Notes: generated by a model not told the origin, from the letters alone. Positions 1-64,000 are shown, counted from the stretch's first letter. The stretch: 64,000 nt of DNA from Candidatus Bathyarchaeia archaeon (GCA_050010755.1 JBEKKK010000004.1:32001-96000), one strand, 5' to 3'. Numbers and translations are program-made.

Positions 1-1
1 C

Positions 2-739
2 CTGGACGCGGCATCCACAGGCTATGCTTCCTACTTCAGAGACATCAGGAGCGGCTCAAACGGGTACCCAGCAGGCCCAGGCTATGACCTAGTTACAGGC
101 TTAGGCAGCCCAGTCACCACGAGTTTCACACCATCAACAACGCCCGACTTCTCACTGTCAGCATCACCCACATCGCTGAGCATCAGAACCGGGACCTATG
201 GAACCTCGACCATAACGGTAACCGCTCTAAACGGCTTCACGGGCACAGTCACACTATCAGCTACATCTCCGACTGGTTGGACTTCAAGTCTCAACCCACC
301 CTCAATTACAGCGTCCGGCCAATCAACACTCACAATAACCGTGCCCAGTGGCACCAGCAGCGGAACATACTCCGTTACAGTCAATGGCACTAGCGGATCC
401 TTAACCCACACCGTCGCCATCACAGTGCACGTGACAACCCCCGACTTCTCGCTCTCAGCGTCACCTACATCCTTGAGCATCAGAAGAGGATACTCAGGAA
501 CCTCGACCATAACCGTAGCCGCTCTCAACGGGTTCACGGGCACAGTCACACTATCAACCACTTCTCAAACAGGGCTAACCATCAGTCTCAGTCCGACCTC
601 GATTTCGACATCGGGAACATCTACACTGAAAATAACCGTGGCAAGCAACGCAAGAACCGGAACGTACACAGTAACTGTGACAGGCAAAAGCGGTGCGTTA
701 AGCCACACGGCAAAAGTCAGCGTAACAGTTCGAAGGTAA
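2..739 (+). CDS. C-terminal part of a secreted S53 (sedolisin/kumamolisin-like) peptidase with two Ser/Thr-rich Ig-like repeats (5' truncated by window edge)
   Basis: Frame 2 is open from the window start and reads YFRDIRSGSNGYPAGPGYDLVTGLGSP, the S53 C-terminal Ca-binding motif, then two PDFSLSASPTSLSIR...HT repeats. Confidence 0.8.
   Translation: MDAASTGYASYFRDIRSGSNGYPAGPGYDLVTGLGSPVTTSFTPSTTPDFSLSASPTSLSIRTGTYGTSTITVTALNGFTGTVTLSATSPTGWTSSLNPPSITASGQSTLTITVPSGTSSGTYSVTVNGTSGSLTHTVAITVHVTTPDFSLSASPTSLSIRRGYSGTSTITVAALNGFTGTVTLSTTSQTGLTISLSPTSISTSGTSTLKITVASNARTGTYTVTVTGKSGALSHTAKVSVTVRR
143..736 (+). repeat. Intragenic tandem duplication, two units of ~297 bp (~99 aa)
   Basis: cccgacttctc(a/g)ct(g/c)tcagc...ggaacctcgaccataac...ttcacgggcacagtcacactatca occurs at ~143 and ~440. 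Confidence 0.85.
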
Positions 740-757
740 TCGCTGACATTCTTCCAC

Positions 758-773
758 CTTTTTTCACATCTAC
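758..773 (+). terminator. U-rich archaeal terminator candidate
   Basis: CTTTTTTCACATCTAC 19 nt after the stop codon; a near-identical copy follows the CDS ending at 48390. Confidence 0.45.
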
Positions 774-866
774 GTTGGTTCAGGATGGGCGCACGATCGG
801 TCTCTTAAGGGCATCCTCAAAGACGCGTTACACTTTCAAACCCGCGCAAACATTAGCGACCGAGCA

Positions 867-1661
867 TTATTTCTTTGTTGTCGGAATGTAAATTCCTTGG
901 GGGTCTATCTCTCTCAATAGTGCCAGTTCTTCGCATGTGGGCAGGTCAGTTGTCGACAAGTCTTTTGGCACTGTCAAGTCAAACTCTGTGTTTTCAAGCA
1001 CCTGTTGAACTGAAACGCCCGGATGGATCGTGGCCAGTCTGATGCGCCTTGTATGCGGGTCAAAATCCATTTGACAAAGGTTGGTCACGACAAGTGATGG
1101 ACCGCCGCCGAGCAACCCTGTTTTTTTCCTCGCATCACATCCGTCCAAGAACCCTGGGCTTGTCAGGTAGTCGAGTTTCTTGACCATTTTCCTTTTCTCA
1201 TGGGTCATGATGACCACCGTGCGATGGGCTGAAGACATTATGTCGTTGCCTCCTCCGCTCCCGGGCAGCCTCACGGTCGGTTTCTCGAAGCTTCCAATGT
1301 AGGTCGTGTTTAGGTTTCCATACATGTCGATTTGCGCCGCGCCGACGAATCCAACGTCCACGTGGCCGCCTTGAAGCATAAGCCCCAATGTTTCGAGTAG
1401 ACCAATTGCTCCAGAAGCACGGTAGCCCAGCCTCGAGTCGGCGATCGACAGGGCAACGTCTTTGGCGTTCGAATCTATGAAACCTGCTTCAAAAACGATT
1501 TTTGCTGCTCGAGCGTGCGTTCTCTTGGCCAGCAACGCTGCAATCATGGGCAAGCCTGTGCCAACGAAGACGACCTCGCCGTTCTTTATTGCTCTTGATC
1601 CGCACACAGCCATGAGTTCAAGTGTAGAAAACTCATCGATCCCTGCAAGTTTCCTAGCCAT
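867..1661 (-). CDS. Family I CoA-transferase beta subunit (glutaconate/3-oxoadipate CoA-transferase-like)
   Basis: VFVGTGLP, GAAQIDMYGNLNTT, RLPGSGGGND, LDYLTSPG motifs; downstream of the alpha subunit. Confidence 0.85.
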   Translation of the reverse strand: MARKLAGIDEFSTLELMAVCGSRAIKNGEVVFVGTGLPMIAALLAKRTHARAAKIVFEAGFIDSNAKDVALSIADSRLGYRASGAIGLLETLGLMLQGGHVDVGFVGAAQIDMYGNLNTTYIGSFEKPTVRLPGSGGGNDIMSSAHRTVVIMTHEKRKMVKKLDYLTSPGFLDGCDARKKTGLLGGGPSLVVTNLCQMDFDPHTRRIRLATIHPGVSVQQVLENTEFDLTVPKDLSTTDLPTCEELALLREIDPQGIYIPTTKK

Positions 1662-1673
1662 TTCAGTTCCTCC

Positions 1674-2594
1674 TCAGTAGGCAAACGGTTTCTTGGCTCT
1701 AAACTTCATGAGTCGTTCGATGCCTATCTTCGTCAGAAACTCTGCGTGATCTTTAGTGCCCGTTATGTATTCGCTGCAGTATTTCTGCCACCCTTCCTCG
1801 GTCTTGCATTGGTCGTAGTACGTGCGCACGTGTTCCATGTCGTAATCGTAATAGTTGTAAACCATCATAGGAAACGAACCCCACGGACACTCAACGACAT
1901 GGGTCACGTAAATGTTAGGTATGATCGTCTGGTCTGGCTGAGACCTGATGAACTCAGTATCTACGATTTCTTCAGCCAAAATTATCACTTTCTTCCCAGC
2001 TCTAGCGCCTTCCACATCCTCGCCTTTGATGCCGTCAATCTGCACGTTTCCCTCCCTGTCCACCCGCGAGGCATGCACGATACTGAAATCCGGGCGGACC
2101 GATGGAACGAGCACGATCCTTTCCCCAGTGAACGGACAGTCCATGACCTCTGCCTTCTTCGCTCTAAACTTTTTTTTCGCAAGAATATCTGTGCCGAGCA
2201 TACTCTTCAGAGGCATGAAAGGCACACCCAGCGCACCTCCCATAAATCGCAAAACCATGGCCAAGTTTGAATAATCTTCAATCTCTATTGCCCCCTCCCG
2301 GATTCTACGTTGAATATTGGGCACCAACCCTATACCTTCAATTGCAAAAAACGCCAGTTCTAGACGTGAAACAACCTTTGCTCCGCACAGTATATCCAAG
2401 TCCATTTCAGAACCACAAGTGTAAAGGGTCAAGCCACGCTTTTTCTGCCTTATGAGCTCATGCGCAAAGGCCATCGGGGGACGTTGAAAACCAAAACCTC
2501 CCCAGAAAACATGTGCACCATCCGGAACGAGTTTAACAGCTTCCTTGAGCGTTATTCTTTTATCCTCTACAGGCATCTCAACCAAACTCTTCAC
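1674..2594 (-). CDS. Family I CoA-transferase alpha subunit (GctA-like)
   Basis: GGFGFQRPPMAFAHELIRQ, GALGVPFMP, CPFTGE, DREGNVQ motifs. Confidence 0.85.
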   Translation of the reverse strand: MKSLVEMPVEDKRITLKEAVKLVPDGAHVFWGGFGFQRPPMAFAHELIRQKKRGLTLYTCGSEMDLDILCGAKVVSRLELAFFAIEGIGLVPNIQRRIREGAIEIEDYSNLAMVLRFMGGALGVPFMPLKSMLGTDILAKKKFRAKKAEVMDCPFTGERIVLVPSVRPDFSIVHASRVDREGNVQIDGIKGEDVEGARAGKKVIILAEEIVDTEFIRSQPDQTIIPNIYVTHVVECPWGSFPMMVYNYYDYDMEHVRTYYDQCKTEEGWQKYCSEYITGTKDHAEFLTKIGIERLMKFRAKKPFAY

Positions 2595-2757
2595 CAGCCA
2601 ACGTTATAGCAACGCATAGACGCGCATCCCGCACATAGATTTTTCGACTCATCAAAAGCAAAACTATGCATTTCACCTTGTAAGATGCTGTGCTCCATAT
2701 CGTATATATGAATATACGCGGCGATCCATTGTGCCAAATGCAACCTTTCCGAGTGCG

Positions 2758-3783
2758 CTACCCTTCTTGCTCTCGGTTTAATTGTTTCTCTGCAGCTGAA
2801 ACTTCTTCAGGCGTTAGTTTTCGTGGGAAGTTGTAGATTGGGCCGCTGGGTTTCTCGTTATAGAATGGACGATTGCAGTCGGGGCATCCCGAGGTGAGAA
2901 AGGGTTCGCCGGTTTGGATGATTTTTCTCAGTGTTCCTCCTCCGACCCCAAAATCGGTGATAGAGCCATTCCCATCGAAACTCATGTCTTTGCATCTCAC
3001 GATTCCGTGCAAAATCAGGTGCCTTGCAGTTTGAATTCGCCTGTATCTCCTGATTAGCGGCTGTGTTTCATTTCCTAACGGTGTTCCCGGTACTGGTGTA
3101 AAGGCAAACAACGCTGGCAACACGGCCAAGTCTACGCATTTTTGGATGGTTTCAACCATCTCTTCGTCGGTCTCGCCCAGTCCGACGATCAAGTGCGTGC
3201 TAACCTTTCCTTCACCGTAGATTTTTCTTGCATGTTTCAGAAGTTCCCATTGCTTTTTCCAGTCGTAAGGTCCTCTCGCACCGACTCCCTTCATCCGTTC
3301 AAAGAGTTCTTCTGTGGCGGCATCCAATGGTATTCCAATCCTTTCGACACCGGCATTCGCCAATCGACGCATGTTTTCGACATTGTGAGGCTGACACGAG
3401 ACTGAAATCGGCACTCTCGCGGATTGGCTTACCGTTCGTGCTATAGCGTATAGGTCGGTAAAGACTTGTGGATAGTTCAGAGCTTGGATGCAAACACGTC
3501 TTATTCTACCACCGCGTGCAGCGTCGATAATTCCCTTTTTCACCTCTAGAGTCCTGTAAGCTGGCCATGAGACTCTCGAAAGCATACCGGCCCGCGTCGT
3601 GCTTTCCCTGGCTTGGGGACAGAATGCACAGTTCGCGGTGCACTTTTCTTGACGGTACGTCATGATGTAAACTGTCGTTGGCGCAACATCAAGCCTTGCT
3701 TCTGCCAATCCCAGGACAACAGCAGATCCGAGAGAAACACGAATCTGCTCCGGCAAGTTTTCAGACGGATCGAAGGACTCCAT
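2758..3783 (-). CDS. lipS2: Radical SAM protein, archaeal lipoyl synthase subunit LipS2-like
   Basis: CxxxCxxC (CTANCAFC) plus C-terminal TSGCPDCNRP, matching the LipS2 TxGCPxC(N/D)RP signature. Confidence 0.8.
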   Translation of the reverse strand: MESFDPSENLPEQIRVSLGSAVVLGLAEARLDVAPTTVYIMTYRQEKCTANCAFCPQARESTTRAGMLSRVSWPAYRTLEVKKGIIDAARGGRIRRVCIQALNYPQVFTDLYAIARTVSQSARVPISVSCQPHNVENMRRLANAGVERIGIPLDAATEELFERMKGVGARGPYDWKKQWELLKHARKIYGEGKVSTHLIVGLGETDEEMVETIQKCVDLAVLPALFAFTPVPGTPLGNETQPLIRRYRRIQTARHLILHGIVRCKDMSFDGNGSITDFGVGGGTLRKIIQTGEPFLTSGCPDCNRPFYNEKPSGPIYNFPRKLTPEEVSAAEKQLNREQEG

Positions 3784-3949
3784 TGTACGTCTCCGCCTCA
3801 GACACTAAACCTCAGACGTGTTGTTTTCATGTAATTTGTTAAGTGCTATGCCCTGCTAAAAGGTTTGCCAGCGTAATCAGAAATCTGAACTATATTTAAA
3901 TACGTCTAGCTCTTCGAGCTAGGTGTAATCTATCAGGGGCTCAGGCAGA

Positions 3950-4426
3950 ATGTCTGTGAAAGAGATGACCTGTGAAGAAGTTGATCAGTTTCTCACTTGC
4001 ACGAGAATAGGCCGGTTAGGAATGGTTCTTGAGGAGGGCCCATATGTGGTTCCGATGGGGTTTGCTTATTCTGAAGGAAAGGTGTTCTTTCACACGTGCA
4101 GCAAGGGTTTGAAGATGGATAGCCTCAGAAAGAATGCTCACGTCTGCTTTGAGGTTGACGAAGCTTTGTCTGATGCAACGATGTCGAAGAGCGTAATAAT
4201 CTTCGGAACTGCGGAAATCATCGAGGATGAACAGAGAACGATACCGTATCTGCAGAAGCTCATCGACAAATACAGGGTTCCACTCAACTTTGACGAATAC
4301 ATGGCCAAACCCGGAAGAAACCGAGAGAGCGAACTCAGGGCCGCAAGAATTTGCTTAATCACACCCACAAAAATCACGGGCAGAAAACTACTTCCAAAAG
4401 AAGGACTTCACCCCACTTCCCCATGA
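3950..4426 (+). CDS. Pyridoxamine 5'-phosphate oxidase-like / NimA-like flavin-binding protein
   Basis: GRLG...PYVVPMGF...GLK...N.HVCFEVD...SVIIFG; TATA-like TATATTTAAATA at ~3891. Confidence 0.8.
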   Translation: MSVKEMTCEEVDQFLTCTRIGRLGMVLEEGPYVVPMGFAYSEGKVFFHTCSKGLKMDSLRKNAHVCFEVDEALSDATMSKSVIIFGTAEIIEDEQRTIPYLQKLIDKYRVPLNFDEYMAKPGRNRESELRAARICLITPTKITGRKLLPKEGLHPTSP

Positions 4427-4597
4427 CCCAATACCCTCAGGGCCATGCAAAATGTGGGCAATTGCCTCGTGGCTCACAGGCTTAATGCTCCGCATAGGTC
4501 GGCAAAACGTAAACCCATCACATGTTTTGGACTATTGATTCAGAATTCACAAGCGATTTATCTGCAGGAAGACAAAGCCACATGCAGGTGTATGGGC

Positions 4598-4948
4598 ATG
4601 CGTAGATCAAAGCTTGAAACATACGAGGCGATATTGGGGACTTTGGCGAAGAAACCGACGAAAATCGACAGGCTCGCATACAAGGTTGGCTTGGACTGCG
4701 CTAATCTGGAAAGAAGCCTGAATTTTCTCATCGAAAACGGACTGGTTAAAGAGATATTCCTTCCGAAGGGTACGTCCTACGCCGCAACTGACAGAGGAAT
4801 ATCAGTTTTCAAGACTCTTGACTCCCAGAAATACTTCAAGAAGATACAAGACCGTCTCGTAGCAATAGACGAAGGCATGAGAATAGCGCCAGAAACGTCA
4901 CAACGCTCGGAAAAGCCGGAGAAAGAAATCTCGGACGAAAAGTATTAA
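4598..4948 (+). CDS. Winged-helix transcription regulator (archaeal RRSKLE-type HTH)
   Basis: MRRSKLETYEAIL...LNFLIENGLV...Y..TDRG; start placed at the ATG before RRSK rather than 4445. Confidence 0.75.
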   Translation: MRRSKLETYEAILGTLAKKPTKIDRLAYKVGLDCANLERSLNFLIENGLVKEIFLPKGTSYAATDRGISVFKTLDSQKYFKKIQDRLVAIDEGMRIAPETSQRSEKPEKEISDEKY

Positions 4949-4952
4949 GCAG

Positions 4953-5969
4953 TTGAAAGTGCCTTACACACGAAGAACGATGAAACAGATTTCCCCCGAA
5001 GCCATCTGGCGCATGACTGAAAAGGAACTTTCAGCCTTTCTTGACGAGAACCAATTGCCCAGCACGACAAACGAAATCCATTTCTACGCACCAAGCTTCA
5101 CGTACTACAAGACCAGCCACTATCACTCTTCACCAACGGATTTTCCCACAATCTCATTGACTGGGAATGGATGTGCCCTCAACTGTAAGCACTGCGGCGG
5201 CTTAGTTCTTGAAACTATGCACCCAGTCAAGTCATCTGAAGAATTGTTTGAACTGTGCGTCCAGCTGAAGAAAAAAGGCGCCCTGGGATGCTTGATAAGC
5301 GGCGGATGCCTGCCTAACGGTTCTGTGCCCATTAACAAGTTCATCGAGGGCATAACTAGAGTCAAACGGAACCTTGGCTTGACGGTTCTAGTGCACACGG
5401 GCATAATAGACGAGATCACCGCCCAAGCACTGGCAGAGGCCGGGGTGGACTCAGCTCTTGTAGATGTCATCGGCTCAGACGAGACCATCAGAGAAATATA
5501 CAGGCTAAACATGAAAGTGGAAGATTATTCTCGTTCTTTAAGTGCCTTGAAGGAATCTGGAGTTCGGTTCGTTCCACACGTCATAGTCGGGCTCCATTAC
5601 GGAAAACTCGAAGGCGAATTTCAGGCTCTGCGAATGATCCGAAATTGCAACCCATCAGCCTTAGTCATAATCGCGTTCATGCCCATTCATGGGACAGAAA
5701 TGGAACACGTTGACCCGCCGAAGCCTGTAGAGATAGCGAAGGTAATAGCGTCAGCAAGACTCATGTTTCCGAACACTCCGTTGGCTCTGGGTTGTATGCG
5801 TCCCAAAGGAGGACACAGGATCGAAACAGACATCATGGCTGTCAAAGCAGGCGTCGATGCTATAGCATTTCCGACAGAAGAGGTAGTGGATTTCGCACAG
5901 CAACATGGGAGGACGGCGGCCTTCTCACCTCTCTGCTGCTCACAGATTTATGAGGACCTGACGTGCTAA
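4953..5969 (+). CDS. lipS1: Radical SAM protein, archaeal lipoyl synthase subunit LipS1-like
   Basis: CALNCKHC plus LGCMRP and C-terminal CC, the LipS1 GC(M/A)R and CC signatures. Confidence 0.8.
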   Translation: MKVPYTRRTMKQISPEAIWRMTEKELSAFLDENQLPSTTNEIHFYAPSFTYYKTSHYHSSPTDFPTISLTGNGCALNCKHCGGLVLETMHPVKSSEELFELCVQLKKKGALGCLISGGCLPNGSVPINKFIEGITRVKRNLGLTVLVHTGIIDEITAQALAEAGVDSALVDVIGSDETIREIYRLNMKVEDYSRSLSALKESGVRFVPHVIVGLHYGKLEGEFQALRMIRNCNPSALVIIAFMPIHGTEMEHVDPPKPVEIAKVIASARLMFPNTPLALGCMRPKGGHRIETDIMAVKAGVDAIAFPTEEVVDFAQQHGRTAAFSPLCCSQIYEDLTC

Positions 5970-5983
5970 TCGCTCAGGCCAGC

Positions 5984-7624
5984 CTATTTTTGAAGGGCCA
6001 CAACAGCCGCCATCGCCGCAAACTCAGAGAAACCGACTGCAAGGAATATAGGTAGAACGGATATGTCAAGCTGGATCGCGCCGAACGCAGCGAATATCGG
6101 AAGTGCAACAACAACGAACCCTTGAATCAGAGTCAAGATGTAGGCGCCGATTTTTGAATAGAGGTTACCGACGGCGAATCCTTCTTTCCAGAACCTCCGT
6201 GTCAGGAGCGTGAGTTCAAGCATAATGCCAGCGGACACTGCAAACGCGTGTATTAACCCGTAAGTCACTATCAAAGTGAGGTCTCTGTGGAGAAACAAAG
6301 CAACAAAGAAAAGTACGACAATAGAAAATAGGTAGGTGACTAATGACAACAAGGTCTTCGCCATTATCAGCGTTCTCTTTCCAATCGGAAGGCTACGCGT
6401 GAACGAGGACGCTAGCCCTTCTATCGACAGCAAAGTCGGTGGAAGAAACAGCGTGATCAACGATATTCCAATCAACGAGCTCAATATAAGTATCGGCGTC
6501 AGGTTGCCAGAAGAAAAGAACAATATTGCAAGGATGATTGTTTGAAAAGCCGGAAGCAGAAAGAGACTTGCAAAGGAAGGCGCTCTTGAAGCAACCCTAA
6601 GATCTTTGCGAATGATTCCAAGCCACGGAATTTGGGGCTTAATCTCGGTGTCTGTGACAACCCCCTTTCCTCTGGATATGGCTCCTGCACCGCCTATCGT
6701 CCGCACCGTCCTTGTGACCCACCTTAAGCAGAAGAACGCAGCGAACGTGTACCCAACGGAAGCTGCGATAGAAAAACCGAACACAGTGTAGTCTGGTGTC
6801 CGCGGAAAGGTCAGGTAGGACGTGAGGAAGCCGAAGGAGAACGGGTAGATGAGAACCAGGAAGTGAAGAACCGTGGAAAGGGACTGAGTCAAGGACGTTA
6901 GGAATTGAACGATGTTTCCTGCGAAGCTTACGACAAGGTACGCGCTGAAAATCGGAAGAATCCAGACTATCATTAAGAGAAGCCGGGCCAGGGTCTGCCA
7001 TCTTGATCTTCCGCCGCCTCCGGCAACTCTGGAGTAGAAGAACCGGGCCGAGCTGACGGTGAGTGCTAGGGCAAATATTTCGGTAATCGCTATGGCCAAA
7101 AGCAATAGAAGACCGCCTAGAAGCGTGCCGCCCACAAGAAAATAGGCTGAGAGAAACATTATCGCCGCTGCTGCAAGGGGAATGTCGAACATCCTTAGGA
7201 AAGAAACGAACAAAATGTTCGAGACCTCCTGTTTCGTGAGCGGAAACGCGCCTAATACGTCGCTCATTTTCGATGAGACGAAACTCGTTGAAACCTGCAG
7301 TCCCATGAAGACTATCAGAAACAGCACGACCGCCAGAAAGGCTGTGACGCTTCCTATAATGGTCACATCCCTTGGAGCGGAGCTTGCCCGTGAGGCTTCG
7401 AAGCCGGTCATGGGGAGAAAAACTGTGAAAGCGAATATCCCTATGAAAAGAGTCGTTGCGAGTTTGCTGATGAGCCCGTTCGTTCGAGCGTTTGCCACGA
7501 GTCTCTTGATATCTGTTGTTCCCCTCTGAGGCAGGGACGAACCAACGCGGAGAGAAAAGATGGATTGGAACGATATCTCTTTGTAAACGATGCTTGAAAG
7601 CTTCCAAAGCTCACGAAGTTTCAC
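5984..7624 (-). CDS. ABC-2 type transporter permease (multi-pass membrane)
   Basis: About a dozen hydrophobic segments; directly downstream of the ABC ATPase. Confidence 0.75.
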   Translation of the reverse strand: MKLRELWKLSSIVYKEISFQSIFSLRVGSSLPQRGTTDIKRLVANARTNGLISKLATTLFIGIFAFTVFLPMTGFEASRASSAPRDVTIIGSVTAFLAVVLFLIVFMGLQVSTSFVSSKMSDVLGAFPLTKQEVSNILFVSFLRMFDIPLAAAAIMFLSAYFLVGGTLLGGLLLLLAIAITEIFALALTVSSARFFYSRVAGGGGRSRWQTLARLLLMIVWILPIFSAYLVVSFAGNIVQFLTSLTQSLSTVLHFLVLIYPFSFGFLTSYLTFPRTPDYTVFGFSIAASVGYTFAAFFCLRWVTRTVRTIGGAGAISRGKGVVTDTEIKPQIPWLGIIRKDLRVASRAPSFASLFLLPAFQTIILAILFFSSGNLTPILILSSLIGISLITLFLPPTLLSIEGLASSFTRSLPIGKRTLIMAKTLLSLVTYLFSIVVLFFVALFLHRDLTLIVTYGLIHAFAVSAGIMLELTLLTRRFWKEGFAVGNLYSKIGAYILTLIQGFVVVALPIFAAFGAIQLDISVLPIFLAVGFSEFAAMAAVVALQK

Positions 7625-7634
7625 TGGGCCTTCC

Positions 7635-8414
7635 TTACTCCTCTTCCAGAGCCTTGATTACATCCTGCATTCCTGCTTCCTGCTCAGTTACCTTCAAGAA
7701 AATGTCTTCCAACGAGCCTTCAGCATCCTTCACGAGGCCGCGAAGATCGTCGACCGTTCCTTCTCCGACGAGTTTTCCCTTGTTTATTATCGCCACTCTC
7801 GTGCAGAGTTTTTCTGCAACTTCCATGATGTGCGTTGAGAATACAACCGCCCCGCCCTTCTTCGCGTGGAAAGATATCAGCTCCTTGAGGATTTTTGAAG
7901 ACCGCGCGTCCAAACCCACTAAGGGTTCGTCTAAAATCAGAAGCTTCGGGTCGTGCAGCAAGGCCGCAACAATAGCCACCTTTTGCTTGTTTCCCATCGA
8001 CAGGGCCGCTATTGGAGTATCGAAGTACTGGTTCAGTTCAAAAGCGGAAACGAACCTTTCAAGCCTAGGATTAGTCACACTGGCTTGTAACTGTCTTATT
8101 GAAGCGACGAACTCGAAAAACTCCCGCGGCGTCAGAGAATCTATTAGTACAACCTCTTCCGGAACGTAACCGACCTGGCTCTTTGCAGCGGCCTCGTCCG
8201 AAATGGGCGTATCATAAATCTCAACCTTGCCAGCGTGAGGGGTGAGAACACCCACCAAAACTTTAATGGTACTTGTTTTGCCAGCCCCGTTAGGGCCGAG
8301 CAACCCGTAAATCTCGCCGCTATTGACCGTGAACGATAGGTCATCAACTGCCACGAAAGTGCCATACGTAATGCCAAGCCCCTGAACCTTCACAGCAACT
8401 AGTCCCATGTCCAA
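7635..8414 (-). CDS. ABC transporter ATP-binding protein
   Basis: GPNGAGKT Walker A, LSMG signature variant, LILDEP Walker B, STH switch. Confidence 0.95.
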   Translation of the reverse strand: MDMGLVAVKVQGLGITYGTFVAVDDLSFTVNSGEIYGLLGPNGAGKTSTIKVLVGVLTPHAGKVEIYDTPISDEAAAKSQVGYVPEEVVLIDSLTPREFFEFVASIRQLQASVTNPRLERFVSAFELNQYFDTPIAALSMGNKQKVAIVAALLHDPKLLILDEPLVGLDARSSKILKELISFHAKKGGAVVFSTHIMEVAEKLCTRVAIINKGKLVGEGTVDDLRGLVKDAEGSLEDIFLKVTEQEAGMQDVIKALEEE

Positions 8415-8674
8415 CCCTTCACAACTGAACCATACCAGCCGCCAGTAGCCTTAATACGTTTCTGAAGTCAAAAACCAGCAACCAAATCCAGATTTTCGAA
8501 CTGTTTCGAAGCTGATTCAACCGATTCAACGCATTTAACGAACCAACTGCCACGCAAGTCAAACAAGCATCCGCACCCAAACGAGTTCGCTTCTTCTTGT
8601 TTCACAACAAAGCCAACACAAAAAATGAAGAAGAACTGGGGCTCTCATCAACAGCACCAAAGACACGTGCGCAA

Positions 8675-9820
8675 TTAATCCTCTGCGCTTGAAATGTTTT
8701 GAGGAACGAACCGCCTAAGCGTCTGCAAAGAGCGAATTTTCTCTTTATCCCCAATTTTCGCACTCTCTACGGCTCTTTTCAAGATCTGGATGGATTCGTC
8801 CATGGCTCTTCTGTCGACTGGACGTGGAACGCCGTCCTTTCCGCCGTATGCAAAAGAATACTTCACCGGATCCTTCCAGCTCGGCTTTTCGCCGTAAATC
8901 ATTTCTGCAACCAGAGCCAAACCCCTGACAGTGGCTGGTCCGACGCCCTTGAAGCCGAGTAATTCTTCATAATTGGAAGGTTGAAACTCATACACGGAGC
9001 GCAGAGTGTCCCAATTTATGTTTTTGGGCATCGACAAACTGCAAAAAGGGCATTCTTTCCATTTCGGGTCCCCGTTCTCGGGGAGCCATTCGCCCAATGA
9101 TTTCTGAAACTCTGGCCTCACAGATTGAACCATTCGCATGAGTCTTTTCGGTTCTTCTTTCACCAAATCCACTGACGCCTTCCGGCTGCCCTCGCTCTCC
9201 TTTGCCGTCATGTCTAACACGGTTTCACGTTTCACTTCTCCCACCACTGCAGTGTGCGGTTCAACGACAAAGCTTCTAACATCGTCCGAGAGCCAATGAT
9301 AGCGCCGCGCCGTCCTGTCTTCGGTGCACATGCCCTGCTGAACGACAGCCCACTTCCCACTGTTAGCGATGAAAAAGGCGTGATGATAAAGCTGATATCC
9401 CGCCTGCACGGCCACGTTGTCAACCTTGGCGCTCATCTTGCTGGCGTGACGCAGAGCTTTGACATCGTCATCTGAAAACCCGAATTCCTCTCCAACAGTT
9501 TCTATTTCCGCTGGTGCCCTTCGTGAAGCCCTCCCTTTTCCTCCGCAGACGGCCATGCCATGCTGTTGAGACGAGACGGCTTGTTTCAGGATTCCCGTTA
9601 GAACCGTTGTCACTCCAGAAGAGTGCCAGTCGTAACCTAGAACGCAGCCCAAAGCCTGGAACCAAAACGGATCTGAAACCCGCCTCAAAAACTCGTCTGA
9701 ACCATACTCATCAACGATTATCGTCACAATTTCCTTCGCCATCTTCTGCATACGCACAACCAGATACCGAGGCGCCTTGCCGTAATGAAGTGGAAGCCTA
9801 GCAACGCCCGTTCTCTGCAC
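8675..9820 (-). CDS. DUF763 family protein
   Basis: LPLHYGKAP, SDPFWFQALGCVLGYDWHSSG, GVGPAT HhH-like, FAYGGKDGVP. Confidence 0.85.
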   Translation of the reverse strand: MQRTGVARLPLHYGKAPRYLVVRMQKMAKEIVTIIVDEYGSDEFLRRVSDPFWFQALGCVLGYDWHSSGVTTVLTGILKQAVSSQQHGMAVCGGKGRASRRAPAEIETVGEEFGFSDDDVKALRHASKMSAKVDNVAVQAGYQLYHHAFFIANSGKWAVVQQGMCTEDRTARRYHWLSDDVRSFVVEPHTAVVGEVKRETVLDMTAKESEGSRKASVDLVKEEPKRLMRMVQSVRPEFQKSLGEWLPENGDPKWKECPFCSLSMPKNINWDTLRSVYEFQPSNYEELLGFKGVGPATVRGLALVAEMIYGEKPSWKDPVKYSFAYGGKDGVPRPVDRRAMDESIQILKRAVESAKIGDKEKIRSLQTLRRFVPQNISSAED

Positions 9821-9862
9821 GGCAACACCGCTTATGATACCAGTTCTCAGAAAGTGGTTTAA

Positions 9863-10351
9863 TCATTTTGCTCTCTTCTTCAAGACATGCCCTTCGCGGT
9901 CAATCTCTCCTGTGCGGATCCGCGTGGTCGAAATAGCCTTGTGATCCTCGGAGGGAACCATGTTAATGACCACTATTTCAATCGGACCCAACCCCATTTC
10001 CTTCCTCTTCTCATTGACTTCAAACGCAACGGGCTCAGTCTCCCTGCTGACCACCAGTGCCTCAACAGGATCCGCGGACAGCAGTACTCCGCCATAGGCG
10101 TCCTTTATCGGGATTATCTCGGCCCTCTGCAGCACTCCTTGATCCTTCAAAAATCCTTTGAGCTCTCTCTTGCGCTGCTCGTAGCGAGCCGTTTGATGCG
10201 GCTTGTACATTTTCTTCACAAACTCATCTGAGGATACGCCGATAATTACCCGTTCGCCCAGGTCGAAAGCCTTGATGAGCAAATCTCTGTGTCCCTTGTG
10301 AAGCTCGTCGAAAGTGCCGCCCAGACCGACAGTTCTGAACTTTTTCCCCAT
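9863..10351 (-). CDS. coaD: Phosphopantetheine adenylyltransferase (archaeal type)
   Basis: GGTFDELHKGH, LVVSRET, ISTTRIRTGEID; last CoA operon gene. Confidence 0.9.
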   Translation of the reverse strand: MGKKFRTVGLGGTFDELHKGHRDLLIKAFDLGERVIIGVSSDEFVKKMYKPHQTARYEQRKRELKGFLKDQGVLQRAEIIPIKDAYGGVLLSADPVEALVVSRETEPVAFEVNEKRKEMGLGPIEIVVINMVPSEDHKAISTTRIRTGEIDREGHVLKKRAK

Positions 10352-10389
10352 TAGGTTTCACGTTTAACGCGACTATGCTGCATATAAGA

Positions 10390-11643
10390 CTATTTTGGTT
10401 TGAAGGCTTTAAGCGTCACATCCAGTATCTTCGCTGCGATTTCCCGCTTCTTGGCCATAGGCACGTGCACCGTACACTTATTCTTGTCCACAATGAAAAC
10501 CTCATTGGTTTCGGTTCCAAAGCCGGCTCCTTTCTTTCCCACGTCGTTTACCACGATGAGATCAGCCTTGGCTTCCAGCAGCCTCTTGTGGGCACTCTCA
10601 ATAAGCTGTTCCTTGGGAAGCTTGTACTCCGCACGAAAAGCCACCAGAAAAGTTTTGGGACTGACCTTCTTAACACTGTCAATTATCTTGACGGTGGGTT
10701 TCAGTTTCAATTCAAGCGACCGCGTCTGGTGCGACGAAACCTTGTATGAAAAAGGTTTTCCAGGCGTCCAGTCAGCAGCCGCGGCAACGGCTATGACTAT
10801 GTCGTAATGTTTTGACTTCAGTTCAGAAACTACCGCTTCATGCATTTCATCGGTCGTTTCAACATTCACCAAACGAGCTCCAAGAGAAGCGGCCACGGTT
10901 CCAGAGCCATAAATGAGTGTCACTTCTGCGCCGCGGCTCAAGGCTTCGTCTGCTATTGAAACGCCCATTTTTCCTGAGCTTCTGTTCGTTACGACGCGAA
11001 CAGGGTCTATGTGCTCAACGGTTGCGCCAGCAGTTATCAAAACTCTGAGTCCCGTGAAATCCCTTTTGACTCCAAGTTTGCATATCACTGCTTTGGCAAT
11101 ATCTTTGGTTTCGGCGATTTTTGCTTTCCCTTCCTCGATTCTTGGACCAATGAATTCGACCCCTAACGCCTTGAGTTTGCCAATGTTTTCGACCAATATT
11201 GGGTGGTTGTACATGGATTCGTGCATCGCAGGAACAATGATTATCGGGCAGTTTGAGCCGAAGGCCGTTGAGACCACGGAGGAGACGGCGGTGTCGTCAA
11301 TTCCGCAGGCAATCTTGCTTATGGTGTTTGCCGTGGCGGGGGCTATCAGTACAGCATCAGCTGTTAAAGAATGCTCGCCGACTAGGGCCACGTGTTCAAT
11401 CTTCCCTGTCAGTTCAGTTACGACCTTGTTTCCAGTCGCCCATTCCATCAAGTATGGATGAATGATTTTCCCCGCCATTGGTGACATTACTGGAAACACC
11501 TCAGCCCCGTGCCTCATCAAAACTCTGGCGATTTCTGGGCTTTGAACAGCCGCGACGCTGCCAGTAACGCACAACACTATACGTTTTCCCTTCAGCTCGT
11601 TGCCATCGGTTCCAACGATGTGCTTAGATGGATGCACCGACAA
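10390..11643 (-). CDS. coaBC: Bifunctional phosphopantothenoylcysteine decarboxylase/synthetase
   Basis: TGSVAA, APATANTISK, PAMHESM, ITAGAT.EHIDPVR..TNRSSGKMG. Confidence 0.95.
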   Translation of the reverse strand: MSVHPSKHIVGTDGNELKGKRIVLCVTGSVAAVQSPEIARVLMRHGAEVFPVMSPMAGKIIHPYLMEWATGNKVVTELTGKIEHVALVGEHSLTADAVLIAPATANTISKIACGIDDTAVSSVVSTAFGSNCPIIIVPAMHESMYNHPILVENIGKLKALGVEFIGPRIEEGKAKIAETKDIAKAVICKLGVKRDFTGLRVLITAGATVEHIDPVRVVTNRSSGKMGVSIADEALSRGAEVTLIYGSGTVAASLGARLVNVETTDEMHEAVVSELKSKHYDIVIAVAAAADWTPGKPFSYKVSSHQTRSLELKLKPTVKIIDSVKKVSPKTFLVAFRAEYKLPKEQLIESAHKRLLEAKADLIVVNDVGKKGAGFGTETNEVFIVDKNKCTVHVPMAKKREIAAKILDVTLKAFKPK

Positions 11644-11659
11644 GATCTGAATCCTCCCA

Positions 11660-12829
11660 TTAACCTCTTAATTTATTTACTATGTTGCTTAAATCTTGCA
11701 GGAATTGGTCAACATGCGTTTCATGAACATGTGGCATCACGACAATGCGAATGTGACGTGGAAAAAGGGATATCGCCCATCCTCGAAGCCTCAATTGTTC
11801 AGCCACTCTGCGAACGTCAACCGCATTCGATGTCAAGCCAACGACGTTCATCACCGGCTCTGTCGCCACACTCAAACCCCTAATACGGGGGATTCCCTCT
11901 GCAAGCTTCAGCGTCAAACGCATGCAGTTTTTAACGATTTTTCTGTAGCCTTCTCGGCCGAGATGCATCATCACTGTCCAGACCGCAATAGCTGAGGCGC
12001 CTGAACGCGTTCCGACCAGCGTGGCTTGATCAGTCTCTCCGCCCGACATATAGGGAATATTCCATGACACGACCTTTCTGTAATTTTCATTACGGAACAC
12101 TATCCCGCCCGCTGGAATGGGAGCCAAGCCCATCTTGTGCGGATCAACCGTGATAGAACACACTTCCGGAATTGCGAAGTCATAGTTAGGAACATTATAT
12201 CCAAGATCCTTCAGGAAAGGAAGTACGAACCCCCCGAAAGCTGCATCCACGTGAAGGCAGAGGTCTTTGTCCAGAGCAATTTCAGATAATTCCTTTATAG
12301 AGTCTACCGCACCCAGTTCCGTGGTTCCTGCAATACCCACGATGGCGATAGTCTTGGGATTCACGATCTTCCTGGCAGATTCAACATCGACTTGAAATCT
12401 GTCATTCAATCTAACTTTGACGATTTTCAAGCCTAGCAGATCTGCGGCTTTGTCGAAGGAGCAGTGAGCAGAAGCTGGCACTATCACCTCAGGCTTGGTT
12501 TTCTTCGACAGCGCTCTGGCCGACCAAAGGGCAAGAACATTCGCCTCCGTTCCGCCAGTAACAATGTTCCCGGAAGCCTTCGGGTTCGAAAAAAGGGTGC
12601 CTAGCATTTTCACTGTTTCTCTTTCTAATTCAGCCACGGCTGGGAAGAGCCCTGAGTCGCCGAGGTTCTTTTCAAGAAACATTGTGTAAATTTTCCTCGC
12701 CAGTGGATGCGGTGCAGTGCACATAGATCCAATTATTCTTCCAGAATCGTAGGTGAAGTCTCCCTGCAGCCTCGATTCAAGCTTCTTGAGTACCATTTTT
12801 TCCGGCATACCTTCAATCTGCATTTTCAA
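11660..12829 (-). CDS. mfnA: PLP-dependent L-aspartate/L-tyrosine decarboxylase (MfnA/ADC), probable beta-alanine source
   Basis: GSMCT, NLGD.GLF, GGTEAN, HVDAAFGG, DPHKMG (PLP lysine). Confidence 0.9.
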   Translation of the reverse strand: MKMQIEGMPEKMVLKKLESRLQGDFTYDSGRIIGSMCTAPHPLARKIYTMFLEKNLGDSGLFPAVAELERETVKMLGTLFSNPKASGNIVTGGTEANVLALWSARALSKKTKPEVIVPASAHCSFDKAADLLGLKIVKVRLNDRFQVDVESARKIVNPKTIAIVGIAGTTELGAVDSIKELSEIALDKDLCLHVDAAFGGFVLPFLKDLGYNVPNYDFAIPEVCSITVDPHKMGLAPIPAGGIVFRNENYRKVVSWNIPYMSGGETDQATLVGTRSGASAIAVWTVMMHLGREGYRKIVKNCMRLTLKLAEGIPRIRGLSVATEPVMNVVGLTSNAVDVRRVAEQLRLRGWAISLFPRHIRIVVMPHVHETHVDQFLQDLSNIVNKLRG

Positions 12830-12844
12830 GACTTCCTAAACATT

Positions 12845-13615
12845 CTAGTGGTACGTGTGTTCGTCGTCTGGATATTTGCCCGTTGAGACTTCTTGCTTGA
12901 ACTTGGCCACGGCTAGCTTTATCGTCTTGTTCAGGTTCGCGTATGCTTTCACATACTTAGGTTTGAAGCCCTCATCAAAACCGAGCAGGTCGTTTATTAC
13001 AAGAACCTGTCCGTCGCAGTGTTTGCCAGCACCTATGCCTATCGTCGGTACTTTCACAGAATCGGTTATTATCTTGGCTAGGCTTTCGGGGATGCATTCT
13101 AACACTATGGAAAACACGCCGAGCCTGTCTAGCTCTTGGGCATCACGCAGAATCTCTTCGGCTTCTTTAGGCGTTTTTCCTTTGACGCGATAAGTTTCAG
13201 CCATCTGGGGAAGCATTCCCACGTGGCCCATTACAGGTATTCCCTTTTTAATCAGGAGCTTTATGGCCTCTGTTTTGTTTCCTTCGATTTTTACTCCATT
13301 TGCTCCTGCATCAATAAACTGTTTCGCGTTCATTAGGCAGTCTTCGACGGTTGCGCAACTGTCAAGCGGCATATCGCCAATGATAGGCGTGGATGCTGCT
13401 CCCCTTGCAACTGCCCTGACGTGGAACATCATGTCGGTCATTGTCACGGTCTTGGTGTCCTTGTAGCCTTGCACAACCATGCCTGAACTGTCGCCGACGA
13501 GGATTAGGTCTATTCCGGCCTCATCAAGTATTCGTGCCATTTGAAAGTCATAGGCGGTCAACATTAAGATTTTTTGTCTGGCCTTCTTTTGCTTAATTCC
13601 TTCTTGAAAATTCAT
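12845..13615 (-). CDS. panB: 3-methyl-2-oxobutanoate hydroxymethyltransferase
   Basis: MLTAYD, ILVGDS, GVKIEG, MGHVG, PTIGIGAG..CDGQVLV. Confidence 0.95.
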   Translation of the reverse strand: MNFQEGIKQKKARQKILMLTAYDFQMARILDEAGIDLILVGDSSGMVVQGYKDTKTVTMTDMMFHVRAVARGAASTPIIGDMPLDSCATVEDCLMNAKQFIDAGANGVKIEGNKTEAIKLLIKKGIPVMGHVGMLPQMAETYRVKGKTPKEAEEILRDAQELDRLGVFSIVLECIPESLAKIITDSVKVPTIGIGAGKHCDGQVLVINDLLGFDEGFKPKYVKAYANLNKTIKLAVAKFKQEVSTGKYPDDEHTYH

Positions 13616-14531
13616 TGTTTTCCTCCAAGAATTTTATGAAACTCGTTATTGCTTCGTTAAGCGGGGTTGAAACGCCATGTTTTTCACCTAACTCGACTAT
13701 TTTTCCGTTTAGAAAGTCAATTTCAGTCTTCTTCCCTTTCGTTAGGTCCTGGTACATCGATGAGAAATTCGTGTATCCTGCAATCTCTTTTTCGATCGAT
13801 TTCTCTAAATCCTGCGGAAAAGTCACCCATTCAGCATTTCCAACATTAACGCACTCTCTGAAAATCTGACGTCTGACAGGCGCCAAGGCTTGCGTTCCGA
13901 TTTCGCGATTTCTAACGCGAAAAACCGCTGTCAGAGGATTAACTACGCTGTTAACAACAACTTTGCACCATATCTTCTCTCTTATATTTTCGCAAACCCT
14001 TGTCTTCAAGCCGGCCCCTTTCAATAAATCCACAATCTCCACCGAAGAAGTGCCATCTTCAACGAATGTTTCTCCTTTCCAATAGCGCACTTCTCCCGCC
14101 TTGAAAAACTCTCCAGCCATGGTCGTGATTCCCCTCAGAACTTTAGCTTTGCCGTTTAGGGCGCGTTTGACTACCTCTTCGTTTCCGAGGCCATTTTGCA
14201 AGACCAAAACGACAGTGTCCTCTTTGAGAAGATTGCATATGCCTCTCATTGCGCTTTCCGAATCATGCGCCTTTGTCGTTAGGAATATCAGCGTCTTCTG
14301 AGGGATTTCTCGAATTTGCGTGTCAGCGGGCAAATGGAAAGTTTGATTCGCATCGCCCAAAACTGACAGACCACTTGCGTTTACGGCGTCTACATGTGCT
14401 TTGTTTCCGATTAGAGTTACGTCATTCTCCTTCGACACTAAAGCTCCTACGGCACTTCCTATTGCTCCAGCCCCCAAGATGAAAATCTTGTTGAACATTG
14501 CATCACTCTTTCTGTCTTCTTGCATGGACAC
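13593..14531 (-). CDS. panE: 2-dehydropantoate 2-reductase
   Basis: GAGAIG Rossmann motif, LQNGLG, K...N...NPLTA, SSMYQD, TEIDFLNG. Confidence 0.9.
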   Translation of the reverse strand: MSMQEDRKSDAMFNKIFILGAGAIGSAVGALVSKENDVTLIGNKAHVDAVNASGLSVLGDANQTFHLPADTQIREIPQKTLIFLTTKAHDSESAMRGICNLLKEDTVVLVLQNGLGNEEVVKRALNGKAKVLRGITTMAGEFFKAGEVRYWKGETFVEDGTSSVEIVDLLKGAGLKTRVCENIREKIWCKVVVNSVVNPLTAVFRVRNREIGTQALAPVRRQIFRECVNVGNAEWVTFPQDLEKSIEKEIAGYTNFSSMYQDLTKGKKTEIDFLNGKIVELGEKHGVSTPLNEAITSFIKFLEENNEFSRRN

Positions 14532-15297
14532 TTTGTGTCGCGATTTTTGTGAGGCCTTCGTTTATCAAAGCGATAGACTTGGCAAGGTTTTTGTTGTTAT
14601 CAAATTTCTCCAAAATACCTGCAAGTCTCTTGCGGTTTTGTTTTTTGAGATTCTCTGCGGTTTCCACCATTTTCGGTGCGGTTCTCACGATATTGTCGAC
14701 TATTGTGATTGTCGCGCATTGCGCAGTTCGCGACAAGGGGTTCAGATCAACCGCTATCACCTTTTTTCCCATCTTGGCGAGGGCTTCCGTTCTGTCACCA
14801 TCCTCCAGCGGCACCAAGACGACATCGGCCGCCAGTATTCCCCTAGGATCGACCCGACGTCTCTCGCTGTTCAACTCCGGAATCTGTGCAGATGCCTTGC
14901 CGCCCACTCCAAGCACATCCTGCGCTCCAGCTTTATTGAGCAACTCCTCAATAGCAACCTCCCTCTCATAGGATCTGTAAAAAAGGTTGACCTCAATCTT
15001 CGACCCTGTAACCTCAGCGAGTCTCACAATATCTTCAGGAACCAAAGCGACCGTGTTCCCATTAACTGAGATAACTGGATTTTCTGCTCTCAGAAGCATA
15101 GCAACGGCCGCCGAAATAGCTTCAAATGCCGGCTTTCTTGTTCTTTCGCCCAATAAATAATCGAAAGCCTCTCCCCGGCCGTGGGCAATCAAGCCCGAGG
15201 TAGCCACGATTCCTTTGAGATAGCACGCTATCAACCTCTCTCTCACTTGCAGGGATTTTGCCCTAGGATGGTCCGGCGGTATGTTGGTGTCAGTCAT
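14503..15297 (-). CDS. 4-phosphopantoate--beta-alanine ligase (archaeal PPS)
   Basis: HPRA.SL, IAHGRGEAFDYLLGE, ISVNGN, VPLEDGDR, DLNPLSRT. Confidence 0.95.
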   Translation of the reverse strand: MTDTNIPPDHPRAKSLQVRERLIACYLKGIVATSGLIAHGRGEAFDYLLGERTRKPAFEAISAAVAMLLRAENPVISVNGNTVALVPEDIVRLAEVTGSKIEVNLFYRSYEREVAIEELLNKAGAQDVLGVGGKASAQIPELNSERRRVDPRGILAADVVLVPLEDGDRTEALAKMGKKVIAVDLNPLSRTAQCATITIVDNIVRTAPKMVETAENLKKQNRKRLAGILEKFDNNKNLAKSIALINEGLTKIATQSVHARRQKE

Positions 15298-16214
15298 GGA
15301 AGCAGCCGTGCTCCCTCATGATCTACCGTGCCGATGACATCTTGACCGCTCTGTGAATTTTCGCAAAAAACCTGCAAGAGCTGCTCAAGCTGACTTTTCT
15401 CTATTACAGAAAAGGCCGATTCGCCGAACATCGGCATGCTGCAAATGATGCCTGCCTTGTCTGCTGCAACAAGGATCTGTCTAACCTTTTCAGTTATTAG
15501 TCCAACGTGCTCAGCGAAACGACGGGAGAGCTTCATGAAATTCATGACGGTCGGCGCCCCTACCAGCTCTCGAATCATATCGCCGCCGAATCGGTTTATG
15601 CGAGCACGGATTTCAGAGTTAGTCAAAGCCTCTTTTGTCGAGAGAGGTCCGAAAACATGAGACACCACATAGGTGTCTTCTAGGAGCGGAAAACGCTTTA
15701 TTTCTCCGATTCCAGGAGCCCCAGGCCTCACACGAATTTCAAACCCGCCAAAAGTTTCGGCTAAGACTGTTCCAAGCCCAGTCCTGCATTCTACTTCCGC
15801 AACGTGGGCGACTTGGGCCGCTTCTAGTTTTGACATTCCGATCTGCAAGGCCTCGTTCAAGGCTAGAGCCAGACTCAGCGCTGCAGCACCACTTGTTCCA
15901 AATCCTGCGCCTAATGGAGCCTCTATACGATGATCTACCGAGATTTCAAAGTGAGAAGCGCTACTGAGGCGCGAAATGAAAGCATCGACGACGCGTTCCG
16001 AAACTCTTGAAGAGTTAACAAGTCTATTGTTGATGCTGACTTTCAAGTTGTATTTGGAACTTTTCTTGATTTTAACAGTCGTTTTGGCTCCCAGATTTAT
16101 TGAGACTCCCGCACCTTTTGATCCCACGCGCAGGGCGTCTGTTGGTTCATCAAATATTTCAAAGAATCCCGTAATGTGGCAGGGTGCGAAAGCAGTGGCC
16201 TCTTCCATCATCAA
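15294..16214 (-). CDS. Pantoate kinase (GHMP family, archaeal PoK)
   Basis: AFAPCHITGFF, GS.GAG, PLGAGFGTSG, AH.AEV...TGLG, GAPG. Confidence 0.9.
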   Translation of the reverse strand: MMMEEATAFAPCHITGFFEIFDEPTDALRVGSKGAGVSINLGAKTTVKIKKSSKYNLKVSINNRLVNSSRVSERVVDAFISRLSSASHFEISVDHRIEAPLGAGFGTSGAAALSLALALNEALQIGMSKLEAAQVAHVAEVECRTGLGTVLAETFGGFEIRVRPGAPGIGEIKRFPLLEDTYVVSHVFGPLSTKEALTNSEIRARINRFGGDMIRELVGAPTVMNFMKLSRRFAEHVGLITEKVRQILVAADKAGIICSMPMFGESAFSVIEKSQLEQLLQVFCENSQSGQDVIGTVDHEGARLLP

Positions 16215-16503
16215 CGCCTAGTCGTCACGTTTAATGAAACAGCGTCAAATAAGAATTCTGTATGAAATGTCTATACATGTTTAAACTTCGTTCTTCCTAA
16301 TGAGCCTATACGAGAAAAAGAAGCAACGATTCTCGGGATTAGGAGTGTCTGCAGAACCTGTTCATGCTGTACGCTCAACAATCAGAAATTAGAATTCAAC
16401 CGAAGGCATCAAGAAATCAGACGAAAAATGAACTCAGGGCCAGTGCTTAGATATTTAAATATTCGGTCAAATCTCTTACAAGTCACAGTTGGTTGAGCCT
16501 CGG

Positions 16504-17193
16504 ATGTCTGAAACGGTTGCTTATCGCCATCTTTTCACGTTGCTGAAGCTGGCTGAAATGGGAGCGCATCGAAGAATTGCAAAAATATCGACGGAGTACT
16601 TAGCCGGGAAGCTTGGGGCCTCTCAGCAGACTGCTTCGCGCTACTTGATTGAACTAGAAAACAAAGGATGGATTGAAAGGACAATAACGCCGGAAGGCTG
16701 TCTAATAAGAATTACAAGTGGGGGAGTGAAGGAGCTGAACAAGCTTTACTCTACCCTTCGCGTGTTAATGGAAGCGGCCTATCCGCCATCAGTTACATTA
16801 GAGGGCAAGGTTTTCACGGGATACGGGGAGGGGGCTTATTATATATCAAGGGAAGGCTACAGAAAACAGTTCATTGAGAAATTGGGCTTTGACCCGTATC
16901 CCGGTACGCTTAACCTGAAACTCGTCACCGACTATGATACCAAAGCTAGAAACGAATTGGAAGCCTACCCCGGAGTGGAAATCGAGGGCTTCAGAGACGA
17001 GGATCGCACTTTTGGCTCAGTGAAATGCTACCCGGTGATTATGGAGAATCAGGTGAAGGGGGCCCTCATCTTGGCTTTGAGAAGCCACTACGACGTATCC
17101 GTGTTGGAGATAATCGCTCCAGTTCCATTAAGGAGACACCTGAAGCTTAAAGACGGGCAAAAGGTGAAGGTTGAAGTGCTGACACTCCCTTGA
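16504..17193 (+). CDS. ribK: CTP-dependent riboflavin kinase with N-terminal winged helix
   Basis: SQQTASR HTH; G.GEGAYY, LGFDPYPGTLN, LEIIAP..LR. Confidence 0.9.
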   Translation: MSETVAYRHLFTLLKLAEMGAHRRIAKISTEYLAGKLGASQQTASRYLIELENKGWIERTITPEGCLIRITSGGVKELNKLYSTLRVLMEAAYPPSVTLEGKVFTGYGEGAYYISREGYRKQFIEKLGFDPYPGTLNLKLVTDYDTKARNELEAYPGVEIEGFRDEDRTFGSVKCYPVIMENQVKGALILALRSHYDVSVLEIIAPVPLRRHLKLKDGQKVKVEVLTLP

Positions 17194-17263
17194 GAGTGTG
17201 ATCAAGCGCGTGGGGCCCGGTTTTTCTACGGGCATCTTTTTCAAGGGCCTTAGCTTAGCCTTG

Positions 17264-17887
17264 TTATCTAGGATAGTTATATTCGTGGCTGGCGAATTTG
17301 TATCGGCGGGTTGTCGCCAGTGCATAACCTATCAACAGACCCGTCGCTAAGCCGCCCAGGTGGGCCAAGTAGTTTACGTCAGGTCCAAGGTTGATTACGA
17401 AAAAGAAGAGCGCAAAGAGCAGTGCTCCCATAATCGATTGTCGAATCGAGTGTCTTGCGTATACGATCGTCGCTCCCAGGACTCCGAATATGGCGCCTGA
17501 CGCTCCGATGGAAACCGTGTTAGGCGGCCAGAGGGCAAGAGTAAGTAGACCTCCCGATAATCCGCTCAGAAAATAGATGAGGATGTATTCTTTGATGTCA
17601 AACATGTCTTCCGCTCGTAACCCGAAGATCAGCAGGAAAAACATGTTTCCAAAAATGTGCAAAATGTCTGCATGAACAAAAATGGCTGTGAAGAGCCTCC
17701 ACACCTCACCATTCCACACATTAGCGTTAATTTGTCCCACGGCGCTGACGACGCCATCACTAGTATTCAAGCTCCCGCTGAGAATAGACGTGAACACATA
17801 GACCGCGACGTTTACCGTTATGAACACATAAGTGGGCATGAACTCCCGAGAGCTTTTAGACATCCACTCATCTTCTATAGTCCTCAA
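17264..17887 (-). CDS. Rhomboid family intramembrane serine protease
   Basis: WRLFT..FVH...HIFGNM, GASG, AHLGG. Confidence 0.95.
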   Translation of the reverse strand: MRTIEDEWMSKSSREFMPTYVFITVNVAVYVFTSILSGSLNTSDGVVSAVGQINANVWNGEVWRLFTAIFVHADILHIFGNMFFLLIFGLRAEDMFDIKEYILIYFLSGLSGGLLTLALWPPNTVSIGASGAIFGVLGATIVYARHSIRQSIMGALLFALFFFVINLGPDVNYLAHLGGLATGLLIGYALATTRRYKFASHEYNYPR

Positions 17888-18341
17888 TTATTCTCTTCTT
17901 AATCTTCGAGGAACTGTCCAACTCGTCTGAGCTGAATTTGCCTATCCGGACTGTCTGAATCTTCAACCCATGTTGCTTAACATAATCTTTCACTGTTTTC
18001 TCCATTCCCATTTGGTCGTATCCGAAAGCAACGACGTCGGGGCTGATTTTTTCAAGAACCTTTGCAACATCGAACGTCTCATAGCCCAGAATCGCCTCGT
18101 CAACAACTCTCAAAGAGGCCACGAGAGCGCACCTTTGGTTCTCAGGCATGATTGGTCTTTCACCCTTCCTGCTCTGAACAGTGCTGTCTCTGCCGATTAT
18201 GACTACCAGCTCAGCATTTGGTCCGCCGGCCTTCTTTGCCTCTTCTAAGAAACGCACGTGCCCGAGGTGCAGCAAGTCAAAAACGCCCGACGCGAGAACT
18301 ATCTTCCCCTTGGTTTTCTTTCCGTTTTCATCGTTGGCCAT
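17868..18341 (-). CDS. ribL: FAD synthase (archaeal cytidylyltransferase family)
   Basis: SGVFDLLHLGH, FGYDQ, SSSKIK; near ribK. Confidence 0.85.
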   Translation of the reverse strand: MANDENGKKTKGKIVLASGVFDLLHLGHVRFLEEAKKAGGPNAELVVIIGRDSTVQSRKGERPIMPENQRCALVASLRVVDEAILGYETFDVAKVLEKISPDVVAFGYDQMGMEKTVKDYVKQHGLKIQTVRIGKFSSDELDSSSKIKKRIIEDYRR

Positions 18342-18592
18342 TCGAACGTCACCGTTCCCAACAGTCTCAAGGCGTCAAGTAACCCCTCACAGTAAGCGAT
18401 TGAAGTAAGGCTTACCTCGAATTTCTTTCTTTCCCTGTAGTATTTAGCGTCCTCTAGGTACGCTTTGGCGAAATCCACAACGTTTCTGATGTGGGGAAGG
18501 TCGAGCGTCACTGAGGTCTCGGCAACCTTCATATGGCTGAACACGTGCTCTGCGGAGCTGATGTATTTTGATGTCAACTCGTTTAGGGTCAT
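18299..18592 (-). CDS. DUF357 family protein
   Basis: AKAYLEDAKYY...AYCEGLLDALRLLG; typical dph5 neighbour. Confidence 0.85.
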   Translation of the reverse strand: MTLNELTSKYISSAEHVFSHMKVAETSVTLDLPHIRNVVDFAKAYLEDAKYYRERKKFEVSLTSIAYCEGLLDALRLLGTVTFEWPTMKTERKPRGR

Positions 18593-19389
18593 TCTGAAAC
18601 CGTCCCCAATTTTTCAGTTGCTCCTGCAAGCACCACCAAAGCTTCAGCTTCCATAAAGTGAAGTTTTCCCGGAAAAATAAGGCTGTATGGTGGCCCTCGG
18701 AAATCGTAGCTTAGCAATTCCCTTATGAATCCTGCTTTTGCAGTTGGGTCGCTACTGCCAGCCCGAGCAACTCCGACGACGAGGGTCTCCTCGGTCACCA
18801 CGCTCTTTTTCCGCTCTGATTCCACTTTAAGAAGTCCGTTGAGAGCATCACGGATGTTGAGGAAGCGCCTATTCTCAACATTTATGTCAAGTAAGCAGAG
18901 CGTGTGAAGCCCCAGCTTCTTGTTCTGCAAAATCACTTGGTACGGGGTTTCAGAGGAAGTTTCATACGGAAAAGGGATCGTGACGCTTTTGCCGAACTTG
19001 TAATTGTGTAGACCAGAAAGTCCGATTACTGCAGAAAGGGCGCTCGCACCATGAACTATTCTTGTTCGTATTCCCCGTTTTTCAGCTTCAATCCTCAATG
19101 AAACGTGTGTTGTGGCTATCATCGGATCTCCTGGAACAAGTAGTACCGTCTTGTGCTTCTCTGCAGAGTTAAGGATGACCTCCGCATTTCTGTCTTCGAG
19201 GTCTGCCCTCGACACCAGGTTGATTCTCCTGCCACAGGTCTTCTCAAACCTTACCAAAGAAAAATCGGGCAACAGACTCGTGTAGAACTCCGCGAAGACC
19301 GTGTCAGCACTTCTGATTTCATCCAATCCCCGCAAGCTGATTCCCCTGTCATCGTGAAGGCCAAGCCCAATGAACACTAATTCGCCCAT
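18589..19389 (-). CDS. dph5: Diphthine synthase
   Basis: FIGLGL, EFYTS, GDPMIATTH, YKFGKSVT, LHTLCLLD; start set at MGELVF. Confidence 0.95.
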   Translation of the reverse strand: MGELVFIGLGLHDDRGISLRGLDEIRSADTVFAEFYTSLLPDFSLVRFEKTCGRRINLVSRADLEDRNAEVILNSAEKHKTVLLVPGDPMIATTHVSLRIEAEKRGIRTRIVHGASALSAVIGLSGLHNYKFGKSVTIPFPYETSSETPYQVILQNKKLGLHTLCLLDINVENRRFLNIRDALNGLLKVESERKKSVVTEETLVVGVARAGSSDPTAKAGFIRELLSYDFRGPPYSLIFPGKLHFMEAEALVVLAGATEKLGTVSE

Positions 19390-19544
19390 TACAATAAACC
19401 TCTTCACAAGCGAGAATGAAGATTGAAACTTAAAACTCTTGGTGTTAAAAAGCATGGCGTTTACAAGAAGCGGAAGCAGTTCGTTTCAGCCTTTTTCATG
19501 AAAAGCGCCAAAGTTATTTAGTCGAATATCTGAAATAAACTGAT

Positions 19545-20111
19545 GTGTCTGAGACAAAGGGGGACGACATGTTGAAAGACGTTGAATTAAGGCTCATTTC
19601 GGAACTCATGAAGAATAGTCGCAGGAGCGACAGGCAACTGGCTAAGGCTTTGGGGGTTTCGCAACCTACGGTTAGTAGATTAATCAGCAAGCTGCAGAAG
19701 GAAGGAGTTATCAAGGAATACACGGCTGTGCCGGATTTCTGCAAGCTAGGTTTCAATCTAATGGCTATCATTATGTTTAAGCTCAGACCCAGTTCTTCGG
19801 CTGAAATCAAGGAGTTGCACGGCGCAGCTCGTGAATTGGAAACCCAACGGCGTCACCCGTACCTCCTAGTTATGGATGGAATAGGGCTTGGGAAGGAGCT
19901 TGTTGCTATCTCGTTCCATAGAGACTACGGAGACTATGCCGATTATATCAGAGCTGTTAGGGAGTCGCCAAATTTCAGGAAAGCCTACGTGAATACCAAG
20001 GACATCGAAGGTTTTCTAATAGACTTAAACTACAAAGACCATTATCAACCGATAACGTTTTCAAGATTGGCCGCCCACCTTCAATTGAAAGAAAACGAGA
20101 AGAACCAATAG
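19545..20111 (+). CDS. Lrp/AsnC-type transcription regulator
   Basis: ELMKNSRRSDRQLAKALGVSQPTV...EGVIKEYT..PDF.KLG. Confidence 0.85.
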   Translation: MSETKGDDMLKDVELRLISELMKNSRRSDRQLAKALGVSQPTVSRLISKLQKEGVIKEYTAVPDFCKLGFNLMAIIMFKLRPSSSAEIKELHGAARELETQRRHPYLLVMDGIGLGKELVAISFHRDYGDYADYIRAVRESPNFRKAYVNTKDIEGFLIDLNYKDHYQPITFSRLAAHLQLKENEKNQ

Positions 20112-20348
20112 ACGCGGTACCAAGGGCAATTCCCGATGTACATCCCATACCGTGTTAGGGCAATTAGCTCTTCTCTCACAATTGCCTTTCCGGGAACACT
20201 GAAATAGCTCCAAGCTGATAGTGCGTCCATCAATACTAGCTAAGAGAATCGATAAGATTAAGAGTTCAAAATCGCTTGATGTTTGCCCACAAAGACATGT
20301 ACCGGAGATATGATAACACTGTACAACGAAGACGAGGAATGAAGGAAA

Positions 20349-20645
20349 GTGTCAAACTTATTGTCGCGCTTTGCCAAAAAGGTGAAGTTCTGGCTCTTTG
20401 AAGAAAGGGACGATATTTACGCAGAGAATCTAAAGCGCAGGAAACAGCTCCATAACGCCCATTTGATTCAAGTCTTCATTGTTCTGATTGGCATAGGGAC
20501 AATGGCTTTGATCCCGCTGGTGCTTTGGTTCATTACCAAAGGTTTTGTCTTTGTCTATCTTATCTTCACCGCAGTTGCGGGAATCCTCTATCTCTCGATT
20601 GACTCGTACGTCAAACACGTGAATAAACAATACGAATTAAACTAG
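20349..20645 (+). CDS. Small hypothetical membrane protein (2 TM)
   Basis: 98-aa ORF with two hydrophobic segments. Confidence 0.55.
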   Translation: MSNLLSRFAKKVKFWLFEERDDIYAENLKRRKQLHNAHLIQVFIVLIGIGTMALIPLVLWFITKGFVFVYLIFTAVAGILYLSIDSYVKHVNKQYELN

Positions 20646-21067
20646 AAACAAGAAACAGCCAGAAGCTGTTGCTCTTCTTTATTTCTGTTCTCACCTTTCC
20701 AAGGCGAACAAACTGTCTAAACCATTTACGGCAAGTTGGCCAACCTTCGCGCGTAGACCCAAAAAAGAAGTGATCAAAAAACTTGCCGCCCAGTCATAAC
20801 CGGAAAATGTAAGAAGAAATGTGGAACGAACCAAGCGCGAAAAAATCCGCCCTTGACGCGCGCCATAGTTTGGCCGGCCAAAAGCCGAAAACGTTAAGAA
20901 ACTTTACCAAAGCAAAAATCCGGCAGAAAAGCAGCAGAAGAGGAGTCTAAACTTGTCAAGAATCAACCCCCAGCATACGTCTTCATATATGGACTAGGTG
21001 CTAGCGCAAGAGATAAAAACAAGCTAAAGTTTTGTTACCGAGGGTTCTTTTCTGAAAGAAACCTTGT

Positions 21068-21142
21068 GGGCGGGTAGATCAGCCTGGCATGATCGCCACG
21101 TTGGCATCGTGGAGGTCCCGGGTTCAAATCCCGGCCCGTCCA
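21068..21142 (+). tRNA. tRNA-Ala(GGC)
   Basis: Cloverleaf; CCACG-TTGGCAT-CGTGG anticodon arm; G3:U70 identity pair; TTCAAAT T-loop; CCA not encoded. Confidence 0.95.
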
Positions 21143-21317
21143 CAAAGATTCTTCTTAAAAATCCTTACTAAGTTCTTTTCTTACTCTATTTATGAATATC
21201 ACTGAAAGAAACGTCTGAGAGTCAGAGGAAAGAGTATTTTGGAATACTATTTATTTTCCTCACAATTGTGTGCGAGGAGCGACGACAAAGACCGCATAAA
21301 AACAGCGCGTTCTGAGT

Positions 21318-21896
21318 TCATTTTCTGTAATTTTCAGTTACTTCTAATATTCCTCTCTTGCCAACAGCGAAGACCAAGTTCACGTCTTTGTTCCATTCTT
21401 TTGCGTACATCCATGGTTGGTTTATTCTTCTCTCAGTGGGGTCTACATGTACCCATATTCGGTCGAGCTGAACTTCGTTCCAAACGTGATCGCCTGCCGC
21501 TGCCGTTGACTTGTCATTAAGAGCGGAGCAATCGATGATTAATCGGCAAGTAAACGCGTTTGCTAGAAGCAAGCCGTTATAGAGGAGCGCGAACTCTCCG
21601 CACCTTCCCTTGGATTGTTTGATGATATCCATCGGCATCTCTGCTCTCTGCTTAGGCAGCTCTCCTCTTGTGTATTCGAGATGGCGATGCTCCCAATTCA
21701 GAGAAGACTTCCAATCCAAATCTTCGAGGGGGTCTTTCAGAACAGTCCTAGCGAACTGCTTCAAATTCTTCAAATATTCAGGTTTTGCCATTTTATGATA
21801 GCGTTCTCTGTAGACGTTGACCACCTTTGGATAGCCGCGTTCTCGAGTCCTAGACATATTTACCGTTCTGACAACACAGAGATTCCTTTTCAGCAT
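21318..21896 (-). CDS. Transglutaminase-fold cysteine hydrolase resembling the peptide:N-glycanase (PNGase/NGLY1) catalytic core
   Basis: KGRCGEF...DHVWNEV...WVHVDP...QPWMYAKEWNK; Cys-His-Asp triad. Confidence 0.75.
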   Translation of the reverse strand: MLKRNLCVVRTVNMSRTRERGYPKVVNVYRERYHKMAKPEYLKNLKQFARTVLKDPLEDLDWKSSLNWEHRHLEYTRGELPKQRAEMPMDIIKQSKGRCGEFALLYNGLLLANAFTCRLIIDCSALNDKSTAAAGDHVWNEVQLDRIWVHVDPTERRINQPWMYAKEWNKDVNLVFAVGKRGILEVTENYRK

Positions 21897-21974
21897 TGCT
21901 CATCTGAAATATGAACTTGAGGTCTCTCAACCATCATGCTTTCAAGATATGGGGCTTAGCTGGACCTTGAAAAA

Positions 21975-23603
21975 TCATTTGCATTCTGTGTCCAGTGCCC
22001 AGCTGAACTTCTTCCTCAGCGTCTTTGGGTAGAGCTTGCCCACTGGAAAGTTCATTCTGCAGGCCCATTTCACGTATACCATTGGGTCGATGTATGACTT
22101 TAGTGAAGTTCCCAAATTATACTCTTGTGTTTCCTTGGTTAATACCACGTCAAGCTTCGCTTTTTCCAAGGTTCTGATTGAAGCTTCGGTTTTCTTTCCC
22201 TCTCTCTCTTTTTCCTTCAGTTTCATTTCGAGCTCCGCCACCCTCGCTTCCTTCTTCTTTAGCCTTTCATCGAAGTTAGGCGGTATCTTCCGCTTGTGAT
22301 TGGCAACCTTTGCGGCTTCCAGATTTGCCTTCTTGGCGCAAAATTGTTTTTGGTAGTCAGCGTCCTCCTTCTTGACCCTGCATTCTTCTAGGCTTTTGCG
22401 AACGGTTTGTGTGCACCTCCAGGTTCTGAACACCTTGGCCGTCAACCCTTCCATCTTCTGAGAGAGAAATCTGGACACTTTCCTGGAGTTTATTCCCTCG
22501 AATAGGTATTCGCTGTTCTGCTTCGAGAATTCCCGAATGTTCCTAATGACCAGCGCAGGAGCTTCAATTTTCTTTTCCCATCTCACACAGTCTTTCCCCA
22601 AAAAGTCAAATTTGAGCATGTCGCCCTCCACCTTGATGTGCTCAGGCCTCAATGTTACGGCCCCAACCGTGTCCGCTTCTCCTGGATCCTTTTCGTCTCC
22701 AACCCTTATGTTGACTTTGAGAATGAGCCAGCACACGGTTGCTATTTTTCTTCTCTCCAAGTCTTCGGAGTCCAGGCGCTTCATTATGTGTTCTTCTACT
22801 TTCGGAATCTCTTTGTCAAGTTTCTCCGCTTTCTTGAACTTTTCTTTCTCCATCTTCTGTTTCAGAAAAGCAGAATCCGAGAACCACACGTACTTCATCT
22901 TTCCGGTCAGCTTGTCCTCCCATTTGGCGATGTACATCTTCTCTGGTTCCCAAACTAGCTCCTTCCATCTTCCGTCTGGTCTATTGTTCTTGATGGAGAG
23001 GTTGAGTATGATATCTTCTTCTCTTGGACCTTGTTTCCATTTTCCTCTTCGGGGGTGGTCTCCTCTTCCCGCAAAAATGCATGAGGGCTCAGCCGTCCAG
23101 TTTGCGATCTCCAACTTTCTTTCATCAACTGTTGCGTAGCCGAACCTTTCCCTCAAACTCTCCCTTCGCACTTTTCTCTCTGCAGCTAGCTTTTTCTTCT
23201 CTTCCTTTGTCAAGCTCAGCTTCTTCTGTTGCTCTCTAACCACATAATCTGTGACTATTGAGAAATCGACTTCAGGATCATCCTTAAGTCTTCCATTAAT
23301 CATCCATTCTTCGTCTTTCCTTTCTAGGACTTTAACGTGGTTTATCGTGAACTCTTCTAGAGAACTATTGGAAGGGTTTTCCGCGGTCAGTTTTTTTAGA
23401 AAATCTTCGCCGAAGTTTCTGTAGAAAAGCTTGTCCGGGGGAGAGGTGAGTGAGAGTTTTTTTCTAGCCCAAGCAATGGCCATCTGTTCAGTCTCAGGGC
23501 TGAGCTTCAGAGTTTGCCCATGCACTTTGACTGAAAGCCCTTGATACTCATAGGTTGGAACGTAAATTCCATTGTGCTTGAGACTTTTCATGCGGTACTT
23601 CAT
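21975..23603 (-). CDS. DNA topoisomerase IB (eukaryote-like)
   Basis: LKHNG, GRGDHP.RG, IRVGDEKD...ADTVG, FLGKD, KVFRT, ANH, KSYIDP give the full R-K-R-H-Y pentad; start set at MKYRM. Confidence 0.95.
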   Translation of the reverse strand: MKYRMKSLKHNGIYVPTYEYQGLSVKVHGQTLKLSPETEQMAIAWARKKLSLTSPPDKLFYRNFGEDFLKKLTAENPSNSSLEEFTINHVKVLERKDEEWMINGRLKDDPEVDFSIVTDYVVREQQKKLSLTKEEKKKLAAERKVRRESLRERFGYATVDERKLEIANWTAEPSCIFAGRGDHPRRGKWKQGPREEDIILNLSIKNNRPDGRWKELVWEPEKMYIAKWEDKLTGKMKYVWFSDSAFLKQKMEKEKFKKAEKLDKEIPKVEEHIMKRLDSEDLERRKIATVCWLILKVNIRVGDEKDPGEADTVGAVTLRPEHIKVEGDMLKFDFLGKDCVRWEKKIEAPALVIRNIREFSKQNSEYLFEGINSRKVSRFLSQKMEGLTAKVFRTWRCTQTVRKSLEECRVKKEDADYQKQFCAKKANLEAAKVANHKRKIPPNFDERLKKKEARVAELEMKLKEKEREGKKTEASIRTLEKAKLDVVLTKETQEYNLGTSLKSYIDPMVYVKWACRMNFPVGKLYPKTLRKKFSWALDTECK

Positions 23604-23610
23604 TTGACTT

Positions 23611-24018
23611 TCAACGCTCGCTAAAGGCTTGCTTTCTGGATGCCCGTTGTTTCTTAAATGTTCTGTGCAGGCTTTCAACTATTTCGTGGTCTATGTACCC
23701 CTTGTGCGGGCGGAACCCACCGGTGAAACCATTGGGAATGTGAAGCAGTTCGTGAATGATTGCCTTTTCCCTGTCCTCGACGCTCAACTTGTCGTACCGC
23801 TCAGATATTACTTCTATCACGTAGGAGGGCGGATGGTTAAGTGTCTCTTGCCATATTCTGCCATATCCATGAATTCGAGCAATGGTGCGTCTGGACTCGG
23901 ATCCTCTACTCCTGACGCAGAACACGAACTGCTGGACGACGTGGAAAAAGTCCAAGCTGTCTGCAATTTCGTCCGCAAGTTTCTTAACGTCTGGGGCCTC
24001 TGAATACTCAATTGGCAC
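23611..24018 (-). CDS. Small HEXXH zinc metallopeptidase (putative phage-metallopeptidase/SprT-like)
   Basis: RS.GS...IARIHG, YVIEVISE, IIHELLHIP..F.GGFRPH. Confidence 0.8.
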   Translation of the reverse strand: MPIEYSEAPDVKKLADEIADSLDFFHVVQQFVFCVRSRGSESRRTIARIHGYGRIWQETLNHPPSYVIEVISERYDKLSVEDREKAIIHELLHIPNGFTGGFRPHKGYIDHEIVESLHRTFKKQRASRKQAFSER

Positions 24019-24062
24019 AGTAATCGCCTAATCCATAGGTCATTCGTTCGTCGCTTGGACAT

Positions 24063-24599
24063 TCAGGTATTTCTGGCTCTTGCAATAGCGAGAAAGATTG
24101 CCCTAGCAATTAAGGAAATGCCGATGAACATTATTGCCGCAGCCCAAAACTGAAACCATTTCGTAACGTCGATCGAGGACGTTTGCGTAGGTGCAACAAG
24201 AAACGTTTGAATCAAATACGTTGCACCCAGCCAAAACACGATGTCACCGACGTTCTCAGCCTTTCTGCGCAAAGGTGAATCCAATAGGAATCTTGCTCCC
24301 AGCATCGCGATGAGAAAAACTCCCCACACTAAGCTGAACTCTCGTGCAGCCAAATACACGTCTAAATGGTCCCCAAGATGTTCGGGTGCAGGAAGGTATA
24401 CGTTTGTGCTGCCAACCTGAACTACATGGAAATGACTGAGAAACGTGCTCACCTTGTCGAGAAGGTTGGGTGTCGTTATGAACAATGTGCCCACAAGAAT
24501 TAGAAAAAACCCTACGGAAACAGCGCTGAGTAGTCCTTCGTAATGTCTATGCATATAGTCTCTAGAATCTTGATGCAATTTACCTGCCTCTGTCCACAA
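24063..24599 (-). CDS. Hypothetical membrane protein (~4 TM)
   Basis: Four hydrophobic segments. Confidence 0.65.
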   Translation of the reverse strand: MWTEAGKLHQDSRDYMHRHYEGLLSAVSVGFFLILVGTLFITTPNLLDKVSTFLSHFHVVQVGSTNVYLPAPEHLGDHLDVYLAAREFSLVWGVFLIAMLGARFLLDSPLRRKAENVGDIVFWLGATYLIQTFLVAPTQTSSIDVTKWFQFWAAAIMFIGISLIARAIFLAIARARNT

Positions 24600-24701
24600 T
24601 GTTCTTTATGATTCTATATAACATTTTTCAGCCTTCTTTGAGTAGAAATGTTTTAAATACTCAAAATCAAGATAACTGCAGATGCATCCAAGGGGAAGAG
24701 T

Positions 24702-25091
24702 ATGTCGTATTGTCCAAAGTGTGGCAGCAAAGTAGAGGAAGGGATGAGCTTCTGCCCAAAATGTGGAGCTCCGCTTAACGTCGAAAACGTCTCTAGTGTC
24801 CCTCCTGCGCCCGCACCAACATACCGCCGAGACGAAAAGACAGAAGAGAAATCTGAGAAACATGAGAAACGAGAGAAGAACGAGAAGTACGAGAAGCATG
24901 AGTACGGCTTCATGGGTCCGCTCATAGGCGGTGTGATTTTACTTTTCATTGGTGCCGCTTTGTATCTAAATTCCATAAATTATAATGTCGCAGTGCTGTG
25001 GGCCCTGTTCTTTGTCTTGATCGGAGTACTCATAGTCGTCGCTAGCATCTACGGTGTAATAATGGCCAGTCGCAGGCATCCGAGAACCTAG
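24702..25091 (+). CDS. Zinc-ribbon plus 2-TM membrane protein
   Basis: YCPKCG...FCPKCG, EK-rich linker, two TM helices. Confidence 0.8.
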   Translation: MSYCPKCGSKVEEGMSFCPKCGAPLNVENVSSVPPAPAPTYRRDEKTEEKSEKHEKREKNEKYEKHEYGFMGPLIGGVILLFIGAALYLNSINYNVAVLWALFFVLIGVLIVVASIYGVIMASRRHPRT

Positions 25092-26230
25092 GTGAACCCC
25101 CCGAAAAGCAACCGATATAGTCGATGTTCCAAGACGGTCCATGTTTTGTCTCTGCCAAAAACGCGGAAGTAGTTTTTGCCAGCGGATTCCACCAGATCGC
25201 CGATTCGGTATCTCGGAAGAATACACGAAGACACGACCAAACGTCCCCACTCGCCGCGGTTGAGTTCATGTAGCATTTTCGTGCCTTTGCCAGTTTCGAC
25301 TTCGAGAAAGTAGGTGTCATAATTTGGCGTAACGTATGGCAACTCGTCCAGCTGCTGTGCAAAAACGCCTTCGGTTGCGCTGTAGATTTCAACGACAGGA
25401 ACCTGTCCGAAGTATTTCTTTAGCACGGGCGCATATTTGAACTGGATTTTCCGCACGCTTGTACAAAAAAGAGCCCGCAGATTCCACAGTTCCTTGGGTT
25501 TCTTCCCATGTTTTTTGTTAACATATCTCGCGAAAGAAAGAATTACTGGAGTGACTCCTATGGCGGCAGTCACGTTCACGCTGAGTGCTTGTTGATACGT
25601 AAGTTCGAACCTTTTTTCCCAGTCTTGCCTCTTGATTCCTGTGCCCAGAGCGTCAATGTCTTCTTGACGAGGAATAAGACTTACGGAGTCAAGCGCGGGG
25701 TTGAGTCTGGCATAGGTGCCTGAGCTGTATCCGTAGCTCATCATACTTCCGTCAACGATCATAGTGTGAACGTTGGAAGGAAAGTTGAGGTTCAGAATTC
25801 TTCCATCAAGAAGTTCAAAATCATTGGTTCGCAACACGTGATTGACGAGTCCTCTTGCTCCGCAAGTGAAGATTTGTTCCAGATGCGTCTTTGTGGCAGG
25901 CAACACTTTTGCAGGGCCTGTTGAACCTCTCGTCATGACCCAGCATGCTAATGGCTCGGGAAGAATCGCGCTATAATTGCCCTTCTTGATCTCAGCCAAG
26001 AGCGGCCGAAGCCTCAGGTATTCCAAGGCTGGGAAATTCTTCCTGTAATCCTCGATTTCCAACGTTTCGGATGCGCCGTGGCTTTCTCCGTAACCAGTCT
26101 TTTGATATTCCCTCAACAGCCTAGACAGGACTTCTCTTTGAGCCTCCTGAGGATTCTTCAAAGACGCGTACCATGGGCCAATAATTGGCTTGAAAATGCC
26201 GAGGCTGCCCTTCTTTCTGGTAGATAGCAT
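25088..26230 (-). CDS. GH3 (auxin-responsive acyl-adenylate amido synthetase) family protein
   Basis: PQEAQ..VL..LL, T.GSTG..K.LP.T, EIYSATEG, LPRYRIGDLV. Confidence 0.8.
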   Translation of the reverse strand: MLSTRKKGSLGIFKPIIGPWYASLKNPQEAQREVLSRLLREYQKTGYGESHGASETLEIEDYRKNFPALEYLRLRPLLAEIKKGNYSAILPEPLACWVMTRGSTGPAKVLPATKTHLEQIFTCGARGLVNHVLRTNDFELLDGRILNLNFPSNVHTMIVDGSMMSYGYSSGTYARLNPALDSVSLIPRQEDIDALGTGIKRQDWEKRFELTYQQALSVNVTAAIGVTPVILSFARYVNKKHGKKPKELWNLRALFCTSVRKIQFKYAPVLKKYFGQVPVVEIYSATEGVFAQQLDELPYVTPNYDTYFLEVETGKGTKMLHELNRGEWGRLVVSSCILPRYRIGDLVESAGKNYFRVFGRDKTWTVLEHRLYRLLFGGFT

Positions 26231-26356
26231 TATCGCTCAAGCGACATTCTGGTTGCTCGACTTATTAGTTCTTTTGACCGGATAAAAATGGATGTTGAGC
26301 TGCATACCGATTGAGAACAGAATAGTTGGAATCCAAGGGTGCGCTCCATATAGTAG

Positions 26357-26429
26357 TAGCCCGGGAGAGATTCGAACTCTCGTCAGCGGCTCCAGAGGCC
26401 GCCATGTTTGACCACTGCACCACCGGGCT
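26357..26429 (-). tRNA. tRNA-Gln(CTG)
   Basis: AGCCCGG/CCGGGCT acceptor stem (A1-U72); GCGGC-CTCTGGA-GCCGC anticodon arm. Confidence 0.95.
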
Positions 26430-26499
26430 CTGTTCAATGAAATAGAGACTGGTCTTTCTTTATAATAACTTTAACGTTGGGAGTCGAAGGAATGACCCG

Positions 26500-26706
26500 T
26501 TATTTTCTTTTCATTGTCGCATCGCTGATGCAGTTGCATTCTTGAGCACTCGGGTAGTAGTCTTCGCAGCATGAGAGTGTCTGAACTATTGGATCTTTGT
26601 TCTTCAAGAATCGTCTCGTGCAGAATATTTGATCTGGATAGTTGTAGGCGTTATGACTAGTGCAGTTTCCGCAGACCTTACGCTTGTTCGAAGCTTTATT
26701 GTTCAT
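26500..26706 (-). CDS. Small Cys-rich putative metal-binding protein
   Basis: CGNCTSH...C...CC...CNC in 68 aa; start overlaps the dys stop. Confidence 0.6.
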   Translation of the reverse strand: MNNKASNKRKVCGNCTSHNAYNYPDQIFCTRRFLKNKDPIVQTLSCCEDYYPSAQECNCISDATMKRK

Positions 26707-27727
26707 TCAGATCCTCCTGTTTGAACATTTCATTTCTTGCCCTTGGCGGTCTCTTGAAACCTTCACCGAGCCGTTCAATCACAGAGGCTACCATCGTGGG
26801 AAAAACCATCATGGCTTCGCCTATCACCATGGTCTTGTCTGATTCGCTCTTCAGTTTTCCCCAGCTTACCGTTTCTTCGAGTGTGGATCCGGACAGTCCT
26901 CCGGTTTCTGGTCGATCCATGGTTATCACGACGGCATAATCGATGCCTGATTTTGTTGCAAGTGCAGCGGATTGTATGGTGTTCCTCGGAACTCCGCCTC
27001 CTATAATCACCATGCCGTTTCTTGGAGATTTCTTGCACACATTGATTATCTCGGGCACATCTTTGAAAGCGTCGACCATTATCGTGTTCTTGAAGTGTTT
27101 CCGGGTGGCGTGAAGGTTATAGATATAGCCAAATTCGGAATCGCGCACGGCTGGGATGAAGATTGGCGCTTTGGCTTCGTACGCAGCGCGCAAAATTGAA
27201 TTCGGGTCTTTGAGTCTTCTGCCTAGTTCCCAAGCGAACTCTCTTGAGGACAAACTTTTTCCTCCGTATTCGGCCGCAATGGCGTCGTACATTTCCACGA
27301 GGTTCATGTCCAGCCTTATGAAGTCCTCCTCGGGCACGAAAACGTCGTAAATTCGGTAAGTGTGGTTCCTGTAGAGCAAATAGTCGTCAACGTTCCAATG
27401 ACCCTTATAATGATGACCACCCAACGCCTCAACCGTATCGTGAACCATGTTCGCGCCAGTTGTCACCAACACGTCGATGAGGTTTTCCCGTATCATATCC
27501 GCAATCAATGTTCGCATCCCAGCAGGGACTACAGCCCCAGCCAAGCCCAAAAAAACCGTGCATTTCTTGTCACGCACCATCCGCTCATAAATGTCACACG
27601 CAGCAGCGAGTCTTCCGGCCCCGAATGATCCTGAATTCTTGAACTGCTTGACAAGCTGGTCAACGGTGAGCGTCCCATTAATTTTCACGTGCTTCACTGG
27701 TTCTCGGAGTATCTCCTTCCTCTGCAT
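26696..27727 (-). CDS. dys: Deoxyhypusine synthase
   Basis: TGAN.VHD, PA..DS..G, GGGVPRN, GGLSGSTLEETVSWGK with the catalytic Lys. Confidence 0.93.
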   Translation of the reverse strand: MQRKEILREPVKHVKINGTLTVDQLVKQFKNSGSFGAGRLAAACDIYERMVRDKKCTVFLGLAGAVVPAGMRTLIADMIRENLIDVLVTTGANMVHDTVEALGGHHYKGHWNVDDYLLYRNHTYRIYDVFVPEEDFIRLDMNLVEMYDAIAAEYGGKSLSSREFAWELGRRLKDPNSILRAAYEAKAPIFIPAVRDSEFGYIYNLHATRKHFKNTIMVDAFKDVPEIINVCKKSPRNGMVIIGGGVPRNTIQSAALATKSGIDYAVVITMDRPETGGLSGSTLEETVSWGKLKSESDKTMVIGEAMMVFPTMVASVIERLGEGFKRPPRARNEMFKQEDLNEQ

Positions 27728-27844
27728 CAGAATACACGCTCAGAAACCAACTGTTTAGTCGATTAAGCACAAATATCTTTCCGTACTTTTTCCGAAACTA
27801 GAAGGTCAGGTTATTAAACTTCTGATCTTTTGCAATTCGAGTTT

Positions 27845-28078
27845 TCACAGCAACGCGAAATCAGCTGACTTGATTCTTCCTCTCGAGTCCAGAGTAACTT
27901 CGAATTTCTCAGCCCAAGGATGCCCCTCCAAGTCTATAGGGCACGTTCCCCGAACGATCCAGATTTCCTGTTTCTGCTCAACCGTAGAAACCTCGACCCT
28001 ATCAGTGAACTTCCTCTTCTTGAGAAGCTCAACCGTTATCTGCTCCGCTGCTTCCTTCGTAATGACATTATCCTTCAT
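27845..28078 (-). CDS. Small hypothetical protein (PepSY-like helix plus beta strands)
   Basis: 77 aa from MKDNV; ITKEAAEQI...WIVRG...KFEVTLD.RG. Confidence 0.55.
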   Translation of the reverse strand: MKDNVITKEAAEQITVELLKKRKFTDRVEVSTVEQKQEIWIVRGTCPIDLEGHPWAEKFEVTLDSRGRIKSADFALL

Positions 28079-28241
28079 TGCGGTTCCTCGGGCAAGGCAA
28101 ATCGCCTTACTGTTCCTTTTGGAAGCATTAAAGGTTGTGAATGTAAAATCTTTAATCTGGATACATAGCAATCTCACGCTACACGATTACTGTCATGCCT
28201 ACTAGATAGATTCAAATCGAACAGGTGTCGTTGGTAACTCA

Positions 28242-29345
28242 ATGGTATTTCAACCGGAGAAGGCACCAATTAGCGAAAGGAGAAGAATAATATTCCATTT
28301 TGACATGGACCATTTTTTCACTGCTATCGAGGAGAGAGAACATCCTGAACTCAAAGGCAAGCCAGTAATTGTTGGAGCTGATCCGAAGGGAGGAACTGGA
28401 AGGGGAGTCGTTAGCACCTCTAATTATCTAGCTAGGGAGTTCGGTGTCAGGTCAGGCATGCCTATCTCAAGAGCCTGGAAACTGTGTCCAAACGCGGTCT
28501 ACATGCCTGTCAACTACAAGCTCTACTCGGAAGTCTCAAGTAGAATCATGGACATACTTCGAAGGCACGCGGACAAGTTTGAACAATGGGGCATCGATGA
28601 AGCCTTTCTGGACGTTACGGCAAAAGTCAACGACTACGTCTCCGCGAAGGCTCTCGCCATGCACATAAAGCACGGAATCTACAGACAGGAAAAATTGACG
28701 TCCTCAGTTGGGATAGGCTCGAACAAGCTGGTAGCAAAGATAGCCAGCGACTTCCAAAAACCCGACGGCTTAACTCTAGTCAAAGAGGAAGACATCGGAA
28801 AATTCCTAGCTCCGTTGGCTGTTCGGAAACTACTCTGGGTTGGAAGAAAGACTGGACAAAAACTGGAAGACATGGGCATAAAGACTGTGGGAGATTTGGC
28901 CCATTATGACGCTCAAATGTTGACTGATGCTTTCGGCGTGATGGGAAAACAGCTTCATCTGATGGCCCTTGGAATAGATAAGAGCGAAGTCCGTGAAAGA
29001 AACTGGGTTAAATCCATAAGCCGTGAGTTTACCTTTCAAGAAGACACGGATGACCTGGACTCCATTTTGAGAAATCTTGACATGCTGGCTGAAGAAGTGA
29101 ATAAGGATGCTCTGAACCAGCGGCTTCAATTTAAGACCGTCACAGTTAAGGTTAGATACTCAAACTTCGAAACCCACACCCACAGCAAAACGCTTCCCTT
29201 CATCACAGACCGCTTAATCGACTTGGAAAGAGCAGCACGCGAGCTTCTTCAGCCATATCTTAAGCTCGAACGAAAAATCAGACTCATAGGCGTAAGAGTG
29301 TCAAGTTTAGTCTCAAGCGAAAAACAAAGAAGGCTTTTTCAATGA
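28242..29345 (+). CDS. dinB: DNA polymerase IV (Y family)
   Basis: HFDMDHFF, ST.NY.AR.FGV.SGM, IDEAFLD, AKIASD.QKPDG, RLIGV. Confidence 0.95.
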   Translation: MVFQPEKAPISERRRIIFHFDMDHFFTAIEEREHPELKGKPVIVGADPKGGTGRGVVSTSNYLAREFGVRSGMPISRAWKLCPNAVYMPVNYKLYSEVSSRIMDILRRHADKFEQWGIDEAFLDVTAKVNDYVSAKALAMHIKHGIYRQEKLTSSVGIGSNKLVAKIASDFQKPDGLTLVKEEDIGKFLAPLAVRKLLWVGRKTGQKLEDMGIKTVGDLAHYDAQMLTDAFGVMGKQLHLMALGIDKSEVRERNWVKSISREFTFQEDTDDLDSILRNLDMLAEEVNKDALNQRLQFKTVTVKVRYSNFETHTHSKTLPFITDRLIDLERAARELLQPYLKLERKIRLIGVRVSSLVSSEKQRRLFQ

Positions 29346-29899
29346 CCCTTTTTCTGTTGCCTAGTCTCAATCCTTCCCTTGACTCTTCGAATCTCGAGAA
29401 TGGGTTATCCGCATCCGAACAGGCGCCATGAACCAAGTCTTCGTCCTGAGCCCATGGAAAAGTCGCATCGTATCTCATCGCAAACAGGTGAATTAAATAA
29501 TTGGGGCCTTCCTGCAGATGAGCGATTGTACAGTGAGTTTAGATGTCGTTATGAGTGAGTTTTGAGTCTGAACAGAGCCTGCTGGCATGTCCATTCGCAA
29601 AACACAGTCTCCATCCAACTTAGTTCTGAAAAACTTTTTTTTCTCGCATCAAAAACCGCGCCCAAACTCAATGCTTCCCTTCTGTAATCTTTTCAGCATC
29701 CTAAATCACGCGCTCTTAACTTATTTAACAAGATCTGAGCACCTGGGAAGTAAGGTTGTCGAGGCACTGTTGCAAATGTCTTCGTTGAGTGATCTTCCGT
29801 CGAACAGTATTTTGTCACCCACCTTATACCTGAAAGCGCATTTCCCCTTTTGACTCAAAATCGCTACTTCAACCACGAATAAAACAATCTTCGAGTCAT
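29342..29899 (-). pseudogene. Disrupted TIGR04076-like gene interrupted by a ~260-bp insertion
   Basis: 5' part SQKGKCAFRYKVGDKILFDG...DIC...LLP (~29876-29746); 3' part FAMRYDATFPW...ACSDADNP (~29484-29400). Confidence 0.6.
29485..29745. mobile_element. Possible non-autonomous (MITE-like) insertion with degenerate terminal inverted repeats
   Basis: Left end CAGGTG-AA-TTAAATAA; right end TTATTTAA-(11 nt)-CACCTG; lies between the two halves of a gene. Confidence 0.35.
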
Positions 29900-29900
29900 T

Positions 29901-30179
29901 TCAGCTGCTGATATTGTATTTCTCCCTTATTCTTTCGTCAGCTATCTTTGCAATCATCGCATTTGAAATAAGCACGCATTTTACTCCGACCAGTTCAGCA
30001 AGCTCCGCCGGCTTTTGATCTTGGGTGACCAGCAGCATGTCATGAGCCCTTGCGTAATCAACAACAACTTTGTCACTTGCCCCCCTTAAGCCCACGTCTT
30101 GAGCTGCCTGCACGTCCCACCCCAAAGTCTCAAAGTATTCCTTCAAGCCAGCATACATCTCATCAAGCAAAAGCTTCAT
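29901..30179 (-). CDS. PIN-like protein (DUF5615 / Mut7-C N-terminal type)
   Basis: MKLLLDEM...G.DV...SD..VV..A....LLVT.D. Confidence 0.8.
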   Translation of the reverse strand: MKLLLDEMYAGLKEYFETLGWDVQAAQDVGLRGASDKVVVDYARAHDMLLVTQDQKPAELAELVGVKCVLISNAMIAKIADERIREKYNISS

Positions 30180-30321
30180 TGCAGTCACCACATGTGCTCT
30201 AGTCCAGGTTTCCGATATATAGACGCTTCCTCAGAAGCGCAGACCCTTGTTCCTAAATACAATTTAAAAGTTTGCAGCCTCTGCTATCGACAAATTGTCA
30301 AGTGGGCACCATTGTGCCAAA

Positions 30322-30417
30322 TGGCGGGCCCGCAGGGATTCGAACCCCGGGTGTCCGGTCTTTTCAGATCTCCGGCTCCGAAGGCCGGTGCCTTAATCCA
30401 GACTGGGCTACGGGCCC
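30322..30417 (-). tRNA. tRNA-Arg(TCG) with a 17-nt non-canonical intron at 45/46 (30353-30369); CCA encoded
   Basis: CCGGC-CTTCGGA-GCCGG arm; BHB CCGG-AG^A-TCT-GAAA-AGA-CCGG-AC^A; splicing restores a 5-nt variable loop. Confidence 0.9.
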
Positions 30418-30637
30418 CCATCCAAGAATTGTTGCGAACTAATTAAAAGGGTTCCGAAATTCCTTTTAACGATTTTCGGGGCTCCTTTGACTATTTGCGT
30501 TTTCTGAAGTGTGCCAGGTTGTCTTTCTACATTAGGAACCCGCCCCCCCCCCATCCACCATCTCGGAACGCGCGCACTGAGCAAAAATTCTTAAAACGGC
30601 AACGGGAAATCAATACAACATTCCGGAAGGATCGAGC

Positions 30638-30931
30638 ATGATAAACCTGTTAATCATCACAATTCCAGTCGTCGTCATCGCCATCGCTGTCGTGCTCTAC
30701 GTTCTGTTTCCCAAGTTCGGACTGCACTACACGTCAGAACTGACGTGCCCAAAATGTGGAAAAACCTTTGACTACAACTGGGTTCCAGGAGGATCCTTCA
30801 CCGCCCTCCGACTTGGAAGCAAGAGATACATAAGCTGTCCACACTGCCACGAATGGTCCACCTACAACATAAAGTCAACCCGAACCGGCAAAGCAGAACC
30901 CGCCAATGGGAAGCGCGCGCCATTGAAATAG
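30638..30931 (+). CDS. Membrane-anchored zinc-ribbon protein
   Basis: N-terminal TM segment; CPKCG...CPHC. Confidence 0.7.
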   Translation: MINLLIITIPVVVIAIAVVLYVLFPKFGLHYTSELTCPKCGKTFDYNWVPGGSFTALRLGSKRYISCPHCHEWSTYNIKSTRTGKAEPANGKRAPLK

Positions 30932-31028
30932 CTTGTATCAACTCTTTAGGAGCCATGAGCTAGATTAAAGAGGTAACAGAACGTCTTTATATGCTAGGTA
31001 TCTAACTTTGAACTGGTGGAGATAGAAT

Positions 31029-31253
31029 ATGAGACCTGAACATTATAAGCAGAATAGACCGATGAAGAAGGACAAACTCAAAGAAAAAGGCCGGACTAGC
31101 GTACCTCAACGTCGAGTGGTTGCAGCTGCTCAAAAAGCGAAAAACATCACTTCTCCGAAATTGCGTGAGGCTTACTCCACTAAAATAGAATGGATAACGA
31201 AGCTTATTCCCAAATTGAAGGAAGAAACCGAAGCGCCGAAAGAAAAAGAATAG
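31029..31253 (+). CDS. Small basic hypothetical protein
   Basis: 74-aa Lys-rich ORF after TTTATAT and a GGTGGAG RBS-like motif. Confidence 0.45.
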   Translation: MRPEHYKQNRPMKKDKLKEKGRTSVPQRRVVAAAQKAKNITSPKLREAYSTKIEWITKLIPKLKEETEAPKEKE

Positions 31254-31513
31254 CTCAGATAAACCTGCGCACAAACTCTGGAAGACTTGCATCGGCTGTT
31301 TCCAGCGCGCTACTTTTTCAAAGATTTCGGCTAATGGACTTGCTCATTTCTTGATATCAGAAACAACATTTTGTTTTTCCCAAGTCCTTAAATAGGAATA
31401 AAAAGGGGAAGTGTGCACGATTCTATTTTGCCTATGTGGCGACATCTCCACTCTTCCAAGAGTCCGAAAACACTTAAAAACGGTCAATAGATTTATAATA
31501 GCTAACATTACCT

Positions 31514-31588
31514 GGGCCGGTAGCTCAGCTTGGCTTGAGCGTTCGGCTGATAACCGAAAGGTCGAGAGTTCAAATCTCTCCCGGCCCA
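31514..31588 (+). tRNA. tRNA-Ile(GAT)
   Basis: TTCGG-CTGATAA-CCGAA arm; GGGCCGG/CCGGCCC acceptor; TATA-like ATTTATAA upstream. Confidence 0.96.
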
Positions 31589-31865
31589 CTTTTTCATTCA
31601 CTTCGATTTCCTGAAAAACATGTACGTTTCAGGTGTCGTGCAAACATAGTCCAAGACACTTTCAACAAGTTGTTTGGCCTCTTCTGCGGTCTCTGCGGCT
31701 TTAGCGCGGGCTAACGGCTTCTTTATTTCCTAAAAGCTTATTGTACAGACAAGGAAAGAATTGGAAAGAGCTGAGGGCGCTGACAGTAGGGTCTAAGTGG
31801 TATCACATAGTATAGGCGGCAAGTTTTATAAACGGAATGAAACAGAAACCATCGCAGGTGATTCT

Positions 31866-32255
31866 TTGTCGAAAAATGATGACGATGTGTTAGAGGAATT
31901 GAAGAAGATCCGAGCATTGCTGGAACCAAAAGCTGCACCGCCCGCACCAAAAGGACTATGGGCCGAATTCATGGACTTCATCAGCAAGTACAAGGTTCTC
32001 GGTCTCGCCGTAGCCTTCATCATCGCTACTTATCTCGGACTGCTAGTGTTAGCGCTTGTCAAGGACTTCATAATGCCGATCATAGGTTTGATACTGAACC
32101 CACTGGGATTGGGGAATTTGGTTGATGCGAAGACAACCTTTTCTTCACAGGTGTTTAGTTATGGAGACTTTCTGCTAGCTTTGATAACCTTTATCATAGT
32201 AGCCTTGATAGTCTTCCTGATAGTGAAAGTCACCAAAAACTGGGGCATTGAGTAG
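31866..32255 (+). CDS. mscL: Large-conductance mechanosensitive channel family protein
   Basis: EFMDF..KYKVLGLAVAFII...LVKD.IMPII...YGDFL.ALITFIIVA. Confidence 0.85.
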   Translation: MSKNDDDVLEELKKIRALLEPKAAPPAPKGLWAEFMDFISKYKVLGLAVAFIIATYLGLLVLALVKDFIMPIIGLILNPLGLGNLVDAKTTFSSQVFSYGDFLLALITFIIVALIVFLIVKVTKNWGIE

Positions 32256-32509
32256 ATTCAGCAAGACAAATCAACGTCACTTCTATCCCTTTTTTATTAC
32301 TCGCGCGCTGCAAAGTTATTGGAGTTGCAGTCAGTTTCATCACTGGACTCGAGTTGTGAAAGCGCGCCCGTGGAATGGTAGCCAAAACAGAACATTAGCT
32401 GAGCAAGCCATCTGGAAAAAAGCAAAAGCAGCGCCCCTTTTCTTTATTTCCGACGGAACCGAAAAGCTGAAATCTCAATTACCCGCATAAACTGTACTTG
32501 TGACCTTCG

Positions 32510-32800
32510 ATGCCACACTACATTTTGTTGTCAAATCTGACAGATGAAGGGTGGAAGACAGTCAAGGAAAAACCTGAAAGGATAAAGGAAGTCAACAAGG
32601 AACTTGAAGCCTTCGGCGTTCGAGTGATAAGCCAATACGCTCTGCTGGGCCCGTACGACTTCGCAAGTGTTGTGGAAGCTCCAGACAACAAAACCGTAAG
32701 CAGACTTTCTATCGAACTCGGCTCACGAGGAACAATCAAGATTACCAGCATGGCCGCAGTTCCCATAGATGAATTCATTGCCTCATTAAAGAAACGCTAA
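32510..32800 (+). CDS. GYD domain protein
   Basis: YILL..LTDEG...Y.LLGPYDF..VVEAPD. Confidence 0.85.
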   Translation: MPHYILLSNLTDEGWKTVKEKPERIKEVNKELEAFGVRVISQYALLGPYDFASVVEAPDNKTVSRLSIELGSRGTIKITSMAAVPIDEFIASLKKR

Positions 32801-33057
32801 AAGAACTTAAACTCCCATTTTTTTATTCGAAGGCTAGTCTTCGAAATCTAGAGCATAAGACTGCCGACCAATCGTTACTGAGTAAGATACACAAGTATAT
32901 GAAATGAAGTTTGCGAGATCGTCACACATCTCGACCCGCCTTTACTGAAGAAACAATTCGATCAGAAAATTACGTCCCCAAATCAATGGAGAATTTATTT
33001 ATAGGTCTATCGTCGAAGTAGCTACCCAACAAAGGTTTCCCTTCGAGGAATCTTACT

Positions 33058-33396
33058 TTGACAGATAAAGCCTTCCAAGAGCTGGTGCTTGAGGCTGTAG
33101 ATTCAACTTTGGCTTCCTTGGGCAGTTCAGCTAGACAATCGGTCTATTACCATCTTAAGAAAAAGTTTGACATATCAAGGGACCAAATTCCTGGCCGGAT
33201 TGAAGATTTTGACCGTGGACTTGAACAGATTTTCGGGGTTGGAACACGATTCTTGGAAGTACTGATGATGAAGAAACTCTACGAAGAAATGGGCTCGAAA
33301 GGAAAGATTCTGAGGTTGGATCAAAGAAAAGAATTCAAATTCGTCGACTACATAAAGGCAGCCCAATCGACCTACTCAAAAATGAAGAAAACCTAG
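33058..33396 (+). CDS. DUF3227/NitrOD5-like helical protein, paralog 1
   Basis: LEAVD..L..LG.S..Q...YHL...IP..IEDF..GLEQIFG.G...LE. Confidence 0.7.
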   Translation: MTDKAFQELVLEAVDSTLASLGSSARQSVYYHLKKKFDISRDQIPGRIEDFDRGLEQIFGVGTRFLEVLMMKKLYEEMGSKGKILRLDQRKEFKFVDYIKAAQSTYSKMKKT

Positions 33397-33529
33397 AAAC
33401 CCTTTTCTTCAACTTAAAACACTTTTTTGCAAAACGTGCTGTTTCGCAATCTATATTGCAAGTTCACAAACGTTTTATCAATGCTTGCCAAGTTCCATTC
33501 AATACATAGATAAGCTTGTTGGCGATGAC

Positions 33530-33868
33530 ATGCCATTGACACACGACGACTTTAACAAGATTCTTTTGTCTGCCGTCGACGAAGGCCTATGCTTACTCGG
33601 AGAATCATCCAAACAAGCCATAATCTTCCATTTGGAAGATTCCTTTCAGCTGAAGGAAGAAAACATTCCGTCCAACTTAACAGAATTCAAGAAAGCTCTG
33701 GACAACATTTTCGGTCCAGGTGCGGCTTACCTTGAAAAAATCATCGCGAAACGCCTTCACGAAAAACTCGGCTTGACCTTCGAAGAAGACAAAAGCACCG
33801 ATTTTCTCGAATACGTGAAGATCGCGAAGAGCCGTATCATGAAGGAAGGAGAAATTACCTTAAGATGA
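33530..33868 (+). CDS. DUF3227/NitrOD5-like helical protein, paralog 2
   Basis: LSAVDEGL..LGES..QAI.FHL...IP....F..AL..IFG.GA..LE. Confidence 0.7.
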   Translation: MPLTHDDFNKILLSAVDEGLCLLGESSKQAIIFHLEDSFQLKEENIPSNLTEFKKALDNIFGPGAAYLEKIIAKRLHEKLGLTFEEDKSTDFLEYVKIAKSRIMKEGEITLR

Positions 33869-34024
33869 AAAACCCAACAGAGTTGATGCAAATTGAAGAA
33901 CATAAACTCCTATCTGAAAAAAGCTGCTTTCACGGAAACGATAGGAACACAAGTTTTAGAAGCGCCCAATCCTCACGGAAACCTCGCGGATCGGACCAAC
34001 GAGGGAGTGTGGAGGTGAAATAGC

Positions 34025-34498
34025 ATGGATAACGGCGCAAGAATCCTAATAGTCGACGATGACGAGAACATAAGAAAAGTGTTGATGGCCATACTTGAAG
34101 ACAAGGGTTACCAAATGGAGGCAGTGGGTTCAGCCATGGAAGCCATAAAAAAAACCGACAAGAAATTCTACAACTTAGCTCTAATAGACATTAGACTGCC
34201 TGACATGGAAGGAATAGATCTTCTAATGAAAATGAGAGAAACAACGCCCAGAATGCGAAAGATAATAATAACTGGCTACCCCACGCTGCAAAATGCCGTG
34301 GACGCCGTCAACAAAGGCGCGGATGCCTACGTAACCAAACCGTTCGACGTTGAAAGGGTCCTGAACACAATAAGCGAACAATTGAGAAAGCAGGAACAGG
34401 AGAAAAAATACAGCCAAGACAGAGTCGCAGAGTTCATTGAAACAAGAGTGAGAGAGCTAGACTTGGAGAAAGAGGTAGCCAATAGCAAGACCCCATGA
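34025..34498 (+). CDS. Stand-alone response regulator receiver protein
   Basis: ILIVDDD, LIDIRLPD phospho-Asp, ITG, KPF. Confidence 0.93.
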   Translation: MDNGARILIVDDDENIRKVLMAILEDKGYQMEAVGSAMEAIKKTDKKFYNLALIDIRLPDMEGIDLLMKMRETTPRMRKIIITGYPTLQNAVDAVNKGADAYVTKPFDVERVLNTISEQLRKQEQEKKYSQDRVAEFIETRVRELDLEKEVANSKTP

Positions 34499-34859
34499 AA
34501 ACTGCCAAGCGGCACTTTCTCTTCATATTTTCGAACAGTAACCGACTTTTCTTCAGCACCAGCCGGTCCGATACCGGTGGCCAAAGTTGACCCCGCGCAT
34601 TTGAAGAAAATAACTTCGCACGCTTAGTAGGTTAGTATACGCAGACAAAACTAATCAATAGAGCAAAGTTACAAGCTCTCCAGCCATCAAAAGAAAAACA
34701 AAATGCATTTCTGACCAACTTGCACAAATACGCATACGAAGCTGCAGCAGTTGGGCCGTCTTACTGCTGATGTTAGCTCTTCCTTAGTGTCTGATACACA
34801 ACACGGAATCTTCTTGCACTGAAAAAACTTCGTCGATCATGCGGAAAATATGTACGTAA

Positions 34860-35393
34860 ATGCTAAAAGCAGTTAGCTCCATGCTATACATGGGAATTGA
34901 TTTGAAGGTGAAGGAAGGAAAAACAACGGATGGCGATTTCGTTCTGCGAGTGAAGATGGGCGAGTACGAAATTGAGGTGGGAGGCACCCGCGACGAAGTT
35001 CTGAAGACCATCGAGGATTTGCCCGGTCTGATCAACAATATTCAAAAAGCTTTCGACTATGCAAGACCCAAAAAGTTTGCGACGCTCACAGTGAAGACAG
35101 AAGCACCAAAGGACGAGAAAACGGTCTCCGAAAAATATCCAAGAATTTCAGGCGCGGAAACTTGTGCCGAGGCTATTTTCAGGATTCTTGAGACTGATTG
35201 GGGAAAGTGGCGTCCGCGCACGGTTGAGGAGTTGAGAGACGCTTTGAAGGCCAACGGTCTGGAGTATCCAGGGCGAACGCTCGCAGGAGTTCTGCTTGAT
35301 CTGGTTAAACAGGAAAGAATTAGGCGTTGGAACACCGACTCGGGCTACGTTTACATTCTGGCAGAAACCGAGGTTTTCCAATCGAAACGTTAG
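34860..35393 (+). CDS. Hypothetical protein: N-terminal beta-hairpin/helix plus C-terminal winged helix (paralog A1)
   Basis: LRVKMGEYEIEV...AETC...W...G.EY...LLDLVK...R...Y.Y; true start may be 34881-34908. Confidence 0.7.
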   Translation: MLKAVSSMLYMGIDLKVKEGKTTDGDFVLRVKMGEYEIEVGGTRDEVLKTIEDLPGLINNIQKAFDYARPKKFATLTVKTEAPKDEKTVSEKYPRISGAETCAEAIFRILETDWGKWRPRTVEELRDALKANGLEYPGRTLAGVLLDLVKQERIRRWNTDSGYVYILAETEVFQSKR

Positions 35394-35472
35394 CAATTGT
35401 ATCATGCCTCTTAAAACCCCGGGTCCAAGTGTTCCTAAATTAACCAAAAGGAAACCATCATGCTCCTGAATC

Positions 35473-35531
35473 GCAGGGAATGATGAAGAACCTTGGCCGA
35501 ATTAGGCCCCAAACTATCTGGAGTTCCCTGC
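35473..35531 (+). ncRNA. Candidate structured small RNA with a C-box (AUGAUGA)
   Basis: 8-bp terminal stem GCAGGGAA/TTCCCTGC, ATGATGA, internal CCGA and GGCC/GGCC stem; D box non-canonical (CTGGA). Confidence 0.3.
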
Positions 35532-35656
35532 TCCCACCTGAAATGTTTTGCACCATTTTCGAGAAGACATGCGCGAGCGTTTCCGGCTAACGAAAAACAC
35601 TCTCATATATCGGCTTCGGAATGTTGCTTAAGCGTTGGAAAGGCCCTATCCGATTT

Positions 35657-35785
35657 ATGGGAAACATTCCTAAGGAAATGGCATGCGACCATTGCGGAAA
35701 AATTCTTCCTGACTCTGAGATAATTCAAATACCTGGACAGGACTTGTGCGAACGGTGCTTTCGGCGCTTGGTCGGTTCGCGCTAA
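35657..35785 (+). CDS. 42-aa zinc-finger microprotein (not in ORF track)
   Basis: MGNIPKEMACDHCGKILPDSEIIQIPGQDLCERCFRRLVGSR; two CxxC motifs. Confidence 0.6.
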   Translation: MGNIPKEMACDHCGKILPDSEIIQIPGQDLCERCFRRLVGSR

Positions 35786-36155
35786 TTTGACCACCGCTCA
35801 TTGTGCATGCAATTCATGTTATGAGGATGCAGAATCGCGCGGTTTACGTTCAGGAGGTTTCAACTCCTTTCCGTTTTGTACTTTGGTATATTAACAGATA
35901 GGGTTGCTTGTTGGCTCGTTACAAAAAGTCACGAGACAGGCAGCACCATAGGCCGTAAACATAGTTCAAAAATTAGGAAAAAACTCATTCCTAATGGGGA
36001 ATCGAACCAACAAGAAAGCTCCGAATGAAATTATCGGGACAAAAATGTTATTACCCTCATTAGAAGGATTAGGAAAGAAAGAGGGGTTTATGCGGAGATG
36101 TTGCCATTTGTTAAGTGTCTGATACGGAAAGCTTTCGACTTGAGGATGGGAACGA

Positions 36156-36629
36156 ATGAACAAGATTGAAGTACGAGTCAAGACGCCATTCGGCGAAGTC
36201 GTTGTCGAGGCTGAAAACGCCCAGGAGATACTGAAAATTCTTGAGGCTTTCCCCGAAGGTTTCATGGAAAAGGTTGGAGGCTTCGTCCAGAACCGTCTGA
36301 TTCCCTCAAACGTTCAACTCAAAGGTATCATTGAGTCCACGACCGAAGGCCCCGTCATCATAGCCCGCGAAAACCTCACCCACTATGAGGCGATAGGCTT
36401 GACCCTGTTCGCATCGGAAGGGAGGAAGAGCACAGCGGCACAGATAACAAAGCTTCTGGAATCAAGCGGAATAAAATGCATGGTCCCCGCGCGCCTAAAC
36501 GAGATGACCAAAAGAGGTCAAGTCTTCAAACCAGACCCGAACAGACCCGAGTTCAAGCTTACCATGCAAGGCGAGAGATGGGTAGAAGATAACGTTCTAA
36601 ACAAGCTCAAGAGCAAAATAGGGCAATGA
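36156..36629 (+). CDS. Hypothetical protein: N-terminal beta-hairpin/helix plus C-terminal winged helix (paralog B1)
   Basis: IEVRVKTPFGEVVVE...GII....EGP...ARLNEM.K.G...FKLT..G. Confidence 0.75.
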   Translation: MNKIEVRVKTPFGEVVVEAENAQEILKILEAFPEGFMEKVGGFVQNRLIPSNVQLKGIIESTTEGPVIIARENLTHYEAIGLTLFASEGRKSTAAQITKLLESSGIKCMVPARLNEMTKRGQVFKPDPNRPEFKLTMQGERWVEDNVLNKLKSKIGQ

Positions 36630-36753
36630 AAAAGCAGGGCAAAGACATCTCGGTTCGTGTCTCTAATATTCTATTCAAATAGCCTTGGGAACAAGTTGAC
36701 AACATTTTTTAGCCATCGCTTGCAATCAGCACTAGTGCAGTGAGGAATGGAAC

Positions 36754-37314
36754 TTGGCTGAAGAGCGTGCTGTATCCACAGGAGAGCCCCCTCGAAGTCA
36801 CAGAGGCGAAGATAGGGACGAGTTGACCGTTGAGATCAGGTATAAGGGTGTCGAGAAAAAGTTTTCTGGAAACGTTGAATCGGTCTGGTTGAGTTTAAAC
36901 TTGTTTTTCAAAGAGTTCTTGCCATCCTTTGAGATTGCACAGAAGTTGATGCTGAACATCGATCTGCAGAATTTGGCCAGAGACACTGAAGGCATTATCG
37001 GTTTCGCGAAGGAAGGGCCATGCCTGGTTGTTCCGAGGAACAAGTTGACGGATAACGAGACCTTGAGCCTGCTGCTTCTGGCAGGTTACCTTGCCCATCA
37101 ATTTGGCTATGCCAGAACGGATGAAGTTTCCAAAGAGGAACTACAAGTCGAGCTCGGCAAAGACGCGAAGATTGCAAGCACCAGGCTGGGAGAACTCGTG
37201 AAGAATCATGTGGCAGCAAAAACTTCCGCAGAAAAATACAAAATCACAACTATCGGCCTAATGCAATTGCAGAAGGATGTAATTCCCAAAATCAAGACAA
37301 GAAAAGGGACTTAG
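36754..37314 (+). CDS. Hypothetical protein: N-terminal beta-hairpin/helix plus C-terminal winged helix (paralog B2)
   Basis: LTVEIRYKGVEKKF...GII....EGP...TRLGELVK...YKIT..G. Confidence 0.75.
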   Translation: MAEERAVSTGEPPRSHRGEDRDELTVEIRYKGVEKKFSGNVESVWLSLNLFFKEFLPSFEIAQKLMLNIDLQNLARDTEGIIGFAKEGPCLVVPRNKLTDNETLSLLLLAGYLAHQFGYARTDEVSKEELQVELGKDAKIASTRLGELVKNHVAAKTSAEKYKITTIGLMQLQKDVIPKIKTRKGT

Positions 37315-37358
37315 CAGGCTTGTTACGAGTCTGCTGTGAGGCCTGGCGTTTTCGACAA

Positions 37359-38225
37359 TTAGGTTCGTCTCTCTAATTGTTCGATTGCTTTCGTCAACAT
37401 GCTGAGAGAGGATATCGTCATATTTGGAACTGCTTTGTGGCCTTTCAGGTTGTCAAGTTTTTGCGACTGGGACAAAAGCGAGTTGGGATCAGATTCTGCA
37501 ATTCTATCTCGTCCCTCTCGGCTGAAAAAGTGTATCGCCTTTGACCCAGCATTCATCGCTCCCCAGACATCTGCTTTCAAGTTGTCACCTACGTGGACGA
37601 CTTCGCACGGCTGCACGCCCATTTTCTTTGCGGCCAAGTGAAAGATCCTTGGGTCGGGCTTGCGTATGTCTATTTCCTCCGAGAATATCATCAATTTGAA
37701 ATATTCGGCTACACCCTCATCGGCCAGAAACTGGCGTAACGCAGCCCCAGAAGTCAAGCCAGTGTTGCATATGAGTCCAATGAGTTTGTGACGTTTCTTC
37801 AAGTCTTCCAGAGCTGTCCGAGCTTCCGGATTGAGGTAAGGAGGGATCTCACGAACACTCAGGTTGTAAGCGGAAACCAATCGTTTTACCCATTCTCGCT
37901 TAAGTTCAAACGAATCTTTTGACACTTTAGCGATGATGAGTCTAATCTGGTCGATGCATGCTAGATCCTTGTTAGTTTCCCAGAGTGTCAGCATCGATGA
38001 AACCATTTCGTTAATAGCCACCGACATCTCTTCAACAGACACTGGGTGGCCAAGGCTGTTCACAGCCCGTACAAGATTCCTACAGCGTGCGTCTCTTCTT
38101 CGAGCACTCGCTCCATCCCTTTCGAAAATCAGGGTCTCCCACAGATCAAAGGTCACTGCTTTCACGGTGTGGTCATCGGCGTCTAAGATACTCACTCTCA
38201 AATTTTGGCTTGAAATTATATGCAA
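37359..38225 (-). CDS. HAD superfamily hydrolase
   Basis: FDLWETL motif I, CNT motif II, KPDPRIF, HVGDNLKAD. Confidence 0.9.
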   Translation of the reverse strand: MHIISSQNLRVSILDADDHTVKAVTFDLWETLIFERDGASARRRDARCRNLVRAVNSLGHPVSVEEMSVAINEMVSSMLTLWETNKDLACIDQIRLIIAKVSKDSFELKREWVKRLVSAYNLSVREIPPYLNPEARTALEDLKKRHKLIGLICNTGLTSGAALRQFLADEGVAEYFKLMIFSEEIDIRKPDPRIFHLAAKKMGVQPCEVVHVGDNLKADVWGAMNAGSKAIHFFSREGRDRIAESDPNSLLSQSQKLDNLKGHKAVPNMTISSLSMLTKAIEQLERRT

Positions 38226-38258
38226 GTTTTTGCCTGAAAAACTTCATTGATAAATCGG

Positions 38259-38663
38259 TCAAGTTGGAGGCCTTTTTTGGGCATATTGGTATCGGCGTGG
38301 TTTTCCTTCCCGCGTTAGTATTCCGTCTTTTACCAGGTCGATTAGGGCGTGGGCGACGGCGGTGCGGTCGTAGTGGAAGCCACGTCTTGCCAGTTCGCTG
38401 TGGACTTCGCTGAGGCCTTTTGTTGTGGAGAACCAGCCTTCTTCCCATAGTTTCTGTATTATGCCCTTGCAGGTTTCTGCCCTTGGGAGTTGCGCCGTCC
38501 TTTCCGTCATAAGCGGTGTCTCTTTCAGCTTGTCCGTTACGGTTGAAAGGATTTTGTCCACCGTCGACTGCAGTTGGTCTTCTTGGCATTCGATTTCGAA
38601 TTCGACTTCTCCTATTTTCATTTTTACTCGTATCGGCGGGTGTGTTTCTTTGTCTGCCAACAT
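38259..38663 (-). CDS. Hypothetical protein: N-terminal beta-hairpin/helix plus C-terminal winged helix (paralog A2)
   Basis: IRVKMKIGEVEFEIE...AETC...GWF...G.HY...LIDLVKDG.L.R.G....Y.Y; AGGTGA RBS before MLADK. Confidence 0.8.
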   Translation of the reverse strand: MLADKETHPPIRVKMKIGEVEFEIECQEDQLQSTVDKILSTVTDKLKETPLMTERTAQLPRAETCKGIIQKLWEEGWFSTTKGLSEVHSELARRGFHYDRTAVAHALIDLVKDGILTREGKPRRYQYAQKRPPT

Positions 38664-38750
38664 GTCACCTTGTTGTTTATTGTATTGTACATCTTGGTCA
38701 TGCACAACACTTAAATATATCTTCCCTAGACAATTGGCTATTGGTGAATC

Positions 38751-39836
38751 TTGGTGATTGAACAATACCCTATTACAACAACACCAAAATATAACTTTCC
38801 ACAATCTACCATGGACACAACATTACCCCATCAGTTCATTGAACTAAGCATTCATTCACTGAGACAGGCACCCAACCGTAGCGTTCAACTAAATCAACAA
38901 GATATTCAACAATTCGACAGCCTGGACGTTCATGAGGAAACATTGAAGCTAAAGCTTCAACCACTGCCCCTAGTCGCATCTCGGCAGGAAAAAATCGTCG
39001 CGGCCGTGGACACATCGACCATAAAGATCGGGGAAACGAGCACGGGCATCATGATAGCCATCCGAGGCGCAAACGTCTGGAAACAGAACAAATGTTATAG
39101 ATACGTTCGGTTTGGTCCATTTATATTCCATGTCACCGAGGAGAACAAGAAGCAAGTTTTTGAAACTTTGGAAAGAACTTATTTCAGCTCCAGTGACGAA
39201 CACAGCCACCAAGGCGCGCCAAGTATTCTCCAGATGCCCATGCGCATAGCGACTCTTCTTGAACGTTGGCTTCAAACTATGGCCGTAAAAACCATAAAAG
39301 ACGGGCTGATACTCTTCGATGGTTCATTGACGGCAGGAACGGCAGAAACTCCAACGAGGCGTATGAAGGAGATTCTTTGCTCGGCAAGAAAGGGAGACAA
39401 TGTTGTTCTTGCCTTTTCAAAAATGACAAATCTAAGGGCGAATGGACACCGGATAACCGAGTTGCTGCCCGATCATAAGCCGCCTTTTCTGCTTGAGACG
39501 GAGGGCCTGAGGCTCAGGCCTCCCATGGTTTTGCTCGGCGAAGTCTATGTGGCCAGGTTGACCAAGGGGAATCTTGCTTTCAGGCTGGACATAGACAGGG
39601 ACGTTCCTTCTGAGCCGCGGATCGAGGCGGTTGAAAGACTTTTGGGAAATGATCTGTTTGCGGAAAGTTATCCTGAAACTCTGCGTTTGGCTCACATTTT
39701 GTGCACTTTCACGGCTAATGAAGTGTTGGCTATGCAGCATTTTGTCACGAGAAGGTTTGGGCTTCAATTGGTTAACAGGCCAGATATGCATAGGCTTCTG
39801 TTCGGAATGTTCGGTAAGGGAGAGGGTTATCAATGA
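38751..39836 (+). CDS. nurA: NurA-family (RNase H-fold) nuclease
   Basis: AVDTS, LFDGSL, AFSK, FRLD, SYPETLRLAH..C; start may be 38811. Confidence 0.8.
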   Translation: MVIEQYPITTTPKYNFPQSTMDTTLPHQFIELSIHSLRQAPNRSVQLNQQDIQQFDSLDVHEETLKLKLQPLPLVASRQEKIVAAVDTSTIKIGETSTGIMIAIRGANVWKQNKCYRYVRFGPFIFHVTEENKKQVFETLERTYFSSSDEHSHQGAPSILQMPMRIATLLERWLQTMAVKTIKDGLILFDGSLTAGTAETPTRRMKEILCSARKGDNVVLAFSKMTNLRANGHRITELLPDHKPPFLLETEGLRLRPPMVLLGEVYVARLTKGNLAFRLDIDRDVPSEPRIEAVERLLGNDLFAESYPETLRLAHILCTFTANEVLAMQHFVTRRFGLQLVNRPDMHRLLFGMFGKGEGYQ

Positions 39837-41299
39837 AGCTCTACAGGAAGGAAGGCAACATTCTTCAGATCTTAAGCTTCCCGGGTGAAACGGTTGAAAA
39901 GGGTGACTACCTGCTCGTGGAAGATGCTGATGCTGGAAGGGCGCTCATCGTGCAGGTCATCGACGTCCAGTTTGCCAGCATTCCAGGCGTTCTTGAAGAA
40001 CTGCTTCGAAGTCTCCCAGACGGGGGAGAGCTAATCAAGGGTGAGGACGTTGATCCTTTGGAGATTGCTCCGCATATCTCGTATATTCAGGACGCCAGTT
40101 TGCTCATCTGTAAAATCCGTGCAACAGCTGAGAATGACGGTTTAAACCCCAGCAGCTCATGGCTTCCGTCACGTTCTCAGTCGACGATAAAGAAGCTTCC
40201 GCTCCCCACACTGCTGAAGCTCGCCAAGATCGACGGCAAACTCCCAATAGTTATAGGTGGAACGAAGGATTCTTCTCTGCTGACGATTGATGCGACGGCG
40301 CTGGATGGAAGGTTGAACATAATAACGGGGAAGAAGGAGACGGGAAAGTCTCACTTGTCCAAGCTTCTGATGGTTAACTTGGTGGGATATAAAGCAACGG
40401 TGGTTGTCTTTGACTTGAACGGCGAATATTTGAGCTTGGGATTGACTGGCGACGGAAAGAGAAACGCCAACTATGACAAGATTCACGTTTTGACGCCTTC
40501 CCAGAACTTCAAACTAGCGCTTAAACAGTTGAACCTGCATGTGATGCTAGGAATTCTGATTCACGCGCTTCACTTGCCGGGAACGTCTGCCCGCGAGTTC
40601 AGGCGGATATGGATAGCGCTCAAAGAGAGGGATAATCTAACACTTCATGAGTTGGGGGAAACGATCCGAAACTGGAACTGCAACCAGCACGTCCGAGACG
40701 CTTTATTCTCCCGCTATCACGCTCTGGTCAATTCGGGAGTCTTCACGGACAATGCTGCCGAGGCAACGTCGCTTGAAGAGTTCCTGCTTAAGACCAGAGA
40801 GCAGGGCGGCGCTATAATATTGAACCTCCGGAATACTTCGTCGATTGACCGGCAGATTGTGGTCGAATATATTCTGGGAAAACTCGTTGAGTGTTTGAGC
40901 AGCGCGAAACTCAAGGCTGTTTTTCTCTTCGCCGAAGAAGCGCATCTTTACCTTCGGGAAACCTACTGGGATGACATCGTTACGCGGATGCGCCACTTCG
41001 GAATCTTCACCACTTTCGTGACCAATCAGCCGGATACGATACGCGAGAACATCTACAGGCAGGCTGACAATATCTTTCTGTTTAACTTCACGAACGAGCA
41101 TGATCTGGACGTGGTTTCCCGAGCCGCCCGGGTGGACGCTGAGACGGTAAGGTCCATCGCTAGAGACCTTCCGCCCCACTACTGTCTGGCCCTCGGGAGA
41201 GCCGTGAGGGACTTTCCCATAGTGGCGAGAGTGAAGGCTCTGGACGTGAAAACAATGGGAGAAACAAGGCTGTTCTTTTCATCCTCGGTCGGCCAATGA
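39833..41299 (+). CDS. herA: HerA/FtsK-like ATPase (HAS barrel plus DUF87)
   Basis: GDYL...QVID N-terminal barrel, GKKETGKS Walker A variant, FDLNGEY, FAEEAH Walker B, RMRHFG, TNQP; ATGA-coupled to nurA. Confidence 0.85.
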   Translation: MKLYRKEGNILQILSFPGETVEKGDYLLVEDADAGRALIVQVIDVQFASIPGVLEELLRSLPDGGELIKGEDVDPLEIAPHISYIQDASLLICKIRATAENDGLNPSSSWLPSRSQSTIKKLPLPTLLKLAKIDGKLPIVIGGTKDSSLLTIDATALDGRLNIITGKKETGKSHLSKLLMVNLVGYKATVVVFDLNGEYLSLGLTGDGKRNANYDKIHVLTPSQNFKLALKQLNLHVMLGILIHALHLPGTSAREFRRIWIALKERDNLTLHELGETIRNWNCNQHVRDALFSRYHALVNSGVFTDNAAEATSLEEFLLKTREQGGAIILNLRNTSSIDRQIVVEYILGKLVECLSSAKLKAVFLFAEEAHLYLRETYWDDIVTRMRHFGIFTTFVTNQPDTIRENIYRQADNIFLFNFTNEHDLDVVSRAARVDAETVRSIARDLPPHYCLALGRAVRDFPIVARVKALDVKTMGETRLFFSSSVGQ

Positions 41300-41350
41300 A
41301 TGAGAATGATGTTTCCAGTTTCTTGTCGCGCACAATATGCATGGGCTAAA

Positions 41351-41827
41351 TCATTCGGTCTGAGCCCGTGTGTTTGTGGCCGGTTTGCAGGAGTCGAATT
41401 TTTCTAGTTGTTTGCGGTTTTTGAGGAAGAATTCGTGGAAGGTTCTTGTCAGAGGGTATTTTTCCACGTCTTCCATTTTGACCCATCTTAGTTCGGCTGC
41501 GTCGCTGGATGCTTTCATGGTTCCGCTTTTGAGTTTCACGTAGTAGTCTATGATTACGAAGTGGTACCGTACTTTTCCGTTTTGGTCCTTTTCGACGTTG
41601 TTTACTACGTCTATGAGCTCTGGATTGTCGACCATGAGGTTTGTTTCCTCTCTGACCTCTCTTATCACCGTTTGTTTTGTCTCTTCGCCGAGTTCCACGA
41701 TGCCGCCGGGAATGCTCCATTTTCCTTTTCCAGGCTGGCTTCCTCTCTTTTCAAGCAGAATCTTGTTTGAGCAGACTATGACGGCGCCGATGCCGACAAG
41801 CGGCTGTTTCGGGTAGAGCCTCCTCAC
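41351..41827 (-). CDS. Nudix hydrolase
   Basis: GGIVELGE......REVREETN Nudix box; SDA. Confidence 0.92.
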   Translation of the reverse strand: MRRLYPKQPLVGIGAVIVCSNKILLEKRGSQPGKGKWSIPGGIVELGEETKQTVIREVREETNLMVDNPELIDVVNNVEKDQNGKVRYHFVIIDYYVKLKSGTMKASSDAAELRWVKMEDVEKYPLTRTFHEFFLKNRKQLEKFDSCKPATNTRAQTE

Positions 41828-42116
41828 AGTGAAGCCTCAGGCAAAAAGTCAACCCTACTCTTCTTAAACCTTCCACTCCTCTCAGCTTGAGCATCATGCC
41901 CTTTTCTCTCGTCGCGCTTTCCCCCTCCCTTTTTTTTCTTTACATCAGATGTAATGTTGCAATGTAAGTTTCCATGCTGCGTTTCGCCCCCCGTCTCTAC
42001 GATTGTGAGATTAGTGGTAATGTTATTTTGTGACGAACTTGTAGACCGCGATTAGGATTTTGGACGCTCCGGTCTGCGACTGTGTTGTTACTGGGAATAG
42101 TTGAAAAGGCGCGTGT

Positions 42117-42812
42117 TCAATCGATCAAAGTTCCGATTCGGTCTCCTCTAATCGCCTTTAAAACACTCTGGGGTTTAAAGCCGTTTACGACGATGAACTT
42201 TACTTTTGCGCGTTTGAGAATTTTGATGGCTTCTGGATCCACAATTTGATGAATACCTGCCTCATGTTTGTCTTGGACACAGACGCGAGTCAAGTCCTCA
42301 AACCTTAAGTGGTTAAGTTTCTCTGCGTCCGGATGTTTCTTGGGGTCCTTATCAAAGATGCCTTCTTGATCCGTGGCTTTTATCAATAGATCCGCATTCG
42401 AGGCCTGAGCGATCATGGCGGCCACGGTATCAGTCGTCATTCCAGGCTTCAGACCGCCCATAACCCCGATTTTGCCCTTGTTTGTGCAAGTGACGGCTTC
42501 TTCAACGGTCAGCGAAACACGGTCGCAACCAGAATTCCCTATCCTTTTTAGAAGTAGCTGGGCGAATAGTCGCGAAACCCCTATCGCTATTCCGTCCTGG
42601 GCCTCCTGGTTAAGCCCTAAATCCTTGGCGACACGGATGAATTCTCTTGCCAGAGCTCCGCCACCGACAACCACGACGATCTTATGATGGTGGGTTCTCA
42701 ATGTTTTCATCATGTCGGCGTATTCACCGATTAGTTCAGGGTTAATTGGTGAAGCCACAACTGAACCGCCTATCCTGAGCACGATTCGCACAGTTCTACA
42801 ACTCCAGGCCAT
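42117..42812 (-). CDS. pyrH: Uridylate kinase (archaeal)
   Basis: IGGS, VVGGGALAR, GGLKPGMTTD.VAA, DPKK. Confidence 0.9.
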   Translation of the reverse strand: MAWSCRTVRIVLRIGGSVVASPINPELIGEYADMMKTLRTHHHKIVVVVGGGALAREFIRVAKDLGLNQEAQDGIAIGVSRLFAQLLLKRIGNSGCDRVSLTVEEAVTCTNKGKIGVMGGLKPGMTTDTVAAMIAQASNADLLIKATDQEGIFDKDPKKHPDAEKLNHLRFEDLTRVCVQDKHEAGIHQIVDPEAIKILKRAKVKFIVVNGFKPQSVLKAIRGDRIGTLID

Positions 42813-43027
42813 TGTCTATGCATGTCTCCGCATTTAAAAATCCTGTTTGAAAGCCCACGTTCCTTGGCCAACCTTCTTTCGAATTTCGCTTTGTACTTTG
42901 TGAACTGCGACTTTCTGAGCTGTTTTCCAAGGGGGTTGGGATATTATCACTGTATTTTGGGGAGTTGCATGGAAACTGTTTTTAGAGACGTTTGGGAAGA
43001 GGCTGAAGGAAATGGAAGAGAAAGATT

Positions 43028-43954
43028 TTGCCAACAACCGCGAATTTGATAGTCAATCCAATTCCGCCTTTCGACTTCGAATTGAGTGCCATGATTTTTT
43101 CAAACGGTGACCCGCAAATCCGGAGATACGAAGGGGGAGAGTTCTGGCAGGTGATTAGAGTAGGGAGCAAGCTAATTCTCATGAAGGTAGTAAGCGCGGG
43201 AACGGTTGAAGAACCGAAAATCTCTGTTCAACTGGAATCTGAGCATAAAATCTCCAACGAAGAAAGAGAAGAGAGTGGAAAAATTGTTCGCACCCTTTTC
43301 AACCTTGATCTTGATCTGAAGCCCTTCTACGAACGAACAAAAGACGACAGCGTGATGGCAAAGTTGACCAGTAAGTTGAGAGGCCTAAGAAGCCCCACGA
43401 CTCCCACAGTCTTTGAGGCATTGATAGACTCAATCATCGAACAGCAAATCTCTCTAACAATAGCAAATACGATGGAAAGGCGACTAATCAAGTCATTCCG
43501 CGAGGTGCTCGCATTGGGCAAGGAACTCTACTATGCCTTTCCGACGCCCCAAGATTTGGCCTCAACAAGCATCCGGAAACTCCGCGGCTACGGGCTGAGT
43601 CAGAGAAAAGCAGAGTACATAAAAGACGTCTCAAAAATGGTAGCCGACGGCAAACTCTCTTTCGAGAAGCTCAAAGGCTATGAAGACGCCGACGATATCA
43701 TCGCGGAGCTTGATGCGATAAGGGGCATCGGCATTTGGACAGCCGAGATGACCATGATAAGAGGAATGCAGAGACCAGAAGCTTTTCCGGCAGATGACGT
43801 AGGACTCAGAAGGGTAATCGCACACTACTATTGCCAAGACAAAAGAATCTCGAGTGACGAGGCACGCAAAATCGCGGAAAAATGGGGAAAATGGAAAGGG
43901 CTGGCCAGTTTCTATTTGATAATCGCCAACGCCATGGATATCAATGCCCCTTAA
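43028..43954 (+). CDS. alkA: DNA-3-methyladenine glycosylase II (AlkA family)
   Basis: FEAL..SI.EQQIS, FPTP, GIGIWTAE HhH, FPADD. Confidence 0.88.
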   Translation: MPTTANLIVNPIPPFDFELSAMIFSNGDPQIRRYEGGEFWQVIRVGSKLILMKVVSAGTVEEPKISVQLESEHKISNEEREESGKIVRTLFNLDLDLKPFYERTKDDSVMAKLTSKLRGLRSPTTPTVFEALIDSIIEQQISLTIANTMERRLIKSFREVLALGKELYYAFPTPQDLASTSIRKLRGYGLSQRKAEYIKDVSKMVADGKLSFEKLKGYEDADDIIAELDAIRGIGIWTAEMTMIRGMQRPEAFPADDVGLRRVIAHYYCQDKRISSDEARKIAEKWGKWKGLASFYLIIANAMDINAP

Positions 43955-44020
43955 GAAGCAGTTTCGTAGTAGCGGTAGATGATTCTATCCAGCCGTACGT
44001 GTTTAAATAAAGGCCTGAAA

Positions 44021-45025
44021 ATGTTAAGCACTGAAATGAAAAAAAGAAAAGCTCTTGCACTTTTGTCAGGCGGTTTGGACAGCACGTTAGCGGTGAAGCT
44101 GCTTCTGGAACAGGGCATAGATGTTGAAGCGATAAATTTCATGTCTCCGTTTTGCCTTTGCGGCCGGGGTGGATGTGGGGCGTCAGAAGTGGCGAAAAAA
44201 TTTCAAATACCGTTGAAAGTCGTCAGCGTCGGCGAGGACTACTTGAGGCTAATCAGAAAACCGAAGCACGGCTACGGAAAAAACATGAACCCCTGTATCG
44301 ATTGCAGGATCTTCATGCTGAAAAAGGCCAAGAAATACGCACGGGAAACGGGAGCCGCCTTCATCTTCACAGGCGAAGTGCTGGACGAGAGGCCTATGAG
44401 TCAGCATTTCAAGGCCTTGAAGACGATAGAAGAAGAGGCCGGACTGGAAAACAGGATTTTGAGACCATTGTCCGCAAGAGTGCTTCCAGAAACTTTCATT
44501 GAAAAAAGTGGACTGGTTGACCGCAAGAAGCTTCTGGACTTTCACGGCAGGTCTAGGAAGAAGCAGATCGAACTTGCCAAAGTGTTCAGCATAGCTGATT
44601 ATCCGTGTCCCGCTGGAGGTTGCCTACTCACCTACAAGGAATTTGCTGACAAGGTGAGAGATCTGTTCCAGAACAAAAACCGAGTAAGCCTAAAGGACAT
44701 AGCGCTGCTGAAATTGGGCAGGCACCTGCGATACGGAAAGAACAAGATAATCGTTGGCAGGAACGAGTCTGAAAACAAAGCCCTTGTTCAAATGAAATTG
44801 CCGAGCGACTACTATTTTGAGGTTCCGAACTGCGGTAGCCCAATCACGATTCTTCAGGGAACGAAAACGAAAGAAGCGATAGAGAAAGCGGCAGCCTTGA
44901 CAGCTTATTATTCAGATGAGAAAAGTTCTGAGGTCGTGGTGAGATTTGGAAAGAACAGTTTGGACAAGGAGACGAAGGTTGCTAAGCTGAGCAGGGAAGA
45001 AGTGGAAAAGCTGAGAATCATCTAA
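44021..45025 (+). CDS. PP-loop tRNA thiolation-type ATPase (ThiI/MnmA-like) with C-terminal DUF814-like domain
   Basis: SGGLDS, NPCIDCR, TGEV...RPMSQ, LRPLSA, PAGGCLLT, IVGRN..EN. Confidence 0.8.
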   Translation: MLSTEMKKRKALALLSGGLDSTLAVKLLLEQGIDVEAINFMSPFCLCGRGGCGASEVAKKFQIPLKVVSVGEDYLRLIRKPKHGYGKNMNPCIDCRIFMLKKAKKYARETGAAFIFTGEVLDERPMSQHFKALKTIEEEAGLENRILRPLSARVLPETFIEKSGLVDRKKLLDFHGRSRKKQIELAKVFSIADYPCPAGGCLLTYKEFADKVRDLFQNKNRVSLKDIALLKLGRHLRYGKNKIIVGRNESENKALVQMKLPSDYYFEVPNCGSPITILQGTKTKEAIEKAAALTAYYSDEKSSEVVVRFGKNSLDKETKVAKLSREEVEKLRII

Positions 45026-45097
45026 GAAAAAGAAAACCAAATGCGGCTGACATTAGCATTCTGTTTTTAATAAGAAGTCTGCTAGATTATAGAGTGT

Positions 45098-46018
45098 ATG
45101 TCGTCCGCCGATGTTGCAGTCAAGGTCTTTCTCGAATTGAAGAACGAGGACTTCAGAGTTCTCCAAGCCATAGAAACGGCCATGAGCGAGCATGAATTCG
45201 TCTCGGGAGAACAAATAGCCCGATTTACCAAGCTGGACTTGCTGCGGGACACAGACTTTCGAATAAACCGCCTCAGCAAGCTAGGGCTAATCTATCGAAT
45301 GCGTGGAGCCTACACTGGTTACACTCTCAACTACGCTGGTTACGATTGCCTCGCCATAAACGGTTTGGTCAAAGCTAACGTGCTTGAGGCCTTCGGCAAA
45401 TCTCTGGGCGTGGGCAAGGAAGCCGACGTATACGACGCGCTCAAGCCTAGTGGCGAACGCATAGCAGTGAAATTTCACCGCTTAGGAAGAATCAGCTTCC
45501 GGCAAATCATCAGAAGAAGAAGCTATTCGACCGAACGCAGTGCGAGTTGGCTTTATCAATCTAGGCTGGCGGCACAGAGAGAATACCAGGCTCTGCAAAT
45601 CCTTTTTCCATGTGGCGTAGCTGTTCCGGAACCGATAAGCCAGAACCGTCACGTTGTAGCCATGGGAATCATCGAGGGGGGCGAACTCGCAGATTATAAG
45701 CGTTTATCAAGAACGGAAAGAATCTTGAAGGAGATTCTTCGCAACGCACGCAAGGCCTATGTGAAAGCGGGCATAATTCACGCAGACTTGAGCGAATACA
45801 ACGTCATCCTGAAACCTGACAGACACATATTGATAATCGACTGGCCGCAATACGTTACCAAGGAACATCCAAACGCCGAAGAACTGCTAAAACGCGACGT
45901 CCACAACATTCTACAATACTTCAAGCGCAAGCACAAGGTCAATGCAAGTCTTGAGGAAACGATGGAATACGTAACTGGAAAAAATAGATCCCTTATCTTA
46001 CAGGTACGTCCAGCATGA
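45098..46018 (+). CDS. rio2: RIO2-type atypical Ser kinase
   Basis: N-terminal wHTH, GVGKEADVY, KFHRLGR.SF, IHADLSEYN, IDWPQ. Confidence 0.93.
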   Translation: MSSADVAVKVFLELKNEDFRVLQAIETAMSEHEFVSGEQIARFTKLDLLRDTDFRINRLSKLGLIYRMRGAYTGYTLNYAGYDCLAINGLVKANVLEAFGKSLGVGKEADVYDALKPSGERIAVKFHRLGRISFRQIIRRRSYSTERSASWLYQSRLAAQREYQALQILFPCGVAVPEPISQNRHVVAMGIIEGGELADYKRLSRTERILKEILRNARKAYVKAGIIHADLSEYNVILKPDRHILIIDWPQYVTKEHPNAEELLKRDVHNILQYFKRKHKVNASLEETMEYVTGKNRSLILQVRPA

Positions 46019-46232
46019 TGTAGAGGACGTTGTTTCCACGCAATAGGACATTTCCATAGTTTGTTATCAGCTGATCATCCTTAGACTCTGTGGCTCCTTC
46101 CAGGAGAATGTTCATGTGACCATCGCATTTGATCATCTTGCCCTTGTACTCTCCGCCATTCTTGAGTACCACGGCAATGCCCGCGTTCAACTGCTTCACA
46201 AGAACGTTCAGCGGCTTCTTGCTAGGCTCCAT
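45993..46232 (-). CDS. Sm-like (LSm/SmAP) RNA-binding protein
   Basis: V.LKNG.EY.G....D.HMN..L, LLRGNNV. Confidence 0.92.
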   Translation of the reverse strand: MEPSKKPLNVLVKQLNAGIAVVLKNGGEYKGKMIKCDGHMNILLEGATESKDDQLITNYGNVLLRGNNVLYIMLDVPVR

Positions 46233-46443
46233 TAAAGCACCCTAATCCAAACTTAATTAAACATACCACCAGCCACCACATATAAAAGCCTTGTGAAGAT
46301 GAGTTCTGTGACAACATCGGATTATAGCCTTAAGGTGCAAGTCGTGGGAATAGCCCCCTTTCAGAACCGCGCCAGAAAAACCTCGCGCGCGCAATGCTGT
46401 GACGTGCAATATAAGAGCGTTCCACAATTGTTAATTCTTTGAG

Positions 46444-48390
46444 TTGCTTATATTCAGTTGCAGAATGGGGAGAGGAGTCAGTTTGTTTGGAAAGAGTGTT
46501 TCAAGCCTAATGCTGCTCTTGCTTTTTGCAGGCATGTTAGCCTCGGCATTCACGGTCACGCACTCGAGCGCGGGCGTGCTTGACTCGATGTGGGTGTCTC
46601 CTTCAATGATAAACTATAGCGCAAGCAAAGCAAGTGTAGGAACCTTGTTCAATGTTACTGTTTGGGCGAACATGCAGAACGGTACGTATGACTGGCAGGT
46701 TAATATGAACTTTGATGCGTCAGTATTTCAAGAAGTGGCTTGTGGCTACACAGATGGGACAACGAGCGCATACTTTTTCGGACATACCACTGTACCTATC
46801 ACTCCATTCGTGAACAATGCTCTGGGGACTATACTGTTTGGCGAGAGTCTAATTGGCTTGACGGATTACGCACCTGAAGAAAATGCCAGTTTGATGTATG
46901 CTGAGTTTAACATCACGAAAATGCCCACAACGACAACGCCATCATACACCGGGGTCTTTGACATCAATGCTACTGGCAGCAGGGGCACGTTCTTCGACGA
47001 TTTCAACGGAAACAATATCGTTTTGGCGGCCAACCTCTACGATGCAACCTATACACTCACATATAGCGCTCCAGGCTTGCTTGACTCGATGTGGGTGTCT
47101 CCTTCAACCATAGCGTATAGCACAGACAATGCGAGTGTGGGAACCCTGTTCAATGTTACGGTATGGGCCTACATGCAGAACGGTACGTTTGACTGGCAGG
47201 TGACAATGAAATTTGATTCTTCAGTATTTCAGGAAGTCAAGGTAGGCTATACGGACGGGGCGACAAGCGCATACTTTGCGGGGCACGTCACAGTGCCTGT
47301 CTATCCTGTTGTGGACAACGTTGGGGGTAGTATACTCTTTGCCGAAAGTCTCATAGGCGAGAAGGTTTACGCACCTGAAGAAAATGCCAGTTTGATGTAT
47401 GCTGAGTTTAACATCACGAAAATGCCCACAACGACAACGCCATCATACACCGGGGTCTTTGACATCAATGCTACCGGCACCACAGGCACGTTCTTCGACG
47501 ATTTCAACGGAAACAATATCGTTTTGGCGGCCAACCTCTACGATGCAAACTTTACCCTATCTCACGTTCCCGTTCCAACAATCAGCTCTTTAACCCAGGT
47601 TCCTAACGTCATCAGCGTTAATGACAGCGAGGCCGTAGCAGCGTCGGCAAACGTGACTGACAACAGCGGCACAGGAATTGCGAACGTTACCCTCGTCTAT
47701 TCACTCGAAGGTTGGACTGTAAACTCCACCGCTGCAATGACGCTGAACAGTAGAACTCGGTTGTACGATGGCACCATTCCAGGATTCCTGAGCGGAACGA
47801 TCGTCTACTATGTCATCCAAGCCTACGACAACAACGGAGGCTTCACGGAAACCCCGCCCGAAACTTATACAGTCCTCTCAAAAGCGGCCGCGCAGGCGCT
47901 CGTGCAGGTTACAAAGATAACATCCAACACTACATGGGTTTATCAAGGGCAAGTTGTAAACGTCAACGTAACGGTCAGCAACGTCGGAGACCCTCCAGAA
48001 AATGTTTGGGTCACACTTTACTACAACATGACAGCCGGCAAAAGCATAGGCGCATACCCCGTCTACCTAGATATTGAGCAAAATTATACATTTCTGTTCA
48101 TGTGGAACACGGCAGGCATACCGTGCCTTAACTACACCTTGACAGCGGTAGCAACAATACCCACAGGTTCGAACACGTTCATCGACGGTAGCATAACAAT
48201 TAGGCTCGTAGGCGACGTGAACGGAGACGGGAGAGTAGACCTGAAGGACATCGCGTTGGTGGTTCGCGCCTTTGGCTCAACTACGACACGTCCCAATTGG
48301 AACCCCGCGGCGGATCTCAACGGTGACGGCATAGTCAACATGCAGGACGTCGCAATCGTAGCCAGGCAATTCGGACAACACTACCCATAA
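46444..48390 (+). CDS. Secreted protein: two cohesin-like repeats, Ig-like domain, CARDB-like domain, C-terminal type I dockerin
   Basis: Signal peptide; 2x VG.LFNVTVW...WQV.M.FD.SV; GDVNGDGRVD..D...WNP.ADLNGDG.VN..D. Confidence 0.8.
   Translation: MLIFSCRMGRGVSLFGKSVSSLMLLLLFAGMLASAFTVTHSSAGVLDSMWVSPSMINYSASKASVGTLFNVTVWANMQNGTYDWQVNMNFDASVFQEVACGYTDGTTSAYFFGHTTVPITPFVNNALGTILFGESLIGLTDYAPEENASLMYAEFNITKMPTTTTPSYTGVFDINATGSRGTFFDDFNGNNIVLAANLYDATYTLTYSAPGLLDSMWVSPSTIAYSTDNASVGTLFNVTVWAYMQNGTFDWQVTMKFDSSVFQEVKVGYTDGATSAYFAGHVTVPVYPVVDNVGGSILFAESLIGEKVYAPEENASLMYAEFNITKMPTTTTPSYTGVFDINATGTTGTFFDDFNGNNIVLAANLYDANFTLSHVPVPTISSLTQVPNVISVNDSEAVAASANVTDNSGTGIANVTLVYSLEGWTVNSTAAMTLNSRTRLYDGTIPGFLSGTIVYYVIQAYDNNGGFTETPPETYTVLSKAAAQALVQVTKITSNTTWVYQGQVVNVNVTVSNVGDPPENVWVTLYYNMTAGKSIGAYPVYLDIEQNYTFLFMWNTAGIPCLNYTLTAVATIPTGSNTFIDGSITIRLVGDVNGDGRVDLKDIALVVRAFGSTTTRPNWNPAADLNGDGIVNMQDVAIVARQFGQHYP
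46577..47560 (+). repeat. Intragenic 501-bp tandem duplication
   Basis: 46866-46973 is identical to 47367-47474 and 46984-47047 to 47485-47548; the 5' halves have diverged. Confidence 0.95.
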
Positions 48391-48751
48391 TCTCCTTCTT
48401 TTTTCACTTCTACTGTCGTCCCCCACTCACGCGTAAGTCGTATCAACAAATAGCTTTTAGCTTCACTGAGGCCTTTCAATCAGGAGGGCAAATCCAATGG
48501 TTGACTATTGCTTGACAAGACTCTGCCACATTTGCGGCACACGCATGCCATTTAGGGTACGCTCACCGTCCAAAATGTACTAATTGCATCTGCTTCCTTT
48601 GTGAAGTGATATGGAGACAAAAGGAAAATATTCTGTCAAATGCCAATGTGCGACGAGAAACTTCAACAGTCTTCGGATTAGCGCGCGCTAGTCTGAAAAT
48701 TTGGCAACATAAAATTTAAGTGAGTGTCCACCTGCTTCAAAATGATGAAAA

Positions 48752-49690
48752 ATGAATATAGTTGTCGTTGATCACGTTTATCTTGAACCGGAGCACATTG
48801 GCAGGTTGCAATCGCTTGGAAACCTGAAAATTTTCAAAAATCCTCCCACATCGGTTAATGCTTTGAAGCGAAGAATAGCGGGTGCAGACGTCGTAATTGT
48901 TGGATGGAATAAAGTAACCAAAGACGTCATCGATTCCTCCAAGAGGCTCAAGATGATTTCGATATGGGCTACCAGCTGTCATTACGCTGACGTTCAGGCA
49001 GCGAAGGAAAAGGGAATCACTGTCACTCACGTTCCGGGCTATGCCACGGAAGCAGTGGCTGAACACTCTTTCGCTTTGATGCTGGCAGCTGCCAGAAGAC
49101 TGATATTGGCAGATGAGCATGTGAGAAATGGGGAGTTTGACTGGAGACCTTTTGGGGGCGTCGAACTTCATGGGAAAACCCTCGGCGTAATCGGTACCGG
49201 TACGATCGGTTGCCGAGTAGCAGAAATATCCAAAGCTTTTGGAATGCAGGTTCTAGGTTACGACAAGTACCCAAATGTTGAGAAGGCCAAGGAACTCGGG
49301 ATAAAATACGTCGACCTTCACACGTTGCTGAGAAACAGCGACTTCATATCCATACACGTCACGTTGACACCAGAAACAGAAAAGCTTCTGGGACAAAAAG
49401 AGTTCGATGCCGTGAAAAAGGGCGCCGTGATTGTCAACACTTCACAAGGGAAGGTTATCGATGAGAAAGCCTTGATAAAGGCGTTGAAATCGGGCAGAAT
49501 ATCTTATGCTGGACTCGATGTTTTTGAAGACGAGCTGCCCCCCAGGAAAAACCAGCTGTTCGCACTGGATAACACGGTACTCTCGCCTCACGTTGGGTTC
49601 CACACCGTCGAAGCCGTTAAGAGATGCACTGACCTCTGCATCGACAACGTTGAAAAATTCTTGGAGGGTCATCCGCAGAACCTGTGCTAG
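48752..49690 (+). CDS. D-isomer-specific 2-hydroxyacid dehydrogenase
   Basis: AVAEH, ELHGKTLGVIGTGTIG, GLDVFE.E, SPHVG. Confidence 0.92.
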   Translation: MNIVVVDHVYLEPEHIGRLQSLGNLKIFKNPPTSVNALKRRIAGADVVIVGWNKVTKDVIDSSKRLKMISIWATSCHYADVQAAKEKGITVTHVPGYATEAVAEHSFALMLAAARRLILADEHVRNGEFDWRPFGGVELHGKTLGVIGTGTIGCRVAEISKAFGMQVLGYDKYPNVEKAKELGIKYVDLHTLLRNSDFISIHVTLTPETEKLLGQKEFDAVKKGAVIVNTSQGKVIDEKALIKALKSGRISYAGLDVFEDELPPRKNQLFALDNTVLSPHVGFHTVEAVKRCTDLCIDNVEKFLEGHPQNLC

Positions 49691-49731
49691 GGCAGAAATT
49701 GACTGCACAATTATTAAGGAGTGACTTTGGG

Positions 49732-50937
49732 ATGAATTTGACCAGAGAAGAAGAAAAAATGCTCGGCGGCGAACTCGGGCGGGGTAATCAGGCAGCTATG
49801 GAACTGCTTGTGGCCATAGGAGACGCGTACGACGCTGAGAAAATGATTCCTGTCACCCGTGCGCATGCGGCTTCCAGCGGCCAGGAGGGAGACCTGTACT
49901 TCGTCGAACTGTTGGCAAATGGCGGTGCCAAATGTCGAGTTCCGACGAGCACTAATCCCGTATATGATATAGAATTTTTCCACAGACTGTTCGAAATTCC
50001 AAGCGACGAGGCGGAAGTCGCTCGCAGAGTCATGGAGGCCTACAAGAAAGTCGGCGCCATCCTGAGCTGGAGCTGCGTACCATACCTGACTGAGAACATT
50101 CCTCTATTCGGCGAAACTGTGGCATTCTCAGAATCGAGCGCAACGCCATACGTGAATTCTGTAATCGGCGCAAGAACAAATCGAGAGGCGGCTCAGAGCG
50201 CCCTTGCGGCTGGAGTCGTCGGCAAGACTCCCGAGTACGGGCTGCACTTGAAAGAAAATCGAAAAGGCACAGTGCTGATTGACGTTGAAGCAGCCTTGAG
50301 ATGCAGCTTTGACTACACCCTTTTGGGGCAGTTCGTAGGGGAGCAGATAGGTTTCGGAATTCCAGTCTTAACCGGCATTAGCAGGCGTCCGAGCACGGAA
50401 GAACTCATAAACTTCTGTGCAATGTCAAACACCTCTGGAGCGGTTTCCATGTTCTACATACCAGGGTTCACCGTTGAAGCCCAGACCGTCCAAGAGGCCT
50501 TCCAAGGCGACATCCCAGAGGACAGAATCACTGTGACCAAGGCAGAACTGAAGCGCACTTGGGAGAAGATGCAGACGACAACTGGGGCGATCGATTTTGT
50601 CATGCTCGGATGCCCCCACTATACTCTCAAACAGATGGCGGAAGCCGCAAAACTGTTGGATGGAAAGAAGATTCATCGCGGAGTCTCCTTCTGGATTTGC
50701 ACGTCATCTACCACCAAAGCTTTAGCCCAGAGAATTGGGTACGTGGACACGATAGAGAAGGCCGGCGGAAGGGTCGTGGTCGACACGTGCATTGATGAAC
50801 CGTGCTGGACGATTTATAGGGACAAGGTCGGCATGACCGATTCGCCAAAATGCGCCTATTACCGAAGGTTCAAAGACGTTGTGGTAGCTGGACTCGAAGA
50901 CTGCGTGGAAGCGGCAATCAAGGGGAAATACGAATGA
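49732..50937 (+). CDS. Aconitase X catalytic subunit (DUF521)
   Basis: L..EE..ML.GE.G, T.NP, SC.PY, ESSA..Y.NS..GARTNRE, GCPH, DTC. Confidence 0.88.
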   Translation: MNLTREEEKMLGGELGRGNQAAMELLVAIGDAYDAEKMIPVTRAHAASSGQEGDLYFVELLANGGAKCRVPTSTNPVYDIEFFHRLFEIPSDEAEVARRVMEAYKKVGAILSWSCVPYLTENIPLFGETVAFSESSATPYVNSVIGARTNREAAQSALAAGVVGKTPEYGLHLKENRKGTVLIDVEAALRCSFDYTLLGQFVGEQIGFGIPVLTGISRRPSTEELINFCAMSNTSGAVSMFYIPGFTVEAQTVQEAFQGDIPEDRITVTKAELKRTWEKMQTTTGAIDFVMLGCPHYTLKQMAEAAKLLDGKKIHRGVSFWICTSSTTKALAQRIGYVDTIEKAGGRVVVDTCIDEPCWTIYRDKVGMTDSPKCAYYRRFKDVVVAGLEDCVEAAIKGKYE

Positions 50938-51356
50938 AAGCTAGAGAAACTAGACTGAAATGTCACAGGATTGTTGGAGGCTGCGGGGAAGGCGAAGCCC
51001 TTGTCTCCCACGAGCCAATCTGCTTCTACCTGACAGACCCGAGAACGGGCATAGTTCGTGAGAAAACTCATGAGCTTTCGGGAAAGAACCTGTCAAACAA
51101 GGTGCTCGTGTTCCCGTCTGGAAAAGCCAGCTCGGTAGTGCAGATAGATGGCCTCTTCAAGCTGAAGTCACACAACCTGGCCCCCAAAGCGATGATAGTT
51201 AAAGACATCGAAACCGTGCTCATAGTCAGCGCAGTGTTGGCAAAGGTTCCTCTGGTGGACAGACTTGAGAAAGACCCGTTTGATGCAATTCACACGGGCG
51301 ACACCGTAACCGTGGACGCAGACAAGGGAATGGTCACGGTGAGAAAGAACTCCTGA
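50934..51356 (+). CDS. Aconitase X swivel subunit (DUF126)
   Basis: EGEALVS..PI, DP.TG...E..H.L.G, KVLVFPSGKASS; ATGA-coupled. Confidence 0.88.
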   Translation: MKARETRLKCHRIVGGCGEGEALVSHEPICFYLTDPRTGIVREKTHELSGKNLSNKVLVFPSGKASSVVQIDGLFKLKSHNLAPKAMIVKDIETVLIVSAVLAKVPLVDRLEKDPFDAIHTGDTVTVDADKGMVTVRKNS

Positions 51357-51367
51357 ATCATGCCACT

Positions 51368-52531
51368 TCACTCTTTGCGGTTGAGACACGTTCTGATACG
51401 TTTCATTCCTTCCCGAATCTGTTCATAGGAGATGGAGTAGGATAATCGCAGATGTCCTTCGCCACTTGTTCCGAAACCAGATCCGGGCACGGTTACCACT
51501 CCAGCCTCTTTCAGCAGGCGCAAGGCAAGGGCCTCGTCCGATTTTTCGATGGCTGAAAAGTCTGGAAAAACGTAGAACGCTCCGTTTGGCACGGTGTAGG
51601 CTAAGGACTGAATGTGACTTAGCTCGTCTATCACCAGGCTTCTTCTTCTGCCATACTCTCTGAGCATTTCTTGAACGCAGTCTTGCGGTCCGGTCAGTGC
51701 AGCAGTTGCAGCTTTCTGGGATATTGAGTTTGGGCACAAGGTTGCGTAATAATGCAGTTTGCGCAGGGTTGCTGAGAGCTTCTTTTTTGCGACTATGTAT
51801 CCGATTCTCCAGCCGGTCATTGCGTAGGCTTTTGAGAAGCCGTTCACCGTGATGGTTCTTTCTTCCATGCCTGGCAGTGAGGCGATGCTGATGTTTTTGG
51901 ACCTGTCGTAAGTGAGTTTTTCGTATATTTCGTCTGCAAAAACCAATAGGTCGTGTTCCTGTGCCACTTCCGAGATATGTTCGAGGTCTCGTTTTGAGAA
52001 TACATGACCCGTCGGATTACAAGGGTTAGACAGCCAAATCATCTTCGTTTTTTCCGTTATTTTCTTTTCTAAAACGTCGACGTCTAAGCCGAAGTTCTGG
52101 CTTTCGTCGAGCGGCACCGTTACCGGCGTCGCTTCCGCCACTAGCGTGTCCTCAAAATATGCAGGGTAATACGGGTCGAGAATGAGGGCTTCGTCTCCCC
52201 GATCCAAAAATCCCAAAGCGGTTATAAGCATGGCTTCCTGAGAACCAGAGGTGACCGTCACTTCTGTTTTGGCATCAGCGTCAATGGAATTGTCGCTCTG
52301 GAGTTTCTCTGCAATCGCTTGGCGCAGCTCCATGGTTCCGTCAACTTCTGTGTAATGAGTGAAACCACTTCTAGCAGCCTTGACAGCAGCTTCAACGATG
52401 TGATCTGGTGTTTTAAAGTCAGGTTCTCCCTGCTCGAAGTGCACCAGATTTTCCATGCCTGAAGAATAGTCAAGCATTCTCCTAATCGCTGATGGTTTCA
52501 GCCAGCTAACCCTGTTGGAAGATTGTGACAA
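51368..52531 (-). CDS. Class I/II PLP aminotransferase (aspartate aminotransferase-like)
   Basis: GEPDF, NP.NPTG, DEIY, FSKAYAMTGWRIG, PG.GFG, LRLS. Confidence 0.93.
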   Translation of the reverse strand: MSQSSNRVSWLKPSAIRRMLDYSSGMENLVHFEQGEPDFKTPDHIVEAAVKAARSGFTHYTEVDGTMELRQAIAEKLQSDNSIDADAKTEVTVTSGSQEAMLITALGFLDRGDEALILDPYYPAYFEDTLVAEATPVTVPLDESQNFGLDVDVLEKKITEKTKMIWLSNPCNPTGHVFSKRDLEHISEVAQEHDLLVFADEIYEKLTYDRSKNISIASLPGMEERTITVNGFSKAYAMTGWRIGYIVAKKKLSATLRKLHYYATLCPNSISQKAATAALTGPQDCVQEMLREYGRRRSLVIDELSHIQSLAYTVPNGAFYVFPDFSAIEKSDEALALRLLKEAGVVTVPGSGFGTSGEGHLRLSYSISYEQIREGMKRIRTCLNRKE

Positions 52532-52727
52532 TATTCTTCACCAAAGCTCTGTAAATCGCTCGCTTGAGGGGCACTTGTATGCGCAATATAATATAAGACT
52601 TGACAAGTGCAAATGAAAAGAGAGTTGTCGAAAGTAAGGATTGATCTTTCAGACCCTTTTGTCATATCTTGAATTGGTCGGGCGGGCCAGCTTTACAACT
52701 GCGTTTAAATTCTTCGCATAGTCCGCG

Positions 52728-55472
52728 CTATGGATAGTGTTGCCTGAAGTTCCTGGCTACCAATACGATGTCTTTCATATTGACCGCGCCGTCACCGTTG
52801 AGGTCTGCGGCTGGGTTCCAGTCTGGACTAGTGGGCGTGGAGCCAAAGGCGCGAGCTACTGAAGCGATGTCTTTCATGTCGACTCTTCCGTCGCCGTTTA
52901 CATCACCCATAAGTCTGACCGTTACGGTCGCGTTTGATTCCCCGTTAATGCCTGTGGTTGACGTTATGACTGCAGTGAGCGTGTAGTTCAGACACGGCAC
53001 ATTCTCTGTGTTCCACGTGAACGGAAGAACACAAGATTGTCCCACATCTAGGTAAACGGGGTAGGCGTCTGCGCTCTTGCTTGCGGATATGTTGTAGTAA
53101 AGAGTGACCCAGATGTTTTCAGGAAAATCCCCGAGATTGGTAACGGTGACGTTGACATTGGCTGTTAGTCCCTCGTATATCCATTTACTTCCTGTTATCT
53201 GTGTGATTTTCACTTGGTGGACATCGGTCACGTAGCTGCCCGTTACGGTTCCTGGGCCAGTTACGTTCATTGAGCCCGACTGCAGCGTTAACAAGCCCGT
53301 TGTCGAATTCCAGAAGTAAGGTTTCACTCCAGAGCCGTCTCCGAGGGGAGACTGGTAAGCAAAGGTGTGGATTGAGCCGCTGTCCCACCAAAAGGACGCC
53401 GGGAGTTCGCTGCCGGTGTAGGGAATTTCTCCGTCAACCCACAAGCAGATTGCCGGACAGTCTGAGCCGATACCGGTTTGACAGAAAGTTACATTGTATT
53501 GAGCGAGATAGTTTGCCGTCACAGTTTTGGGAGCATCCATCAGAACAGTTGTGGAAGGAGAGTCGGGATTTCTTATGTCAGTGACGTTGCCTCCGCTCCA
53601 GTCGCTGAAGCGATAGCGTAAGGCATCTGACTCCAAGTCAAGTCCTTGCTGAGTCGAAATCGTCGCATACGTGTTCGCGTCATACCAGCCCTGACCAGTC
53701 GCATTCACAAGGCTTGGAAGATTCGTTTGAACAGTCAAGAAGTATCTGGCTCCATAGTTCCCAGTTATGATGTGCGGACCATTGACGTCTACGATGACAG
53801 AGCCAGTCTGTTCAGTTCCAGTCCCTATGGTGGTGGATCCTGAGCTGAAGTACTCCCAGGTTGTTGTCTGATAATAATATTGTTCGGTGCCTTCAACGTA
53901 GAACGGGGAGAAGTAAGAGTACGTGTGCACAGAAGCCGGCTCCCACCAGAACGAAACAGGAAGGCTGCTTGCCGTGTAATTTGTCCCATCAATACTGACA
54001 ACCGTGCCATTAAAGTCGTTTCCGATGCCCGTTTGACCAAAGGTGATTTGGATGTCGGTAGCAGGCCACGTAGTGAAAACAGCTTCTAGCGACTGTTCGT
54101 CGTCCATAGTCACGGTTATCGGGTTCGAATATCCAACGTTTACCCCGTAAAGCTGCCAATGGTTGAGGTAGTAGCCACTGTACGGCAACGCAGTGACGTT
54201 TACAATCGTTCCGAAGGAGTAGGTGTAAATTCCAAGAGTTGGATCTGTCGTTCCACCCGTAGCGGCTGTGATGGTTAGGTCGAAGGTCGCTGAAATAGGG
54301 GGTGGGGTCCAAGGCTGCATGAGCGGGTAGTGGTCTGTGTTGTTACTGTCGACAACGTAAGGGGTATCGCCTATCCCATCGCTTCCCGTGACATTCTGGT
54401 ACGGCCCGCTGTAAGAATCTGTCCCGTTGTAGTCGCTCCAGTAGTTGCCGCCAGAAAGATAACCATTATCCCATGAATTGGAATTAGGACCGGACGATGC
54501 TGCTTGCTGTGAATTGTTCACGAAATTGTTGTGGTAAATGGCGTTGTTTGAAGAGGAACTACCTATTAGAGAAGTATATAGCCAGATTCCGCCGCCATTT
54601 CCTGACACGTTGTTGCAACGTACGATGTTGTTGCAAGAAGCGCTGAGCGAGATGCCGCTTCCCGTGTTACTGGATACGTTGTTCTCTGACACTGTGTTAC
54701 CATAGGAAGCGTCTAGGTAAATACCCTCGGAGTTTTCAGTCACCTTGTTTCCTGACGTTAGAGTGTTCGAGCAGCCAACCAGACGGATTCCCCATCCACC
54801 ATTTTCACTCACGTCGTTGTCTGAAACGACGTTACTTTCTGAAGAGAAACCGACGCATATCCCCATACCGTTTTGAGAGGCGTTGTTGTTCGAGACCGTG
54901 ACGAGAGAAGAGTCAAAGGCGACAGCAATGCCATAACCCCCGTTTCCGCAAGCCACGTTGTCCAGAACTTCATCGTTAGAGGAAGAGTTGACCCAGATTC
55001 CAATAACGTTTCCGAGAGCATTGTTGTTTGAAACCGTGTTGTAAAGGGAATAATCGAGTAAAATTCCGACGGAATCGGCTGTCACATTATTGTCCGTCAC
55101 GGTGTTGTTGGATGAGGAGTTTAGGTGAATGCCGTTTTGGAAGCCGTTGACGGTCACGTTTTCGATTGTGACGTTGCTTACAGATTCAAGGTCCACTCCG
55201 TTGCCAACAGCAGATCCTTGGACCGTGTAACCTCCGCCGCAAAACGTGATGTTGTTTCTTTCTATGACGATAAATGTATCCGCAACGTTGCCTGTTAAAC
55301 TGTAATTGACGTTGTCTAGAGTTGCGATAGGAGCCGAAGATGGAGAAACGCTCCCGTCAGCGTTGATGTAAACTGTTTCCCCCTGCGCAGAGACGAGACC
55401 GATGTTAAACGCCAAGGTGAACGTGCCCATCAAAATGAGCATGAAGAACAACGCAGAAACCGTCCTTCTCAC
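52728..55472 (-). CDS. Secreted NosD/right-handed beta-helix protein with CARDB-like domain and C-terminal dockerin
   Basis: Signal peptide, GI.L..S.NN.V..N repeats, GNYWSDY...DGIGDTPY...D.YPLM, GDVNGDG.VD..D dockerin. Confidence 0.88.
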   Translation of the reverse strand: MRRTVSALFFMLILMGTFTLAFNIGLVSAQGETVYINADGSVSPSSAPIATLDNVNYSLTGNVADTFIVIERNNITFCGGGYTVQGSAVGNGVDLESVSNVTIENVTVNGFQNGIHLNSSSNNTVTDNNVTADSVGILLDYSLYNTVSNNNALGNVIGIWVNSSSNDEVLDNVACGNGGYGIAVAFDSSLVTVSNNNASQNGMGICVGFSSESNVVSDNDVSENGGWGIRLVGCSNTLTSGNKVTENSEGIYLDASYGNTVSENNVSSNTGSGISLSASCNNIVRCNNVSGNGGGIWLYTSLIGSSSSNNAIYHNNFVNNSQQAASSGPNSNSWDNGYLSGGNYWSDYNGTDSYSGPYQNVTGSDGIGDTPYVVDSNNTDHYPLMQPWTPPPISATFDLTITAATGGTTDPTLGIYTYSFGTIVNVTALPYSGYYLNHWQLYGVNVGYSNPITVTMDDEQSLEAVFTTWPATDIQITFGQTGIGNDFNGTVVSIDGTNYTASSLPVSFWWEPASVHTYSYFSPFYVEGTEQYYYQTTTWEYFSSGSTTIGTGTEQTGSVIVDVNGPHIITGNYGARYFLTVQTNLPSLVNATGQGWYDANTYATISTQQGLDLESDALRYRFSDWSGGNVTDIRNPDSPSTTVLMDAPKTVTANYLAQYNVTFCQTGIGSDCPAICLWVDGEIPYTGSELPASFWWDSGSIHTFAYQSPLGDGSGVKPYFWNSTTGLLTLQSGSMNVTGPGTVTGSYVTDVHQVKITQITGSKWIYEGLTANVNVTVTNLGDFPENIWVTLYYNISASKSADAYPVYLDVGQSCVLPFTWNTENVPCLNYTLTAVITSTTGINGESNATVTVRLMGDVNGDGRVDMKDIASVARAFGSTPTSPDWNPAADLNGDGAVNMKDIVLVARNFRQHYP

Positions 55473-56080
55473 ACGCCTCTCCCTCGCATGATAACTATAG
55501 ATACTAAGCGCTAGAATGGTATATGTTTTTGGGAAAACAAAGTTCTTCGAAGCACTTGTTTTGCCAAATCCACGCAGGCCAGGAGATGGGCAATGTCCAA
55601 ATCTCCCTTCGCGCGCGTTAGTTACTGGGTAAATGTAGTTAGAGCGCTAATGCCCAATGGGTTTAGCTGGGTACTGTTTTCCGGCGCACGGTGTCATTGC
55701 TTTTGTTGCAGCTTGGCCTTGGGGGCGACGTTATATCAGTTCAGGAAAGTGGTGAGGTAGTCAACTGCAAAATCGAGAAAAACAGTTACATTAATGGCGC
55801 GGTCCGGCAAAATGCTTGATTGGTGCTTCATTTAAGAGAAAACTGTCCACTAAAAAACCATTCGACTATTCGGAAACGCTCAACAGACTACCAGTCACGT
55901 TTGCTGTAAGCAGAATCGTCAGCGCACGCGAGTTGAGATTCTGGAGGGTTATAAGAGTTTTAAACCTTAAAGTGAAGCCCAACCTTCATAACGAAATCTT
56001 GGAAAGAGAAAAAGGGAAATATAGAGTTTTTGGCTCTAAATAGGCTCAAATCTAACTTATTTCGGCGAAAGGAGCTTTAG

Positions 56081-56241
56081 TCGGGCGGGCAGGATTTGAA
56101 CCTGCGACAATCCGGTTTCTGCGTGTAAGCCTGGTAGGCTGGGTGACGCCCACCTTTGGCAGACGTCTACAGCGTCTCCGCCAGCTAAAATCCTTTGACC
56201 TACGCTGGCTCGGAAGCTCTGCCAGGCTGAGCTACCGCCCG
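56081..56241 (-). tRNA. tRNA-Tyr(GTA) with two introns: 37 nt at 30/31 (56174-56210) and 50 nt at 37/38 (56117-56166)
   Basis: C1-G72 and A73; removing both BHB-bounded introns gives a 74-nt tRNA with TCCGG-CTGTAGA-CCGGA. Confidence 0.9.
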
Positions 56242-56594
56242 TTGCCCGACCGACAATAACAAAAACCGAAATAGTATATTAACCTTAATCTGCAGCGATT
56301 CTCTGCGCACGTGTGGTTCGAAACAGTACCATAGTGCACATGGGACCGACAGTTATGAAAGAACTTCTTTGGTTGGGTTTGTGATCCCAAAGATTCTTGG
56401 TATAATTGCCGTTTCAAGCGTCCTCGGTTCCATTGTGGTATACCCTGCACGCATTGCTATATTTGTGTAAACTCAAGATTGGAATGAATGGTTCGACACG
56501 AATTCAGTTGACATTTTTTGTCAAATTCAAGATCCAAAGGCCCGAACCGAGTCATTATTTTGGCAGAGTAGAGTTTTTAGGGTAAAACGAGATA

Positions 56595-57038
56595 TTGTTC
56601 TCTAGAGGTGACCGGAGGAATATGGCGAAAGATGTCCGGATCATGACTCCTTTTGATACAAGCAAGATTTCTGTAAGCCAGAATCCTAGATTTCCTGAAG
56701 CATACATCGTTGATCTTCCGTTGGATTCCGTTCCTGACCGAGAATGGCGAGAAGCGTTTGATTTGAAATGGAAGTCAAGCAGAGACCTGTGGGACAGGAA
56801 GCTTCTGCTGATCCAAGATAAGGTTAGGCTCATCACCACCGCAGACGAATTCATGGAAAAACTCGACTGGGTTGAAAGGACGATACGCGATACCAATATT
56901 GCCATCAAGGATCAGTACCGTATCATCGATAAAGAAAAAGAAATGATTCAAGAAGCAACGACAAAACAGGTATTGCAGACGGATATGCACGGCTCTGAAG
57001 CTATTCTAGACACGTTGAGAAAACGATTCAGCATGTAG
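56595..57038 (+). CDS. Hypothetical protein
   Basis: 147-aa ORF with GGAGG RBS before MAKD; PDREW...F..KW. Confidence 0.65.
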   Translation: MFSRGDRRNMAKDVRIMTPFDTSKISVSQNPRFPEAYIVDLPLDSVPDREWREAFDLKWKSSRDLWDRKLLLIQDKVRLITTADEFMEKLDWVERTIRDTNIAIKDQYRIIDKEKEMIQEATTKQVLQTDMHGSEAILDTLRKRFSM

Positions 57039-57756
57039 TGAATTGCAAAGCCAGAGGGTTCTAATCGTACTTTTTAACACCTATCATTTTTCTGTAACAT
57101 CTAAGGTCTGAGACCACAGTCTTTAGAAAGCTCAAATCCATCCTTTTGGTTTCAAGCAGTAAGAGTTGGTCACTGAATTTCTTCGTTGAAATCGTGTCAT
57201 CGCTCGTCATCATTATCACCCTCGGTCTGCTGAAAACGACTTACAAGTTCAGCTGCACTACTTATTTAGCTTATGAATTCAAAATCAACGTTCTCACATG
57301 AAGATCCCCTATTGCAAATAACCAGCGACGAGGCCTAGCGAAGTCAAAATGGTGACTGTGTTGAGCTCCAACCCGGATCGGGAACATTGGCTTAGGTTGC
57401 AGTGCAAGCTGCCTAACCATTGGCTCCAGAAATAGAAATATACGATGAAAAGCGATATATGCCAAACGGGGCACAACATTTTATTAAGTTTCTGCATATC
57501 TTCGTACCTGTGTGGCGTGAGAAAAGGAGAAGGCTTCTCACCATTACAAAATTCTTGATTGACCGCGTTTTTTCAATTTCTTGTTCCGATTCTGGTTTCT
57601 TGCTCACAGGTGATTTGGCTCGCAAATGTGAAATTAAGATCAAGAAGACCATAATAGGTGGATAGCACTATGATTAGAATGCTACGTAAGCGATCTTAAG
57701 TGTTCGGATGAGAAACCTCTAGCCAAACGTACATTTTTGATAAATATATGATTCTT

Positions 57757-57999
57757 TTATCGGACCAGCTTTATTCTTGCCAAAAACTTCTTGGACTCTT
57801 TAGTTGTCTTCTGAGGTGGATGGACTTCGTAGACTTCAAGAATTGCTGCGCAATGTTTGCACTGGAAGTATGTTTTGTCGCGTTTTGCAATGAGCCAGAA
57901 GCCCTGCGTCGAACTGCAATGTGGGCAGTTCTTTAGCGTTTTTCGAAAATTCTCGATTTCTTCTAGGCCCAACTGCACTCCCAATACTTGTAACTTCAT
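57757..57999 (-). CDS. Small zinc-ribbon protein
   Basis: CPHC...CKHC. Confidence 0.65.
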   Translation of the reverse strand: MKLQVLGVQLGLEEIENFRKTLKNCPHCSSTQGFWLIAKRDKTYFQCKHCAAILEVYEVHPPQKTTKESKKFLARIKLVR

Positions 58000-58354
58000 T
58001 GTTTCATTTATGTGTTATGAAGCAGTCTTCAGTTAAAGAATGCCGGAGCTATTTCCCTCTTACAATCATCATCGTTATAACACGAATTATCGCGGTCGGC
58101 CGAAGCTTCGTAGAACAAAGCCTATGGAACAAAGCATACTAACATTAGCCTGAAGAGCATATTCCAGTCCAAACCAAAGGATCTGAAAACCATCTTATCG
58201 AACCTGACCCCTCGACGAAAAGTATTGATCCATGAAACGCTAGAAGGATCATGGACGCCGAGGGCTTGAGCGTCTTGCTCAGGGGGGCAACTGCTTTCTT
58301 CTCAACCCTGAAACGTGTTTTCTTTTGGTGGGTGTCGACCGTTGCTTCCTGCTG

Positions 58355-58654
58355 CTACTCGTTTTCGGATTTGCCTGCTATTCCCCATAAGGCAAGTAGC
58401 AGATAGATTGGAAGAGTGATGACCAGGAATACTGCAAAGAATACTGCAATCAGTAGCCACCAGGGTGCGGAGGATAAGCTTGTGCCCGAGGATGGAAGGC
58501 CCATTGCGAGTACAACGATAAGTGACAGGACAATAGCAATGAAAGTCCAAACGAGGGCAATCACCTGCTTCGCGTTTATCGTAATTTCCACTATCTTCAC
58601 CTCCTCCACGTCTAAATTTCGGTCCTCGTATCTCCTTCTGACAGTTCCTATCAA
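58355..58654 (-). CDS. Small 2-TM hypothetical protein
   Basis: Two hydrophobic helices; start likely downstream of GGAGGAGG. Confidence 0.55.
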   Translation of the reverse strand: MIGTVRRRYEDRNLDVEEVKIVEITINAKQVIALVWTFIAIVLSLIVVLAMGLPSSGTSLSSAPWWLLIAVFFAVFLVITLPIYLLLALWGIAGKSENE

Positions 58655-59057
58655 TTCCTCACTAAATAAATGCTTATGGAACTAACTTCTATGTCTCCAA
58701 CGTCGTCCCTAAGGTTGCATGGTTGAAATGTTCCATATTCCACAGAAAAGACGCATGATGCATCGCGACCATTGAATTCTTATGGAACCAACGAGACCAA
58801 ATCTTGACAGGAGCGCACTATAGAACCAACGGCGAGTGGCCCAAAAGGACGATTCTAGATGATCCAGCAAAGGCACGTACGCCTCAAAAATCCGCGTTGA
58901 AATGTTCGTGTGCTGTTAATCAAATCCCAATGCGTTCCTAGTTCGAGCATGTTATCTGGTTTTTTTGGGCATGTTTTGCACGCGCGCGTCGAAGATGACA
59001 AGCCATTGCAAGATTTAGCGTAAGTGTTTTAGAGCAGGACACTCGCATTCGATATTT

Positions 59058-59780
59058 ATGAAGAAACAGATGCTTTACCGGGAACTTGCGAAATATTACG
59101 ATTTGATATACTCGACTAAAGATTACAGAAAAGAGGCTGCTCGAATCAAGGCGATGGTCTCGAAGTACAAGAAATCGGATGGAAAAAACCTTCTTGACGT
59201 TGCCTGTGGGACAGGGCATCATCTGGAGTACTTGAAGGACGAGTTTTCTTGTATGGGCGTTGACATAAGCGACCAGATGCTGGAAATTGCAAGGAAGAAT
59301 GTTGAGGGAGTTGTTTTCGAACGAGCAGACATGACAGAATTGAATCTCAGCAAGAGTTTTGATGTGATTACTTGTCTGTTCAGTTCCATCGGTTACGTGA
59401 AAACCTACACCAAACTGAGAAAAACCATTCAGAGTTTCTTCAAACATCTGAAAACAGGAGGTGTCGTGTTGATTGAACCATGGTTCACGAAATCAACCGC
59501 GATAGCAGGCGCACCGAGCATGAACACGTATGACGGAACGGATGTCAAGGTGGCGCGACTTAGCGTTACTGAAATCAGAGGCAACTTTTCAGTTCACGGC
59601 ATGAACTACTTAGTTGCTGAGAGGGATAAGAACGTCAAACACTTTGTCGACAGACATGAACTGGGACTCTTCGAGACTGACAAAACTCTGACGATCATGA
59701 AGAAAGTGGGCTTTCAAGCAAAATTCCTGAAAAAAGGTCTGAAGCAAAATAAGGGATTACTTGTCGGAGTAAAACCATAG
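59058..59780 (+). CDS. Class I SAM-dependent methyltransferase
   Basis: LLDVACGTG, GVDIS..ML, ADM, FD.ITCLFSSIGY, GG...IEPW. Confidence 0.92.
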   Translation: MKKQMLYRELAKYYDLIYSTKDYRKEAARIKAMVSKYKKSDGKNLLDVACGTGHHLEYLKDEFSCMGVDISDQMLEIARKNVEGVVFERADMTELNLSKSFDVITCLFSSIGYVKTYTKLRKTIQSFFKHLKTGGVVLIEPWFTKSTAIAGAPSMNTYDGTDVKVARLSVTEIRGNFSVHGMNYLVAERDKNVKHFVDRHELGLFETDKTLTIMKKVGFQAKFLKKGLKQNKGLLVGVKP

Positions 59781-60109
59781 ACAACCTCAGTTTCAAGCGA
59801 GTCTTTTCCATTCTGAACTTTCGACTGATATCAGTGTCAGGAACTCTTTGTAATAACACTTTCGCCAAAATATCATGTTTCCTTGCGATACATCCATGGC
59901 GGCACGTGCTTCGGTTTTGCGCTTCTATCAGTGACAAAGATTATTCTCGTCTTTTCATAGTTGATCATCCAAGCCCTTCGACGCCATTTCTTCTCAGCCT
60001 TTTCCTTCCTGTGAGACAGCTTCATGGTTGTTTGACCGTCTACAGGGTAGAAAAGGCATATTCCTACAGGGCAATATGCTAAAGACGGGTGTTCGGAGTT
60101 TGCGTAGAA

Positions 60110-60856
60110 TCATTCGTTTAAATTGGGTTGGCCTACAACGCTGAGGTATAGTACACTCTCTTCTATCCCGTCTACTCCGATGATTTGGTTGATTTCATCA
60201 TCAAAGAAAGCGCCGATTTGGCAAGACCCCAAGCCGATACTTGTTGCAGATAATGCAAGGTTCTGTGCGATGTGCCCAGCGTCCAAATAAACGTATCTGT
60301 AAGCTCGTTGTGCGTATTTCCATTTGGACCTTGCAAAAATGGCCGTCCAAATCAATACAACTGGCGCTTCAATACACATTTCCTGTCCTAAAGCTGCGTG
60401 AGCAATTTTTCCTGAAAAACTTCCGCCTTTCAATTCTTCCAGTGAATGCGCTTGTATGTTGTAATGGTACAAACCCTTTTCCAAATCTTCCACGTTGTTG
60501 ACAATAAGGTAGGTTTCGATTGGGTATAGTGCTCCGGCAGATGGAACTGTGCGGAATTCGTAGCCTTGATCCTTTCTCTGAATACCTGTTGAAGCCCATA
60601 GAAGAAAAGATAGGTTAGCGATGGATAACGGCGCATGTGAGAAGGAACGTACGCTTTTGCGTTTTTTCAACACCTCAACTAAGGGAAGAGATTTGCTTGG
60701 AAATTCTGCGGAAAGCGGAATCTGCAGGGCAGACGGATATTTCTTGTAAGTACCCGGCTTGTTTGCCCAGTCTAAATGGCCACCGAGAAGTCTCTCCCTC
60801 CGGTGTTTTGTGCTCATCTGGAACTCATCTCCAATACCAGCGGACATTATTCTCAC
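60110..60856 (-). CDS. SagB/ThcOx-type nitroreductase family protein
   Basis: RKSVRSF, RTVPSAGALYP.E, DAGHIAQN..L, IGAF.D. Confidence 0.9.
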   Translation of the reverse strand: MRIMSAGIGDEFQMSTKHRRERLLGGHLDWANKPGTYKKYPSALQIPLSAEFPSKSLPLVEVLKKRKSVRSFSHAPLSIANLSFLLWASTGIQRKDQGYEFRTVPSAGALYPIETYLIVNNVEDLEKGLYHYNIQAHSLEELKGGSFSGKIAHAALGQEMCIEAPVVLIWTAIFARSKWKYAQRAYRYVYLDAGHIAQNLALSATSIGLGSCQIGAFFDDEINQIIGVDGIEESVLYLSVVGQPNLNE

Positions 60857-61163
60857 CTATCTGAGCCGAACTCCTCTCCAATATTTTAACTGATTGCACT
60901 TAAAAGGGCAGAAAAAAGACAGGTTGTTGCTTGCAGGAACATTATACTGTGATCAGTTTGCGTTCCTATAGCACGAAAAGCCGAACTAAAAGCACTATGA
61001 TCCTTCGTTACAGCGGACACTTCTACAGGGTCTTCAAAGTGGGGCGCCCGCCCTCTATTTAGCATTTGTTAGAAAAGTTGGGTGTTACACACGCCCTGCC
61101 TGTACAGGAAGAATTGTAAAGCGTAACAAGTCACTTTGCGCGCTTTTGGTTTGTTGAGGGCAT

Positions 61164-62015
61164 TCACAGTCCTAGGGCTAAGTAGAGCAGGCCGCTGGCG
61201 ATTGCTATTGTTCCAAGCGCGGCTGTTAGGTAGGTTATTTTTTGTTTTCCAGCGACTTTGATTAGGAAGTCGATTAGGAGTAAGCTGATTATGGTTGATG
61301 TGATTATCGCTAGGACTAACCCTGTCAGACCTATTTTGGCTATTGAGGCGGCTACGTTTGATTCTGTGGCCACAATGGTTAGTCCGAAGGCTGCCAACGC
61401 GGCGAAGATTCCTGCGATGAAAGACAGTTTGAAAGCTTCGTCAGGTTCAACGTTTAACAGCAGCATAGTGCTGGTCGTGATTCCTGACCTGCTGACCCCA
61501 GGCAGCGCCGATATGCCTTGTGTGACTCCTATCAACACGTAGTCTTTGAAGGTTAGGTTTTCCAGTTTTCTCGGGACTATGCCCTTCTCTCGCCTTTTTT
61601 TAGAGTATCTTATGAGGGCCGCGTCGGCTAAGAGGACGAAACCTATGATCAGCATGGGTATGCCCACGGCAATTTCGGGTATCGAATCTGCGATGAGGTA
61701 CAGTGGGGCGCCGATCACACCGGTGAATACGGTGACGAAGAAGACGTAAGTGAACAGTTTTCTTTGCTTCTTATCCTTCGAGCCCAGAATGACTTGTATT
61801 AACTCGGCCAACTCTTTTCTGAAGTATATTACTGCGGCAGCCATTGTGCCTATTTCCATGAACAAGCCGAAAGTGTATGCTTGCTGAAACGAAAGCTTCA
61901 GAAGAATAGTTGAGGAGACAATTATCTGCGTCTTGCTGCTTATGGGAAGCCACTCTGAAACGCCCTGGATTATCCCTATTATTATGGAATAGAGCAACTG
62001 AATAAGAGTGGACAA
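61164..62015 (-). CDS. uppP: Undecaprenyl-diphosphatase (BacA/UppP family)
   Basis: GIIQGVSEWLPISS, QG...LPGVSRSG.T. Confidence 0.9.
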   Translation of the reverse strand: MSTLIQLLYSIIIGIIQGVSEWLPISSKTQIIVSSTILLKLSFQQAYTFGLFMEIGTMAAAVIYFRKELAELIQVILGSKDKKQRKLFTYVFFVTVFTGVIGAPLYLIADSIPEIAVGIPMLIIGFVLLADAALIRYSKKRREKGIVPRKLENLTFKDYVLIGVTQGISALPGVSRSGITTSTMLLLNVEPDEAFKLSFIAGIFAALAAFGLTIVATESNVAASIAKIGLTGLVLAIITSTIISLLLIDFLIKVAGKQKITYLTAALGTIAIASGLLYLALGL

Positions 62016-62150
62016 AGACCTAATCAGCTCAGAGAGATTAAACTAGGAACTTAAAACGAAAAATATAAGCATTTAGCGAATAAACCGCCCAGTGCGCGTG
62101 TGACACGAAAGCTTTTAGTTGCACTTACTCTGTTGTTCCCTTGTGAGAAA

Positions 62151-62678
62151 ATGAGCAGTGTTGATTCGATTCTCAGCATCAACGATCTAGTGTTGAAGAA
62201 GAAGATACTCTCTATGCGTGAGCACTATGACCTAGAAGATAAGAATGGGACAAAACTCGCAGAGGCAGATGGCAACCTCTTTCAATTTCCCGCCAAGTTT
62301 GTGGTCACTGATACCAACGGTTCAGAGTTGATGCGCCTCGACGGGAAGATGCTATCGCTCAGAAAAGAATTCACGTTCTATGACAATACTGGAAAGGAAC
62401 TGGGAACCATAAAGAAGAAGCTTGCCAAGCTGATCGGGCAAGAGTATTGGGTGGAAAAGGACGGCGTGGAGTTCATGCGCGTCTTCGGGAACTTCTCGGA
62501 CCATGACTACCGGATACAGGTCAACGGGGCCGACGTTGCCTCTGTGCACAAGAATTGGTTCTCGGTGCGAGATCAGCTTGGAATTTCGATAACAGGCGAA
62601 GTTGACCACCGAGTGGTGGTCGGAGCGGTGGTAGTGATAGAACACATTGAAGTTACAGAAAAGGAGCACCAGCACTAG
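62151..62678 (+). CDS. LURP-one-related / scramblase-like (Tubby C 2) protein
   Basis: KKKILSMR..Y...D.NG, GNF.DHDY, VA.VHK.WFS.RD. Confidence 0.82.
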   Translation: MSSVDSILSINDLVLKKKILSMREHYDLEDKNGTKLAEADGNLFQFPAKFVVTDTNGSELMRLDGKMLSLRKEFTFYDNTGKELGTIKKKLAKLIGQEYWVEKDGVEFMRVFGNFSDHDYRIQVNGADVASVHKNWFSVRDQLGISITGEVDHRVVVGAVVVIEHIEVTEKEHQH

Positions 62679-63237
62679 ACCATAACAAAACTGGCGCGCG
62701 CCGCATATTATACATGTAGCTCCATGGCCTACCCCCACCGTAATACCGACCCTAATTAAACTGAGCCCCAAGTTGTATTCTGTGGCTTCGAAAATTTCGG
62801 GGAATATCTTCGGAGTCAGCTTTTGCAATCGTGAGTTCCTTAATTCCATTTCTGAAATTCTGAACGCGCGCGCTAAATCTTTAATAAGTTACAAATCTCT
62901 ATTGCCATTGAGTTGTTGGGATGGCCGCACAGCTGACTCTTCTAGGCTTACAATTGCTCTATTACAGAATGCTTCTTCAATACTACCATTTCTTGGTGCG
63001 AATAGGCGCATCGGAAAGGATTCTAGCAGGCGTTCGAGCCAAGCTAGCGAAGAAAGGCATGTTCGGCGCAGTAGGAATCTGAAATTTTCTCTTGGTGCTC
63101 AGCAACAACTCGTAGCGCGCGCACATATCGTTGGCCCCAAGCGGAGAGTAAATTTGCAGATTGCGCCGTTATTCAGCAATTCCAATTGAATTAGAGCCTG
63201 AATCGGCAAGAGTATCCTACGTTCCATACCCAAATGG

Positions 63238-63336
63238 TGGCGGGCCCGCCGGGAATTGAACCCGGGACCCCCGGATTTCCATGCTTAGCACAGAGCTTAA
63301 AAGTCCGGTGCTCTGTCCTTACTGAGCTACGGGCCC
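63238..63336 (-). tRNA. tRNA-Lys(TTT) with a 21-nt canonical 37/38 intron (63277-63297); followed by CCACCA
   Basis: CCGGA-CTTTTA^intron^A-TCCGG; GGGCCCG acceptor; relaxed BHB with one U-U mismatch. Confidence 0.85.
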
Positions 63337-63708
63337 TTTTTCGCTGGGTTAGGTCTAGAGTTGAGGATAAGGTGTTTTTTAGTGTTTCTATCGATTGATC
63401 TGAAATCAAGTCTTGGCTGGAATTGAGCCTTAAAGGAATAATGACTGAACTCTTGAATTTCATTTTCAGGGTGGCGTATATTCTCTCGGCCATTCTTGCA
63501 AAGTGGCATACGCAATGGAAAGTTTTCAATTATTTGCTGGAGATTTTGCATTTTTTAACGCATTGAAATGTGATTGAAGGTTTCGGTTTTTAAAGGTCAG
63601 TCTCCTGTGGAGTTGAAGAAACTGCAGAAACTAACAGTCGGAGATATACCTGCATGTTAACAAAGATTATCTGCTTCTTTCAGGGTAACCAGTTGCTCGG
63701 TGCAAAAA

Positions 63709-64000
63709 TTGATATCATGGAAACACTCATTCAGCAGGTTGAACGAAGAATACGAGCTAGCGAACAAAAAGAAACAAGCTTTGAGCAGTTTACTGGAAAC
63801 CGGCAAGATTTCAGAGACAACGCATAGCCTTTTCGCACGTGAGATAGACGAAGCCGTTGCAGAAATTGACTGCCAACGCAAAGCTTTGCTGGGAAAAATG
63901 TCCTCTAAGGCAATGGAACTCCAAGAACAGATTAGGACGTTGGAAATTCTTCTCGCAAACCTCGAGATTCAACACGTGACCGACGAAGTGGACGACGAAA
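63709..64000 (+). CDS. CdvA-like coiled-coil protein (3' truncated by window edge; not in ORF track)
   Basis: TTG start; MISWKHSFSRLNEEYELANKKKQALSSLLETGKISETT...LEILLANLEIQHVTDEVDDE resembles the CdvA helical region. Confidence 0.7.
   Translation, partial: MISWKHSFSRLNEEYELANKKKQALSSLLETGKISETTHSLFAREIDEAVAEIDCQRKALLGKMSSKAMELQEQIRTLEILLANLEIQHVTDEVDDE

What the first reader, a model, noticed from the sequence alone, without database searches (positions are those of the whole stretch)
34860..41299. Four divergent paralogous beta-hairpin/winged-helix proteins (2+2) clustered with a stand-alone NurA-HerA pair
Seen: four hypothetical ORFs share one architecture, an N-terminal alternating beta-hairpin plus helix (LRVKMGEYEIEV, IEVRVKTPFGEVVVE, LTVEIRYKGVEKKF, IRVKMKIGEVEFEIE) and a C-terminal winged helix. 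They form two pairs: 34860/38259 share AETC..W..G..Y..L.DLVK, and 36156/36754 share GII....EGP and RL.E..K...(F/Y)K.T..G. The fourth is transcribed divergently from a coupled nurA-herA operon, and no mre11/rad50 is in the window. Known: NurA-HerA normally performs DSB end resection with Mre11-Rad50, and other HerA-nuclease pairs serve defence or DNA translocation. Inference: the N-terminal hairpins may hetero-oligomerise, giving an undescribed DNA-binding complex (chromatin, segregation or loader) that works with or regulates this motor-nuclease.
Basis: partly seen in the sequence, partly recalled or inferred. Interest (0 to 1): 0.72.

Follow-up and report, generated by a model that had tools for sequence, protein, structure and literature searches.

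The report
Winged-helix paralogs tied to NurA-HerA
Four small, related DNA-binding-type proteins of an unnamed archaeal family sit beside the DNA-end-processing genes nurA-herA here and in many related archaea, so they are probably that machine's dedicated regulators or partners, which nobody seems to have studied.

Summary
A (34860-35393), B (36156-36629), C (36754-37314) and D (38259-38663, minus strand) belong to one unnamed superfamily: an N-terminal beta-hairpin plus helices, then a C-terminal winged helix. Profile comparisons give B~C 96%, A~D 82%, and A/D against B or C 93% with broadened alignments. None reaches a Pfam cut-off.

The genome is a Bathyarchaeia MAG. A-B-C is a tight operon in 34 of 34 relatives' loci, often with 4-nt overlaps. 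D lies back-to-back with nurA-herA across about 147 nt that are nearly invariant in 13 loci.

In a 401-genome sample of the phylum, D lies within 2.5 kb of HerA on the opposite strand in 94 of 97 genomes that have both. In other lineages the paralogs head one operon, B-C-(A or C')-NurA-HerA, once followed by Mre11-Rad50. One protein fuses a HerA-type ATPase to a B-type winged helix.

My best reading is a dedicated, probably heteromeric, regulatory DNA-binding set for nurA-herA (0.5). The main rival is physical accessory or loading subunits (0.25). Neither oligomerisation nor DNA binding was shown. No publication was found in three searches, but this scan has flagged the module repeatedly.

The parts
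34853..34869 (+). Conserved box TACGTAAATGCTAAAAG just upstream of, or overlapping, the called start of A; candidate promoter or operator element of the A(-B-C) operon
   Evidence: A box of this form, [AG]C[GA][TC]AAA..CTAAA, occurs in 22 of 32 A-upstream regions examined. The pattern was chosen after looking. Sequence read.
34860..35393 (+). A: hairpin/helix N-module plus C-terminal winged helix (A/D type); true start probably TTG at 34902
   Evidence: 838 homologues at E<=0.001 among 1002 candidates. No Pfam family over its cut-off.
36156..36629 (+). B: most conserved member of the trio (63-92% identity to relatives), B/C type
   Evidence: No Pfam or NCBIfam family. Only 77 cluster representatives at E<=0.001 among 1.84 billion proteins.
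36754..37314 (+). C: B/C-type paralog; the true start may lie about 18-22 codons further in, as in relatives
   Evidence: Family members weakly match HVO_A0261_N (20 of 59) and HTH_24 (7 of 59) at E<=0.01.
38259..38663 (-). D: A-type paralog (134 aa), 81-93% identical in relatives, divergent from nurA
   Evidence: Best Pfam match is Penicillinase_R at 18.0 bits, under the 22.6 cut-off.
38664..38810 (.). D|nurA control region. It holds two TATA-like boxes (TTAAATAT, AAAATATAA), a GGTGA upstream of each start, the palindrome TTGTACAT-N7-ATGCACAA and further TTG..CA-type repeats. It is nearly invariant among 13 loci.
   Evidence: Alignment A8 has 87% mean column identity. The element is unique in the genome: nhmmer self-hit E=1.2e-45, next hit E=1.2. 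Related TTG-NN-CAA boxes abut the TATA box in distant lineages.
38751..39836 (+). NurA-family nuclease, divergent; start at TTG 38751 or ATG 38811
   Evidence: Its own Pfam NurA score is only 12.3 bits, E=0.12. 20 of 24 aligned family members match PF09376, best E=2.4e-8. The only PDB hit of the profile is NurA 2YGK (E=0.17), with the DGSL and GYP..L..AH motifs aligned.
39833..41299 (+). HerA-type ATPase, overlapping nurA by 4 nt; the only DUF87 match in the genome
   Evidence: PF01935 44.7 bits against a 23.2 cut-off. PDB HerA 4D2I E=6.7e-4 over residues 167-476. One DUF87 match in G000.

Best explanation
A, B, C and D are members of one undescribed archaeal superfamily: a beta-hairpin plus helix N-module, a linker, and a winged helix. 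This superfamily is a dedicated companion of the NurA-HerA DNA-end-processing pair in Bathyarchaeia and other classes of the phylum.

In this genome D is most likely the local transcriptional switch. It would bind the nearly invariant 147-nt region between its own gene and nurA (TTG..CAA-type repeats and a palindrome around two TATA boxes) and so control both itself and nurA-herA.

A, B and C are co-translated and most likely assemble through their N-modules into a mixed oligomer. That oligomer would bind DNA at the same kind of control region (ACGT-type boxes at their own promoter) as a co-regulator of the module.

Shown here: homology, architecture of A, conserved synteny, the conserved control DNA and the fusion protein. 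Inferred: DNA binding, oligomerisation, and repression or activation.
For: One superfamily with a shared architecture.

A-B-C operon:
- B follows A in 34 of 34 genome-contig loci, and C follows B in 32 of 34. The two misses end 2 and 670 nt after B.
- 4-nt overlaps at A/B in 15 of 34 loci and at B/C in 20 of 32.

D with NurA-HerA:
- D-NurA-HerA lies next to A-B-C in 12 of 34 loci.
- In the 401-genome phylum sample, D occurs in 117 genomes and window-type HerA in 133. Of the 97 with both, D lies within 2.5 kb on the opposite strand in 94.
- Five of the 20 'D without HerA' genomes were tested, and all 5 have a DUF87 ORF 1.6-2.7 kb from D. A Pfam NurA gene (67.2 and 50.2 bits) lies between them in the two loci examined.

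B and C with HerA:
- A strong C-type gene lies within 6 kb of HerA in 64 of 88 genomes.
- B lies within 6 kb of HerA in 22 of 40 genomes.

Control DNA:
- The D|nurA spacer has 87% mean column identity over 13 loci, while NurA protein identity falls to 62%.
- The spacer is unique in the genome.
- TTG-NN-CAA boxes abut the TATA box in six distant D|NurA loci and upstream of D in five more.
- Co-directional operons instead carry ACGT boxes: 23 observed in eight 100-nt operon starts against 1.9 expected. The motif was picked after looking.

Fold: the winged helix is of the MarR/PadR/Fur/BlaI kind.
Against: - No DNA binding, oligomer or regulation was measured.
- Three or four paralogous regulators kept in fixed order over phylum-scale distances is unusual for plain transcription factors.
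- D (81-93%) and B (63-92%) are as conserved as, or more conserved than, NurA (62-86%). That fits structural partners as well as regulators.
- A HerA-type ATPase is fused to a B-type C-terminal half in P0161. This points to physical cooperation with the motor.
- The simple box TTGMRCAW is not enriched in the window: 20 matches against 27.7 expected. By box count the spacer is only one of nine genome regions with 3 boxes. The operator argument therefore rests on cross-species conservation alone.
- The model of B is poor, so a shared fold for B and C rests on profile comparison.
Confidence: 0.5

Rival explanations
1. Physical accessory subunits. The paralogs form a hetero-oligomer that binds HerA and/or NurA and targets, loads or restrains the motor-nuclease on DNA. 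They would act as a trans-acting DNA-recognition module for a HerA/FtsK-type motor. Any promoter binding would be secondary.
For: - P0161 is a DUF87 ATPase (67 bits) fused through a coiled coil to the B-type C-terminal half.
- The genes sit inside one abutting operon, B-C-(A or C')-NurA-HerA, in 8 of 20 distant loci. In L055 Mre11-Rad50 follows on the same strand.
- 4-nt overlaps suggest stoichiometric synthesis.
- B and D are highly conserved.
- The paralog sets vary in size from 2 to 4 but are always at least 2.
Against: - There is only one fusion cluster. It lacks the N-module and has no NurA next to it.
- In 12 of 34 close relatives A-B-C lies at least 3 kb away from any D/NurA/HerA.
- Conserved operator-like DNA sits at every promoter looked at.
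- The winged helix looks like that of ordinary regulators.
Confidence: 0.25
2. Ordinary, independent transcription factors whose position next to nurA-herA has no functional meaning.
For: The fold is a generic winged helix, and family members give weak Pfam hits to MarR, TrmB, HTH_24 and Penicillinase_R. A-B-C is unlinked from NurA-HerA in part of the close relatives.
Against: The linkage persists across many families and across two divergent NurA-HerA subclades. Operon membership and the fusion argue the same way.
Confidence: 0.07
3. An anti-phage or other mobile HerA-based system with winged-helix sensors or regulators.
For: HerA gives partial matches to PADLOC HerA models (E 3.9e-10 to 7e-3) and to mad8 (4.5e-13), and to NCBIfam HerA_antiphage at 37.2 bits against a cut-off of 800.
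Against: - It is the only DUF87 gene in the genome.
- It is found in 16 of 25 genomes of the same family and in most of the class, with identity falling steadily with kinship.
- The flanks are conserved housekeeping genes: Nudix, UMP kinase, Ogg-like and ThiI-like.
- It is joined to Mre11-Rad50 in L055.
- No defence partner genes are present. NurA and A-D give no PADLOC match with E under 0.01.
Confidence: 0.03
4. General chromatin, segregation or nucleoid-associated proteins.
Against: The tie to one enzyme pair is tight. The family is small: 77 representatives for B. There is no link to SMC, ParA or replication genes in the loci examined.
Confidence: 0.05

Closest known systems
Archaeal HerA-NurA end-resection complex (Sulfolobus, Pyrococcus, Thermococcus; PDB 4D2I HerA, 2YGK NurA)
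   Same: A NurA-family nuclease gene is translationally coupled to a HerA/DUF87 ATPase gene. In one relative the pair lies in one operon with Mre11-Rad50.
   Different: Here the pair is unlinked from Mre11-Rad50. It is very divergent: NurA scores 12.3 bits, and the NCBIfam HerA equivalogs score 19.4 and 16 bits against cut-offs of 970 and 800. It is accompanied by 2-4 winged-helix paralogs. The passages I read of a 2026 NurA review and a 2026 Nitrososphaera paper do not mention such paralogs.
MarR / PadR / BlaI-MecI / Fur-type winged-helix regulators
   Different: No family cut-off is reached. The N-terminal hairpin/helix module and the B/C-type 'GI(I/V)E.T.EGP' segment have no match. The genes occur as sets of 2-4 paralogs tied to a single enzyme pair.
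FtsK gamma domain (a winged helix that reads KOPS and loads a related hexameric motor). This comparison is recalled, not tested here.
   Same: A winged-helix DNA-recognition module working with an FtsK/HerA-superfamily ATPase. P0161 shows such a module fused in cis to a HerA-type ATPase.
   Different: No sequence or fold comparison with FtsK gamma was made. In the window the modules are separate proteins with their own N-module.
Defence-type HerA systems (PADLOC HerA models, NCBIfam HerA_antiphage)
   Same: HerA-family ATPase with partial profile matches.
   Different: The scores are far below the cut-offs. No Sir2, DUF4297 or other effector partner is present. The gene is core, single-copy and vertically conserved.

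Membership tests
NurA (Pfam PF09376) | Match to the NurA domain model over its gathering score | tested here: inconclusive
   The window protein scores 12.3 bits, E=0.12, against a cut-off of 21. The six-frame family search of G000 found nothing at E<=1. However, 20 of 24 aligned relatives match at E<=0.01, best 2.4e-8.
NurA (Pfam PF09376) | Conserved catalytic-type motifs (Asp of AVDTS, DGSL, GYP..L..AH). Their role as catalytic residues is recalled from the literature. | tested here: met
   D67, D170/G171, Y287/P288 and H295 are invariant in 24 sequences. DGSL and GYP..L..AH align to NurA 2YGK, the only PDB hit, E=0.17.
NurA (Pfam PF09376) | Encoded next to, and coupled with, herA | tested here: met
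   4-nt overlap at 39833-39836. The same order holds in all 12 close loci that have NurA, of which 11 reach HerA and L004 ends inside NurA.
HerA (Pfam PF01935 DUF87; NCBIfam HerA equivalogs) | DUF87/HerA central ATPase domain over the cut-off | tested here: met
   44.7 bits against 23.2. PDB HerA 4D2I aligns over residues 167-476, E=6.7e-4.
HerA (Pfam PF01935 DUF87; NCBIfam HerA equivalogs) | Equivalog-level match to characterised DSB-repair HerA | tested here: not met
   NF040819 scores 19.4 bits against 970. NF040937 scores 16 against 800.
Canonical herA-mre11-rad50-nurA operon | mre11 and rad50 adjacent to nurA/herA | tested here: not met
   Mre11-Rad50 is on contig C5 (L053 4219-7523, minus strand). 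The window is on C4. The feature is met in relative L055.
Named winged-helix regulator families (MarR, PadR, Penicillinase_R/BlaI, TrmB, HTH_24) | Pfam model match over the cut-off for A, B, C or D | tested here: not met
   The best is D against Penicillinase_R, 18.0 bits against 22.6. B and C have no match at E<=1.
Winged-helix fold (structural class) | Three-helix bundle plus beta wing superposable on solved winged helices | tested here: met
Anti-phage HerA systems (PADLOC) | Full-length match to a defence HerA model plus an effector partner gene | tested here: not met
   Only partial matches, covering about residues 295-472. The neighbours are NurA and winged-helix genes with no PADLOC match below E=0.01.

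The most novel reading that the evidence does not exclude
The hairpin/winged-helix paralogs are trans-acting DNA-recognition and loading subunits of the HerA motor. They would act like an FtsK-gamma module split off into 2-4 separate proteins. The working end-resection machine of Bathyarchaeia, Nitrososphaeria and related classes would then be a five- to six-component complex that finds DNA ends or specific sites without direct Mre11-Rad50 coupling.
Probability: 0.2. Interest if true: 0.85.

Novelty: new variant of a known kind. Interest (0 to 1): 0.62.

Why it matters
HerA-NurA is the archaeal model for DNA-end resection, and it has been studied almost only in thermophiles, where it sits with Mre11-Rad50. 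Here, across a large part of the phylum, the pair instead travels with an unnamed family of 2-4 winged-helix paralogs and frozen control DNA. The atlas clusters are labelled Bathyarchaeota and Nitrososphaerota.

If they are regulators, this is the first candidate DNA-break-response switch for these uncultured and mesophilic archaea. If they are subunits, the accepted minimal composition of the archaeal resection machine is incomplete.

Either way the prediction can be tested directly with recombinant proteins and a 147-bp DNA fragment.

Tried and rejected
- Complex prediction of A+B+C with full-length alignments A11, A10 and A9 and B as partner: 'no answer', score 0.01 against a mark of 0.32, controls not run. 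This is no evidence either way.
- RNA evidence: no RNA holder was listed for 34800-41300.
- Structured-RNA reading of the D|nurA spacer and the rest of 34400-39000: Rfam gave only RT-6 at E=0.41, 36661-36724 minus strand. Folding z-scores were +0.59 on the plus strand and -1.52 on the minus strand, with 13 of 200 shuffles as good. There is no support for an RNA element.
- Box counting in this genome alone: TTGMRCAW gave 20 matches against 27.7 expected in the window. A 70-nt cluster scan put the spacer among nine regions with 3 boxes. This is not discriminating.
- Profile searches of A, B and D against PDB sequences: nothing below E=0.5.
- Foldseek of model A against the PDB: no match at E<=0.001, best DsrD at 6.9e-3.
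- Neighbours of A-B-C in relatives are housekeeping or transport genes (GatE-like, Elp3-like, a zinc-ribbon protein, ABC transporter parts) and give no functional hint.
- Ced-type DNA import: NCBIfam CedD scored 30 bits against a cut-off of 600, and the loci examined gave no sign of the membrane components such a system needs. Rejected.


Full report
WHAT IS THERE

The window is C4:32001-96000 of a 2.19-Mb, 8-contig genome, 93.5% complete. All 34 related loci found in species-representative genomes are titled Bathyarchaeia or Bathyarchaeota MAGs.

The region holds these genes:
- A: 34860-35393, plus strand.
- B: 36156-36629, plus strand.
- C: 36754-37314, plus strand.
- A HAD-type hydrolase: 37359-38225, minus strand (Pfam Hydrolase, 67.6 bits).
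- D: minus strand, ending at 38259.
- NurA-like: 38751-39836, plus strand.
- HerA-like: 39833-41299, plus strand, overlapping nurA by 4 nt.

None of A-D reaches a Pfam, NCBIfam or PADLOC threshold.

CHECK OF THE OBSERVATION

The quoted peptides are present.

Within the pairs:
- A and D are homologous: BLASTP E=3e-8 and hhalign 81.9%.
- B and C are homologous: BLASTP E=0.029 and hhalign 96.3%, E=1.5e-9 over 149 columns.

Between the pairs:
- Alignments of close relatives alone give nothing: 9.3% and 6.1%.
- After adding distant members from other lineages, A/D against C gives 93.5% (E=2.2e-7).
- A/D against B gives 93.0% (E=3.5e-7). Both alignments are collinear from hairpin to wing.
- The added rows were selected by these families' own HMMs. 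This is a caveat.

Structure:
- AF2 for A (pLDDT 67.0) shows hairpin 27-42, two helices, a disordered linker and a confident winged helix.
- AF2 for B is poor (pLDDT 45.3). Only its N-terminal hairpin plus helix is moderately confident.

Two gene models need correction:
- D starts at 38663 (134 aa). The longer ORF has in-frame stops in L009, L016 and L037.
- A probably starts at TTG 34902. The called ATG lies inside a conserved non-coding box, and most homologues are 155-170 aa.

NurA AND HerA

HerA passes the DUF87 cut-off (44.7 bits), aligns to Sulfolobus HerA 4D2I (E=6.7e-4) and is the only DUF87 match in the genome.

The nuclease is a very divergent NurA:
- Its own Pfam score is 12.3 bits.
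- 20 of 24 aligned relatives match PF09376.
- The family profile's only PDB hit is NurA 2YGK, with the DGSL and GYP..L..AH motifs aligned.

An Mre11 (Metallophos, 53.9 bits) and Rad50 (SMC_N, AAA_23, SbcC Walker B, weak zinc hook) pair lies on contig C5.

SYNTENY IN CLOSE RELATIVES

- In 34 loci, B follows A in 34 and C follows B in 32. The two misses end 2 and 670 nt after B.
- Stop and start overlap by 4 nt at A/B in 15 of 34 loci and at B/C in 20 of 32. Starts were called mechanically.
- The 760-nt A-B gap of the window is unusual. Only L004 (5.4 kb) and L005 (663 nt) share a gap over 100 nt.
- D-NurA-HerA follows A-B-C in 12 of 34 loci. In 12 more, at least 3 kb follows C without them. Ten loci are cut by contig ends.
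- Identity to the window proteins is 81-93% for D, 82-96% for HerA, 62-86% for NurA, 63-92% for B, 45-85% for A and 41-78% for C.

SYNTENY ACROSS THE PHYLUM

The sample is 401 genomes, G000 included.
- B-type genes occur in 68 genomes.
- D-type genes occur in 117.
- HerA of the window's type, at E<=1e-20, occurs in 133.
- Of the 97 genomes with D and HerA, D lies within 2.5 kb on the opposite strand in 94. The other three have the two genes on different contigs.
- Twenty genomes had D but no such HerA. I tested five, and all five have a DUF87 ORF 1.6-2.7 kb from D. A Pfam-positive NurA lies between them in the two loci examined. These genomes carry a second, more canonical NurA-HerA subclade with the same companions.
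- A strong C-type gene (among the 150 best rows listed) lies within 6 kb of HerA in 64 of 88 genomes with both.
- B lies within 6 kb of HerA in 22 of 40.

I fetched twenty loci from 18 other families. All held at least two family members.
- Eight show one co-directional, abutting operon, B-C-(C' or A-like)-NurA-HerA: L054-L059, L071 and L072.
- Six show C-type genes, then D inverted, then NurA-HerA: L065-L070.
- Six show D plus B-C-C' (in L073, two C-type genes), with the divergent NurA-HerA beside D: L060-L064 and L073. This was shown for five of them. L064 was not tested.
- In L055 the operon runs B-C-A-NurA-HerA-Mre11-Rad50.

The unit is therefore two B/C-type plus one A/D-type protein with NurA and HerA. 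This genome keeps both an A and a D.

CONTROL DNA

The spacer between D and nurA is nearly invariant in 13 loci (87% mean column identity), although NurA identity falls to 62%.
- It holds two TATA-like boxes, a GGTGA before each start, the palindrome TTGTACAT-N7-ATGCACAA and further TTG..CA repeats.
- It is unique in the genome.
- In distant lineages the same place carries TTG-NN-CAA boxes abutting the TATA box.
- Co-directional operons instead carry runs of ACGT boxes between the TATA box and the start: 23 observed against 1.9 expected, with the motif chosen after looking.
- A related TACGTAAA...CTAAAAG box precedes A in 22 of 32 loci.
- Box counts inside this genome alone are not significant.
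- No RNA family or stable fold explains the conservation.

FUSIONS

The B profile finds only 77 cluster representatives at E<=0.001 among 1.84 billion proteins.
- P0161 (466 aa; G005, L074 4776-6179, minus strand) is a DUF87 ATPase (67 bits) joined by a coiled coil to the B-type C-terminal half. It sits alone among housekeeping genes.
- P0129 and P0133 carry the same half behind hydrophobic N-terminal segments. That reading comes from looking at the sequences.

INTERPRETATION

The functional tie to NurA-HerA is the solid result, and I put it near 0.9. For mechanism I favour dedicated local regulation (0.5):
- D acts as the switch on the frozen spacer.
- A-B-C acts as a co-translated mixed oligomer that binds the related boxes.

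The main rival (0.25) is that the proteins are physical accessory or loading subunits of the motor-nuclease. The fusion, the operon membership and the strong conservation favour it. The two readings are not exclusive.

Unrelated transcription factors, defence systems and chromatin roles are unlikely, for the reasons given under each rival.

The comparisons with the FtsK gamma domain, with Lsr2 and with the known HerA hexamer and NurA dimer architecture are recalled knowledge, not tested here.

LITERATURE

Three full-text searches found no description of winged-helix partners of NurA-HerA:
- NurA + HerA + 'winged helix' + archaea: 3 papers. I saw the search listing and the abstract openings it prints.
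- HerA + NurA + Thaumarchaeota: 11 papers, 9 listed.
- HerA-NurA / 'gene neighborhood' / archaea, at least two of the three terms: 1,193 papers, 12 listed.

I read passages of two papers:
- The 2026 NurA review PMC13748450 (5 places). It has no occurrence of 'winged' and treats Asgard NurA as the open question.
- PMC13707971 (12 places). It reports the order NurA-HerA-Mre11 in Nitrososphaera and has no occurrence of 'winged'. I did not see its supplements.

EARLIER NOTES OF THIS SCAN

At least ten earlier notes describe the same trio, operator and distribution in other genomes.
- I treated them as leads and re-derived the synteny, the operator conservation and the homology here.
- One note speaks of a 'second' HerA-NurA pair beside an ordinary one. 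In this genome the pair is the only one detected.
- This report adds four things. These are the counts over 401 genomes and the demonstration that 'D-only' genomes carry a divergent NurA-HerA. It also adds the two operator types and the HerA::B fusion.

Noticed in passing
window 33058-33396 (+) and 33485-33868 (+): Two paralogous small proteins (112 and 127 aa) with no Pfam or NCBIfam match. A relative of the second lies directly upstream of the A-like gene in the distant locus L067 (2238-2561, E=1.1e-6).
   Followed up: no
window 35394-36155 (A-B gap), ORF about 35678-35785 (+): An unusual 760-nt gap splits A from B-C. It is shared only with L004 (5.4 kb) and L005 (663 nt). It holds a 35-aa CxxC...CxxC zinc-ribbon mini-ORF with a sub-threshold match to DUF7685 (22.5 bits against 27).
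   Followed up: partly
L074 4776-6179 (-) = P0161 (G005:C16): A HerA-type DUF87 ATPase without an obvious N-terminal barrel, fused through a coiled coil to the B-type winged-helix half. It stands alone between prolyl-tRNA synthetase and pyruvate:ferredoxin oxidoreductase genes.
   Followed up: partly
P0129 (298 aa), P0133 (257 aa): The B-type C-terminal half sits behind hydrophobic, probably membrane-spanning, N-terminal segments, read from the sequences. No Pfam match.
   Followed up: no
L073 1-2352 (-) (G017:C12): The HerA next to D in this lineage carries an intein (Intein_splicing, 72.2 bits) inside the DUF87 ATPase.
   Followed up: no
L053 4219-7523 (-) = G000:C5: The genome's Mre11 (406 aa) and Rad50 (695 aa) operon is unlinked from nurA-herA and lies next to an EamA transporter gene.
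   Followed up: yes
window 32510-32800 (+), 34025-34498 (+): A GYD-domain protein (101 bits) and a stand-alone response-regulator receiver protein (95 bits) lie upstream of A. Neither appears among the recurrent neighbours of A-B-C in relatives.
   Followed up: partly
window 37359-38225 (-): A HAD-family hydrolase sits between C and D. It is present at that place in 7 of the 34 relatives' loci and absent from the others, so it looks like a passenger gene.
   Followed up: partly
window 34800-41300: Near-identical DNA is held by contigs of several peat and wetland metagenome runs. X7 (share 0.97) and X8 (0.89) are not marked as possible sources. No RNA run was listed.
   Followed up: no
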